Notes: a model not told the origin generated them from the letters alone. 52,904 nucleotides of DNA from an uncultured Lachnospiraceae bacterium (GCA_902795895.1 CADBNB010000204.1:1-52904), one strand, 5' to 3'. Numbered from the stretch's first letter, positions 1-52,904 are shown. Translations and numbers: made by a program.

Positions 1-298
1 AATATCCGCCGCATCATAACAATACGGCGGATATCTATAAACTTATTTTAGATATTTGCCCTGTCTACTTGACAGGGGGCTGATCAATTCATGCTACACT
101 GGCTATACGCCTATTTTTTACACATGTTTTTTTCTATTGTAAGATAGATGACAAATATCTGGAAGTTCTTTCGACCAAGGCAATAAGGTATCAATCACCT
201 TTGGATTGTTGGAGCACTCCATCCTACCTGATTTATTATATCGTTTTGAATTGCTTCCAATGCTAGAATCTGTGATAGAGTAACTCACGGAAAAACTG

Positions 299-1750
299 TT
301 ATTCAGTAAGGAATGTTCCACCCCATTCAACAACGGTAAATCCGCTACGTGTCTTAGGTGTTAATACCTGTTCTTTTACAGAAATAGGTGCATCAAGTGC
401 CTTCATTTCCATCAATACACGAATTACAGTATCAGGATTTCCACTGACAGAAAGTGGCATGTTTTTATTGATTTCATTTTCTGTGGCAAAACGAATGTAG
501 TTGTATTTGTTTGCCTCAAGTTTAGGTAACCAGTATAAGATAAATTCTTCTGCTTCTTTGTAATTCAAACCTAAAATTGCAAGTTTTTCTTCTAAGAATT
601 CAGCCGCGTCTTCACCTTTTACTACAAATCCGTCTTCTGTCTGCTTGAAATCAACAATGTTTTTACTTTCATAATAAAGAGAATAAAGTGACTTTCCAGT
701 AGTTAAATCCTTTAACGTTCCGTCTGGCTCTGCAAGTACATTCCAGCTGTTTTTATACTTTGGATAGGTGCAGGTAAGCTTGTCAGGAGCACCTAAAGTA
801 ACCTCAATTTCCTGTTGCTTTTCAGGATATAGGTAGATGACTGGTTTGAAGCATATGTCTTTAGCACAATCATTGTCATAATAATTGTATTTTTCTCTAA
901 GCTGTATGCTTGTTACATTTTCTTTTGGAATTGCAAATAATTCAAATGCCATGGAAGGTGCTAAAGGACCACCATAGTGAGACTGTGTGAAATTATAGTC
1001 GATGTATATTGCTGAACCAGATACATGTAATTGATGGAAACAGTATTCTCTCGAATCAAAGCTACAATCATAATTGTAAATAGCTAAATAATTGTTTTCG
1101 AAAAAATTAAGGTTAAATGTTTTTCCTAATAAAGTAAATTTATCATGAAATGTAATTTTACCATTAGAAGTGTTGTTAGCATAAAGAGCTGAACCGGATG
1201 CTACAAAATTTTCGTATTCGGTTCTACTTTGTAAAACCTGTAGGTTACTAAAAGGATTAGATAGATTCAGGTTAGTGGTATCGGCATAATGAAATTGTAA
1301 AGTGTCCTTTGAGTCAATCGGATATTTCGTATAGTTTTCAAATGGTTCCCCAGTAAATTCTACATTTTCTGCTTTTATAGAGGAAGTGGATACTTTAGAA
1401 TTGATACTGGTATCTTTTTGCTTTTTGATAACACATTTTAATTTTTTCCCATTTTTTAATTTTGCAGTGATGGTAACTGATTTGGTTGTGGAATCACTTT
1501 TTTTAACCAACATCACCTGATTTTTTTTCTGATTTTTAATGTTTACAATTGTTTTATCACTGGTTGTCCATTTAACTGTTCCTGAGTAATTCTTAACAGA
1601 AAGTACCTTTTTATTACATTTGTTTAGTGAAATAGATGTAATTGATAACTTTGGTGTTTTTTTGCTGGCAGCTTGTGAAATAGTATTTGGCTGAGTATTG
1701 CTAATTATAGCCGTTACTGCAAGTGTTAGTGCTAAAATTTGTTTTTTCAT
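299..1750 (-). CDS. Secreted protein with signal peptide and Big_2-like Ig domain; large C-terminal region of unknown function
   Basis: ORF 299..1849(-). The internal ATG at 1750 follows an AGGAGAG RBS and gives a signal-like N-terminus, MKKQILALTLAVTAIISN. KKVLSVKNYSGTVKWTTSDKTIVNI resembles bacterial Ig-like group 2 repeats. I do not recognise the rest (KPVIYLYPE...). Confidence 0.75.
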   Translation of the reverse strand: MKKQILALTLAVTAIISNTQPNTISQAASKKTPKLSITSISLNKCNKKVLSVKNYSGTVKWTTSDKTIVNIKNQKKNQVMLVKKSDSTTKSVTITAKLKNGKKLKCVIKKQKDTSINSKVSTSSIKAENVEFTGEPFENYTKYPIDSKDTLQFHYADTTNLNLSNPFSNLQVLQSRTEYENFVASGSALYANNTSNGKITFHDKFTLLGKTFNLNFFENNYLAIYNYDCSFDSREYCFHQLHVSGSAIYIDYNFTQSHYGGPLAPSMAFELFAIPKENVTSIQLREKYNYYDNDCAKDICFKPVIYLYPEKQQEIEVTLGAPDKLTCTYPKYKNSWNVLAEPDGTLKDLTTGKSLYSLYYESKNIVDFKQTEDGFVVKGEDAAEFLEEKLAILGLNYKEAEEFILYWLPKLEANKYNYIRFATENEINKNMPLSVSGNPDTVIRVLMEMKALDAPISVKEQVLTPKTRSGFTVVEWGGTFLTE

Positions 1751-1946
1751 TATAATCTCTCCTCGTAAAATATTTATAAATTTTTGTGTATTCCTTCTCT
1801 CAACACACAGACTATTATAATCGAAAAAAATGTACTTTTTAAGTACCAATTAAAAAAAATATTGTCTTACAAGAGAGTGAGTGCTGCTTCACTTTCATAC
1901 ATGGTGTTGACTGCAAAGCAGTCGTGTCAGTTTAATGAAAATTGCA

Positions 1947-1977
1947 ACAAAAAAGCTATGAAAATCGTTTCATAGCT
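1947..1977 (-). terminator. Rho-independent terminator downstream of the XRE regulator gene
   Basis: Perfect 10-bp inverted repeat AGCTATGAAA (1954-1963) / TTTCATAGCT (1968-1977) with a 4-nt loop. The A-run at 1949-1954 reads as a T-run on the minus strand. Confidence 0.6.
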
Positions 1978-2051
1978 TAAAAAATATTCAAGTCTTGCCG
2001 TTTCTATAATTTGATGCACAAGGAGTGCCAGTGCGTTTTGCCTTGAATTAA

Positions 2052-2477
2052 TTACTCTCTGGAAATATTAAGATAACTTACATTTCTGTGTTGAGTAATA
2101 TCATATTTCTCAATATCTAACAGTTTGTCAACGGCATTCTGCATATTTGGATTTTGTCGATAACTTAATACTAAGGCTTTTTCTTTTTCGGATAAAGATA
2201 ATGCAAAGTCTTCTTCCTGTGAGTAGCCATATGTTTCAAGAACATTATCTTCGTTTTTATAACCAAAAGTTTCAAGAATATTGTCTACCTGATATAGGTC
2301 ACAAAGGAACATCAGTGTGTCTGCATCTGGTTGTGTGCGTCCTGTTTCCCAACCATAAATAGTTTTAGGTGCCGAAAAATTATTATGTTCTTGTAATATA
2401 TTGGATACTTCTTCAACAGAAAGGTGACTATTTTTTCGCAATGTTCTTAATGTGGTACCAATATTTGGATTTCTCAT
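2052..2477 (-). CDS. XRE-family helix-turn-helix transcriptional regulator (cI-like)
   Basis: ORF 2052..2576(-). The ATG at 2477 follows an AAAGGA RBS. The N-terminus IGTTLRTLRKNSHLSVEEVSNIL...YGWETGRTQPDADTLMFLCDLYQV is a typical HTH_3/XRE pattern. The C-terminal part contains an internal repeat, ILETFGY / VLETYGY. Confidence 0.85.
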   Translation of the reverse strand: MRNPNIGTTLRTLRKNSHLSVEEVSNILQEHNNFSAPKTIYGWETGRTQPDADTLMFLCDLYQVDNILETFGYKNEDNVLETYGYSQEEDFALSLSEKEKALVLSYRQNPNMQNAVDKLLDIEKYDITQHRNVSYLNISRE

Positions 2478-2633
2478 GGAATCAATCCTTTCAAATATTA
2501 TAATTATATTTTTATCGTTTTTTAATAAGTAGAAATTTTCGTATTCGTTAATTACCGTAATAAAGATAACAAACAATTATTTCTATTGTCAATGGAATTG
2601 GTAAAAATCTTGGAAATCAAGAATAATCACAGA

Positions 2634-2662
2634 TTGACAATCTTGTGAAACGAGAATAAAAT
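2634..2662 (+). promoter_or_regulatory. Sigma-70-like promoter for the small HTH gene, with the -35 box inside a 13-bp palindrome
   Basis: TTGACA (2634-2639), a 17-nt spacer, then TAAAAT (2657-2662). The -35 box lies within the perfect palindrome AGATTG-A-CAATCT (2631-2643). Confidence 0.5.
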
Positions 2663-2712
2663 GATAAATAATCTGTTTAATGATAGGAAAACATAAATCG
2701 GAGGAAGAAAAA

Positions 2713-2898
2713 ATGAATATGAAAAATAAAGTATTGGATTATATTGAGGAAAAGAATGTTTCAATTGATATCTTGAAAGAAAAAACAGGATTAAAATCGG
2801 AAAAGTTTGAACGTGGAAATGATGTGGATTGGAGTGCAGAGGATTTATTGGTCATTTGCGCATATTTAGATGTTGAGCCAATGGAACTTTATGGATAA
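2713..2898 (+). CDS. Small helix-turn-helix protein (Cro/XRE-like, 61 aa)
   Basis: ORF 2680..2898. The ATG at 2713 follows a GGAGGAAG RBS. The size, the motif WSAEDLLVICAYLDVEPMELY and the divergent position relative to the XRE repressor fit a Cro-like partner. Confidence 0.7.
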   Translation: MNMKNKVLDYIEEKNVSIDILKEKTGLKSEKFERGNDVDWSAEDLLVICAYLDVEPMELYG

Positions 2899-2957
2899 GT
2901 TTCGTAAATGATAATAAATTGAAAAAGAAAATAAAGGAAGATGTTAGGGAGTAATTT

Positions 2958-2984
2958 GAGTAGACGTGTGTCTGCTCTTTTTTT
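2958..2984 (+). terminator. Rho-independent terminator after the small HTH gene
   Basis: Stem GAGTAGAC (2958-2965) / GTCTGCTC (2970-2977) with one G-U pair, loop GTGT, followed by T7 (2978-2984). Confidence 0.65.
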
Positions 2985-2987
2985 ATG

Positions 2988-3140
2988 TAATAGGAAATTG
3001 TGATGCATTTTCCTGTTGCATAAAAAACGCTCCGCGAGGATGCGCAGACCGCGGAGATGGAGTTAATTGCTGCGCAATACCGTGGTGGCGCTAGAGTTTT
3101 GCAAGCAAAACTCTTTGTTCTAATAGGAAATTGCGATGCA
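2988..3140. repeat. 20-bp direct repeat pair bracketing a GC-rich double-hairpin module
   Basis: TAATAGGAAATTGTGATGCA (2988-3007) and TAATAGGAAATTGCGATGCA (3121-3140) match at 19 of 20 positions. Between them lie the hairpins CTCCGCG...CGCGGAG (about 3030-3056) and AGAGTTTTGC-AA-GCAAAACTCT (3093-3114). Confidence 0.6.
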
Positions 3141-3296
3141 AAACTCATTGTTTTAGTGGAATAATCTTTTGGGTTTTGATACAATTAATAATTGGATGTG
3201 ATGTTCGGGGAAAATTATGTGATTGACTGCGAAAACACCATTCTTTACCGTTGATTACGTATTAGCAAAATATGACTAGAAAAAGAGGCGAAGAAA

Positions 3297-4352
3297 ATGA
3301 AGAGATTGAAAAAAAGTGTTAGTATTGTAAGTTTGTTATTAATTGTAAGTTTGGGAATGTTTGGATGTAATTACGAGGTGCATTCAGACAAAAAACAATC
3401 AGGAAAGGTACAGATTGAAGCTACCCTTGAGGCAACAAACAGTGGGAAGACAGGGGATGAGGTGCAAAATGAGGATTTTCTTGGAAAAAAGAAAAAAACA
3501 GAAGCACCAATAGAAACACCAACAGAAACAGAGAGTGGAACCTACACCGTAGATACGATACCTTCGTATCATGGAATCCCTTACATATATTTGAAAGACA
3601 ATATGCCGGATTTTTCGGATGAGGATAAAGAGCGTGTGGATGCATTTGAAACATACAGCAAACTTGACAGTTTGGGGAGATGTGGCGTGGCATATGCGAA
3701 CATTTGCAAGGAGTTGATGCCTACAAAAGAGCGTCAGTCCATTGGAAAAGTAAAACCCTCAGGATGGCACACCGTAAAGTATAACGGTATAGTGGATGGA
3801 AATTATTTATATAACCGATGTCATTTGATTGGGTATCAGTTGGCAGCAGAAAATGCAAATGAAAAAAATCTGATTACGGGAACAAGGTATCTCAATATAG
3901 ATGGAATGCTTTCCTTTGAAGATGCAGTCAGCAAGTATGTGCAGAAAACGAACAATCACGTTTTGTACAGAGTGACTCCGATATTTGTAGGAAATGATTT
4001 AGTAGCCCGTGGGGTACAGATGGAAGCCTGGTCAGTGGAAGACGGAGGAAAGGGCATTTGTTTCCATGTGTTTCGTTACAATGCTCAACCGGGGATAACC
4101 ATTGACTATGCAACAGGCGACAGTGAAATCGCCAAGGAAACTGCGACGCCTTATAGTACACCTGAAAATGGACAGGAAGAAAATAAGGAATTAAAGAAAT
4201 TTGTTATTAATCGTAAAACAAAGAAGTTCCATTTGCCGGAGTGTTCAAATGCAGTTGATATGATTGAAGAAAATAAAATTGAGGTGGAAAGCACAGAGGA
4301 AGATTTGATAAAAGATGGATTTAGTCCATGTAAGAAATGCGTGGGAAAATAA
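3297..4352 (+). CDS. Secreted lipoprotein DNA/RNA non-specific endonuclease (DNA-entry nuclease EndA/NucA-like) with a C-terminal Cys-rich tail
   Basis: Lipobox LGMFGC after a signal peptide. The core SLGRCGVAYA...GWH...NRCHLIGYQLAAENANEKNLITGTRYLN...YRVTPIF matches the Endonuclease_NS_2 pattern. The tail is KKFHLPECSN...GFSPCKKC. Confidence 0.85.
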   Translation: MKRLKKSVSIVSLLLIVSLGMFGCNYEVHSDKKQSGKVQIEATLEATNSGKTGDEVQNEDFLGKKKKTEAPIETPTETESGTYTVDTIPSYHGIPYIYLKDNMPDFSDEDKERVDAFETYSKLDSLGRCGVAYANICKELMPTKERQSIGKVKPSGWHTVKYNGIVDGNYLYNRCHLIGYQLAAENANEKNLITGTRYLNIDGMLSFEDAVSKYVQKTNNHVLYRVTPIFVGNDLVARGVQMEAWSVEDGGKGICFHVFRYNAQPGITIDYATGDSEIAKETATPYSTPENGQEENKELKKFVINRKTKKFHLPECSNAVDMIEENKIEVESTEEDLIKDGFSPCKKCVGK

Positions 4353-4471
4353 AAGAGAAAGAAGATGTTAGGAAGTTGAAAAGTGGTTACATAAATGAAG
4401 AGTTTGTGGTACAATCTTTATGCAATAGTGGATTGAAAAGCGAACTTTAAAATATAACCAAGGAGAACATT

Positions 4472-5215
4472 ATGAGAAATATAAGATTAGTAATCGAATA
4501 CGACGGTTCAAGATATGACGGCTGGCAGAAGCAGAAAAGAAAAGGCAGCAACACCATTCAGGAGAAAATCGAAGAGGTTTTGGAAAAGATGGAAGGAAAG
4601 CCGGTGGAGTTGATTGGCGGTGCCAGAACAGAAGCCGGGGTTCATGCTTATGAGCAGATTGCAAATTTTAAGACAGATTCCAAAAAGAAAATGTATGAAA
4701 TCAAGCATTATTTAAACCGCTACCTTCCTATGGATATTGCTGTATTGGAAGTGGATGAGGTTCCAGAACGGTTTCACAGTGCATTTGGCGCAAGAGCCTT
4801 TATCTATGAATACAAAATCACCATGGGAGATGTTCCGTCTGTATTCCAGAGAAAATACAACTATTATTGTTTCCAGCAGTTAGATGCAGAAAAAATGAGA
4901 GAAGCATCAAAATATTTCCTGGGAAAACATGATTTTAAAGCATTTTCTGACAATAAGAGAATGAAAAAATCAACAGAGAGAGTCGTCCATGAGATTGATA
5001 TTTACGCAGATATGGAAGAGATGAGTATTACCATACAGGCAGATGATTTCTGGCCTCGTATGGCAAGAATTATGGTGGGAACACTCATTGAGGTAGGACG
5101 TGGTGAAATTCCACCGGAAAAGGTAAAAGATATCATAGAAAGCAAGGATCGTGAGCAGGCAGGAGAAACTGCAGAAGCAAAAGGATTATTTTTGCAGGAA
5201 ATCATTTACGAATAA
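4472..5215 (+). CDS. truA: tRNA pseudouridine(38-40) synthase
   Basis: The N-terminus MRNIRLVIEYDGSRYDGWQKQ and the motif GGARTEAGVHA (catalytic Asp replaced by Glu or nearby) are a typical TruA pattern. AAGGAG RBS at 4460. Confidence 0.93.
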   Translation: MRNIRLVIEYDGSRYDGWQKQKRKGSNTIQEKIEEVLEKMEGKPVELIGGARTEAGVHAYEQIANFKTDSKKKMYEIKHYLNRYLPMDIAVLEVDEVPERFHSAFGARAFIYEYKITMGDVPSVFQRKYNYYCFQQLDAEKMREASKYFLGKHDFKAFSDNKRMKKSTERVVHEIDIYADMEEMSITIQADDFWPRMARIMVGTLIEVGRGEIPPEKVKDIIESKDREQAGETAEAKGLFLQEIIYE

Positions 5216-5257
5216 AACATGATAAAGTTGACATTATCCTCTTTGGGGGGTATCATT

Positions 5258-5292
5258 AAAAGGTGTGTTTATTATAAAGAACACACCTTTTT
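5258..5292 (+). terminator. Rho-independent terminator after truA
   Basis: Stem AAGGTGTGTT (5260-5269) / AACACACCTT (5280-5289) followed by a T-run. Confidence 0.75.
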
Positions 5293-5359
5293 GTAAAGAT
5301 TTGATAGCGGGACTGATGACCGCTGCTATGATAGAAATAAACATGTAGGAGGATTTAAG

Positions 5360-7774
5360 ATGGCAACTACGTACAATCACAAAGTAATTGAGAAGAAATG
5401 GCAGAAGTATTGGGAGGAGCATGAAACATTCAAGACAGATGTTTGGGACTTTTCAAAGCCTAAGTATTATGCACTTGATATGTTCCCATATCCATCAGGA
5501 GTAGGTCTTCATGCAGGACATCCTGAAGGATATACAGCCACAGATATCATGTCACGTATGAAGAGAATGCAGGGATATAACGTGCTTCATCCAATGGGAT
5601 ATGATTCTTTCGGACTTCCGGCAGAGCAGTATGCAGTAAATACGGGTAATCATCCAAATGGATTTACACAGGAAAATGTTAAGACATTCTCAAAACAGTT
5701 GAAAGAATTAGGTTTCGATTATGACTGGTCTAAGATGATTGCAACATCGGATCCTTCATTTTATAAGTGGACACAGTGGATCTTTAAGCAGTTGTATCTT
5801 GACGGATATGCAAAGCATATCGATATGCCGGTTAACTGGTGTGAAGAACTTGGAACGGTGCTTTCTAATGACGAAGTTATCGACGGAAAGAGTGAACGTG
5901 GTGGTTTCCCTGTAGTTCGTAAGAATATGCCACAGTGGGTTATCGATCAGCCTGCATTTGCTGAAAAATTGTTGGAAGGTCTTGAGGAGATTGAATGGCC
6001 TGAGTCAACAAAAGAAATGCAGAGAAACTGGATTGGTAAGAGTACCGGTGTTGAGGTAGAATTTGAAATCGTTGGTGGTGGAAAGTTTTCTATCTTTACA
6101 ACTTGTATTGAGACGATTTATGGTATTACATTTATGGTACTTGCTCCAGACGGAGATATCGTTGCAGGATTATTAGACCGTGTGGAAAATAGAGAAGAAG
6201 TTCAGGCTTATATTGATGAGACAGTGAAGAAGTCTGATATGGATAGAACAGAGTTAAATAAGACAAAGTCCGGATGTGAATTAAAAGGACTTAAGTGTAT
6301 CAATCCGGTCAATGGCAAGGAAGTTCGTATGTTTATTGGAGATTTCGTACTTGCAAGCTATGGTACAGGAGCTGTTATGGCGGTACCTACTCATGACCAG
6401 AGAGACTTTGAATATGCACAGGTACACAATATTGAGATGATTCAGGTTATCGACGGTGGAGATGTTTCTGAGCATGCATTTGAAAAGCAGGATTACCTTG
6501 GTAAAGGATGCAAGTTGATTAACTCAGACGAATTTACAGGTATGACCGTAGAGGAAGCTAAGGAAGCAATTACAGATAAATTAGAGAAGATGGGCGTTGC
6601 CAAGAGAACAGTAAATTACCGTTTCCGTGAGTGGATTTTTGCTCGTCAGAGATATTGGGGAGAGCCAGTTCCTTGTGTTTATAAGGAAGACGGAAGTATT
6701 TATTTCCTTCCTGATGAGGAATTGCCACTTGTGTTACCTGAACTTGAGGATTACAAAGGTAAAAATGGTAAAGCTCCACTTGAAAATGCTACAGAGTGGA
6801 AAAAATATGATGCAAATGGCGTAAAAGGTACAAGAGAAACATCTACAATGCCTGGTTCTGCAGGTTCTTCATGGTACTACATGAGATATATTGATCCTGA
6901 AAATGACAAAGAGTTTGCAAATCAGGAATTGTTGAAACACTGGTTACCAGTTGACTTGTATGTTGGTGGACCAGAGCATGCAGTTGGACATTTGATGTAT
7001 GCAAGAATTTGGAACAGATTCTTATATGACAAGGGCTTATCACCAGTAAAAGAGCCATTTAAGAAGTTAGTTCATCAGGGTATGATTCTTGGTTCTAACG
7101 GAGTGAAGATGGGTAAGAGATTCCCAGAGTTTGTTGTAAATCCAAGTGATGTAGTGGAAGATTACGGCGCAGATACACTTCGTTTGTACGAAATGTTTAT
7201 GGGACCGCTTGAAGTTTCTAAGCCTTGGAGTGACAGCAATCTTCAGGGTGCTAAGAGATTTATCACAAGAGTATGGACATTCTTTACAGAGCCTGAAAAT
7301 ATCGTAGACGGACCTGTAAATGAATTGGAAAAGGTATATCATCAGACAGTTAAGAAAGTTACAGAAGACTTCGAAACATTAGGATATAATACAGCCATTG
7401 CGCAGATGATGATTTTCGTAAACGAAGTTTACAAAGTTGGAAAATGTTCAAGAGAGTATGCAGAAGGCTTGATTAAGATGCTTAGCTGTGTTGCACCACA
7501 CGTTGGTGAGGAAATCTGGCAGATTTTAGGACATGATGACACAATCGCATATGAGCCATGGCCAACATTTGATGAAGCTAAATGTGTAGAAAACACAGTA
7601 GAAATCGCTGTTCAGATTAATGGTAAGACAAAGGGAACTTTGGCAATCAACAAGGATGATGCGAAGGATGACGTTATTGCCAGAGCAAAAGAAGTGATTG
7701 CAGACAAGTTAGATGGTAACATTGTGAAAGAAATCTATGTACCAGGTAGAATTGTAAATATTGTTATGAAATAA
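5360..7774 (+). CDS. leuS: Leucine--tRNA ligase
   Basis: 804 aa with a HIGH-type motif (PYPSGVGLHAGHPEGY), a KMSKS-type motif (VKMGKRF) and LeuS-typical WIGKS and RQRYWGEP motifs. Confidence 0.98.
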   Translation: MATTYNHKVIEKKWQKYWEEHETFKTDVWDFSKPKYYALDMFPYPSGVGLHAGHPEGYTATDIMSRMKRMQGYNVLHPMGYDSFGLPAEQYAVNTGNHPNGFTQENVKTFSKQLKELGFDYDWSKMIATSDPSFYKWTQWIFKQLYLDGYAKHIDMPVNWCEELGTVLSNDEVIDGKSERGGFPVVRKNMPQWVIDQPAFAEKLLEGLEEIEWPESTKEMQRNWIGKSTGVEVEFEIVGGGKFSIFTTCIETIYGITFMVLAPDGDIVAGLLDRVENREEVQAYIDETVKKSDMDRTELNKTKSGCELKGLKCINPVNGKEVRMFIGDFVLASYGTGAVMAVPTHDQRDFEYAQVHNIEMIQVIDGGDVSEHAFEKQDYLGKGCKLINSDEFTGMTVEEAKEAITDKLEKMGVAKRTVNYRFREWIFARQRYWGEPVPCVYKEDGSIYFLPDEELPLVLPELEDYKGKNGKAPLENATEWKKYDANGVKGTRETSTMPGSAGSSWYYMRYIDPENDKEFANQELLKHWLPVDLYVGGPEHAVGHLMYARIWNRFLYDKGLSPVKEPFKKLVHQGMILGSNGVKMGKRFPEFVVNPSDVVEDYGADTLRLYEMFMGPLEVSKPWSDSNLQGAKRFITRVWTFFTEPENIVDGPVNELEKVYHQTVKKVTEDFETLGYNTAIAQMMIFVNEVYKVGKCSREYAEGLIKMLSCVAPHVGEEIWQILGHDDTIAYEPWPTFDEAKCVENTVEIAVQINGKTKGTLAINKDDAKDDVIARAKEVIADKLDGNIVKEIYVPGRIVNIVMK

Positions 7775-7787
7775 TCGATATTGGAAA

Positions 7788-7814
7788 GGCGCGCATATTT
7801 TTATGCGTGCTTTT
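7788..7814 (+). terminator. Rho-independent terminator after leuS
   Basis: GGCGCGCAT (7788-7796) / ATGCGTGC (7803-7810) with one wobble pair, followed by TTTT. Confidence 0.65.
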
Positions 7815-7838
7815 CGAATATACATGGAGTGATTTTAT

Positions 7839-8069
7839 ATGAGAGAAATGGAATTTAAAATGGAGCGGCAGAATCTGGTTAAGGTCGGCCAGCATGTTGA
7901 GGTGGTAGAACGTTCCTGTCCTGCAAATTATCACTACATTATAAAACCGGCAGTTGCAATGTCCGGTTGTGTGGCGGTAGGTGACCGACTTTCCGTATTG
8001 GAAGGAACAGTGACGGATATTAAGCATAATGACAGAGGTTTTTATGTGGTAGTGGAATTTGACGAATAG
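7839..8069 (+). CDS. Hypothetical small protein (76 aa)
   Basis: The ORF has a GGAGTG RBS 7 nt upstream. It sits in a compact same-strand gene row. I do not recognise a family. Confidence 0.55.
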   Translation: MREMEFKMERQNLVKVGQHVEVVERSCPANYHYIIKPAVAMSGCVAVGDRLSVLEGTVTDIKHNDRGFYVVVEFDE

Positions 8070-8099
8070 AATCATAGAAGAAATGAAAGGAAGAAAAAT

Positions 8100-8282
8100 A
8101 TGGATATCCAGATTGGCGATATTGTGAAATTAAAAAAACAACACCCATGCGGAAGCTATGAATGGGAAGTGCTTCGTGTGGGAATTGATTTCCGGTTAAA
8201 ATGTGTTGGATGCGGACATCAGGTAATGATGCCAAGAAAACAAGTGGAACGTATTGTAAAACAAGTGAGAAAATCGGAATAA
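8100..8282 (+). CDS. DUF951-family small protein
   Basis: 60 aa. GDIVKLKKQHPCGSYEWEVLRVGIDFRLKCVGCGHQVMMPRKQ matches my recollection of the DUF951 pattern (HPCG...W...R.G.D.r.kC..CgH). Confidence 0.75.
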   Translation: MDIQIGDIVKLKKQHPCGSYEWEVLRVGIDFRLKCVGCGHQVMMPRKQVERIVKQVRKSE

Positions 8283-8311
8283 AACTTAATGTTTGACTAT
8301 AGGAGGAAAAT

Positions 8312-9574
8312 ATGAGAAAAAAAATAACCGTCGGGTTATGCCTTGCTTTTTGCTTGTTTGGTTCTGCCTGCTCGTTTGAGAGCACAGATAATGTTGTAAA
8401 AAACACACCGAAACCAAGAGCTCAAGCAACCACAAGCATTGATGCTGCAAATGAGCAGAGAAAAAATCAAATTGTTACGGATAGTACAGAAATTGATGCC
8501 ATGGCTACCACGATTGTGGAGAAACTTACATTAGAGCAAAAGGTTGGTCAGTTGTTCATTGCAAATTTGGAACAGTTAGATCAAAGTGAGGGAGAATTTG
8601 CGCAGCAGAGAGAATATAATACAAATATGGGGGAAACGTTAAGAGATTATCACATAGGTGGCGTCATTCTGTTTTCAAGAAATATAGAAAGTATCAATCA
8701 GACTACCGGACTTATCAGTTCCCTTCAGAGCAATGCAGATATACCGTTGTTTGTATCTGTGGATGAAGAAGGTGGAGATGTTGCCCGTGTAGGAAATAAT
8801 TCAAATATGAGAACTACTACATTTCCACCGATGGAGGAAGTGGGAAAAACAAAGGATGAATCTTATGTGTATCAGATGGGAGCTACCATTGGCCGTGATA
8901 TTAAATCTTTAGGATTTAACGTGGATTTTGCTCCGGTGGCGGATGTAAAAACCAATGAGTACAACAAAGAGATTGGAAATCGTTCCTTTGGAAGTGATGC
9001 AAAAAAAGTGGCGAAATTTGTGAAACAGGCAGTAATTGGTATTCAGGATCAAAATGTCAGTGCTACACTGAAACATTTTCCTGGACACGGCAGTACGACA
9101 GGAGATACCCATGATACTCCGGTAAATGTGGAGGATGACTTATATACCCTTCGTTCCAGAGAATTTTTGCCATTTCAGGCTGGAATTGATGCAGGAGCGG
9201 ATTTTGTGATGGTTTCTCACATTTCCATTAGTAAAGTTACTGAAAATACGGTTCCTGCAAGTATGTCAAAATTAGTGATTCAAAATATGTTAAGAGAAGA
9301 GCTTGGCTTTGAAGGTATTGTTATTACAGATGCCATGGATATGGGAGCAATCACTAAGGTATACGCACCTGAAAAAGCTGCAGTAAAATGTATAAAAGCA
9401 GGTGTTGATATCGTTCTTATGAGTACGGATGTAAGAAAATCCTACGAAGCAGTTTTAAAAGCGGTAAAAGATGGAACGATTTCTGAAGAACAGCTGAATG
9501 CCTCTGTAGACAGGATTATCCGTGTTAAAATAAAGCGGGGAATCATACTTAGAAATACAGATATTTTGAAATAA
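8312..9574 (+). CDS. nagZ: Glycoside hydrolase family 3 beta-N-acetylhexosaminidase, lipoprotein
   Basis: Lipobox LFGSAC. GH3 motifs are present: DEEGGDVARV, KHFPGHGSTTGDTH and ITDAMDMGAI. The size and lipoprotein form resemble Bacillus NagZ/YbbD. Confidence 0.88.
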   Translation: MRKKITVGLCLAFCLFGSACSFESTDNVVKNTPKPRAQATTSIDAANEQRKNQIVTDSTEIDAMATTIVEKLTLEQKVGQLFIANLEQLDQSEGEFAQQREYNTNMGETLRDYHIGGVILFSRNIESINQTTGLISSLQSNADIPLFVSVDEEGGDVARVGNNSNMRTTTFPPMEEVGKTKDESYVYQMGATIGRDIKSLGFNVDFAPVADVKTNEYNKEIGNRSFGSDAKKVAKFVKQAVIGIQDQNVSATLKHFPGHGSTTGDTHDTPVNVEDDLYTLRSREFLPFQAGIDAGADFVMVSHISISKVTENTVPASMSKLVIQNMLREELGFEGIVITDAMDMGAITKVYAPEKAAVKCIKAGVDIVLMSTDVRKSYEAVLKAVKDGTISEEQLNASVDRIIRVKIKRGIILRNTDILK

Positions 9575-9692
9575 TAAAAAAAACTGTTGCTAATATTTCA
9601 GCTACTGTTATAATTATAATAGAAAAAAATGTGTTTTGAACAAAAAATGTTTAAAATATGTTTATTATTTTTAAGGTAAACATGCATGATGT

Positions 9693-9728
9693 GTGGACAA
9701 CAAAGGCAAAACTTTATTGTCCACTTTT
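9693..9728 (+). promoter_or_regulatory. Terminator-like hairpin in the purF 5' leader (candidate attenuator)
   Basis: GTGGACAA (9693-9700) / TTGTCCAC (9717-9724) followed by TTTT, about 40 nt before the purF start. A candidate promoter, TTGCTA-16-TATAAT at 9587-9614, lies upstream of it. Confidence 0.45.
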
Positions 9729-9767
9729 AAATGTTAGATTATGTTGGTGGACATGCGAGGTGTTTTT

Positions 9768-11207
9768 ATGAGTGAATTTATGGACGATGGATTAGACATG
9801 GGATTACACGAAGAATGTGGTGTATTTGGTGTCTATGATTTTGACGGTAATGACGTGGCTTCTTCGGTATACTACGGCTTGTTTTCATTGCAACACAGAG
9901 GACAGGAAAGTGCCGGTATTGCAGTTAGTGAAACACAGGGACCAAAAGGAAAAGTATCTTCTTGTAAAGGTATGGGACTTGTAAATGAAGTTTTCAACGA
10001 AGAAAAGCTGGAAAAATTAAAAGGTGACATTGGTATTGGACATGTTAGATATTCTACGGCAGGAGCCAGTACGGACAGTAACATTCAGCCTTTAGTTTTA
10101 AATTACATCAAGGGTAACCTTTGTCTTGCCCACAATGGTAATTTGGTAAATGCAGTTGAGTTGAGAGAAAAGTTAGAATTGTCAGGAGCGATTTTCCAGA
10201 CAACAATTGATTCTGAGGTAATTGCGTACTTAGTTGCCAGAGAGCGTTTGACTGCACCTACCGTTGAAGAAGCTGTGAAAAAAGCTATGGAGCAGATTCG
10301 CGGTGCGTACTCATTGATCGTAATGAGTCCGAGAAAGATGATAGGAGCCAGAGATCCATTTGGATTTAGACCTCTTGTAATCGGAAAGAGAGACAATGCA
10401 TACTTCTTCGCATCAGAGACTTGTGCTTTGGATGCAGTAGGAGCTGAGTTTATCCGTGATGTTGAGCCGGGTGAGATAGTGACCATCAGCCCTGAAAATG
10501 GTATTCAGTCAGATCGCAGCATGTGTCAGAAAAAGCATGCGAGATGTATTTTTGAGTACATTTATTTTTCAAGAGCAGATAGTAAGATAGATAATGTAAG
10601 CGTTTACAATTCAAGAATTATGGCTGGTAAGATTTTGGCAGAGGAGCATCCTGTAGAGGCGGATATCGTATTTGGTGTTCCAGAGTCAGGAAATGTAGCA
10701 GCTCTTGGATTTGCTTTACAGTCAGGAATTCCATATGGAATGGGATTTATGAAGAACAATTACATCGGAAGAACATTTATCAAACCAAAGCAGTCGGTTC
10801 GCGAATCGGCAGTGAAGATCAAGTTAAATGCTCTTAGAGATGTAGTGGAAGGTAAGAGAGTCGTTATGGTAGATGACTCTATTGTACGAGGAACTACCTG
10901 TGACCGTATTATTGGTATGCTTAAGGAGGCAGGTGCTACAGAGGTACATGTACGTATCAGTTCACCACCATTCTTGTATCCATGCTATTTTGGAACAGAT
11001 GTGCCATCCAGCGACCAGTTGATTGCTTATCATCACAGTGTAGATGAAATCTGCAAGATGATTGGTGCAGACAGTTTAGGATATTTATCATTAGACCGTT
11101 TGGATGAATTAGTTGACGGTTCTAAGGGATATTGTGATGCCTGCTTTAGCGGTAATTATCCGGTGGAGCCTCCAAAGGGTGACATCCGTGGAGAGTATGA
11201 CCGTTAA
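9768..11207 (+). CDS. purF: Amidophosphoribosyltransferase (glutamine PRPP amidotransferase)
   Basis: A propeptide precedes the catalytic CGVFGV. PRTase motif VVMVDDSIVRGTT. The C-terminal CDACFSG fits the Fe-S type. The ATG at 9768 is preferred over 9741. Confidence 0.97.
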   Translation: MSEFMDDGLDMGLHEECGVFGVYDFDGNDVASSVYYGLFSLQHRGQESAGIAVSETQGPKGKVSSCKGMGLVNEVFNEEKLEKLKGDIGIGHVRYSTAGASTDSNIQPLVLNYIKGNLCLAHNGNLVNAVELREKLELSGAIFQTTIDSEVIAYLVARERLTAPTVEEAVKKAMEQIRGAYSLIVMSPRKMIGARDPFGFRPLVIGKRDNAYFFASETCALDAVGAEFIRDVEPGEIVTISPENGIQSDRSMCQKKHARCIFEYIYFSRADSKIDNVSVYNSRIMAGKILAEEHPVEADIVFGVPESGNVAALGFALQSGIPYGMGFMKNNYIGRTFIKPKQSVRESAVKIKLNALRDVVEGKRVVMVDDSIVRGTTCDRIIGMLKEAGATEVHVRISSPPFLYPCYFGTDVPSSDQLIAYHHSVDEICKMIGADSLGYLSLDRLDELVDGSKGYCDACFSGNYPVEPPKGDIRGEYDR

Positions 11208-11339
11208 TAGTTATGTACATTCGATAAAGAATGTAAAGCAGGAATAGTTTTAGATGTATGTTATTAATTTTAATATGTTCTCTTGGAGTATTTTAAACAA
11301 GAATTCCGAGAGAACATTAGTCAAGAAAGGAGTACCAAA

Positions 11340-12773
11340 ATGAGTACAGATTGTTATTCAAGCCCATTGTCGGAAAGATACGCAAGTAAGGAGATGCAGT
11401 ACATTTTCTCACAGGATATGAAGTTTAAAACATGGAGAAAGTTATGGATTGCATTGGCAGAGGCTGAGCGTGAATTAGGATTGGATATTACGCAGGAGCA
11501 GATTGATGAGTTAAAAGCTCATCAGGATGACATCAATTATGAAGTTGCAAAGGAACGCGAAAAGTTAGTTCGTCATGATGTTATGTCTCATGTATATGCA
11601 TACGGACAGCAGTGTCCAAAGGCAAAAGGAATTATTCATCTTGGTGCTACTTCTTGTTACGTTGGAGATAACACAGATGTTATCATTATGACAGAAGCAT
11701 TGAAATTAGTGAAAAAGAAAGTTGTAAACGTAATCAACGAATTATCTAAGTTTGCAATGGAATACAAGGGATTGCCTACATTGGCATTTACACATTTCCA
11801 GCCTGCACAGCCAACAACTGTTGGTAAGAGAGCAACTCTTTGGATGATGGAGTTACTTATGGACTTAGAAGACATCGATTACACCATCGAGAACATGAAG
11901 TTGTTAGGATGTAAAGGTACAACAGGAACACAGGCTAGTTTCAAAGAATTGTTCGATGGAGATACAGAAAAGATTCAGCAGGTAGATAAATTAATCGCTA
12001 AGAAGATGGGATTTGACCGTACATTCCCAGTTTCTGGACAGACATATTCAAGAAAATTAGATACAAAGGTTGTTAACGTTTTAGCAGGTATTGCAGCAAG
12101 TGCTCATAAGTTCTCAAACGATATCCGTTTGTTACAGCACTTAAAAGAAGTTGAAGAACCATTTGAAAAGAACCAGATTGGATCTTCTGCTATGGCATAC
12201 AAGAGAAATCCTATGAGAAGTGAGAGAATTGCTTCTCTTGCTCGTTTCGTTATGTGTGATGCTATGAACCCTGCAATTACATCAGCTACACAGTGGTTTG
12301 AGAGAACTTTGGATGACTCTGCAAACAAGAGACTTAGTGTTCCAGAAGCATTCCTTGCTATTGATGGAATTTTGGATTTATACTTAAACGTAGTAGACGG
12401 ATTGGTAGTATATCCTAAGGTTATCGAGAAGAGATTGATGGCTGAATTACCATTTATGGCAACAGAAAACATCATGATGGATGCCGTAAAAGCTGGTGGA
12501 GATCGTCAGGAATTGCATGAAAAGATCCGTACATTGTCTATGCAGGCAGGTAAGAATGTAAAAGAAGAAGGTTTGGACAACAACTTGTTAGAGTTAATCG
12601 CAGCAGATCCTGCATTTAATTTAACATTGGAAGAACTTCAGAAAACAATGGATCCAAGTAAGTATACAGGACGTTCAGAAGAGCAGGTTGAGGAATTTGT
12701 AAAAGAATACATTGAGCCAGTTCTTGCTGAAAATAAAGAATTAATCGGATTAAAGGCTGAGATTAACGTATAA
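11340..12773 (+). CDS. purB: Adenylosuccinate lyase
   Basis: Contains SPLSERYASKEM, the fumarate-lyase signature GSSAMAYKRNP and the PurB C-terminal domain. The ATG at 11340 follows an AAAGGAG RBS. Confidence 0.97.
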   Translation: MSTDCYSSPLSERYASKEMQYIFSQDMKFKTWRKLWIALAEAERELGLDITQEQIDELKAHQDDINYEVAKEREKLVRHDVMSHVYAYGQQCPKAKGIIHLGATSCYVGDNTDVIIMTEALKLVKKKVVNVINELSKFAMEYKGLPTLAFTHFQPAQPTTVGKRATLWMMELLMDLEDIDYTIENMKLLGCKGTTGTQASFKELFDGDTEKIQQVDKLIAKKMGFDRTFPVSGQTYSRKLDTKVVNVLAGIAASAHKFSNDIRLLQHLKEVEEPFEKNQIGSSAMAYKRNPMRSERIASLARFVMCDAMNPAITSATQWFERTLDDSANKRLSVPEAFLAIDGILDLYLNVVDGLVVYPKVIEKRLMAELPFMATENIMMDAVKAGGDRQELHEKIRTLSMQAGKNVKEEGLDNNLLELIAADPAFNLTLEELQKTMDPSKYTGRSEEQVEEFVKEYIEPVLAENKELIGLKAEINV

Positions 12774-12807
12774 TTTGGTATTTGAATTATATAATTAGAT
12801 AAACGTG

Positions 12808-12850
12808 AAAGGCTGAGTGTTAACGGCAAAGAAGTTAACATTCGGCCTTT
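12808..12850 (+). terminator. Rho-independent terminator after purB
   Basis: 17-bp stem AAAGGCTGAGTGTTAAC / GTTAACATTCGGCCTTT with two wobble pairs, followed by a T-rich tail. Confidence 0.7.
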
Positions 12851-12866
12851 TATTGTTTTGAGGTGA

Positions 12867-14306
<1,440 letters not shown>

Positions 14307-14380
14307 ATGCTCCGTGACAGGTCTCGTGGCGTGAAATTTGAAACAAAATGAGTGGATGATTCTTTGAAATTGAATAAATA

Positions 14381-14433
14381 AAAAAGGTGCAGTTGCTATG
14401 ACGAATTATCGTCGGTTGCAACTGCACCTTTTT
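14381..14433. terminator. Bidirectional rho-independent terminator between convergent purA and a small ORF
   Basis: GGTGCAGTTGC (14386-14396) / GCAACTGCACC (14418-14428), flanked by A5 upstream and T5 downstream. Confidence 0.8.
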
Positions 14434-14504
14434 GAAATATAGAAAATTTGTATTCTTTACAAATATATCTTCTAGCATTCGTGCACAAAATGTGCTATAT
14501 GTAA

Positions 14505-14732
14505 TTAAATTTGCTCTAATAAGCTATCTTCAAACACAGTGATGTATTGTTTCCAAATAGGATAATTTACATGATTTGGATACTTCTCTGTATAATGTTC
14601 GAAAATGCTGATATACTTTTCCAAAAGTTTTGGACGAGTAGTAGCAATTGTAATGAAATCCCCGTTTAATGTTTCACATTTAGTGAAATCAATTTCGTTA
14701 ATATCCAATGATTCGTCTGTGAATAATCTCAT
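14505..14732 (-). CDS. Hypothetical small protein (75 aa)
   Basis: ORF 14505..14798(-). The ATG at 14732 follows an AAAGGGGGA RBS, and the terminator at 14381-14433 lies downstream. I do not recognise a family. Confidence 0.55.
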   Translation of the reverse strand: MRLFTDESLDINEIDFTKCETLNGDFITIATTRPKLLEKYISIFEHYTEKYPNHVNYPIWKQYITVFEDSLLEQI

Positions 14733-14907
14733 ATCCGAGTCCCCCTTTATAATTATTTGATATTGTGTACTCACACCCAATAATTCACATTTTAGCATAG
14801 TTGTTTCGCTTTTTCAAGTATTTGTAAACGATTTAAGAAAAATGTAACAAATGTAATAAAGTTTATCGTTTTTGAGGAATAGTTTCTAATATTTGTAATA
14901 GTTTATG

Positions 14908-14937
14908 TTGAATGTTGAGCCTTGATAGTGTTATAAT
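14908..14937 (+). promoter_or_regulatory. Candidate sigma-70 promoter of the six-gene operon
   Basis: TTGAAT (14908-14913), an 18-nt spacer, then a TG-extended TATAAT (14932-14937), about 35-45 nt before the first start codon. Confidence 0.4.
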
Positions 14938-14970
14938 GGAGTTATATTGTTAGTTCGTAAAAGTGCGTAG

Positions 14971-17900
14971 GTGGAAAAAGTGAAAGAAAAAATTACACAA
15001 TTATCAAGAGAAAGATTTGAGTACGATTTACCGAAATTAGTGTGCTCAAGAGAAAAATTAGAAATCGAGGTTGAGACGGGAAAAGTTGCAAAGGGTACGT
15101 TTGTACTGGGAAATACTGCTGGAAGACAGATGAAAGGACTTCTTTATTCATCTTCTCATCTGTTGGAACTTGAGATGACGTCTTTTGTGGGAGAAGAGAC
15201 GGAAATCGGATATGAATTTCATGCAGAAGATATCAGAGCGAAGGATAAGATTAATGGGCAGATCAGCGTTGTAAGTTCATGTGGAGAGATGGAATTACCA
15301 TTTGAAATTACAGTGTTGGAGAAGTTTATTGATTCACCTTTTGGTGAAGTGCGCGATTTATTCCAGTTTGCAAATCTGGCAAGATTAAATTGGCCTCAGG
15401 CGGTTAGTATTTTCAAGACAGATGCTTTTAAGGAAATATTCTTGAAAAAAGATATTGATGTGAGAAATCTGTATGAAGGACTTGTTCAAAGTGGAAAGTA
15501 CAACCAGGCATTGGAAGAATTTTTAGTATACATTCAGAAGAAGGAGCGCATGGTTCTTGAAGTGGAACAGCAGTCCTATTCTTTTGATGTAAAAAAAGAA
15601 AATGTGACGGATCAGATTGTTGTAAAGAAGAATTCCTGGGGATTTCTTGATGCAAAGATTTATTGTGATCAGCCATTTGTCCAGATTTCAAAGCAGGAAT
15701 TGACAGTTTCTGATTTTATTGGCGATGGGTGTCTTTTGGATTTTGAAGTTGACAACAGTCAGCTTCGTATTGGAAAAAATGTTGCACACATTACTATTCA
15801 GACCGCATTTCAGACCATTACCGTTGATGTTACCGTTGAGAAAAACGTGAAGCATATGGAATTGGATTACGATGAGGGAAAGATTAAAAAATGCGAAGTA
15901 ATATTGGTTGAAAGATACTTAGATTTGAGAAATAATCGTATTTCTGTTGCAGATTATGTTGCTGATATGCGAGATGCAATTACAAAACTTGACAGAATGC
16001 TGGCGGTAAAGAGAAATCTGGGTGAGTTGGGATACACCAGACGTTTGGATTTATATCGGATGCATCTTTATATGGTGGAAGGCAATAAGCAAAAAGTGCA
16101 GGAAATGATTGATGTGTTGGAACGGGAAGCTCATATTATGAAGCGCAATACCTTGGTTGATTATTGTGGATATATGTATTTGAAGGCTTTATATAGCAGA
16201 AGAGAACCTGATTTGCAGAATGCATTGCGTGAATTAAGAGAGTGCTTTAAACAGGAACCAAATTCATGGGAAATCCTTTGGATGATGATGTTTTTGGATG
16301 AAAAGTTTGAACAGGAGCCTGCAGAGAAGATAGTTGCTATCAGTGAGCAGTACGAAAGAGGATGCCGTAGTCCGATTTTATATTACGAAGTATGTAATAT
16401 CATCAATCAGGATCCGACGTTACTGAAAGAATTAACGCCATGTCTGCTTCAGGTTGTGAATATGGGCGTAAAATACATATTACTTTCAGAACCTGTGGCT
16501 GTGCAGTTTGCGTATCTTGCAGAACGCGAGAAGAAGTACAATCAACTGGTAATAAAAAATCTTGTTTACTTCTATGAAAAATATAAAAACAAAGATGTAT
16601 TATCTGCAATCTGCAGTATTATGATTAAGGCGGATATGTCTTCGATAGGCTGCTTTGAATGGTATGATACCGGAGTGAAGGAACAGTTACATCTGACACA
16701 GTTATATGAATATTACATGTATTCTATCGATGAAACCTATGAAGGTTTGTTGCCACAGGATGTATATTTGTATTTTTCATACAACACCAATTTATCAGAC
16801 GATAAAAAAGCATTTTTATATGCAAATGTTGTGAAGCATAAGAAAGAGTTAACGGAAATTTATCCGATGTTTGAAAGTCAGATACGTCTTTATGTTCAGG
16901 AACAACAGCAAAAAGGAAAGATAAACAGTCACTTGGCTGTGCTGTATAGGGAATTTATTTCTGTAAATGATATTAGTTCGTCTGTTGCACAGACATTGCC
17001 AAATATATTGTTTAAACAGCGTATCCACTGCACGCATCCAGGAATTACAGGTGTGGTTGTGAGACATAAAGAATCGGATGAGGAAATTATTGTGTCTTTG
17101 GATGAATACGGAGATGCATATGTAGATATTTTCACGGAGCATGCAAAGATATTCCTGCTTTCTTCTAACGGAAGAAGATATGTTACGAGTATTCCGTATG
17201 AGCAGGAGAAACTCATGACGAGAAATGCATTGGCGGAAGTATGTTTCCAAAAGGCTCCGAATAACCGTATGCTTTGCATGTACATATATGAAAAGATTGA
17301 ATATTATCATAAGAGAAATATTAAGATTAATGATCTTCAAAAATATATGGATGTGGATTGGTTGAAGCCGGAATATCGTAAAAAGTGGATTATGAAGCTG
17401 ATACAGAATTATTACGATAATTATGAGGGCGACGCCTTAGAAGCATTGTTGCAGGAGATTGATCTTCAGGGAATGCGTAGCTCTCAGAGAAAGCTCATTA
17501 CAGAGTATTGTATTATCCGTGGATTGTATGCACGCGCCTATGAGCAGATTTGTGAATACAGTTTTGAAGGTATCACTGTAAAGAGACTTAGAGCATTGTG
17601 CTCGAAGATGATTAAACAAAAAGGTATGGAAGAAGAAGATCAGGTTCTTTCTAATATGGCTTTTTATGTGTTTAAGAGTGGAAAATATGATGAAAATATT
17701 TTATTGTATCTGGTTCGTTTTTACCTTGGTACTACTAGGGATATGATTTTGGTTTGGAGAGAAGCCAGAGAATATGATATGGATACTATAGATTTGGAAG
17801 AACGTTTGCTTGGTCAGATTTTGTTTGCGGAAAGTTATGTAAAGGATGCCATGGACGTATTTTTATCTTTCTACGGAAGAGGAAGAAACCGTACGTTGAT

Positions 17901-18573
17901 TAAAGCGTTTGTAAGCTATTATTCTTTCAAGTATGTTGTAAAAGACAGAGTTTTAGATCCGGCGTTTTTTGAAATTGTTCGCAAGGAATTAGAAATTGAG
18001 GACAATGCATCTGCGCTTTACGCACTTCTAAAGTATTACAGTACGCTTGATAGTTGGAATGACGATCAAAAAGTATTTATCAAGGAAAAAGTGGATGTAT
18101 TGATGGAGAAAGGCATTATTTTCCCATTCTTCAAAAACTTCACAAAAGCATTAAAGTTCCATGGTGGATTGGAACATATGGTGTTTGTGGAATATCGTAC
18201 ATTGCCTGAGCGTCAGGTAGTTTTACATTACTTTGTGGAAGACGAGGAAATGGGAGAAGGATTTAATGAGATACCACTTAAGAACATGTACGGTGGCATT
18301 TATGTGCAGTCTTTCATGCTATTCCAAAACGAAACTTTGCAGTATTACATCGAAGAAGTTGTAGAGGATGAAGAACCGGTGATTACAGAGAGCATCACGG
18401 TGAAGGGCGCTGTGCAGATGGACGTGGAAGAAGAGGAAGAAGATTTGTTTGCACAGATTAATTTAATGCTTATGGCCCGTGAAATGAAAGATGAGAAGAC
18501 TTTATTGACGGCATTAAGACATTATGCGAAAAATCAATATGCATTTGAGCATGCATTTAAAATGAAAGAGTAA
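14971..18573 (+). CDS. Giant (about 1200 aa) soluble protein of unknown function: two N-terminal beta-sandwich-like segments, a long helical-repeat body and an acidic C-terminal beta-rich region
   Basis: Uninterrupted 3.6-kb ORF with GTG at 14971. The in-frame GTG at 14980 has better spacing to the RBS GGTGG. No TM segments or catalytic motifs are recognisable. It may correspond to Pfam DUF5717, but that is an unverified recollection. Confidence 0.85.
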   Translation: MEKVKEKITQLSRERFEYDLPKLVCSREKLEIEVETGKVAKGTFVLGNTAGRQMKGLLYSSSHLLELEMTSFVGEETEIGYEFHAEDIRAKDKINGQISVVSSCGEMELPFEITVLEKFIDSPFGEVRDLFQFANLARLNWPQAVSIFKTDAFKEIFLKKDIDVRNLYEGLVQSGKYNQALEEFLVYIQKKERMVLEVEQQSYSFDVKKENVTDQIVVKKNSWGFLDAKIYCDQPFVQISKQELTVSDFIGDGCLLDFEVDNSQLRIGKNVAHITIQTAFQTITVDVTVEKNVKHMELDYDEGKIKKCEVILVERYLDLRNNRISVADYVADMRDAITKLDRMLAVKRNLGELGYTRRLDLYRMHLYMVEGNKQKVQEMIDVLEREAHIMKRNTLVDYCGYMYLKALYSRREPDLQNALRELRECFKQEPNSWEILWMMMFLDEKFEQEPAEKIVAISEQYERGCRSPILYYEVCNIINQDPTLLKELTPCLLQVVNMGVKYILLSEPVAVQFAYLAEREKKYNQLVIKNLVYFYEKYKNKDVLSAICSIMIKADMSSIGCFEWYDTGVKEQLHLTQLYEYYMYSIDETYEGLLPQDVYLYFSYNTNLSDDKKAFLYANVVKHKKELTEIYPMFESQIRLYVQEQQQKGKINSHLAVLYREFISVNDISSSVAQTLPNILFKQRIHCTHPGITGVVVRHKESDEEIIVSLDEYGDAYVDIFTEHAKIFLLSSNGRRYVTSIPYEQEKLMTRNALAEVCFQKAPNNRMLCMYIYEKIEYYHKRNIKINDLQKYMDVDWLKPEYRKKWIMKLIQNYYDNYEGDALEALLQEIDLQGMRSSQRKLITEYCIIRGLYARAYEQICEYSFEGITVKRLRALCSKMIKQKGMEEEDQVLSNMAFYVFKSGKYDENILLYLVRFYLGTTRDMILVWREAREYDMDTIDLEERLLGQILFAESYVKDAMDVFLSFYGRGRNRTLIKAFVSYYSFKYVVKDRVLDPAFFEIVRKELEIEDNASALYALLKYYSTLDSWNDDQKVFIKEKVDVLMEKGIIFPFFKNFTKALKFHGGLEHMVFVEYRTLPERQVVLHYFVEDEEMGEGFNEIPLKNMYGGIYVQSFMLFQNETLQYYIEEVVEDEEPVITESITVKGAVQMDVEEEEEDLFAQINLMLMAREMKDEKTLLTALRHYAKNQYAFEHAFKMKE

Positions 18574-18638
18574 ACATAGATTAGACACCAAAATAGATAA
18601 TGATGAAAGAGATTACGACTTAAGGAAGGAGGATAAAA

Positions 18639-19946
18639 ATGTTAAGTGACGAAAGAACTCTGTTAGTAGGAGTAGAATTAGGAGAGGAAACATCCCAGAT
18701 TACATGTTTTAATCCTAACACTTATGAGCCAGAGTCGATTTGTTTCAAAAGTGATCCGGAAAAATATTTGATTCCGACGGTGTTATTTTACCGAAGAGAT
18801 ACGGGAGATTGGACATTTGGAGAAGAAGCACTAGAGTGGAACCGTGAGAAAGACGGTGTGTTAGTTAAGCATTTGGTTTCTAAAGCATCTCAAAATGAAT
18901 TAGTGGTTGTAGATGACAGGGAAGTGGAACCAAAGTATCTTTTGGAGCGTTTTATTAAGAGATTACTTGGAATGTTAAAAGTAGAATATCCAAATGATAC
19001 CATCCGGTCACTAGTAATAACGGTAAAAGAGAAAAATATGATACTCATTGACAATATCTATTCTGCTTTACAGGGATTAGGTATTAGCAAACTGAGAGCC
19101 AGCGTTCAGAGTCATGAGCAGTGCTTTGTAAATTATGCCATGAATCAGCCGAAAGAGTTGCGTGTAAATGACATTGTGTTGTTTGATTTTAATGAGGAAG
19201 GACTTAGGTATTATCAGATTTCCGTAAATCGTAGAACAGAACCACCTACAGTTGTTTTAAATAAGCGTGATTTCAAGGATATATTGCCTTATTCCTTATT
19301 GCAAAATAATACGGATATGGAAAACGTAGCGTATGTGTTTGAAAGTATTACCATGAATGTGTTGCATAAGCAGATTGTATCTACAGTATATGTGACAGGA
19401 GTGGGATTTGAGGATAATTGGTGTAAAGATGTTCTTAAAAAATTGTGTGTAGGAAGACGTGTATTTGCAGGACAGAATCTATACGCAAAAGGTGCCTGTT
19501 ATGCAGCCCGTGAAATGATAGGCGAAGGCAAATTAAAGAACTATTTGTATTTAGGCGAGGAAATGTTGGCAGTGAATATTTATACGCCGATGTTTACGGA
19601 AGCCAAAAATATAGAGTATCCATTGGTAGAAGCAGGAACTGCATGGTACAATGCAAATAAAACTATCAGTTTTATACCGGATGGAGAAATTGAAGTGGAA
19701 CTTCTTTTTGAGTATGTGGTTGGAAATCAGGTGGAACACCATTTTGTGACTATGGATGGTTTGTGGAACATGGAGAGAAAAACAAGAATTGAAATGTCAA
19801 TTGAGTTTTCAGACACACATACATGTATCGTAAGACTTCATGACAGAGGTTTTGGTGAAATTTATCCTTCTTCAAACCGTGTCTGGGAGAAGATTATTCC
19901 TATTCAGGGAAATACTACAACAAAGGAACAAAGTAAAGGGGAATGA
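18639..19946 (+). CDS. Hsp70/actin-superfamily-like protein with degenerate nucleotide-binding motifs
   Basis: RBS GGAGGA. LLVGVELGEETSQI aligns by eye with IGIDLGTTNS of Hsp70. IVLFDFNEEGLRYYQISV aligns with DLGGGTFDVS, and VYVTGVGFEDNW with the GG.TR.P adenosine motif. The glycine-rich phosphate loops are replaced by acidic residues. Confidence 0.8.
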   Translation: MLSDERTLLVGVELGEETSQITCFNPNTYEPESICFKSDPEKYLIPTVLFYRRDTGDWTFGEEALEWNREKDGVLVKHLVSKASQNELVVVDDREVEPKYLLERFIKRLLGMLKVEYPNDTIRSLVITVKEKNMILIDNIYSALQGLGISKLRASVQSHEQCFVNYAMNQPKELRVNDIVLFDFNEEGLRYYQISVNRRTEPPTVVLNKRDFKDILPYSLLQNNTDMENVAYVFESITMNVLHKQIVSTVYVTGVGFEDNWCKDVLKKLCVGRRVFAGQNLYAKGACYAAREMIGEGKLKNYLYLGEEMLAVNIYTPMFTEAKNIEYPLVEAGTAWYNANKTISFIPDGEIEVELLFEYVVGNQVEHHFVTMDGLWNMERKTRIEMSIEFSDTHTCIVRLHDRGFGEIYPSSNRVWEKIIPIQGNTTTKEQSKGE

Positions 19947-19950
19947 TAAT

Positions 19951-20793
19951 ATGGGAAGAATGATATTATGCGCAGGACCATTGGCGAAGGAACCCTATCA
20001 TTTCGCTTTGACCGGTATGAATGTATACTCGTTGGAAGAATTAGGGTATTACTTATATCACAACATATACACCATTTCACTGGATGATTTTGATAAAACA
20101 TTTTTTCAGTGGGTGGAACAGGAATTAAAACGTGAAGACCTGGCTGAGAAGTGGAAAGAAATCCGTCGTGTCAGCTCAGATATCAAGGATATTGTAGTCA
20201 GCGTGTTGTGTGCTACAGACTATTTTGGAAAACTTGAAATTGAAAGTCTTATAAAGACAGTGGATGACATTAACAATATGCCGTCAATTGAACGCCGAAA
20301 AATTGAGGCGGACAATTATATGCGTTATCAGGATTATGATAAGGCGATGCACGTATACAAAGAAATCTTGGTTTCTGATGAAGCAAAACAGATATCAGCA
20401 AAGGATTTTGGAAATATTATTCATAACATGGGTGTCATTCATGTGCATATGAAATGTTTTGAGATTGCGGAGCGTGAATTTAAACAGGCATATAGTTTAA
20501 ATCAGGATGAGGAAAGTTTGCGTGAATATTTTTATCTTTTAAAATTACAACATAAAGATAAATTATTTCTTCAGGAAGTTTTGACCTTTAATTTGTCTGA
20601 AGAAACAGTAAAAGATATTGTAAAACAGTTGGAAGATATTTTAGATGAGGCGGAAAAAACAAAAGAATATCAAAAGCTTCTTCGTTTACCAGAGGTAAAG
20701 GAGCAGGGGCGTGTTGGTGAGTATTATTACACCATTGATTCCATGATATTCAATTGGAAACAGCAGTATAAGCGTGGGATGGAGCAAAGATGA
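19951..20793 (+). CDS. TPR-like repeat protein (280 aa), unknown function
   Basis: The ATG at 19951 lies 4 nt after the upstream stop and follows an AAAGGGGA RBS. TPR-like helices include ADNYMRYQDYDKAMHVYKEIL and NMGVIHVHMKCFEIAEREFKQAYSLN. Confidence 0.78.
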   Translation: MGRMILCAGPLAKEPYHFALTGMNVYSLEELGYYLYHNIYTISLDDFDKTFFQWVEQELKREDLAEKWKEIRRVSSDIKDIVVSVLCATDYFGKLEIESLIKTVDDINNMPSIERRKIEADNYMRYQDYDKAMHVYKEILVSDEAKQISAKDFGNIIHNMGVIHVHMKCFEIAEREFKQAYSLNQDEESLREYFYLLKLQHKDKLFLQEVLTFNLSEETVKDIVKQLEDILDEAEKTKEYQKLLRLPEVKEQGRVGEYYYTIDSMIFNWKQQYKRGMEQR

Positions 20794-22064
20794 GTTTTTT
20801 GGGGTTTCGAAAAAAGAATACTAAGAAAGTAACTGAAGGGGGAACTGAGGCAATTCATGTTGGTGTAGATGCGGCTGTCAGAAAGAAACAGCAGGAACAG
20901 CGAGAAAAAAAAGAAGAGATCATTCTGGAAGATTATACACCAAATTACGAAGAAACTATACTTCCTGTGGAAGAAAGTTTCGTTTCCAATAAAACAACAG
21001 AGGAAGCTATTGAGTTTTTGGAAGAAAATTGCCGACAGATCAATGAGGCACAACAGCATGTGGACAATGCAAAAATTGAGTATCAGGCAGTATGCGAGTA
21101 TTTATCGGATGTTCAGAAAGTGGAACGTATGCCGGATGGAGAACGAAAGTTACTCAATGATTCTGCATTAAAAATTGTGAATTTAACAAAAGAGCGGGAA
21201 GATTATCAAAATCGAACGGTATTTACGGACAATCCATGTTTTCGGGCTATTCGAAAACATGAAGATACCCTTATGGAAGAATTGAAAAACATGCGAGATG
21301 CCGAACAGTATAAAAAAGTCATTGAAAACGATATGCGACAGATTAAGGCAGAAAAAAAGGCGTTAGGATACGATTATAAGAATATTCCGAGCAATCAGTC
21401 GGAGTTAAAGAAAATTACGGTTGCATTGACTTTGATTGTGGTTAGTCTGTTTGCCTTGTTTTTTGCGTTACAGTTTGGTATGGAACAGGATATGAAAATT
21501 CCATTCATGCTTACGGCAATGATGGCAGCAGTTGCATTGGCATATATTGCGTATGAGTCGCACCGAAACAAGGTGGAATATGCAATCTTAGAGAAACAGA
21601 TTAATCGTGCCATACAGGTGGAAAATAAAATTAAAATCAAATACATTAATAATACCAGTTCCCTTGACTATAGTCATAGCAAATATGGTGTAAAAAATTC
21701 CATGGAATTGGAGTATTTGATTAAAGAATACAAGAAGGCAAAAGAAGCAGAACGAACTTATGAGAGCAATACAGACAGATTGCAGCATTATCGTGAAAAA
21801 GTAGTGGATATTTTAAAAGTTCAGGAGCTTAAGGACACGGAAATATGGCTGCATCAGCTAAATGTTTTATTAAGCAAGCAAGAGTTTGAAGAGATGAAAG
21901 CCAGTTTGGAAGACAGACGCGAGAAACTGATAGAAAAAATGGATTATAATTTACAGGTGAAAGACCGTTATTTCAATCATATGCATATGGTTTTAGATGA
22001 AAAGCCTGAGTTAAAGAGTACATTACTTGAGATGATGAAGACACATAACATTTCACTTGGCTAA
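20790..22064 (+). CDS. Coiled-coil membrane protein with a central two-TM hairpin, unknown function
   Basis: ATGA start/stop overlap with the upstream gene. Two hydrophobic helices (ITVALTLIVVSLFALFFALQF and IPFMLTAMMAAVALAYIAY) are flanked by about 200-aa and 170-aa charged helical regions. Confidence 0.8.
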   Translation: MSFLGFRKKNTKKVTEGGTEAIHVGVDAAVRKKQQEQREKKEEIILEDYTPNYEETILPVEESFVSNKTTEEAIEFLEENCRQINEAQQHVDNAKIEYQAVCEYLSDVQKVERMPDGERKLLNDSALKIVNLTKEREDYQNRTVFTDNPCFRAIRKHEDTLMEELKNMRDAEQYKKVIENDMRQIKAEKKALGYDYKNIPSNQSELKKITVALTLIVVSLFALFFALQFGMEQDMKIPFMLTAMMAAVALAYIAYESHRNKVEYAILEKQINRAIQVENKIKIKYINNTSSLDYSHSKYGVKNSMELEYLIKEYKKAKEAERTYESNTDRLQHYREKVVDILKVQELKDTEIWLHQLNVLLSKQEFEEMKASLEDRREKLIEKMDYNLQVKDRYFNHMHMVLDEKPELKSTLLEMMKTHNISLG

Positions 22065-22094
22065 ATCAAAATAAAAAATGCAGGAGAAAAGGGA

Positions 22095-22664
22095 ATGAAG
22101 TTACTATTTGGAAGTGTATTTGTAATCAGCGTCATAATATTCATTTGGATAAAAATGAGAAAAAAAGATATCCTAATGGTTACAGATACACCTATGCAAG
22201 GTGAAAAAGAAAAACATTCCCTTCAAATCCGCATAAAGGTGGAAAGAAACGGTTATCAGATTAACATTCATGTGTTTCAGATGGATGATGAGGAAATCGG
22301 ACATTTGCTGGCTACGTATACTGGGAATAAGTATAATGAACAGGAAAAATACAGTCGTGCAGTCCACATAGAACAACTATTTGTGAAGCGGAAGTTTCGT
22401 CGGAAAGGGATAGCGAAAGTAATATTTCGGTATCTGATGGAGGAAATGAAGCGAATAGAACAATTGGAAGACTTTGAATTTACGTTGTTATATGGGGAAG
22501 TTGGAAATACCGGAACGGATGATCCGCATATTTCCCTTCCATTTTATCGAAAGATAGACGGGACAGAATACAATCAGGAAAAAAGGCTGCGTTTTTCTTT
22601 GGAAAAAAAGGCTGCGTTGGATGGACTTGATTGTTTTAAATATGTAATTGAGAAAAGAGGTTGA
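22095..22664 (+). CDS. Membrane-anchored GNAT-family N-acetyltransferase-like protein
   Basis: N-terminal TM helix LLFGSVFVISVIIFIWI. The GNAT motif A pattern is present in IEQLFVKRKFRRKGIAKVIFRYLMEEM (R-x-x-G-x-A). Confidence 0.7.
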   Translation: MKLLFGSVFVISVIIFIWIKMRKKDILMVTDTPMQGEKEKHSLQIRIKVERNGYQINIHVFQMDDEEIGHLLATYTGNKYNEQEKYSRAVHIEQLFVKRKFRRKGIAKVIFRYLMEEMKRIEQLEDFEFTLLYGEVGNTGTDDPHISLPFYRKIDGTEYNQEKRLRFSLEKKAALDGLDCFKYVIEKRG

Positions 22665-22668
22665 AATT

Positions 22669-22899
22669 ATGGCAATGAATCCGGCGATGATTATGAAAAT
22701 GATGTCAGCAAAAAAGACATTTGAAAACAACCATCCGAAGTTTGTGTTATTTTTGAAGCACATGTTTTCAGGTGGTGTGGAAGAAGGTACGATTATAGAA
22801 ATGACAGTTACAAAACCTGGGCAGGCACCGGTAACATCAAATATTAAAGTGCAGGCATCAGATTTGGAATTGTTAAACAGTTTAAAAGATATGAGATAA
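22669..22899 (+). CDS. Hypothetical small protein (76 aa), last gene of the operon
   Basis: The ATG at 22669 lies 4 nt after the GNAT stop and follows an AGAGG RBS. It is followed by the terminator at 22918-22947. I do not recognise a family. Confidence 0.6.
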   Translation: MAMNPAMIMKMMSAKKTFENNHPKFVLFLKHMFSGGVEEGTIIEMTVTKPGQAPVTSNIKVQASDLELLNSLKDMR

Positions 22900-22917
22900 G
22901 ACAAAATATGTGTAAAA

Positions 22918-22947
22918 GATTCGATAATTGGTATCGAGTCTTTTTTT
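22918..22947 (+). terminator. Rho-independent terminator closing the six-gene operon
   Basis: GATTCGATA (22918-22926) / TATCGAGTC (22932-22940) with one wobble pair, followed by T7 (22941-22947). Confidence 0.7.
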
Positions 22948-22978
22948 ATGTAAGAGGAGAATCCTATTTATTAATCAC

Positions 22979-23007
22979 TTGACTTTAAAAAAATATATGT
23001 TTATAAT
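22979..23007 (+). promoter_or_regulatory. Near-consensus sigma-70 promoter of the zur-znu locus
   Basis: TTGACT (22979-22984), a 17-nt spacer, then TATAAT (23002-23007). Confidence 0.65.
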
Positions 23008-23014
23008 TGAATAG

Positions 23015-23039
23015 AAATTTGAGAATTACTCTCAAATTT
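23015..23039. promoter_or_regulatory. Perfect 10-5-10 palindrome, candidate Zur/Fur-family operator
   Basis: AAATTTGAGA-ATTAC-TCTCAAATTT sits immediately downstream of the -10 box, a position compatible with autorepression. Confidence 0.6.
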
Positions 23040-23078
23040 GAGAAAACAATGATAGTGAGTGAAAACAGAGGTGTTCGT

Positions 23079-23504
23079 ATGGAAAAGAAAATCTATCATA
23101 CAGAGCAACGCAAACAGTTGTTGTCATTTCTTCAAGAACATAAGACAGAGCAGTATTCAATTGATGAAATGATTGCATTGATGGATCCGGAAAATATGCC
23201 GGGAAAGAGTACGGTGTACCGTCTTATGAAACAACTTGTGGAGGAAGGAATTGTAAAGCGAAGCAATAAAGAAAATACCAGACAGTTCGTGTATCAGTTA
23301 TTGGAAGGAAAACAGTGTAGTCACCATTTTCATTTACAGTGTGAAAATTGCGGAAAGCTGTTTCATTTGAAAGAGGAAGAAACTGAACAGGTAAAGGGAA
23401 TGTTACAATTACAGGATAAGTTTCATGTAGATGTGTCAAAATGCGTGCTTGTGGGAACTTGCGAAAACTGTGAGGAAAACATTCAGGAGAAAAAGACGGA
23501 TTAA
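23079..23504 (+). CDS. zur: Fur-family metalloregulator, probably zinc uptake regulator
   Basis: Winged-helix N-terminus (STVYRLMKQLVEEGIV) and two CxxC pairs (CENCGK and CENCEE). It sits directly upstream of a cluster-9 metal ABC importer. The ATG at 23079 follows an AGAGGTG RBS. Confidence 0.8.
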   Translation: MEKKIYHTEQRKQLLSFLQEHKTEQYSIDEMIALMDPENMPGKSTVYRLMKQLVEEGIVKRSNKENTRQFVYQLLEGKQCSHHFHLQCENCGKLFHLKEEETEQVKGMLQLQDKFHVDVSKCVLVGTCENCEENIQEKKTD

Positions 23505-23539
23505 TAACAATATAGTGGCAACAATGGAAGGAGTTTATT

Positions 23540-24496
23540 ATGAAAAAATTAAGTTTGTTATTGTTTGTAATGTTAATTGGATGTGTTTGTATGACCGGAT
23601 GTGGAAAGAAAACACAATCAGATAAAGAAGGAATCAATGTAGTTACCACAAAATTTGCATCATACGATTTTGCAAGAGCGGTAGTTGGAGATAAAGGAAA
23701 CGTAACGATGTTACTTCCACCTGCTTCAGAAAGCCATACATATGAACCAACACCACAGGATATTATTTCAATCCAGAATGCAGATTTATTTGTTTACAAC
23801 GGTGGGGAGTCTGAAACATGGGTAGATGAAGTGTTAAAAGATATCGACACATCAAAGGTAAAAGTGATTTCCTGCATGGATATGGTTACTTTATATGAAG
23901 AAGAGACTGTAGAAGGTATGCAGGCAGAAGAAGAGGAAGAAGAAGGCGAAGATGGCGAAGAAGTAGAATATGATGAGCATGTCTGGACAAGCCCTATGAA
24001 TGCAAAGAAAATTGTAGAAGGTATTGAAAAAGAAGTGGCTGAAATTGACGCTGCCAACAAGGATACTTATCTTGAAAACGCCGCTTCCTATGAGCAGAAA
24101 TTAGATAAATTAGATAGTGAATTTAAAGATGTTGTAAGCAAAGCAAACAATCCAACAGTTGTGTTTGGTGACCGTTTCCCATTGAGATATTTTGTAGAAG
24201 AATACGGAATTAAGTATTTTGCAGCATTTCCGGGATGTGCAGAAGATACAGAACCTAACGCATCTACTGTTGCATTTTTAATTGATAAAGTTAAGGCGGA
24301 AAAAATTCCTGTAGTATTTCATATTGAATTATCAAATGAAAAGATTACTAACACCATTTGTGAAAGCACTGGTGCTAAGAGCATGTTGTTTCATGCATGT
24401 CACAACATCTCAAAAGATGATTTTGAGGCTGGGGTTACATATGTAGATTTAATGGAACAGAATGTGAAAAATTTGGACGCTGCTTTGAATGAATAG
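23540..24496 (+). CDS. znuA: Metal (probably zinc) ABC transporter substrate-binding lipoprotein, TroA/ZnuA family
   Basis: Lipobox MTGCGK. The ZnuA/AdcA-like fold pattern is present (SYDFARAV, ESHTYEPTPQD, DEHVWTSP, FPGCAEDTEP). There is an acidic loop, AEEEEEEGEDGEEVEYDEH. Confidence 0.85.
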   Translation: MKKLSLLLFVMLIGCVCMTGCGKKTQSDKEGINVVTTKFASYDFARAVVGDKGNVTMLLPPASESHTYEPTPQDIISIQNADLFVYNGGESETWVDEVLKDIDTSKVKVISCMDMVTLYEEETVEGMQAEEEEEEGEDGEEVEYDEHVWTSPMNAKKIVEGIEKEVAEIDAANKDTYLENAASYEQKLDKLDSEFKDVVSKANNPTVVFGDRFPLRYFVEEYGIKYFAAFPGCAEDTEPNASTVAFLIDKVKAEKIPVVFHIELSNEKITNTICESTGAKSMLFHACHNISKDDFEAGVTYVDLMEQNVKNLDAALNE

Positions 24497-24512
24497 AAAA
24501 TGAGGTGAGCAC

Positions 24513-25214
24513 ATGGCATTATTGACATGTAAAGATATTTGCATGGGGTATGAGGGAAAAATCATGCTCCAAAATGTAAATTTTCATGTGAATTCAGGGG
24601 ATTATCTCTGCATTGTAGGTGAAAATGGTTCAGGAAAGAGTACCCTGTTAAAGGGAATCTTGCGATTGAAAAGTGTTGCTTCAGGAGAATTTACTTTTGG
24701 AGACGGATTGTTAAAAAATGAAATTGGATATTTACCACAGAGAATGAATATCCGAAAGGATTTCCCTGCCAGTGTGTATGAAGTAGTTTTGTCAGGACGG
24801 AACAACCAGATGGGATGGAGACCATTTTTTACAAAGAAAGATAAAAAGATTGCTTTGGAACGTATGGAATGGATGGGAATTCTTGATTTAAAAAATGAAA
24901 GTTTTGCGGTTCTTTCCGGTGGACAACAGCAAAGAGTATTGCTTGCCAGAGCACTTTGTGCCACACAGAAATTATTGGTCCTTGATGAACCTGTGACAGG
25001 GCTTGATCCTATTGTGACAAAGGAAATGTACGAATTGATACAAAAAATCAACAAAGAACATGAGATTACTGTTATCATGGTATCTCATGATACAAAGGAA
25101 GCCATGGAACAGGCAAGCCACATTTTACATTTAGGAAATGAACAGTTATTTTTTGGAACTACAAAAGAGTATGGTGAGAGTTCCGTTGGAAAGAAGTATT
25201 TAAAGGAGGCGTAG
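24513..25214 (+). CDS. znuC: Metal ABC transporter ATP-binding protein
   Basis: Walker A GENGSGKST, signature LSGGQQQR and Walker B LLVLDEP. Confidence 0.9.
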   Translation: MALLTCKDICMGYEGKIMLQNVNFHVNSGDYLCIVGENGSGKSTLLKGILRLKSVASGEFTFGDGLLKNEIGYLPQRMNIRKDFPASVYEVVLSGRNNQMGWRPFFTKKDKKIALERMEWMGILDLKNESFAVLSGGQQQRVLLARALCATQKLLVLDEPVTGLDPIVTKEMYELIQKINKEHEITVIMVSHDTKEAMEQASHILHLGNEQLFFGTTKEYGESSVGKKYLKEA

Positions 25215-25216
25215 GC

Positions 25217-26044
25217 ATGTTTGAAACAATACAGGAAATGATGTCCTATACATTTTTGGCACGGGCTGTAATCGTTGGAAGCCTTGTGTCTTTGTGCGCG
25301 GCTCTTTTAGGTGTTACCTTGGTTTTAAAGAGATATTCCATGATTGGTGACGGATTATCTCATGTGGGTTTTGGTGCGCTGGCAGTTGCCAGTGCATTAA
25401 ATATGGCACCACTTACGGTTACCATACCTGTGGTTTTGATTGCTTCCTTTTTCCTGTTAAGACTTAGTGATAACAGCGCTATCAAAGGGGATTCAGCCAT
25501 TGCCATTATTTCCAGTGGTTCCCTTGCCATCGGTGTTGTAGTTACTTCTATGAACGGAACAAATACAGACTTATCCAATTATTTATTTGGTAGTATACTG
25601 TCTGTAAGCCACGAAGATGAAATTTTATGTATTTCAGTTTCTTTAGTGGTATTGCTTGTATATGTATTGTTTTATCATCGTATTTTTGCAATCACTTTTG
25701 ATGAGAATTTTGCAAAAGCAACCGGTATTCCTACGAAACTTTTTAACACTATTATTTCAATGCTTACAGCAATTGTAATCGTAGTTGGAATGCGCCTTAT
25801 GGGAACTTTGTTGATATCCAGCCTGATTATATTTCCGTCGATTTCAGCCATGCGTGTATTTCATAAATTTAAGGCGGTTGTGATTTTATCAGCTATTTTG
25901 TCGGTGGTGTGTTTTGTAGTGGGTATCACGATGTCCTATGTTTATGAACTGCCAAGTGGCGCAAGTGTCGTATTAGTCAATATGGCAGTGCTTTTGATTT
26001 GTAGTATATTGGGATTTGTTACCAGAGAAATCATTAAAAAATAG
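25217..26044 (+). CDS. znuB: Metal ABC transporter permease (ABC-3 family)
   Basis: A 275-aa polytopic membrane protein starting 3 nt after znuC. The ZnuB/TroC-like pattern is present (GDGLSHVGFGA). Confidence 0.88.
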   Translation: MFETIQEMMSYTFLARAVIVGSLVSLCAALLGVTLVLKRYSMIGDGLSHVGFGALAVASALNMAPLTVTIPVVLIASFFLLRLSDNSAIKGDSAIAIISSGSLAIGVVVTSMNGTNTDLSNYLFGSILSVSHEDEILCISVSLVVLLVYVLFYHRIFAITFDENFAKATGIPTKLFNTIISMLTAIVIVVGMRLMGTLLISSLIIFPSISAMRVFHKFKAVVILSAILSVVCFVVGITMSYVYELPSGASVVLVNMAVLLICSILGFVTREIIKK

Positions 26045-26059
26045 AAAAGAGGAACAATC

Positions 26060-27187
26060 TTGAAAAGAGTGGTAAGTTTTTTTAGAGGTGAGACAGTACT
26101 TAGTGTGGCATGGATATTAGCAGTAGTGTCTTGCTTTTTTGTGTTTCCGGATAGAAAATATGCGGATTATATTGATGTGAGAACATTGGTAATCCTATTT
26201 TGCCTTATGGCAGTCATGGCGGGGTATAAAGAAATTGGTGTGTTTGACTGGATTGCCAGAAAGCTTTTAGGATTTGCAGACACATTGACAAGCATGATGT
26301 TTATATTAGTCATGCTTTGCTTTTTCTTTAGTATGTTTATTACCAATGATGTGGCTCTTATAACATTTGTTCCTTTGACATTGATCGTTTTGAATATTTT
26401 AGGTGAAGAGTATCAAAAGAAATGGACCATTAAAATTGTAGTGTTACAGACCATTGCTGCAAATCTTGGAAGTATGCTTACACCTATTGGAAATCCGCAG
26501 AACCTTTATTTGTATGGCGTGTCAAAGATGAATATGGTATCATTTCTAAAATTGATGTTACCTTACAGTCTTGCGGCGTTTGTAGGACTTATTGTGTGGA
26601 TCGTAGTGCTTACTGTAAGAAAAAAAGAAACCTTGTCCGTAGAATTAAGTCAAAGTAAAACTATGGATATCAAAAAAATGAGTATTTATTCATTTATGTT
26701 TATTGTTAGTTTATTGACAGTAGCAAGAGTGGTTCCTTTTTGGATGACATTGATTTTGGTAATTGTAGGAGCTTTTGTAAGTGATGTACGGGTACTAAAA
26801 AATGTGGATTATTCTTTACTACTGACATTCGTAGGCTTTTTCGTATTTATTGGAAATATGGGACGAATAGACGTATTTCATCAATTCATTCAACATGTAT
26901 TAGAGAAAAAAGAAATTGCTGTTTCTATTTTAGCAAGCCAATTTATCAGTAATGTGCCGGCGGCGCTGTTGTTATCCGGATTTACGAAACATGTTTCTTA
27001 TTTGGTTGTAGGAACTAATTTAGGTGGACTTGGTACTCTGATTGCATCTATGGCAAGTCTTATTTCCTTTAAGTATGTTGCAAGGGAAAATAAACGGCTA
27101 AGAGGAATGTATCTCTTATATTTTACCGTGGTAAATGTAGTGTTTTTAGCAGGTGAGCTTGGAGTTGCATTTATTTGTGAAATGTAA
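26060..27187 (+). CDS. ArsB/NhaD-superfamily (YbiR-like) anion/ion permease
   Basis: TTG start with an AAGAGGAA RBS. It is polytopic and carries the GNPQN motif (LTPIGNPQNLYLYG) typical of this superfamily. It appears co-transcribed with znuACB. Confidence 0.75.
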   Translation: MKRVVSFFRGETVLSVAWILAVVSCFFVFPDRKYADYIDVRTLVILFCLMAVMAGYKEIGVFDWIARKLLGFADTLTSMMFILVMLCFFFSMFITNDVALITFVPLTLIVLNILGEEYQKKWTIKIVVLQTIAANLGSMLTPIGNPQNLYLYGVSKMNMVSFLKLMLPYSLAAFVGLIVWIVVLTVRKKETLSVELSQSKTMDIKKMSIYSFMFIVSLLTVARVVPFWMTLILVIVGAFVSDVRVLKNVDYSLLLTFVGFFVFIGNMGRIDVFHQFIQHVLEKKEIAVSILASQFISNVPAALLLSGFTKHVSYLVVGTNLGGLGTLIASMASLISFKYVARENKRLRGMYLLYFTVVNVVFLAGELGVAFICEM

Positions 27188-27209
27188 AAGGAATATGGAA
27201 GTATAAGAT

Positions 27210-27238
27210 ATGCCCCCTGTGGAGTCCACAGGGGGCAT
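27210..27238. terminator. GC-rich hairpin between convergent genes (probable terminator without a clear U-tract)
   Basis: ATGCCCCCTGTGG-AGT-CCACAGGGGGCAT forms a perfect 13-bp stem. Confidence 0.5.
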
Positions 27239-27308
27239 AGTGTTTAAAATACTAATATTAAGTGGATATTTCTTTAAAATATCTTGGTAAATATCTCACG
27301 TTTGTAGT

Positions 27309-27803
27309 TTATATTCTTCTGATTACAGAAGCTAATTCCTCCGCAGGAACGGTGGCACCATCAGAAATCCACTGCATATAGCAGTTAAACAATGCACCGG
27401 CATAGTAATAGAAAGCATAAGAATGCATGGTGCTTTCTTCATGAAACGCTGGCTGTTTTCTTACATAGTCATTTAATGCGTCCAAAAGCATACTCTCCAT
27501 GCCTGCTTTTTTCAGACAAAGTGCAAAAGCCATATGTTGCTTGAAAAATAAAAGACTTTCCAATACGTGAGCACGACTGTGAAACGGGTTTTTTGTAGAT
27601 TGTTCCACTTTTTTGTCATATTCTTCCAAGATATATTTCATATAATCTTTTAAAATATCTTCCTTATCATAAAAATAACGATAGTAAGTCATGCGAGATA
27701 CCCCGGCTTTTTTTGTGAGATCTTTGATAGAAATATCTTCTAATGGTTTCGTTTCCATCATTTTAATAAGTGCTTGTGATAAATATAATTTTCCTTTTTG
27801 CAT
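27309..27803 (-). CDS. TetR/AcrR-family transcriptional regulator
   Basis: The ATG at 27803 follows a GGAGAGGAA RBS. ISIKDLTKKAGVSRMTYYRYFYDKEDIL is a canonical TetR HTH. Confidence 0.9.
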   Translation of the reverse strand: MQKGKLYLSQALIKMMETKPLEDISIKDLTKKAGVSRMTYYRYFYDKEDILKDYMKYILEEYDKKVEQSTKNPFHSRAHVLESLLFFKQHMAFALCLKKAGMESMLLDALNDYVRKQPAFHEESTMHSYAFYYYAGALFNCYMQWISDGATVPAEELASVIRRI

Positions 27804-28083
27804 ACATTTTCCTCTCCGATGTAGTCCGTGTTCACGCATCCTTGCGTGATAGACTATTAATGTTACATTTCAATCATTTTTGTAAATTGTAACATAAATA
27901 GTTTTAAATTACAATATATGTAGTAATGAAAACTACATGTGAAAGCATGGAAGAATACGTTTTGTGTTATGCGTGAAAAATGACTTGAAAACTAATCGGG
28001 TAGAGGTCGTTTGAAACAATAATTATGTTGTTTTGAAGAAACGGTATAATTACAAAACGGGAGTTATAGTAAGGAGAATGCAT

Positions 28084-29127
28084 ATGAAAGAGTTGCGAAT
28101 TGGTAATAAAGTAGCAAAATATCCTATCATACAAGGTGGTATGGGCGTAGGCGTAAGCCGTGGAAAGTTGGCGGGCGCTGTGGCGAAAGAAGGTGGCGTA
28201 GGAATTATTTCATCTGCACAAATCGGATATGACATGGAAGGCTTTGAAAAAGACCAGGCTTCCTGCAATTTAAAGGCTATTGAGGAACAGATTGCTTTGG
28301 CAAAAGAAATATCTGAAGGAAACGGATTAGTTGGTGTCAATGTTATGGTTGCACTAAAAGATTATAGAGAACATGTAAGAACAGCGGCAAAAGCTGGTGC
28401 GGATGTAGTAATTTGTGGTGCCGGACTTCCTATGGATCTTCCAGAATTGGTTGAGGGATATGATACAAAGATTGCGCCGATTGTTTCTTCTGTACGCTGT
28501 GCAAGTTTATTACTTCGTAAATGGAAGAAAAAATATGACTATTTGGCAGACTTTGTAGTAATTGAAGGTCCAAAAGCAGGTGGTCATCTTGGATTTACAA
28601 AAGAAGATGCAGTAAGTATTAAAGATTTCGATAAAGAAATCGTGGCGATTATTCAGGAAGTAAAGCGTTTCGGAAGAGAATTCGAGAAAGATATTCCTGT
28701 AATTGTAGCCGGGGGAGTTTTTGATAAAAAAGATATTGAACACGCATTTGCCATTGGTGCAAGCGGAGTGCAGATTGCCAGCAGATTTGTGGCTACTTAT
28801 GAATGTGACGCATCGGATGCATACAAAGAGGCGTATGTAAAAGCTACAAAAGATGATATTTGCATTATTAAAAGTCCGGTGGGAATGCCGGGAAGAGCTT
28901 TGAGAAATAAGTTTATCAAGAGTGTGGAAGGAAGTCCATGCAGTGTTGATAAATGTTACCAGTGCCTTGCAAAATGTAATCCTGCAAAGATTCCGTATTG
29001 CATTACAAAAGCATTGATTAATGCCGTAAAGGGAGATTTGGAACATGGACTGATTTTCTGTGGAGACAATGTTGATCGTATTAAAAAAATAGTTTCCGTT
29101 CATGATTTGATGGCTGAACTAGTATAG
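28084..29127 (+). CDS. NAD(P)H-dependent flavin oxidoreductase (nitronate monooxygenase / FabK-like family) with a C-terminal Cys cluster
   Basis: YPIIQGGMGVGVS, EGPKAGGH and VAGGVFD are NMO/FabK-type motifs. The C-terminal PCSVDKCYQCLAKC forms a Cx4Cx2Cx3C pattern. The ATG at 28084 has the best spacing to the AAGGAG RBS. Confidence 0.82.
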   Translation: MKELRIGNKVAKYPIIQGGMGVGVSRGKLAGAVAKEGGVGIISSAQIGYDMEGFEKDQASCNLKAIEEQIALAKEISEGNGLVGVNVMVALKDYREHVRTAAKAGADVVICGAGLPMDLPELVEGYDTKIAPIVSSVRCASLLLRKWKKKYDYLADFVVIEGPKAGGHLGFTKEDAVSIKDFDKEIVAIIQEVKRFGREFEKDIPVIVAGGVFDKKDIEHAFAIGASGVQIASRFVATYECDASDAYKEAYVKATKDDICIIKSPVGMPGRALRNKFIKSVEGSPCSVDKCYQCLAKCNPAKIPYCITKALINAVKGDLEHGLIFCGDNVDRIKKIVSVHDLMAELV

Positions 29128-29220
29128 AGAGATTATGAAAGTATGTTTTTGGGGGAGCAGAACGATAAATATGTCTTGCTGTGCAAAGGATGAATGAAAA
29201 AATTTTAGAACATAAAATAG

Positions 29221-29257
29221 AAAAAGTGTTGCATTTTTTATGAATGCAACACTTTTT
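29221..29257 (+). terminator. Rho-independent terminator between the oxidoreductase and SDR genes
   Basis: AAAAGTGTTGCATT / AATGCAACACTTTT, with an 11-bp perfect core stem and flanking A and T runs. Confidence 0.7.
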
Positions 29258-29376
29258 CCATGTACAAAGATATGGTTTAGCGTGTAAAATAGATGTTGAG
29301 TAATTACACTATATACTTTCAAAAGTATGGTATAAAGGAGCTTCAGAGAGAACATAAAAAAAACGGAGGGAATTTT

Positions 29377-30141
29377 ATGAAAACAGTTTTAATAACCGGA
29401 GCTACCTCAGGCATTGGTGAGGAATTTGCAAGAAGATTTGCCAAAAGAGGGTATCGTTTGATTCTGGCAGGAAGAAACAGAGAGAAACTCTTGGAATTAA
29501 AAGAGTTATATGGAAATGATACTATGCTTATATGTTCAGATTTGGCAGAGGAACAGAATTGCTATGATTTATTAGAACAGGTGAAATCAGAAAAAATAGA
29601 TGTATTTATTAACAATGCCGGATTTGGAGATTGTGGCAGATTTACGGAAAATGATATAGAAAAAGAAGTAAAGATGATAAAAGTAAACGATATAGCAATG
29701 CATATATTGTTTAAAGGAATGCTATTAAAGATGGAGCAAAGAGGGAGAGGAATTATATTAAATGTAGCATCTTCAGCTGGACTTTTGCCTGCCGGTCCTT
29801 TCATGGCAACCTATTATGCATCAAAAGCATATGCTGTTAGTCTTACAAGGGCAGTTGCCTATGAATTAAAGGCGCAGAATAGTAAAGTATATGTGTGTGC
29901 CCTTTGTCCGGGACCGGTAGATACAAATTTTAACGAAGTGGCTAAAGTACAGTTTGCGCTACCAGGAATTTCTGTGAGAAAATGTGTATCAGAAGCATTT
30001 CACGGAATGAGTCAAAGAAAGACGATTATTGTTCCTACAGTGAAAATGAGAGTGGCAATGGCGGGACAAAAGTTTCTTCCAACGAAACTTCTTGTAAGTC
30101 TGACGGCAAATCAGCAAAAAAAGAAGATGGATGATAAATGA
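29377..30141 (+). CDS. Short-chain dehydrogenase/reductase (SDR) family oxidoreductase
   Basis: TGATSGIG cofactor motif, NNAG, and catalytic S...YxxxK (YYASKAY). The ATG at 29377 follows a GGAGGG RBS. Confidence 0.9.
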   Translation: MKTVLITGATSGIGEEFARRFAKRGYRLILAGRNREKLLELKELYGNDTMLICSDLAEEQNCYDLLEQVKSEKIDVFINNAGFGDCGRFTENDIEKEVKMIKVNDIAMHILFKGMLLKMEQRGRGIILNVASSAGLLPAGPFMATYYASKAYAVSLTRAVAYELKAQNSKVYVCALCPGPVDTNFNEVAKVQFALPGISVRKCVSEAFHGMSQRKTIIVPTVKMRVAMAGQKFLPTKLLVSLTANQQKKKMDDK

Positions 30142-30317
30142 GCTGATTAATTAGAAATCTTCACAAATAATAGTATTATTTGGTATATAGATTATAGATA
30201 ATGAAATAATTGTAAAAAATAGAAAAAAATGAAAAAAATTGTAAAAAAACCGTGCATTTGGAAAAGGATTCCATTATAATAAATATGAGGAGTATTATTA
30301 TTAGGGGGAATGTTACT

Positions 30318-31988
30318 ATGAAACTTAGAACGAAAATTTATTTATTAGCATTGGTTCCTGCATTGTGCATTGGTATTGTAACGGTTTGCATGTTTGCAAA
30401 TAAAATGAAAACGTCCATTACACAGCAGGCGTATAAAGGAATGGAAGCAGCAACAATATTGATTAACAGTATTTTCGATGCCAGTTCCACAGGGGAATAT
30501 CATTTAAATGATAATGGGGAATTTTACAAGGGTGATACATTAAACATTTCCGAAGCGACAGATATTGTGGATCAAGTAAAAAAGGATACAGGGTTTGATG
30601 TAACAATCTTTTACGGAGACACAAGATATTTAACTACAATAATGAATTCAAGCGGCGAGAGACAGGTTGGTACTAAGGCTAGTGATGCTGTTATCGAAAG
30701 TGTTTTGAACAAAGGAAATAATTATTCCAGTGATAATGTAGAAATTTTTGAAACCCGTTATATCTGTTATTATATTCCTTTGCGTCAGGTTGACAGTGAT
30801 GAAGTAATCGGTATGATTTTTCTTGGGGAGAGATATGAAGAGGTATCAAGCCTTATTAAAACAAGTGTTTACGAAAGCGCAATTCCTTGTTTAATATTGT
30901 TAATTATTGCTATGCTCCTTGCTGTAAAAGTTGGAAAAGATATCGTGGATTCTATGCAGAAGGGTATCGCATATCTGACTAAAGTAAAAGATGGACAACT
31001 TGGATTTAAAGTTGACGAGACATTACTTAAGAAAAAAGACGTTGTGGGCGATATGTGTCGTTCCATTGACCAATTAAATAACAAATTATCGGAAATCATA
31101 GAAAATATTGTTGTCCAGTGTCAATCATTAAATGAAAACTCATCTGCCTGCAATCTTACTGCAGACCGTTTAAATGACTCTATATCACAGATCAGTGCGG
31201 TTGTGGAACAGGTAGCTGCTACCACTACAAATCAGGCAGAAGATACAGAAGATGTGAATAAAAACATTAGCACTATGGGTGATGTAATTACTGATATTTC
31301 AAAGATGTCTCATAGTGCACAGGATGTATTAAGACAGTTGACTGAGAGTATGAAAGAAGTGGAAAATGCAGTAATGACCATTTCGGATCAGACGACGCAG
31401 ACACACAACTCTGTTGAGAAAATTACAACAGCAACAGATATGATTTCAAATATTGCGTTCCAGACAAAACTTTTGTCATTAAATGCAAATATCGAAGCTG
31501 CCAGAGCAGGAGAGTTAGGAAAAGGATTTGCAGTTGTTGCTACTGAAATTCAGCAATTAGCACAGAGTAGCGAGGAAGTTACACAGCAGATTCAGGGTAT
31601 TTTGATGGAACTTTGCGAAAATTCGGAAGAAGCATTGCATTGTATGGATGATGTAAAAGAAATCGTTCATCAGCAGCATGAGCAGGTAACGAAGACGCAG
31701 GATACATTTACTGAATTAAATCTTGCTATTGGTGGAGATGAAGATTACGAAGTTTTGGACAATGGTAAAACTTCCCTTAGCACAGAGCGAAGAAAATCAG
31801 TGGAAACTATACATAATCTTGCAGCTGCATCTGAGGAAATTGCAGCCAGCACAGAGGAGACTGCTGCTTCTGTTGAGCAGGTTGCAGAAATGTCACTCAA
31901 TGTTGGTGAACAGGCAGAACACTTAAAGAAGATTGCAGATGTGCTGAGAGAACAGGTAAGTCATTTCCATGTTGAAAAAGAAGCATAA
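30318..31988 (+). CDS. Methyl-accepting chemotaxis protein with a periplasmic Cache-type sensor
   Basis: Two TM helices bracket a sensor of about 170 aa ([14 protein letters not shown]...GTKAS). The MCP signalling hairpin is conserved ([37 protein letters not shown]). The ATG at 30318 follows an AGGGGGA RBS. Confidence 0.9.
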
Positions 31989-32021
31989 AATGTGTAAGTA
32001 ATAATATAGTGATAAAAGAAT

Positions 32022-32052
32022 CGAGGGAGCAAAAAATGCTCCCTCGTTTTTT
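32022..32052. terminator. Terminator between the convergent MCP and deaminase genes
   Basis: CGAGGGAGC (32022-32030) / GCTCCCTCG (32038-32046) followed by T6. Confidence 0.75.
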
Positions 32053-32086
32053 GAAAATCCAAATTCAAAGTACGATGTTGATAGGA

Positions 32087-32542
32087 CTAATATATTTCGT
32101 GATGATCATTTTTATAGTCGTCAAATAGTTTCAGACATTTGTCACGGTCAACTTCGATTTGTTTTAATATTTGCTGTTTACCGTCTAAATGGTCGTAGAA
32201 TTTGTCGTCTCTAAAGCCGATATCGTCAGTGTCTTTGCGGTTACAACCATAATAAAGGGTCGTAATGTTTGCCCAAAGAGTGCCCCCAAGGCACATAGGG
32301 CAAGGCTCTGCCGTAGTATATAATTCACAGCCGGTAAGATCGTGGGTGCCAAGATTTTTACAGGCATCCCGAATAGCTTCCATTTCTCCATGACAGGTTG
32401 GATCATGTTTGGCAAGTACCCGGTTGTGGCCTCTGCCTACGATTTTTCCATCCTTTACAATTACGGCACCAAAAGGCCCTCCATCTTTATTCTTAATCCC
32501 TTCATAGGCTTCTTTGATTGCTTCCTCCATAAATGTTCCCAT
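32087..32542 (-). CDS. guaD: CDA-fold guanine deaminase-like nucleoside/nucleotide deaminase
   Basis: The ATG at 32542 follows a GGAGGGA RBS. GGPFGAVIVKDGKIVG, DPTCHGEMEAIR and EPCPMCLG closely follow the Bacillus subtilis GuaD pattern (HxE and PCxxC zinc motif). Confidence 0.8.
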   Translation of the reverse strand: MGTFMEEAIKEAYEGIKNKDGGPFGAVIVKDGKIVGRGHNRVLAKHDPTCHGEMEAIRDACKNLGTHDLTGCELYTTAEPCPMCLGGTLWANITTLYYGCNRKDTDDIGFRDDKFYDHLDGKQQILKQIEVDRDKCLKLFDDYKNDHHEIY

Positions 32543-32738
32543 AAAAATCCCTCCAAACTTGTTTCTTGTTTTGATTATACTATAATTGGGTATTAAATGA
32601 CAACAATTGTTGGATTTTGTGGAACAGTGTGATATAGTAGAGGTGATGTTGCCAAGGTTCACCAGTAAAAAGGATAAAATTTTGTGGCAGGAATCATGGA
32701 TGAGTCTTGAAGATACATATTAGAAAGAAGGAAAAAAT

Positions 32739-33323
32739 ATGAAAAAAGTACTGAGTCGATTGGAGTATAATTCACCTGTAACCCTGACATTTGCGATTAT
32801 TTCATTGGTGGCACTTATTTTAGGGAACCTTACCGGAGGAAAGTCTACTACGCTTTTGTTTTGTGTGTATCCGTCAGGGTTTGATGATCCATTTACCTAT
32901 TTTCGATTATTCGGACATGTATTTGGGCATAGTAATCTGGAACATTATTTAAATAATATGATGATGATATTTCTTATGGGGCCGATTGTAGAGGAAAAAT
33001 ACGGCGGAAGATTATTGGTTTTTATGATGGCAGTGACAGCCTTTATTACAGGTATTGCAAATATGGTGTTTTTTGATCAGGGACTACTTGGAGCAAGTGG
33101 TATTGTATTTTTATTGATTGTTTTGGCTGCAACTACCAGTATCAAAGGTGATAAAATTCCAATCACTTTAATTTTGGTTTTGGTATTTTATTTGGGAGAA
33201 CAAATCTACAGCGGATTGTTTACAAAGGATAATATTTCTCAATTTACTCATATTTTAGGTGGTATTTGTGGATGGCTTTTTGGAACGCTGATTATGAAAA
33301 AGCGCGCTGCAAAGTCCGAGTAG
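32739..33323 (+). CDS. Rhomboid-family intramembrane serine protease
   Basis: Polytopic, with the GASGIVF serine motif and a downstream THILGGICGW histidine helix. Confidence 0.82.
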   Translation: MKKVLSRLEYNSPVTLTFAIISLVALILGNLTGGKSTTLLFCVYPSGFDDPFTYFRLFGHVFGHSNLEHYLNNMMMIFLMGPIVEEKYGGRLLVFMMAVTAFITGIANMVFFDQGLLGASGIVFLLIVLAATTSIKGDKIPITLILVLVFYLGEQIYSGLFTKDNISQFTHILGGICGWLFGTLIMKKRAAKSE

Positions 33324-33420
33324 GTGATTAGATTTAGAATTGCAAAAGAAAAAGGTGAATATTGCACAAGTGTTGCAATGAAAGTTAGTCGAGAGAACAT
33401 GATAATATAAAGGAGTTTTT

Positions 33421-34005
33421 ATGGAAGTATATATTGTAAGACATGGACAGACCGTTTGGAATGCGGAAGGACGATTGCAGGGAAATCAGGATATTCAGTT
33501 GAATGAAAATGGAAAAGCAGCGGCAAGGAAACTTGCAGAACAGTTAAAAGATGTGGATTTTGATTGTGTATTTTCGTCTCCATTGGTTCGGGCGTATGAA
33601 ACTGCATGTATTGTATGTGGAAACCGCGATATCCCCATCATAAAAGATGACAGAATTCGGGAAATTTCTTTTGGTGATTTGGAAGGCGTACATAATTCGG
33701 AGTGGCAACAGGGCCCTTATCGTTTTTTCTTTACGGATCCTGGAAAATATATTCCACCTAAAAATGGTGAAAGTCTTTCGGAAGTTTGTGAAAGAACAAA
33801 AGAATTTTTGGAAGAACAGGTAGAAGCTAAAGTAAAAGAATTTAATCGAATTATGATTGTTGCTCATGGGGCGGCAAACAAGGGAATGATGTGTCACATT
33901 GAAGGAAATTCTGTTGATAATTATTGGGGAGACGGACTTCAGAAAAATTGTGAGGCAACAAAATTTGTATATAATGGGAAAAAATGGGAAAGAATGACTT
34001 GTTAG
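33421..34005 (+). CDS. Histidine phosphatase family protein (phosphoglycerate mutase-like)
   Basis: N-terminal RHGQTVWN (RHG motif), SSPLVRAYETA and the late AHGA histidine. Confidence 0.88.
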   Translation: MEVYIVRHGQTVWNAEGRLQGNQDIQLNENGKAAARKLAEQLKDVDFDCVFSSPLVRAYETACIVCGNRDIPIIKDDRIREISFGDLEGVHNSEWQQGPYRFFFTDPGKYIPPKNGESLSEVCERTKEFLEEQVEAKVKEFNRIMIVAHGAANKGMMCHIEGNSVDNYWGDGLQKNCEATKFVYNGKKWERMTC

Positions 34006-34070
34006 AAATGGAATAATTTGGTATAATCATATTAATGGGGATGTAGAATTACAATGTAGGGGGGATTTGG

Positions 34071-35168
34071 ATGACAACAAGAAATACAATATTAATTGCG
34101 GACGATTTTTTGGTAAACCGTCAATTGTTAAAAATCATTTTTCAAGAGCAGTTTAAGATTTTAGAAGCTGAAAATGGTGAAGATGCGATTAATTTATTAT
34201 CTCGAAACCATGAAGATATCGCGTTGCTTTTTTTGGATTTGCAGATGCCTGTTAAATCCGGAATTGAAGTACTTCAATTTATGGAGGATGAAGGACTCGA
34301 CCGCTTGATTCCTGTTATTGTTATTACAGGAGAAGGTTCGGAGGAAATTGATGAAAAGGTATATGAACTTGGTGCATCCGATATTATTTATAAGCCATTT
34401 GCACCAAAGGTTGTTATGAGACGTTCCATGAATATCATGGAGTTGTTTTCACATCGTATTGACCTTGAAAATGCAATGGAGGCAAGAACAAGGGAATTAA
34501 ATAGAAGTCAGGAAAAGCTAAAACGATTTAACCAGTTCCTGATGGGTTCTATTTGTTCAGTGGCTGAGTTTAGAACATTGGAGCCTAATACACATATTGA
34601 TAGAATAAAGTATTTCACAAAGCTTTTATTAGGATATTTGAGAAAATACTATCCGAAGTATGGTTTGACAGCCGAACAGGTGAAAGAAATCACAGAAGCA
34701 TCAGCTTTGCATGATATTGGAAAATTAGTAATTCCAGATCGTATTTTGTTGAAACCAAGTGAGTTGACAAAAGAAGAATATCAGATTATGAAAACTCATA
34801 CTACTACAGGTGCTAAGCTGATAGAACAGTTTATTGATGATAACTCAGATGATGGTATGTTTTATCGTTATTGCTACGATATTTGTAAATATCATCATGA
34901 AAGGTATGATGGTGGTGGATATCCAAGTGGTCTAGTTGGAGATGCCATTCCTATCTGGGCACAGGTTGTCGCTCTTGCCCATACATATGACAATTTAGTT
35001 AGTAAGCGAGTTTATAAAGTTCCATATATTGAAAAAGAAGCCGTACGAATGATTAATGAAGGTGAGTGCGGAGTATTTTCTCCAGAACTTCTTGATTGTT
35101 TCAATTTGGCAAAAGAAGAGTTTGTACTTGCTTCCAAAGAGGAAAACTTTGTCTTTAAAGAGGATTAA
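34071..35168 (+). CDS. Response regulator receiver fused to an HD-GYP phosphodiesterase domain
   Basis: The receiver has ILIADD...LFLDLQMP...K. The HD-GYP domain has HDIGK and HHERYDGGGYP. Confidence 0.9.
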   Translation: MTTRNTILIADDFLVNRQLLKIIFQEQFKILEAENGEDAINLLSRNHEDIALLFLDLQMPVKSGIEVLQFMEDEGLDRLIPVIVITGEGSEEIDEKVYELGASDIIYKPFAPKVVMRRSMNIMELFSHRIDLENAMEARTRELNRSQEKLKRFNQFLMGSICSVAEFRTLEPNTHIDRIKYFTKLLLGYLRKYYPKYGLTAEQVKEITEASALHDIGKLVIPDRILLKPSELTKEEYQIMKTHTTTGAKLIEQFIDDNSDDGMFYRYCYDICKYHHERYDGGGYPSGLVGDAIPIWAQVVALAHTYDNLVSKRVYKVPYIEKEAVRMINEGECGVFSPELLDCFNLAKEEFVLASKEENFVFKED

Positions 35169-35174
35169 ATGTTT

Positions 35175-35205
35175 GCCGTCACAGCGAAAGTTGTGGCGGC
35201 TTTTT
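35175..35205 (+). terminator. Rho-independent terminator after the HD-GYP gene
   Basis: GCCGTCACA (35175-35183) / TGTGGCGGC (35192-35200) with one wobble pair, followed by T5. Confidence 0.7.
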
Positions 35206-35412
35206 GTTTAACAGGAAAACTCATTCTATAAAACAAATAACTTTCTGCGAGGATGTGATAGTTTGTGGATTTGTCTTAAAAATATGTGTGAAAGTTAGTA
35301 AAGCTATGGTATAATGGCAAAAGTGGAAAGGGATATGCTTAAAATTCAATAGATGAGGAAAATAAAAAAGATATTGATAAAGAAAAGACGAAAGAAAAGT
35401 AGGTGTAAAGTT

Positions 35413-36957
35413 ATGCGTTGGCTGAAACGTGGCGAAAAGTCACAGGAAAACCAAGTGGAAGAGATAGAGCAGAAATTAACAGAACAGAATGACATAGCAG
35501 ATACGCAAGAAGAGATTCAGTATAATAATGCAAAGATTTGGCAATTAGCATTGTTTTCAATGAATAATGCGGCGACAAATCTTTATTTGGCGTTGATGGG
35601 ATATGTTACTTACTATGCAAATGGTATTGTAGGATTAGGTGTGTTTTTATTGTCAATGGTTCTTACGGTAATGAGAGTGTTTGATGGCATTACTGATCCG
35701 GTAATTGGGTACTTTTTGGATAAGACAGAAGGTCGGTTTGGTAAGTTTCGACCATTTCTTGTGATTGGAAATGTGTTTTTAGCAGGAAGTTGTATTGTGT
35801 TGTTTCTTACCACACATTTGATTCCGGGACCATTTCGTTTGTTATATTTTATTTTTGTCTATGCCATTTATATTATTGGATACACTTTTCAAACGGTGGT
35901 TGCAAAGTCAGGACAGACCATTATTACCAATAATCCGAAACAGCGTCCTATGGCGACATATTTTGACTCTTTGTTTATTATGGCAGCTTACGGTGGAACA
36001 GTGCTTTATGTGTCAAATTATTTGATACCAAAGTATAAAACCTTTTTGAATCCAGAGCTGTTTCGGGAATTTGTAATTATGATCGCTATTGTCAGTATGC
36101 TATGTACAGCATTGGCAATTGTGGGTATTTGGGAAAAGGACCAAAAGAAATTTTACGGAATACAAAACGGAAAATCAGAAAAAATTAAAAAGAAAGATTA
36201 TGTAGATATTATTGTGCATAATAAACCAATCCGTATGTTGACCTTTGCCTCGGCGGCAAACCAGTTTGTGTCGGTTGTATATAGCCATACAACGGTAGGA
36301 GTTATGCTTTACGGAATTTTGATGAACAATTACTCGATTTCCGGATTGATTGGAATTGTGGCTGCAGTACCTACGTTGATTGTAGTTAGCGGTGGTATAA
36401 AGGTGGCACAGAAGTTTGGACAGAAAAAAGCATTGATTTTGGCAACTTGGAGTGCTGTGGGACTTCAGGTGATTATGACCTTTGTGTTGTTAAGTAAAAA
36501 TGTGGATACCATTTCTTTTGTACCAAATAAAATCAACTTGATTACGGTAATTTTTGTCCTTGTGTTCAGCGTGTTAAACGGTTGTAAATCCATCATTAAC
36601 AATATGGTAGTTCCTATGATTGCAGATTGTTGTGACTATGAGCTGGCACGAAGCGGAAAGTATGTGCCTGGACTTATGGGAGCATTATTTTCTTTTATTG
36701 AAAAAGGTGTTTCTGCTTTTGGAATGGCATTTGTCGGAATTGTTCTGACTGTAATTGGATATGATAAGATTTTACCTCAGGTTGGTGAGCCTATAACGGA
36801 TACATTAAAATATACCACGTTATTTTTATTTTGTGTGATTCCGGTGTTAGGATGGGGAATTACATTGCTTGCAATGCATTATTATTCTTTGGATAAAAAT
36901 ACCATGACAAAAGTGCACCACAAGCTTATGAAGAAAAAAAAGGCAACTCGCAGATAA
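35413..36957 (+). CDS. MFS glycoside-pentoside-hexuronide (GPH) family cation symporter
   Basis: RVFDGITDPVIGYFLDKTEGRFGKFRPF is the GPH/MelB signature, and the protein has about 12 TM helices. The ATG at 35413 is preferred over the Lys/Arg-rich extension. Confidence 0.85.
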   Translation: MRWLKRGEKSQENQVEEIEQKLTEQNDIADTQEEIQYNNAKIWQLALFSMNNAATNLYLALMGYVTYYANGIVGLGVFLLSMVLTVMRVFDGITDPVIGYFLDKTEGRFGKFRPFLVIGNVFLAGSCIVLFLTTHLIPGPFRLLYFIFVYAIYIIGYTFQTVVAKSGQTIITNNPKQRPMATYFDSLFIMAAYGGTVLYVSNYLIPKYKTFLNPELFREFVIMIAIVSMLCTALAIVGIWEKDQKKFYGIQNGKSEKIKKKDYVDIIVHNKPIRMLTFASAANQFVSVVYSHTTVGVMLYGILMNNYSISGLIGIVAAVPTLIVVSGGIKVAQKFGQKKALILATWSAVGLQVIMTFVLLSKNVDTISFVPNKINLITVIFVLVFSVLNGCKSIINNMVVPMIADCCDYELARSGKYVPGLMGALFSFIEKGVSAFGMAFVGIVLTVIGYDKILPQVGEPITDTLKYTTLFLFCVIPVLGWGITLLAMHYYSLDKNTMTKVHHKLMKKKKATRR

Positions 36958-37017
36958 TTATGTCTGCAAGTTTATATATCGGGCATTTTAGTAATGTCTG
37001 TGGCTCATTGGTTGCTC

Positions 37018-37046
37018 TTGCAAAACATATGTTTTGGGGGTATAAT
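37018..37046 (+). promoter_or_regulatory. Candidate sigma-70 promoter of ftsK
   Basis: TTGCAA (37018-37023), a 17-nt spacer, then TATAAT (37041-37046). Confidence 0.5.
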
Positions 37047-37088
37047 ATGATACTAGATATATTTGTGCTATAGGGAGAGAAGTTTAGT

Positions 37089-39974
37089 ATGGCAAAGGAA
37101 AAGAAAGAAAAAGAGAAAAAAGAAAAAAAGCCTAAGAAAGAAAAGGAAGTTGTTGAACTGACTCCGTTTCAGAAAGAAATCAAAGTAGTAGCAGTGATTG
37201 TAGTGGCTATAATCTTTTTATTAAGTTATATTGGAAAAGCAGGAATTATCGGTACTGGCATCAGTTGTTTCATATTTGGAATGTTTGGTGGGGTGGCATT
37301 TTTGTTGCCATTTTACATGGTTGGATTTGCTTTCGTATTTGTAGCCAATAGGGACAATGTACGTATGGTACATAAGTGTTATTGTTCCATAGCGATTGGC
37401 GTTATTTTTATGTCTATCTGGCATTTGGTTTGTAATCAGGATGTGTATACATTAAATCCGGTGGAATTATTTGAAAACTCTTCTAAGAACCATTTCTGGG
37501 GTGGCGGCGGAGTTGTTGGCGGTATGATTGGAAATATATTGGCAGATCTTTTTGGCGAAATAGGTGCGTTTATTGTGCTGCTTGCGCTGTTTGCCATTGC
37601 CTTTATGTTTATTACAGAAAAACAAATCATGCACCATTTAAAGAAAAAGGGTCTTGAAACCTACGAAAAAATCAAAGAAAATGCAAATGATGACGGAACA
37701 AAAGAGGAATATTTGCCACAGAGTGAGACGGTTGATAAGGCCGAAAAAAGAAGTTCTAGTGGAACAGGTCTTGCGGGACATTTCTTTAATTTTAAAAAAG
37801 CATTGCAAAGTGATGAGGAGGATTTTGATCCGATTGAGGAAGAAGTGCAGAATGACGAAATATCACTATCGGGTGATATGAAAGAAATTACTGCGCAGTT
37901 GACATCGGAGGATGGTACGGAAAGTGCTTTGGAAAGTGGAGAAGAACAGTCTTTATTAGCTGAGGAAGTACAGGAACAACAGGAAGAAAAAGATCCTTTT
38001 GCAGATTTGATAATCAATCGGGGCGAGGCACATCAGGAAGTTAACAGTACTCCTGAGCAGTCGGAAATTGCAGTGGAGCATTTGGATAGAGAACCACAGA
38101 CGGTTCCAATTCATCAGCAGGAATTACTGAATAAGTTTTCAAATGTGGAAGAACCTGCAATGACAGAGATTGCATCTGAAACAGGAAGTAATTTGCCACA
38201 GGAAAGTGAAGATGACTTCTTTATGGCAATGGAAAATAATTTAAAAGAATACGTGGATTCAGACTTTACGGATGATGTATTTGAAATAAAAAAAGAAAAT
38301 GACGGTGAAGGTGTGGTAATGGATGGTGTGGATGAAGAAAATTACCAATTACCTGAAGAAGCTATTCGTCAGTTACAGCAATCAAGTACAAAGCAGAATG
38401 TTTCTCCAAGTGACGGGTTTGTGAGCGTGGATTCACCTGCTGGGTTTGTTCAGATTCCTACTGCATCAGCAAAGCCTTTAAATAGTCCAAAACCGGCACC
38501 AAAGAAAAAGAAGAAATACATATTCCCGACTCCGGAACTGTTAGACAGACCAGAGAAGACAGCCGATGGCATTTCGGATGAAAGTTTGAAAGCAAATGCA
38601 AAGAAATTGCAAGATACGTTGCAGAGTTTTGGAGTAGGTGCAAGGGTTGTAAATGTAAGTTGTGGACCTACGGTTACTCGTTTTGAATTACAGCCGGATC
38701 AGGGTGTTAAAGTTAGCAAAATTACAGCTTTGGCAGATGATATTAAACTTAACATGGCAGCAGAAGAGATACGTATCGAAGCACCAATCCCTGGAAAAGC
38801 GGCAGTTGGTATTGAGATACCAAATGAGACAAATGCCATGGTTCATTTTAGAGATTTGGTAGAAAATTCGAAGTTTAAAAAACATAAATCAAAGATATCT
38901 TTTGCTGTTGGAAAAGATATTGGCGGTCAGGTAGTGGTATCTGATATTGCAAAGATGCCTCACTTATTGATTGCTGGTGCTACAGGTTCCGGAAAGTCAG
39001 TTTGTATCAATACGTTGATCATGAGTATTTTATACAAGGCAGATCCCGAAGATGTAAAACTTATCATGATTGATCCGAAAGTAGTAGAGCTAAGTTGCTA
39101 TAAGGGTATTCCACATTTGCTCATTCCGGTTGTTACGGAACCGAAAAAAGCATCCGCTGCGCTTCAGTGGGCAGTTATGGAGATGACGGAACGTTACAAC
39201 AAGTTTGCAGAGCTTGGAGTACGAGACTTGGTAGGTTACAATGAAAGAATTAAAGCTGTGGAGTATGCACAGGATGAGAGATTCCAAAAGTTACCACAGA
39301 TTGTGATTATTGTAGACGAGTTGGCAGATTTGATGATGGTTGCTTCCAAAGAAGTAGAAGATGCGATTTGCCGTTTGGCACAGCTTGCCAGAGCTGCAGG
39401 TATTCATTTGGTAATTGCTACACAGAGACCTTCTGTCAACGTCATCACTGGTCTTATCAAGGCAAATGTTCCATCAAGAATTGCTTTTGCAGTATCTTCT
39501 GCCGTAGACTCAAGAACGATTTTAGATGGTGCAGGGGCAGAAAAATTGCTTGGAAAGGGAGATATGTTATTCTATCCATCCGGTTTCCCAAAACCTGTCC
39601 GTGTACAGGGTGCATTTGTTTCGGATGATGAAGTAAACCGCGTAGTATCATACATCATTGAGAAAAATGAATGTGAGGAAAATCAGGAAGCAATTCAGAT
39701 TGAACAGTCTATCATGTCTGTGTCAACTGCCGGTGAAGGTGGTCGTGGTGCAGATAATTCAAATGATGATTATTTTATTGATGCAGGTAAGTTTATCATA
39801 GAGAAGAATAAGGCATCCATCGGAATGCTTCAGCGCGTGTATAAGATTGGATTTAACCGTGCAGCAAGAATTATGGATCAGCTTTGTGACGCTGGAGTTG
39901 TAGGTCCGGAAGAAGGCACGAAGCCTAGAAAAGTTCTTATGACCATGGAGGAGTTTGAAAACTATCTTTCTTAA
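37089..39974 (+). CDS. ftsK: DNA translocase FtsK/SpoIIIE
   Basis: N-terminal TM helices, a long acidic linker, a motor domain (Walker A GATGSGKS, Walker [13 protein letters not shown]) and a C-terminal gamma winged helix ([22 protein letters not shown]). Confidence 0.96.
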
Positions 39975-39994
39975 AGATAGGGGAAGGAGCTGGC

Positions 39995-40891
39995 ATGAAA
40001 GCGTGGCTTGTTGTAAATGCCTTTTTAAATCAAACGAAATTTAATGAAATTCACCAGTGGCTATACGATGCAGGGAGAAATCATGACGTTGAGATTGAAA
40101 TAAAATCGAACGCTCAGTTAATTTCTGCATGTATAGATGGGGAGCTTGCTTTAAACATGCAGGCTCCCATGGTGGATTTCGTTTTGTTTTGGGACAAAGA
40201 TGTGTTGTTGGCAAAAACATTGGAAGACATGGGCTATCGGGTGTTTAATTCGTCTTTTGCCATTGAGGTTTGCGATAACAAGAGTTTAACTCATATTCAT
40301 TTGGCAAAGGAACATATTCCTATGCCGGATACGATTATGGCGCCTATGACATATGCCAATATTGGTTATTCAGATATGGAATTTTTACAGTCTGTAGAAA
40401 AACGCCTTGGATTTCCGATGGTTGTAAAAGAAAGTTTTGGTTCCTTTGGACAGCAGGTGTATTTGTGCAAAGATTTGGTGGAGTTGGAAAGACTTGTAAA
40501 AAAACTGGAAGGTAAATCATTTTTGTTTCAAAAGTTCATCAAAGAGGCTGAGTGTAGAGATTATCGCTTACAGGTAGTGGGTGATAAAGTGGTGGCAGCC
40601 ATGGAGAGAACAGCAAAAAATGGAGATTTTCGTGCAAATATTACCAATGGCGGTTCTATGAAACAATATGTGCCTACAAAAGAAGAAGAACAGTTGGCTG
40701 TTAAGTGTTGTGAAATCCTTAAGGCTGATTTTGCGGGTGTAGACCTTATGAAAGGCGAAGATGGAAAGGTACTTGTTTGTGAAGTTAATTCCAATGCACA
40801 TTTTAAAAACATATTTGATTGCACCGGAGTAAATACGGCTGATTACATTATGGAACATTTATTGAGTGTATTAGAAAGGCATCATTCATGA
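39995..40891 (+). CDS. RimK-family ATP-grasp ligase
   Basis: FQKFIKEAECRDYRLQVVGDKVVAAMERTAKNGDFRANITNGG...AGVDLM...VCEVNSN tracks the E. coli RimK C-terminal half closely. It starts 20 nt after the ftsK stop. Confidence 0.85.
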   Translation: MKAWLVVNAFLNQTKFNEIHQWLYDAGRNHDVEIEIKSNAQLISACIDGELALNMQAPMVDFVLFWDKDVLLAKTLEDMGYRVFNSSFAIEVCDNKSLTHIHLAKEHIPMPDTIMAPMTYANIGYSDMEFLQSVEKRLGFPMVVKESFGSFGQQVYLCKDLVELERLVKKLEGKSFLFQKFIKEAECRDYRLQVVGDKVVAAMERTAKNGDFRANITNGGSMKQYVPTKEEEQLAVKCCEILKADFAGVDLMKGEDGKVLVCEVNSNAHFKNIFDCTGVNTADYIMEHLLSVLERHHS

Positions 40892-41760
40892 AAAAAGTAA
40901 AAGGTTGGCTAGTCTATGACCAGGCTGGGGCTGAATATAATAAACAATATATCAATATGCATATGGCTGAGGCGAAGATTTGCGATATTGAACTGGAGCT
41001 TAAATTCGCCGAAAACATATGTATAGAAGCTAGTGGAGTAAAAAAGACAGTTAAATATGATGGCAAGTCGGAAGCATTGCCTGACTTTGTGATTTGCAGA
41101 ACTATCAATCCAAAGTTATCAAAAGAATTAGAAGATTGTGGGATTAAAGTGTTTAACAATTCAAAAGTTTCCGAAATTGCCAATGATAAAGAAAAAGCGT
41201 ATACTTATCTGGAACAGTTTAAGATACCAATGCTTTCACATATTCCTTATTGTAATGAAGCATTTAAGGAACATTACCATTCCATTCCTGACGGATGGGT
41301 AATCAAAGCAGTGGCAGGTCACGGTGGCAATCAGGTGTTCTTAAAAGGTACCGACAAGGAAGATGATATACGTCTTGGTATCGGCGAGTGTGATGTAGTG
41401 ACGCAACCGTTGTTTGATGAGTCGATGCAGGATGTGAGAGTGTATGTTATTGGTAATGAAATTATCTGTGCTATAAGAAGAACTGCAGTAGGCGGATTTA
41501 AGTCAAACTTTTCACTTGGAGGTTCGGTTGATGTATATGAATTGTCCGAGGAACAAAAAAGTGTAGTAAATATGGTAATCAAACAGTTCGATTTTGGATT
41601 GGTTGGTATAGATTTCCTTATTGGAAAAGATGGCAGATTTATTTTTAATGAAATTGAAGATGTGGTAGGAGCGCGAATGCTCTATAAACTGACGGATATC
41701 AATCTGGTTCGTTTGTATCTTCAGTTTATAATAAATAAATGTGTTCATAGGGGTTTATGA
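40888..41760 (+). CDS. Second, more divergent RimK-like ATP-grasp ligase
   Basis: ATGA overlap with the upstream ligase gene. It contains VRVYVIGNEIICAIRRTAVGGFKSNFSLGG...VGIDFL...FNEIE. Confidence 0.8.
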   Translation: MKKVKGWLVYDQAGAEYNKQYINMHMAEAKICDIELELKFAENICIEASGVKKTVKYDGKSEALPDFVICRTINPKLSKELEDCGIKVFNNSKVSEIANDKEKAYTYLEQFKIPMLSHIPYCNEAFKEHYHSIPDGWVIKAVAGHGGNQVFLKGTDKEDDIRLGIGECDVVTQPLFDESMQDVRVYVIGNEIICAIRRTAVGGFKSNFSLGGSVDVYELSEEQKSVVNMVIKQFDFGLVGIDFLIGKDGRFIFNEIEDVVGARMLYKLTDINLVRLYLQFIINKCVHRGL

Positions 41761-41871
41761 CAAAAAATGCAGATAAATGCTATATTGCATTTAGTATTGG
41801 GAATAGTGTGTTAGTGCTTGCATAGAAGAAACTATGCGAAGCAAACTTAAATTAAAAAAGTTGGTGTAAAG

Positions 41872-42048
41872 ATGGAGTCAAATTGCGAATTATGCATGAA
41901 TTACGTATATGATGAAGAATTTGAATATTATGTATGTGATATGGATTTAGATCAGGATGATATGGGAAAGTTTCTTACGGATACTTTTTCGGATTGTCCA
42001 TATTTTAAAATGGGTGATGAGTATAAGATTGTGCGTAAACAGATGTAA
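41872..42048 (+). CDS. Small acidic four-Cys protein (58 aa, not in the supplied ORF track)
   Basis: Hand translation gives MESNCELCMNYVYDEEFEYYVCDMDLDQDDMGKFLTDTFSDCPYFKMGDEYKIVRKQM, with a GGTG RBS. It has a CxxC plus two further Cys. It resembles what I recall as the DUF6472 family, but I have not verified that. Confidence 0.6.
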   Translation: MESNCELCMNYVYDEEFEYYVCDMDLDQDDMGKFLTDTFSDCPYFKMGDEYKIVRKQM

Positions 42049-42065
42049 AGACTTGTTTGGAGGCA

Positions 42066-42758
42066 ATGGGAGTGGAAAAAACAGAAAAAAAGAAGTCAGA
42101 ATATAGTAGCATTTACCTGTTTATGGGCGTGTTATTTGTTGCGATGTTATTATTTACGGGAGAACAAAGAATTGCGGATATAAGGCAGCAGATGCTTTCT
42201 GTACAGGCAGAGGAGCAACAAAAGGCGGCAGAAAAAGAGAAGAAAAGACTTGCGTCTCTTTCAAAGCATGAAAAGAAAAGCGTTCCCCATTTTTACCAAT
42301 GGGACAGCAGATGGAAAAATCAAAGATATGCCAGAGGTAATATTGGTTCTTCCGGTTGTGGACCTACCTGCTTGTCTATGGTTGCAGTGTATCTTTTAGG
42401 GGATGATGATTTTACACCAAGTTGGATGGCAACCTACAGTACCCAAAATGGATATATTTATGGAGGCGGTACTGCTTGGAAGATGATGGATGAGGGAGCA
42501 AGAAGACTTGGTATTTCTGTGAAACAGATCCGTGCCAATGAAAAAGAAATGAAAAAACATCTGGATAAAGAGCGGGTTATGATTTGCAGTATGCGGCCGG
42601 GAGATTTTACAAGATGTGGTCATTTTATCGTGATTTCAGGGTATGATGAGGATGGATTTATTGTAAATGATCCAAACAGCAAGGTAAATAGTGGAAAAAG
42701 ATGGAAATTTAGTCGTATCAAAGGACAGATTAAAAATACCTGGGTGTATTGGATGTAA
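42066..42758 (+). CDS. Membrane-anchored C39-like (Peptidase_C39_2) cysteine peptidase domain protein
   Basis: N-terminal TM helix IYLFMGVLFVAMLLF. The putative catalytic residues are Cys in SSGCGPTCLSMV, His in CGHFIVISG and Asp/Asn in VNDPN. The start is ambiguous (TTG 42057, ATG 42066 or GTG 42072). Confidence 0.78.
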   Translation: MGVEKTEKKKSEYSSIYLFMGVLFVAMLLFTGEQRIADIRQQMLSVQAEEQQKAAEKEKKRLASLSKHEKKSVPHFYQWDSRWKNQRYARGNIGSSGCGPTCLSMVAVYLLGDDDFTPSWMATYSTQNGYIYGGGTAWKMMDEGARRLGISVKQIRANEKEMKKHLDKERVMICSMRPGDFTRCGHFIVISGYDEDGFIVNDPNSKVNSGKRWKFSRIKGQIKNTWVYWM

Positions 42759-42798
42759 TACGAAACAATACTGAAATCATAACAATTTTGAAATCGTT

Positions 42799-42827
42799 TT
42801 GACAGGATTTAGAATGTCTGTTATAAT
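42799..42827 (+). promoter_or_regulatory. Consensus sigma-70 promoter of fhs
   Basis: TTGACA (42799-42804), a 17-nt spacer, then TATAAT (42822-42827). Confidence 0.65.
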
Positions 42828-42931
42828 ACAAACTTAGTTACTATACGTAAAATAAGTTGCTGTTTTGTCGAAAGATTGCACTTGCATTCTCAAATCAGTC
42901 TACTTTAGTAATAAATTTGGAGGTAATCAGA

Positions 42932-44602
42932 TTGAAAACAGATATCGAAATCGCTCAGGAAGCCAATATGCTTCCGATTCAAGAAGTAACAAAGAAACTT
43001 GACATTACTATGGATGACTTGGAATTGTACGGAAAGTACAAAGCAAAACTTTCTGATGAATTGTGGAACCGTGTAAAAGACAACAAGGATGGAAAGTTAA
43101 TTCTTGTAACTGCAATCAATCCAACACCTGCTGGTGAAGGAAAGACTACAGTAACAGTAGGTCTTGGACAGGCATTTGGAAAACTAAATAAAAAATCTGT
43201 CATTGCACTTCGTGAGCCATCACTTGGACCATGTTTTGGTATCAAAGGTGGAGCAGCAGGTGGCGGAAATTCACAGGTTGTACCTATGGAAGATTTGAAC
43301 CTTCATTTTACTGGAGATTTTCATGCTATTACTTCAGCAAATAACTTATTAGCTGCAATGCTTGATAATCATTTAAAACAGGGAAATGCGTTAAATATCG
43401 ATACAAACCAGATTGTTTGGAAACGTTGTGTAGATATGAACGACCGTGTTCTTAGAAATATTGTAGTAGGTCTTGGAAGACCTGTAGATGGTGTTGTTCG
43501 TGAAGATCACTTTATTATTACCGTTGCATCTGAGATCATGGCTATTCTTTGTCTTGCAAGTGATATGCATGACTTGAAAGAAAGACTTGGAAAAATTATT
43601 GTGGCTTATACATTTGATGGACAGCCAGTAACTGCAAAAGAATTAAATGCAGTAGGTGCTATGGCGGCGTTGTTAAAGGATGCTATTAAGCCAAACGTAA
43701 TTCAGACATTGGAAAATACACCTGCATTGGTTCATGGTGGACCATTTGCTAACATTGCACATGGATGTAACTCTGTTCGTGCTACAAAGACAGCGTTGAA
43801 ACTTGCTGATTATGTAGTGACAGAAGCAGGATTTGGTGCAGACCTTGGTGCTGAGAAATTTATGGATATTAAGTGCCGTATGGCTGGATTAAAGCCATCT
43901 GCAGTTGTATTGGTAGCTACTGTACGTGCTCTTAAGTACAATGGTGGCGTTCCAAAGGATCAGCTTAACAACGAGAATTTAGATGCATTAAAGAAGGGTA
44001 TTGTAAACCTTGAAAAGCATATTGAAAACGTTCAGAAGTTTGGAGTACCATGTGTTGTTACATTGAATCAGTTTATTACTGATACAGAGGCTGAACTTAA
44101 CTTTGTAAAGGAATTCTGTGAAGCAAGAGGATGCGAATTCGCACCTGCCCAGGTTTGGGAAAAAGGTGGCGAAGGCGGAATTGCATTAGCTGAAAAAGTA
44201 ATTGAAACATGCGAGAAGAAAGAAAGCAATTACAAGCCATTGTATGATGTAAATCAGCCAATCAAAGCTAAAATCGAAACCATTGCAAAAGAAATCTATG
44301 GTGCTGGTTCAGTTACTTATGATGCAGCAGCTAGTAAAGCAATTGAGAGATTAGAAGAGTTAGGATATGGTAACTTACCTGTTTGTATGGCTAAGAACCA
44401 GTATTCATTGTCAGACGATCCTAAGAAGTTAGGTCGTCCAACAGACTTTAACATGAATATTCGTGAAGTTTACGTAAATGCAGGAGCAGGATTTGTTGTA
44501 GCAATTACAGGAACTGTTATGACTATGCCTGGACTTCCATTACATCCTGCAGCAGAGCGTATTGATGTAAATGATGATGGAGTAATCACAGGATTATTCT
44601 AG
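42932..44602 (+). CDS. fhs: Formate--tetrahydrofolate ligase
   Basis: Typical FTHFS sequence ([38 protein letters not shown]). The TTG start at 42932 lies 8 nt after a GGAGG RBS and gives the canonical N-terminus. Confidence 0.97.
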
Positions 44603-44611
44603 GTTATATAT

Positions 44612-44650
44612 AGGAGATGCAGAGCGAAAGTTTTGCATCTCCTCTGTTTT
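44612..44650 (+). terminator. Rho-independent terminator after fhs
   Basis: AGGAGATGCA (44612-44621) / TGCATCTCCT (44634-44643) followed by CTGTTTT. Confidence 0.8.
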
Positions 44651-44787
44651 AATGTGATGGGAAATTACAAGCAAAACTCTTTGTAAGGAAAATCCGATAT
44701 ATATAATGTTCTCTCGAAATTATTGTATAAAGTGATTTTGAGAGAATGAATATGGAGTGTTAGATTGCTGTTTTAGGGGGAGTTTAC

Positions 44788-46740
44788 ATGAAGAGAAAAC
44801 ATTGCATGAAAAAGAAATTGATTTATAGAATTGTTGCCATATGTTGTATAGTTGTACTGCTTGGGATGAACCTATGTGGTTACATTGAGTATGATGTTTT
44901 ACATCAATGCAAAAAAAAGCCAATCATTCATGCGGCAACTACAATTTCTACAACAGAGAATATAAAATCGCTAGGAATTGATGTAAGTAAATATCAAAAA
45001 AACATTGATTGGGAAAAGGTGAAAAATGATGGTATAAAATTTGCCATTCTTCGGTGCGGAATAGGGCAGGATATAGTGTCACAGGATGATACATATTACG
45101 AAAAAAATGTTTCCGGCTGTGTTTCGCAAAATATTCCATACGGAGTGTATATTTATTCTTATGCAAATACAGTGGAAAAAGCTGTTGGTGAAGCAAATCA
45201 TGTACTTCGTTTAGTGGAAGGTAAAAATCTTTCATATCCTATTTACTACGATATGGAGGATAAATCCATTCTTAAGGATTCTGATGGCAATTCAAATTCA
45301 AAAGAAACCATAGGAAAGATTGCAGAGGCATTTGTAACAACTATTGAAAATGCAGGATATAAAGCAGCTATTTATTCAGGTTATTCTTTTGCTAATACGA
45401 ATCTTACAAACAAGAGATTTAAAACCATGGATTTTTGGGTGGCAAGATACAATGTATATTGCAGATACAGCCGCCCGTATCAGATGTGGCAGTTTACTTC
45501 TGATGGGCAGGTAGACGGTATATCTGGTAGGGTAGATATGAATTATACTATTGGAACGGATAATCTGGTACCGATTACAGGTGCATCTTTTGCTAATAGC
45601 AATGTGAATATACAAGTCGGACAAGTGACGGAGCTTACATATGAGATAGTACCTAAAAATGCATATAATAAAAACATGGTTTGGAGCAGTAGTAATGAGG
45701 ACGTTGTTTCTGTGTTAGACGGAAAGGTTATGGGCTTGAAACAGGGAATGGCGACAATTACGGCAAAATCTGAGGAAAATGGTAATGTTGTTGTGAACTG
45801 CACCGTATGTGTTCAGATGGGGGATGAGACAGAAGGAGAATCTGTAGTAATCGTGGATGACTCAAACAATCCTGACAAAACTAACACTTCTACGGTGGTT
45901 CCTTCAACAAATCAACCGATAGTCACAGGTGCAGCAGTAACTACGGAAAGTGCGACGGTAGCACCAAGTGTAACAAAATTACCTGCTACAGAGGTACCAA
46001 GCGTTGTTACTAGCGCAACCATTTCACCAAAACCACAAAATGATGATGAAAGAGACTGGATTGTGGATATTGAAACACCACAACCGGCTCCAAATACGGC
46101 TACACCAAAGCCGACAAAAATACCGGCAACAGCAACACCTAATGTACCTAAAGTTGAAGTGGGAGCTCCGAAGAATTTTACTTTTACTGCTGTTTCAAAA
46201 AATGAAATAAAATTGAACTGGTCGAAAGTGTCGAAAGCAAATGGTTATATCGTGTATGGATATGATAGTAGCTCGAAGAAATATGTGAAGTTACAATCAT
46301 TAGACGCTAAGTCGGTAGAATGTACAATCAAAAAAATAGACGGGAAAAAATTAAGTCCGGGAACGAAGTACAAATTCCAAATAAGAGCATATCAAACGAA
46401 AGATAATGAAAAATATTATGGAAAATATGTGAAGCAAACTGCAATTACAAAGCCTGATAATGTAAAGATAACAAGTACGAAACGATTGAGTTCGAAAAAG
46501 GCTAAAATTACTTGGAAAAAAATTAGTAAAGCAGATGGTTATATTGTGTATATTTCCACTAAGAAGTATGGTTTGTATCAAGTCGCAGCAACAGTTAAAG
46601 GAAAATCAAAGAAAACATGTATGATTAAAAATCTAAAAAAAGGTGTGAAATATTATGTACATGTCATTGCTTATCAGGAATATCAGAATGTAGTACGTTA
46701 TGGAGGTTATTATGCTACAAAAACAATAAAGAAAAAATAA
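44788..46740 (+). CDS. Secreted GH25 muramidase (lysozyme) with a Big_2 domain, a Pro/Thr-rich linker and two FN3-like repeats
   Basis: The GH25 start is GIDVSKYQKNIDWEKVKNDGIKFAILRCG and DFWVARY. The Big_2-like segment is VSVLDGKVMGLKQGMATITA. A P/T-rich linker follows. Two paralogous repeats of about 95 aa are present (KLNWSKVSKANGYIVY and KITWKKISKADGYIVY). Confidence 0.88.
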   Translation: MKRKHCMKKKLIYRIVAICCIVVLLGMNLCGYIEYDVLHQCKKKPIIHAATTISTTENIKSLGIDVSKYQKNIDWEKVKNDGIKFAILRCGIGQDIVSQDDTYYEKNVSGCVSQNIPYGVYIYSYANTVEKAVGEANHVLRLVEGKNLSYPIYYDMEDKSILKDSDGNSNSKETIGKIAEAFVTTIENAGYKAAIYSGYSFANTNLTNKRFKTMDFWVARYNVYCRYSRPYQMWQFTSDGQVDGISGRVDMNYTIGTDNLVPITGASFANSNVNIQVGQVTELTYEIVPKNAYNKNMVWSSSNEDVVSVLDGKVMGLKQGMATITAKSEENGNVVVNCTVCVQMGDETEGESVVIVDDSNNPDKTNTSTVVPSTNQPIVTGAAVTTESATVAPSVTKLPATEVPSVVTSATISPKPQNDDERDWIVDIETPQPAPNTATPKPTKIPATATPNVPKVEVGAPKNFTFTAVSKNEIKLNWSKVSKANGYIVYGYDSSSKKYVKLQSLDAKSVECTIKKIDGKKLSPGTKYKFQIRAYQTKDNEKYYGKYVKQTAITKPDNVKITSTKRLSSKKAKITWKKISKADGYIVYISTKKYGLYQVAATVKGKSKKTCMIKNLKKGVKYYVHVIAYQEYQNVVRYGGYYATKTIKKK

Positions 46741-46864
46741 AAAATGTAAAAAAACACGTAAAAATGTAAAAAAAATAAATGAAAAAAGACCAATAATGTG
46801 ATAAACTTTTCTTGGCTTTTGAATTTGTGTATAAAGATAAAAATGAAAGGAAAAGAAAGTAAAA

Positions 46865-47848
46865 ATGAAAAGAGAGATAACAAGTGAAGAATTAGGACGT
46901 TCAAATCAAATTATCCAAAATATTATGCGGTATTTTGACAGTAAAGTTGTTGGACAATCATATTTAGGATATTCGATGTTGATTGCAACTATGACAAATG
47001 GCCATATTTTGCTGGAATCTGTTCCAGGACTTGCAAAGACTACGGCAGCAAAAACAATTACAGAAGCTGTTGACGCTGAGTTTTCAAGAATTCAGTGTAC
47101 ACCGGATTTGCTGCCTAGTGATATTATTGGTACGCAAACATACAATATGAAGGACAATACCTTCGAAACTAAAATTGGTCCGGTAAATGCAAATTTTGTG
47201 TTATTGGACGAAATTAACCGTTCCAGTGCTAAGACACAGAGTGCGATGTTGGAAGCGATGCAGGAGCGTGTTGTTACAATTGGAGGTAATAGTTTTCAGC
47301 TGCCAAATCCATTTGTAGTAATTGCAACACAAAATCCTGTGGAACAGGAAGGAACATATGAATTGGCAGAGGCTCAGTTGGATCGTTTTCTTCTTAAGGT
47401 GAAATTAACATATCCAACACCAGAGCAGGAAATTGAAATTCTAAACCGTTTAGAAGCCGGAATATTTGACAACAGTAGTGTAGTAGCAAGTTTGGATGAT
47501 ATCAGATTTTTACAGTCGATTTGTAAAGAAGTGTATATAGATCCAGTAATCAAACGTTATATTGTAGATATTGTTCAAGCGTCAAGAAACGTGGAAAAAT
47601 ATATACCAAATGAATTGTCTCAATATGTGGCTATGGGAGCTAGTACGCGAGCAAGTATCGCATTTATGGAAGTTGCAAGAGCTGTGGCTTTGACAAATGG
47701 AAGAGCATATTGTACGCCGGAGGATGTGAGAGCTATGAGTCGGTCGATTTTAGGACATCGAATTCAGTTAAACTTTGCCGCTATGGCAGACGGAATTCAG
47801 GCGGAACAAATTGTGGATGCGATTATAGGTTCGGTGAGAACACCATGA
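46865..47848 (+). CDS. MoxR-family AAA+ ATPase
   Basis: GHILLESVPGLAKTT (Walker A), VLLDEINR (Walker B), QNPVEQEGTYELAEAQLDRF and the C-terminal lid. Confidence 0.93.
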   Translation: MKREITSEELGRSNQIIQNIMRYFDSKVVGQSYLGYSMLIATMTNGHILLESVPGLAKTTAAKTITEAVDAEFSRIQCTPDLLPSDIIGTQTYNMKDNTFETKIGPVNANFVLLDEINRSSAKTQSAMLEAMQERVVTIGGNSFQLPNPFVVIATQNPVEQEGTYELAEAQLDRFLLKVKLTYPTPEQEIEILNRLEAGIFDNSSVVASLDDIRFLQSICKEVYIDPVIKRYIVDIVQASRNVEKYIPNELSQYVAMGASTRASIAFMEVARAVALTNGRAYCTPEDVRAMSRSILGHRIQLNFAAMADGIQAEQIVDAIIGSVRTP

Positions 47849-48714
47849 GTATGAAATATATTTCTTTGATTCAATCAAGGATGAAAAAATACAAAACGTT
47901 ACGTACAAACAAGAATACAAGTCGATTGTTGGATGGATCCTATACTTCGATTTATAAGGGACGAAGTCTGGATTTCAATGAGTTAAGAGAATATATTCCT
48001 GGGGATGATGTAAAAGATATCAGTTGGAATGCATCTTCAAGAAGCAATAAAATTTTAGTAAAACAATATGTAGCAGAAAAAAAACATAATATTATGTTGG
48101 TACTTGATACAAACCGAAGAATGTTAGCCTACACCAGTGAGTCAGAGGAAAAAAGAGAAGCTGCACTGATAAGTGCAGGGACTTTGGCATACTTAGTAAA
48201 TCAAAATGGTGACTATACAGGTGCTGTTTTCTCTACTGCTCATCATGTACGTCAAATTCCATTAAAAACAGGTTTGGGAAATGTGGAGTTTATTTTGGAA
48301 CAGTATCATAAAGCTACAACGGATGAAAATAAATCAAATTTAAATGATACATTGGATTATATTGTTAGAAATATGAGAAAGAAAATGATTATTGTTTTAG
48401 TTACTGATTTACAGGGGGCAAGTGAAATTTCGGAGACAAATCTGAAACGTATACAAGTGATGAATGATGTTGCTTTAATCACTATTGGAGATGTTGATAT
48501 GTTTGGAGAAAATGTATACAACATGGAAAATAATGATTATTTGCCGGCATTTTTATCTACAGACGAAAAACTCAAAGAAAGACAAATTGAAAGACGGCGT
48601 TTGTTAGAAGAAAAATGTGAAGAAAAATACACGTCGTTTGGTATCCCTAGAGTTCATATTGAAGGAACGAATGAGATTGATTTGTCAATTGTAAAGTTAT
48701 TTTCAAGAAAGTAG
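47845..48714 (+). CDS. DUF58-family protein (MoxR partner, vWA-like fold)
   Basis: ATGA overlap with the MoxR gene. GRSLDFNELREYIPGDDVKDISWNASSRSNKILVKQY is the DUF58 signature. Confidence 0.85.
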   Translation: MSMKYISLIQSRMKKYKTLRTNKNTSRLLDGSYTSIYKGRSLDFNELREYIPGDDVKDISWNASSRSNKILVKQYVAEKKHNIMLVLDTNRRMLAYTSESEEKREAALISAGTLAYLVNQNGDYTGAVFSTAHHVRQIPLKTGLGNVEFILEQYHKATTDENKSNLNDTLDYIVRNMRKKMIIVLVTDLQGASEISETNLKRIQVMNDVALITIGDVDMFGENVYNMENNDYLPAFLSTDEKLKERQIERRRLLEEKCEEKYTSFGIPRVHIEGTNEIDLSIVKLFSRK

Positions 48715-48729
48715 AGAGAGGAAAAAATT

Positions 48730-49218
48730 ATGATAAATAATTCATTAATTGAAAATATTAGTGTACCATTGCAGGAGCCTTTTTCTTATTCCTTGATACC
48801 TGTTATTATTTCGGCAATTATTAGTGTACTTGGAATTATCGCAATTGTTGTTTTATACATCAAAAAACATCCGAAAAAAGCTAAAATTGTCATAAGAGAA
48901 ACGACGGTTAATGAAAGAAATCAGATAAAATTGAAATATATTCAAAGGCTTAACCAGTTGTTGCAGATGGTTTCTTCGGGACAAATGGCACCCAAAATTG
49001 CATATCAGAGTTTAAGTATGTGTATCCGTGAGTTTGTATATGAAATGACAGGAATAGAAGCTCAAAAGTATACGTTACAGGATATAAAGCAACTTAGATT
49101 ACCAATACTTGAGATGCTAATCTCTGAATACTATGTTCCGGAATTTTCCATGAGTGCAGAAGGAGATATTCAGCAATCAATTGAAAAAACGAGAAGGATA
49201 ATTGAACAATGGATGTAA
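48730..49218 (+). CDS. Single-pass membrane protein at the DUF4381-like position of Bat operons
   Basis: One TM helix (LIPVIISAIISVLGIIAIVVLYI). Its position between the DUF58 and vWA genes matches Bat-type operons. The family assignment rests on position only. Confidence 0.6.
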   Translation: MINNSLIENISVPLQEPFSYSLIPVIISAIISVLGIIAIVVLYIKKHPKKAKIVIRETTVNERNQIKLKYIQRLNQLLQMVSSGQMAPKIAYQSLSMCIREFVYEMTGIEAQKYTLQDIKQLRLPILEMLISEYYVPEFSMSAEGDIQQSIEKTRRIIEQWM

Positions 49219-51152
49219 AATATAGAATAGTAATAGCGCTTGGAGTAGCGCTTTGTGTAGTATTGCTTTTCTTGAAAAAAAAGGCAAAGAAAAGTTATCT
49301 TGGAGGAAAAAAAGTAATTGGATTATCAGATTTACAACAGGATGAGTATTTTATAAGAAAAATGCAGCAGTATAATATCCTTAGATGGATAAGAAATGGA
49401 GCTGCGTTGTTAGTTATCCTATTATGTGCAGTATTAATTGCAAGACCATATACTACAGAAATAAAGCAGGAAGAAAAGTATGGTCGTGACATTATTTTAT
49501 GTATGGATATGTCACTTTCTGTTATAAATTTGAATGAAGAGATTGTTCATAATTTTAGAGAAACGGTAAAACAATTGCATGGTGAGAGGGTTGGCGTAAT
49601 TTTCTTCAATTGTACCAGTGTATTGATGTCTCCATTAACGGATGACTATGAATATATTGATGAAATTCTTGAGAATGCTGAAATTGGTTGTCAGACCGGG
49701 GCAAAATATTGGGATGGAGAATCACTTAGTTCTGAATTAGATGATAATGAAGAAGATTTGAAAAAATTTAACTATATTTACGATGGCACAGCGGAAGATA
49801 ATGGTAATAGAGGAAGCTCTTTGATTGCTGACGGTTTGGTAAATGCAGTATATAATTTTTCAAATTTGGAAGAAAAAAGAACCAGGGTTGTGATATTTTC
49901 AACAGACAATCAGGCAGAAGGAAGTTCGTTAGTAACGTTATCTGAAGCTGCTGATATTTGCAAGGAAAATAATGTGGTTGTATATGGTGTTGGAACAAAA
50001 GGAATGGAATCGAAAAATAAAGCATCATTAGAACAATGTGTAAAAGCTACCGGTGGAGAATTATTTGTCCAAGGGGAAAGTGGAACTGTTTCAAAAATTG
50101 TTAATAATATCGAGGGCTTGTCTAAAAGTCTGATTAAGGGAAGAGAACAAAGAATTGAACGTGAGAAACCACTTATACCAACGGTAATCATGTTAATCTT
50201 TTTGTTTATGGCAATTGGACTTACTGTGTATACAGAAGGAATGAAGAAAAAGAATGTAGATAAAATCATTGCGATTGTGATGGTTTTGTTGGCAATTGTA
50301 ATAGCTGTTCGACCTACATTGCCTAAAGGAAAAATTGCAAGCGATGAAAAGAAACTTGAAGCAAATGTATTTTTGGTTATGGATAGAACCGTCAGTATGG
50401 ATGCCGTAGACGGAAGGAATGGTAGTCGCCTAAAGGATATGAAAGAAGATGTGGAAAATATTGTTGATAAACTGAATGGAGCAAGATTTTCTATAATCAC
50501 ATTTGATAATACTGCGAAGAAATTATTTCCGTGTACAGACGATTATGAAATTGTTAAAAATGCCATTTCGAACATTAGAACTGTTGATGATTTTTACGGT
50601 AAAGGATCTACGCTTAATGTTGTAAAAGATGAATTGTCTAAATCATTAAAATCACAAAAAGAACATAGCGATTATCCGACAGTTGTTTTTGTGTTATCTG
50701 ATGGTGAAATAACAAACGATGAAGAGCTTACTTCTTTTAGCGACTTAGAGGAGACTATTGATTACGGTGCTGTTTTAGGGTATGGAACAAAGCAAGGCGC
50801 AGAAATGAAACATCTGTCCTACTATGATGAAAATACTTATGATACAATATATGATAAAACTAACAATTATGAAATAGCAATATCAAAACTTGATGAAGAT
50901 AATTTAAATAATCTTTCATCAGATTTGGGAATTGATTATGTTCACATGGAAAAAAAGTCAGATATAAATGCTACACTTGATAATATATTGAAAAATTGTA
51001 AAGTGATAAATGAAAAAGGGGAAGTAGACGGTTCTACAGAAACTTATTATATTTTTGCAATTATTTTGTTGGGATTGATGGTTGTGTTTTATTATAGAAA
51101 TCTTATGCGAAACAGTGTTAACGGTGTGAAAGAAAGGAAAAATGATATATGA
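49209..51152 (+). CDS. Double von Willebrand factor A membrane protein (fused BatA/BatB-like)
   Basis: Two vWA modules, each with a MIDAS-like DxSxS (CMDMSLS and VMDRTVS). There are TM helices at the N-terminus, between the modules and at the C-terminus. It overlaps the upstream gene by 10 nt. Confidence 0.85.
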   Translation: MDVKYRIVIALGVALCVVLLFLKKKAKKSYLGGKKVIGLSDLQQDEYFIRKMQQYNILRWIRNGAALLVILLCAVLIARPYTTEIKQEEKYGRDIILCMDMSLSVINLNEEIVHNFRETVKQLHGERVGVIFFNCTSVLMSPLTDDYEYIDEILENAEIGCQTGAKYWDGESLSSELDDNEEDLKKFNYIYDGTAEDNGNRGSSLIADGLVNAVYNFSNLEEKRTRVVIFSTDNQAEGSSLVTLSEAADICKENNVVVYGVGTKGMESKNKASLEQCVKATGGELFVQGESGTVSKIVNNIEGLSKSLIKGREQRIEREKPLIPTVIMLIFLFMAIGLTVYTEGMKKKNVDKIIAIVMVLLAIVIAVRPTLPKGKIASDEKKLEANVFLVMDRTVSMDAVDGRNGSRLKDMKEDVENIVDKLNGARFSIITFDNTAKKLFPCTDDYEIVKNAISNIRTVDDFYGKGSTLNVVKDELSKSLKSQKEHSDYPTVVFVLSDGEITNDEELTSFSDLEETIDYGAVLGYGTKQGAEMKHLSYYDENTYDTIYDKTNNYEIAISKLDEDNLNNLSSDLGIDYVHMEKKSDINATLDNILKNCKVINEKGEVDGSTETYYIFAIILLGLMVVFYYRNLMRNSVNGVKERKNDI

Positions 51153-51829
51153 GAAAAGCTAGTGTAATTATTACTGTATTAGCTTTAGTGGCTCTTATGA
51201 TATTTTCAGTTGCGTATTTTTCTAATGAAGAATGGATTCGTAATTACAATGACGGAAATTATCAAAAAAATGCATATTCATTTTGGGGATTTACACAGCC
51301 TGTGGTGACTTTGTACAACGAGGGAAATGCTTGTTTCCAAACGGGACAATATGAAGCGGCTAAAACGAAATATGAGAAAGCTTTAGAGGCGGTTCATACT
51401 TCAAGGCAGGATTGTGATATTCGAATTAATCTGGCATTAGCGATGGTTGCTGGCATTGATTTGGATAACATGGATGATAAAAAGGAAATAAAAGATAAAT
51501 TAGAAAAAGCAAAAGATGTAATAAAAGAAAATGGATATGCAAAAGAAGATGGAACCGGAAGCGACAAAGATGCACAAAAGCTTTTGGACGAAATAAATGT
51601 GCTTCTTAAGCAGATGGATGAGGAAAAAGAGCAGGAAAAAGAAGAAGAAAAAAAGAATGAAGAGCCGGAAGATGAGCAAAAGAAAAAAGAAAAATCAGGT
51701 GAAGAATTAAAAGAAAAGTATAGACAAATGCAAAAAGAAAGTACAGAAGCAAGAGAAAAAATGATGGAGAGTAGAGAGAGTTTTTCTAAAATTGACGAGG
51801 CTATAGATTTCGAAGGAAAGACGTGGTAA
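51149..51829 (+). CDS. TM-anchored TPR-like protein with a Lys/Glu-rich tail (BatC-like)
   Basis: ATGA overlap with the upstream gene. N-terminal TM helix, the TPR-like helix pair YNEGNACFQTGQYEAAKTKYEKALEA, and a highly charged EKEQEKEEEKKNEEPEDEQKKKEK tail. Confidence 0.7.
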   Translation: MRKASVIITVLALVALMIFSVAYFSNEEWIRNYNDGNYQKNAYSFWGFTQPVVTLYNEGNACFQTGQYEAAKTKYEKALEAVHTSRQDCDIRINLALAMVAGIDLDNMDDKKEIKDKLEKAKDVIKENGYAKEDGTGSDKDAQKLLDEINVLLKQMDEEKEQEKEEEKKNEEPEDEQKKKEKSGEELKEKYRQMQKESTEAREKMMESRESFSKIDEAIDFEGKTW

Positions 51830-51833
51830 AAAT

Positions 51834-52904
51834 ATGAAGGGCTCAAAAAAATTAACAGAAGGCAATGTGGCAAAACAATTAGTATTCTTTGCTTTGCCGT
51901 ATTTATGCTCCTGCTTTTTGCAGACTCTATATGGAATTGTGGATTTGGCAGTAGTGGGAGCCTATAATGGTAAAACAACCACTTCGGCTGTAGCAAACGG
52001 AAGTCAGGTAACGCATATGTTGACCGTAATTATTGCTGGACTAGTCATGGGTGTGACAGTCAGAGTAGGGCAAAATATGGGAGCAGGTGAACTGAAAAAA
52101 ATAAAGAAAACATTAGGGGCATCTATTCGTGCCTTTAGTGTTTTTATGACGATTATTACCATTGTTTTAGTGGTTTTCTCTTATAATATTGTTTTACTTG
52201 TGCAAATTCCAAAAGAAGCAGTGCAGGAAACTTGGTATTATTTATTGATTTGTTTTATCGGTGTTCCTTTTATTGTCATATACAACTACATTAGCGGCGT
52301 GTTTCGAGGAATGGGAGATTCCAAACGTCCTATGTTGTTTGTTATGGTTGCGTGCGGAATAAATGTGGTTTTAGATTTCGCACTTGTTGGCGGATTAGGT
52401 TTGGGAGCCGTAGGAGCAGCCCTTGCAACTGTTTTGGGACAGGCAGTGAGTGTGCTGATTTCTATTATTGCTTTTTTAAAACATCCGGTTTTGGGAAAAT
52501 TAAAGAAAGAAGACATTGTAAAAGACAAAGAGGAAAATGGCTTCATTTGGAAAGTTGGCATTCCAATTTCTATGCAGGATGGGTTTATTCAGATTGCTTT
52601 TATAAGTATATCTGTCATTGCAAATTGGCGAGGTCTGGATACAAGTGCAGCGGTTGGTATTGTAGAAAAAATCATTGGATTTTTGTTTTTGGTGCCATCT
52701 GCGTATTTAGCTGCCATTTCTGCGTTTACGGCGCAAAATGCTGGTGCAGGAAAAATAGAAAGAGCAAGAAAAGCCCTTGCAATCGGTATTTGTATTACGG
52801 TAGGCTGGGGTGTAATCTGTACAATTTTTGGACAGATGTTCCCTGAATATTTTGTAGGTATGTTTACGAAAGATTCTGATGTTAGAATGCTTGGTGCAGG
52901 GTAT
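51834..52904 (+). CDS. MATE-family efflux transporter (3' end truncated by the window edge)
   Basis: Not in the ORF track because no stop codon is reached. Hand translation from the ATG at 51834 gives MKGSKKLTEGNVAKQLVFFALPYLCSCFLQTLYGIVDLAVVG...FRGMGDSKRPM, a typical MATE pattern. The frame stays open to the last base. Confidence 0.85.
   Translation, partial: MKGSKKLTEGNVAKQLVFFALPYLCSCFLQTLYGIVDLAVVGAYNGKTTTSAVANGSQVTHMLTVIIAGLVMGVTVRVGQNMGAGELKKIKKTLGASIRAFSVFMTIITIVLVVFSYNIVLLVQIPKEAVQETWYYLLICFIGVPFIVIYNYISGVFRGMGDSKRPMLFVMVACGINVVLDFALVGGLGLGAVGAALATVLGQAVSVLISIIAFLKHPVLGKLKKEDIVKDKEENGFIWKVGIPISMQDGFIQIAFISISVIANWRGLDTSAAVGIVEKIIGFLFLVPSAYLAAISAFTAQNAGAGKIERARKALAIGICITVGWGVICTIFGQMFPEYFVGMFTKDSDVRMLGAGY

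Follow-up and report, generated by a model that had tools for sequence, protein, structure and literature searches.

The window analysed here (52,904 nucleotides from an uncultured Lachnospiraceae bacterium, GCA_902795895.1 CADBNB010000204.1:1-52904) contains a six-gene operon, g1 to g6, whose first three genes are a conserved core of the Lachnospiraceae chromosome. The second of these encodes a protein that is confidently modelled as an Hsp70 fold and that has degenerate phosphate loops and no lid. The whole is best read as a stable, probably ATP-independent complex of an Hsp70-like clamp and a scaffold, which in this genome is probably anchored in the membrane; we put the probability of this reading at roughly 0.45.

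The six open reading frames lie on the same strand (Table 1), with spacings from g1 to g6 of 65, 4, -4, 30 and 4 nt, the negative value being an ATGA overlap of the g4 start with the g3 stop. For g1, other gene callers choose the start GTG 14980, after AGGTGG, which gives 1197 aa. A promoter-like element is located ~42 nt 5' of the g1 start. A single 10/12 match of this kind is not above chance (36 found in the consensus scan vs 43 expected). An extended -10 element (TGnTAnAAT) within 200 nt 5' of g1 is present at 63 of 108 distinct homologous loci, compared with 5% of shuffles, and the exact sequence GTGTTATAAT occurs upstream of g1 in 35 of the 108. The operon promoter is a conserved one of the vegetative sigma-A type, not of a sporulation-sigma type. 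At the other end, the terminator RNA has a folding energy of -15.5 kcal/mol (z = -3.9), which none of 200 shuffles reaches. A second promoter-like site (22979-23007, 11/12 match) is found 5' of the next operon, zur-znuABC. The preliminary description, made from the sequence, had proposed a single transcription unit with exactly these spacings, this promoter and a clean terminator, and for this genome it was right.

Table 1. Features of the operon (nucleotide positions in the window) and domains of the g1 and g2 products (residues)
Feature	Position	Strand	Details
Promoter-like element, sigma-A type	14908-14937	+	TTGAAT-18-(TG)TTATAAT, 10/12 matches, consensus scan
g1	14971-18573	+	ORF opens with GTG 14971; 1200 aa from this start
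g2	18639-19946	+	435 aa
g3	19951-20793	+	ATG start; 280 aa
g4	20790-22064	+	424 aa
g5	22095-22664	+	189 aa
g6	22669-22899	+	ATG start; 76 aa
Intrinsic terminator	22914-22951	+	13-bp stem (22914-22944), 5-nt loop, then T-run; scan
g1 Ig-like beta-sandwich	23-127		AlphaFold model
g1 conserved helical bundle	130-187		AlphaFold model
g1 second Ig-like beta-sandwich	196-291		AlphaFold model
g1 TPR-like solenoid	302-680		AlphaFold model
g1 beta domain, splitting the solenoid	682-747		AlphaFold model
g1 second solenoid	752-1059		AlphaFold model
g1 beta domain, then C-terminal helices	1070-1145		AlphaFold model
g2 reduced nucleotide-binding domain	~1-295		Model
g2 hydrophobic linker	~302-305		Model and family profile
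g2 beta substrate-binding domain	~310-421		Model

The comparison covered about 165 Lachnospiraceae loci, drawn from genomes and metagenomes (164 fetched: 80 from genomes and a further 84). The order g1-g2-g3 is constant in both sets wherever the contig extends far enough, and it is still kept where identity has fallen to 25-28%, Blautia hydrogenotrophica being an example. Of 81 genome loci, 68 carry g4; it is absent from B. hydrogenotrophica, from loci L081 and L082 and from most lineages in which g2 and g3 are fused. Homologues of g5 are present only in the eight loci closest to the window (L001-L008), and for g6, neither the 164 fetched loci nor viral contigs contained a homologue. The six genes do not form a single evolutionary unit, and the block that co-occurs consists of three or four of them, g1-g2-g3 with g4 as a frequent member. 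The operon is single copy and Lachnospiraceae-wide, and lies in syntenic core chromosome with housekeeping surroundings, between purB/purA and either leuS/valS or zur-znuABC. The family is large, with 659 clusters at 50% identity (E up to 1e-30).

As had been supposed, none of the products could be placed in a characterised secretion, defence, division, sporulation or metabolic system by searches of Pfam, NCBIfam, PADLOC, PHROGs, PDB sequences and the literature; an RNA-family search gave no match at the locus. The labels DUF5717 and DUF5716, tentatively given in the preliminary description for g1 and g2, are correct according to Pfam. Both are catalogue entries for sequences and nothing more; no paper on either family came up in a full-text search, and the sole paper with the term "DUF5716" concerned an unrelated topic.

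The g2 protein matches DUF5716_C (E 1.7e-99, 333 bits, near-complete model coverage, above the gathering threshold), which is the sole Pfam family reported at E up to 1; the Pfam HSP70 family (PF00012) is not matched, and phmmer against PDB sequences returned nothing. Its AlphaFold model (pLDDT 90, pTM 0.86) has DnaK as the top Foldseek match (E 4e-20), with alignments covering both domains, and the best 50 listed PDB matches are all Hsp70s, including Ssz1 (6sr6, 7x3k, 5mb9). The confident model shows a true Hsp70 fold, composed of a nucleotide-binding domain, a linker and a beta substrate-binding domain. The protein had been called "degenerate Hsp70/actin-like"; the model, Foldseek and the motif profile agree with the first half of this label, and the second is dropped because the fold matches Hsp70 including the beta substrate-binding domain. 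Of the 435 residues, those after 421, where the final strand stops, form a low-confidence tail. As g2 ends right after the last strand of the substrate-binding domain, it lacks the helical lid (SBD-alpha). The C-terminus is variable in the family, without an EEVD tail, and the model shows a short lobe IIB region.

A motif profile of 257 g2 family members revealed degenerate phosphate loops. Phosphate-1 reads G-x-D-L-[C/G/S]-[D/N/E]-[D/E]-[Y/F]-[S/T]-Q, compared with G-I-D-L-G-T-T-N-S in Hsp70, and phosphate-2 reads D-F-[D/S/N]-[E/K]-x-G-L, compared with D-L-G-G-G-T-F; [D/N/E][D/E] stands in place of TT, and [D/S/N][E/K]x in place of GGG. In the mapping to DnaK behind these comparisons, which combines a weak hhalign match (probability 2%), the motif and secondary-structure register and a DnaK sequence entered by hand, no conserved lysine is present at the position aligned to the catalytic K70, and the acidic residues equivalent to D8 and D194 are kept. 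A T-G-x-G-F motif in subdomain IIA is also retained, as is the linker ([Y/F]-[L/I/V]-[F/Y/L]-L and then acidic residues, 302-308). Some binding of a nucleotide or metal by g2 may remain, because of the D8/D194 equivalents and the T-G-x-G-F motif. Since the lid and the phosphate-loop Gly/Thr residues are lost, the ATP cycle has most likely been lost as well.

Three prokaryotic Hsp70 types are recognised, DnaK, HscA and HscC, and the latter two retain most ATP-binding residues (PMC8215388). The g2 protein shares their domain order, with the nucleotide-binding domain followed by the hydrophobic linker and the beta substrate-binding domain, but it is only 435 aa long, compared with roughly 560-640, and has neither a lid nor intact phosphate loops. 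In contrast to HscA and HscC, it has not kept most ATP-binding residues, and unlike all three it has no J-protein or GrpE partner in its operon. It falls outside the three recognised types. None of the six operon proteins gives a DnaJ Pfam match at E up to 1, and no HPD motif is conserved in the g1, g3 and g4 alignments.

A chaperone driven by ATP through a non-canonical nucleotide site, with g1 and g3 as co-chaperones that replace the J-protein and the exchange factor in the folding or insertion of specific clients, would fit the retention of the whole Hsp70 architecture, including the interdomain linker used for allostery, and the conservation of D13, D183 and the G254/G256 motif in g2. TPR proteins are, moreover, commonly Hsp70 co-chaperones. 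We nevertheless regard such an active chaperone as unlikely, given that the phosphate-contacting Gly/Thr residues are gone from both loops, with acidic residues instead in most members, that the lobe IIB region is short, that the operon lacks a J domain or HPD motif, and that there is no lid for trapping a substrate.

The g3 protein begins with a conserved domain, continues with one or two TPR motifs (~110-195) and ends in a helical tail. Its Pfam TPR_2 score of 23.8 bits is below the gathering score of 27, sub-threshold TPR matches occur in 10 of 25 family members, and a PDB profile search gave E-values of 0.05 or worse, with STI-1 and Tah1 among the weak matches (E 0.3-0.7). The "TPR protein" of the preliminary description is, by its sequence, TPR-like and not a certified TPR family member. 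At least 10 of the best 150 representatives are g2-g3 fusion proteins of ~700 aa, and 18 of the 81 metagenome loci have the two genes fused, which corresponds to roughly a fifth of lineages. The tails of the fusion proteins align to g3 (E 7e-57 and 1e-17), and g3 is attached at the C-terminus of g2, in the place of the missing Hsp70 lid. TPR co-chaperones such as Hop/Sti1, CHIP and Tah1 clamp the C-terminal EEVD of Hsp70. With them, g3 has in common TPR motifs adjoining an Hsp70-like protein, but in many lineages it is instead covalently fused after the g2 substrate-binding domain.

The giant g1 protein is covered almost completely by DUF5717_N (E 1.5e-273, 910 bits) and DUF5717 (E 2e-86, 290 bits), both above the gathering threshold. 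Its AlphaFold model (pLDDT 86) agrees with the layout described earlier, two N-terminal beta-sandwiches, long helical repeats and an acidic beta-rich C-terminal part, and adds the beta domain that splits the solenoid. Foldseek gave local matches alone, none spanning the protein: the solenoids match large TPR-solenoid scaffolds (Naa15 of NatA, Ctr9, Ski3 and IFT-A subunits), and the N-terminal tandem beta-sandwiches match Ig-like domains of the ASH/MSP/BACON type. TM-scores are nevertheless ≤0.16, and Foldseek found no full-length structural analogue of this domain combination. Neither an enzyme family nor a catalytic signature was found in g1 by Pfam, the AlphaFold model or Foldseek.

As claimed before, TM-like segments are restricted to g4 (205-233 and 235-255) and g5 (1-22). 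By hydropathy and a crude heptad heuristic, g4 has a central TM hairpin (205-255) between heptad-like helical regions (66-199 and 263-347); its family match is limited to a sub-threshold DUF2207_C similarity. It is an accessory member of the system. The term "membrane-associated" holds for this genome and many relatives and not for the system as a whole; because g4 is missing in several lineages, membrane tethering would not be an intrinsic property.

The functional unit would be a cytoplasmic complex of g1, g2 and g3, frequently with g4 as the fourth member. In this complex, g2 would probably be a permanent clamp for peptides or a structural subunit, by analogy with Ssz1 in the yeast ribosome-associated complex (RAC), g3 would take the place of the missing lid, and the 1,200-residue g1 would be the scaffold organising the assembly. 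The TM hairpin of g4 may hold the complex at the inner membrane face, both in this genome and in most relatives. Ssz1, an Hsp70 that does not hydrolyse ATP and whose substrate-binding domain is truncated, is a permanent, partner-locked subunit and does not cycle on clients; it still binds ATP and pairs with the J-protein Zuo1 on the ribosome. The likeness lies in the fold and in the partner-locked logic proposed for g2 with g3 and g1. In g2, the substrate-binding domain is shortened in the model, and a loss of hydrolysis is suggested by the motifs. The phosphate loops of g2 are, however, far more degenerate and identity to Ssz1 is ~12-14%. The operon also differs from RAC in lacking a J domain and any evident link to the ribosome, and in supplying a TPR-like protein and a 1,200-aa scaffold as partners.

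We tentatively suggest that DUF5716 could represent a fourth prokaryotic Hsp70 class, an ATP-independent lidless clamp, built into a giant scaffold, in which a TPR-like protein, separate or fused, substitutes for the lid. If so, the whole would be a Lachnospiraceae-specific machine encoded in the core genome, without a counterpart among the described bacterial chaperone, division, secretion and defence systems.

We consider it improbable that the complex is a positional or cytoskeletal landmark in division, cell shape or sporulation, with an FtsA-/actin-like g2 at the membrane and g1 as organising scaffold. The nucleotide-binding fold is indeed common to Hsp70 and actin/FtsA, the operon includes a membrane coiled-coil partner, and the locus is core-genomic, family-wide and often a few genes from spoIIAA-spoIIAB-sigF. 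The 50 best listed matches of g2 are nevertheless all Hsp70s, including the beta substrate-binding domain that is absent from actin-like proteins, the promoter is vegetative, and the closeness to spoIIA, with leuS or valS between, looks like plain synteny.

The g5 protein had been singled out as the evident enzyme. It matches the Pfam GNAT family Acetyltransf_1 (28.3 bits vs a cut-off of 20.7), and its acetyl-CoA motif (Q/R-x-x-G-x-G/A) is intact as R-R-K-G-I-A and conserved in the eight homologues. With this narrow distribution, it is a late, clade-specific addition and not the system's enzyme; anchored in the membrane, it may acetylate a component or a client. A bacterial counterpart of the eukaryotic ribosome-exit factors, acting on nascent chains at the membrane with a Naa15-like scaffold, a Naa10-like GNAT and an Ssz1-like Hsp70, is very improbable. 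Naa15 is among the Foldseek matches of the g1 solenoid (E 2e-5), Ssz1 among those of g2, and Naa10/ARD1 and archaeal NATs among the weak PDB matches of g5 (E 0.2-0.6), but all three similarities are fold-generic, with TM-scores ≤0.16 and GNAT E-values that are not significant. Ctr9, Ski3 and IFT-A match the g1 solenoid equally well, nearly all lineages lack the GNAT, and no ribosome-binding element was found in the operon.

An anti-phage or other conflict system is scarcely credible: although defence islands often hold large multi-domain unknowns with TPR and ATPase-like partners, PADLOC 2.0 gave no meaningful match for any of the six proteins and PHROGs none, the operon is single copy in syntenic housekeeping surroundings across the family, Pfam found no nuclease, protease or other effector domain among its proteins, and no mobile-element genes flank it.

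The membership of g6 in the system is doubtful. No match to it was found in Pfam, NCBIfam, PHROGs or PADLOC. The gene has a good RBS and is restricted to this species; its 90% cluster comprises three members.

The six genes on the forward strand, g1 to g6, form a real and uncharacterised unit, as the preliminary description had claimed. Its conserved core consists of only three of them, or of four in many lineages, and the two others are lineage-specific passengers. The core g1-g2-g3 has the same order and strand in 80 genome loci, wherever the contig extends far enough. Directly after it, g4 is found in 68 of 81 genome loci. Among the 80 genome loci, g5 was found in the eight closest only (35-41% identity) and g6 in none. 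The most distant members, Blautia hydrogenotrophica and one other contig, have g1-g2-g3 alone, followed by unrelated transporters, with a g1 of 26-28% identity. The same pattern of conservation was seen in 80 further metagenome loci.

Relatives of g2 are encoded in at least 554 genomes (scan of one genome per species), and in an exhaustive profile search (E up to 1e-30) the family formed 659 clusters at the 50% identity level. The loci kept are labelled as Lachnospiraceae genera (for example Anaerocolumna, Herbinix, Mobilitalea, Lachnoclostridium) or as Clostridia MAGs with a less exact assignment, and a single one (L057) is labelled Anaerolineaceae. Lachnospiraceae are among the most abundant gut bacteria of humans and animals.

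Pfam assigns g1 to DUF5717_N and DUF5717 and g2 to DUF5716_C, which confirms the labels named in the preliminary description. The g5 protein is a GNAT that scores above the Pfam threshold; its acetyl-CoA motif is intact, and a transmembrane segment lies at the N-terminus. Only sub-threshold matches were obtained for g3 (280 aa), to TPR families in Pfam, and for g4, to DUF2207_C. The 76-aa g6 has no family match in Pfam, and no relatives of it were found in a scan of viral contigs. NCBIfam, PADLOC and PHROGs gave nothing meaningful for the operon proteins. A sequence search of PDB chains gave nothing useful for g1 and g2 as single sequences or for the g4 profile, and weak TPR matches only for the g3 profile. 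A full-text literature search returned nothing about DUF5716 or DUF5717 beyond an off-topic mention, and nothing relevant was found on atypical or fourth bacterial Hsp70s.

The AlphaFold model of g2, built from 41 homologues (pLDDT 90, pTM 0.86), places this protein among the Hsp70 folds. Its best 50 listed matches in the PDB are all Hsp70s, including DnaK (E 4e-20), BiP, Hsc70, Ssb and Ssz1. The structural alignments extend over the nucleotide-binding domain as well as the beta substrate-binding domain, with an identity of ~12%. The helical lid is absent, as the modelled chain stops just past the last beta-strand, and the short region between strands 204-212 and 247-253 suggests that lobe IIB is reduced.

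In a motif profile of 257 family members, the phosphate-1 loop reads G-x-D-L-[C/G/S]-[D/N/E]-[D/E]-[Y/F]-[S/T]-Q, compared to G-I-D-L-G-T-T-N-S in Hsp70, and the phosphate-2 hairpin D-F-[D/S/N]-[E/K]-x-G-L, compared to D-L-G-G-G-T-F. The hydrophobic linker ([Y/F][L/I/V][F/Y/L]L, then acidic residues) and the T-G-x-G-F motif are retained. The register to DnaK was set from the motif pattern, the secondary structure and a weak hhalign match of the family to E. coli DnaK, which covers only the N-terminal 150 residues at a probability of 2% and was used for register only. The loss of ATPase activity in g2 is therefore a well-founded inference but not an established fact. An active non-canonical chaperone, the first alternative to consider, is unlikely. 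Three types of prokaryotic Hsp70, DnaK, HscA and HscC, are distinguished in a recent review (PMC8215388), according to which most ATP-binding residues are kept in HscA and HscC. The g2 protein is outside all three types.

Ten of the best 150 g2 representatives are ~700 aa long, compared to ~420 for the others. The C-terminal 280 residues of the long representatives align end-to-end with g3 (E 7e-57 and 1e-17), after a joining linker of 15-20 residues. The two genes are merged into a single ORF in 18 of 81 metagenome loci; these loci come from a repeat scan with an alignment as query, a scan with the single fused protein P0471 having given no matches. From these fusions we infer that g3 is a physical partner of g2, joined to it at the very point where the lid of an Hsp70 would begin. 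The invariant N-terminus of g3, MGxxILCAG, was also considered as a free pseudo-substrate peptide, an idea weakened by its internal position in the fusion proteins.

In 15 of the 18 fused loci g4 is missing (L105, L111, L113, L115, L123, L125-L127, L129, L139, L153, L155-L157 and L161), a pattern that may stem from clade membership or from a functional trade-off. No conserved substitute was found in loci without g4, where the downstream genes are unrelated housekeeping genes (for example valS, an esterase-like protein, ABC transporters). At 9001-10263 of L083, a Defluviitaleaceae contig, a protein distantly similar to g4 (22% identity, E 3e-4) is encoded on its own beside valS and folC, with no g1-g3 nearby. 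If this is a true homologue, g4 would be older than its recruitment to the operon.

The model of the giant g1 (pLDDT 86) is divided into sandwiches, solenoids and smaller domains, listed in the table. Foldseek gave only local matches to it, with TM-scores of at most 0.16. The tandem sandwiches resemble ASH-, BACON- and Ig-type domains, and the helices resemble the generic TPR solenoids of Naa15, Ctr9, Ski3 and IFT-A; among viral structures, only generic Ig-like and BACON matches were found. Pfam indicates no catalytic signature and there is no transmembrane segment. On its predicted structure, g1 is a putative scaffold.

Predicted domains of g1 and positions of the CobD/HisC-like gene in related loci
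Feature	Position	Basis or strand
g1 Ig-like sandwich	residues 23-127	AlphaFold model
g1 helical bundle, strongly conserved	residues 130-187	AlphaFold model
g1 second Ig-like sandwich	residues 196-291	AlphaFold model
g1 solenoid	residues 302-680	AlphaFold model
g1 small beta domain	residues 682-747	AlphaFold model
g1 second solenoid	residues 752-1059	AlphaFold model
g1 beta domain	residues 1070-1145	AlphaFold model
g1 terminal helices	residues 1159-1194	AlphaFold model
CobD/HisC-like gene	L001 5105-6214; L081 7804-8901; 48 other loci	minus strand (L001, L081)

Tentatively, with a probability of about 0.45, the core is proposed to be a stable cytoplasmic complex, in which g1 would be the giant scaffold, g2 a lidless and probably ATP-independent Hsp70, and g3 its partner at the position of the lid. 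In the window genome, the transmembrane hairpin of g4, with heptad-like helices on both sides, would tether this complex to the membrane, and the membrane-anchored GNAT g5 is a recent addition. That such an assembly acts as a positional or cytoskeletal landmark is the second alternative, and also an improbable one.

For the scaffolded complex, the closest working analogy is Ssz1, the atypical Hsp70 subunit of the yeast ribosome-associated complex (RAC). The logic is shared but not the membership, because the operon has no J domain and no ribosome link. A NatA- or RAC-like nascent-chain platform is very improbable. A "structural Hsp70" solution is known from the eukaryotic RAC; if g2 is indeed a partner-locked pseudo-Hsp70, this solution would have arisen independently in bacteria and the accepted list of DnaK, HscA and HscC would be extended. 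As its components come from known fold classes, the operon is classed as an atypical Hsp70-based assembly and not as categorically new. It stands out because it is widespread in a major gut family and falls outside the accepted types. Concrete experimental handles are provided by the g2-g3 fusions that occur in nature and by the proposed membrane tether, which is optional.

The module occupies ~6-8 kb of the core chromosome. Syntenic housekeeping genes surround it, with purB, purA and a CobD/HisC-like gene upstream, and leuS or valS, a TPR and zinc-ribbon protein and spoIIAA-AB-sigF downstream. These surroundings support a vertically inherited core-genome module and oppose a mobile or defence island, so that a defence system is scarcely credible.

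The spacings described earlier for the six ORFs (65, 4, -4 with an ATGA overlap, 30 and 4 nt) were all reproduced. The longest reading frame of g1 opens at GTG 14971, but GTG 14980 is the likelier start, since it is preceded by AGGTGG and public calls of the identical protein have 1197 aa. The promoter-like site at 14908-14937 (TTGAAT-18-TATAAT with TG) is by itself not above chance, 36 such sites being found in the consensus scan versus 43 expected. It is rescued by comparison: of 108 distinct homologous loci, 63 have an extended -10 (TGnTAnAAT) at most 200 nt ahead of g1, versus 5% of shuffles, and 35 of these 63 have the exact GTGTTATAAT. A 13-bp stem and a T-run behind it make up the terminator at 22914-22944 (-15.5 kcal/mol, z = -3.9). 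The best promoter-like match of the scanned region (TTGACT-17-TATAAT, 11/12, plus strand) lies beyond it at 22979-23007, separate from the operon, and precedes zur-znuABC, a Fur-family regulator with a ZnuA/ABC/ABC-3 zinc-uptake operon. Together, the conserved promoter, the terminator and this separate site indicate that the operon boundaries are sound. Zero RNA families were found in the whole window (Rfam gathering scan, 1-52904), and thus no leader RNA.

The start codon of g1 is GTG in the window, and most related loci likewise use GTG or else TTG (RBS-based start-codon heuristic on the upstream regions of L001-L080). For a protein of 1,200 aa, such a conserved start other than ATG suggests a deliberately low translation relative to g2-g4.

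The CobD/HisC-like gene encodes a PLP enzyme just below the TIGR01140 cut-off (277 bits, cut-off 290). In 50 of 81 loci, and in Blautia as well, it lies immediately upstream of g1 and is transcribed divergently from it; the window lacks this gene. It was rejected as an operon partner, as the window and other loci do without it and its position is mere synteny. The intergenic region that it has in common with g1 could allow co-regulation.

At the syntenic position, purA of the window (12885-14306, plus strand) has only 35-40% identity to purA of all 23 related loci, which are 80-99% identical among themselves (reference L001, one of the closest loci). By contrast, the adjacent purB has 76-93% identity, and g1 and g2 reach 66-71%. 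The window purA looks like a non-orthologous replacement. This replacement coincides with the loss of two neighbours that relatives have kept: the CobD/HisC-like gene, and a gene for 366 aa that separates purB from purA. Between purA and g1, a 97-aa ORF (14505-14798, minus strand) has its own promoter-like site (14817-14789, minus strand), and neither Pfam nor PHROGs nor NCBIfam gave a family for it; a 75-aa homologue is found at the same place in seven related loci.

T-box and purine riboswitch leaders are common in Firmicutes. The Rfam scan of the window found no T-box upstream of leuS (5360) and no purine riboswitch near purF, purB or purA. The leuS gene (5360-7774, plus strand) lies ~7 kb upstream of the operon in the window and directly after g4 in many relatives, which indicates that the locus was rearranged in the window lineage.
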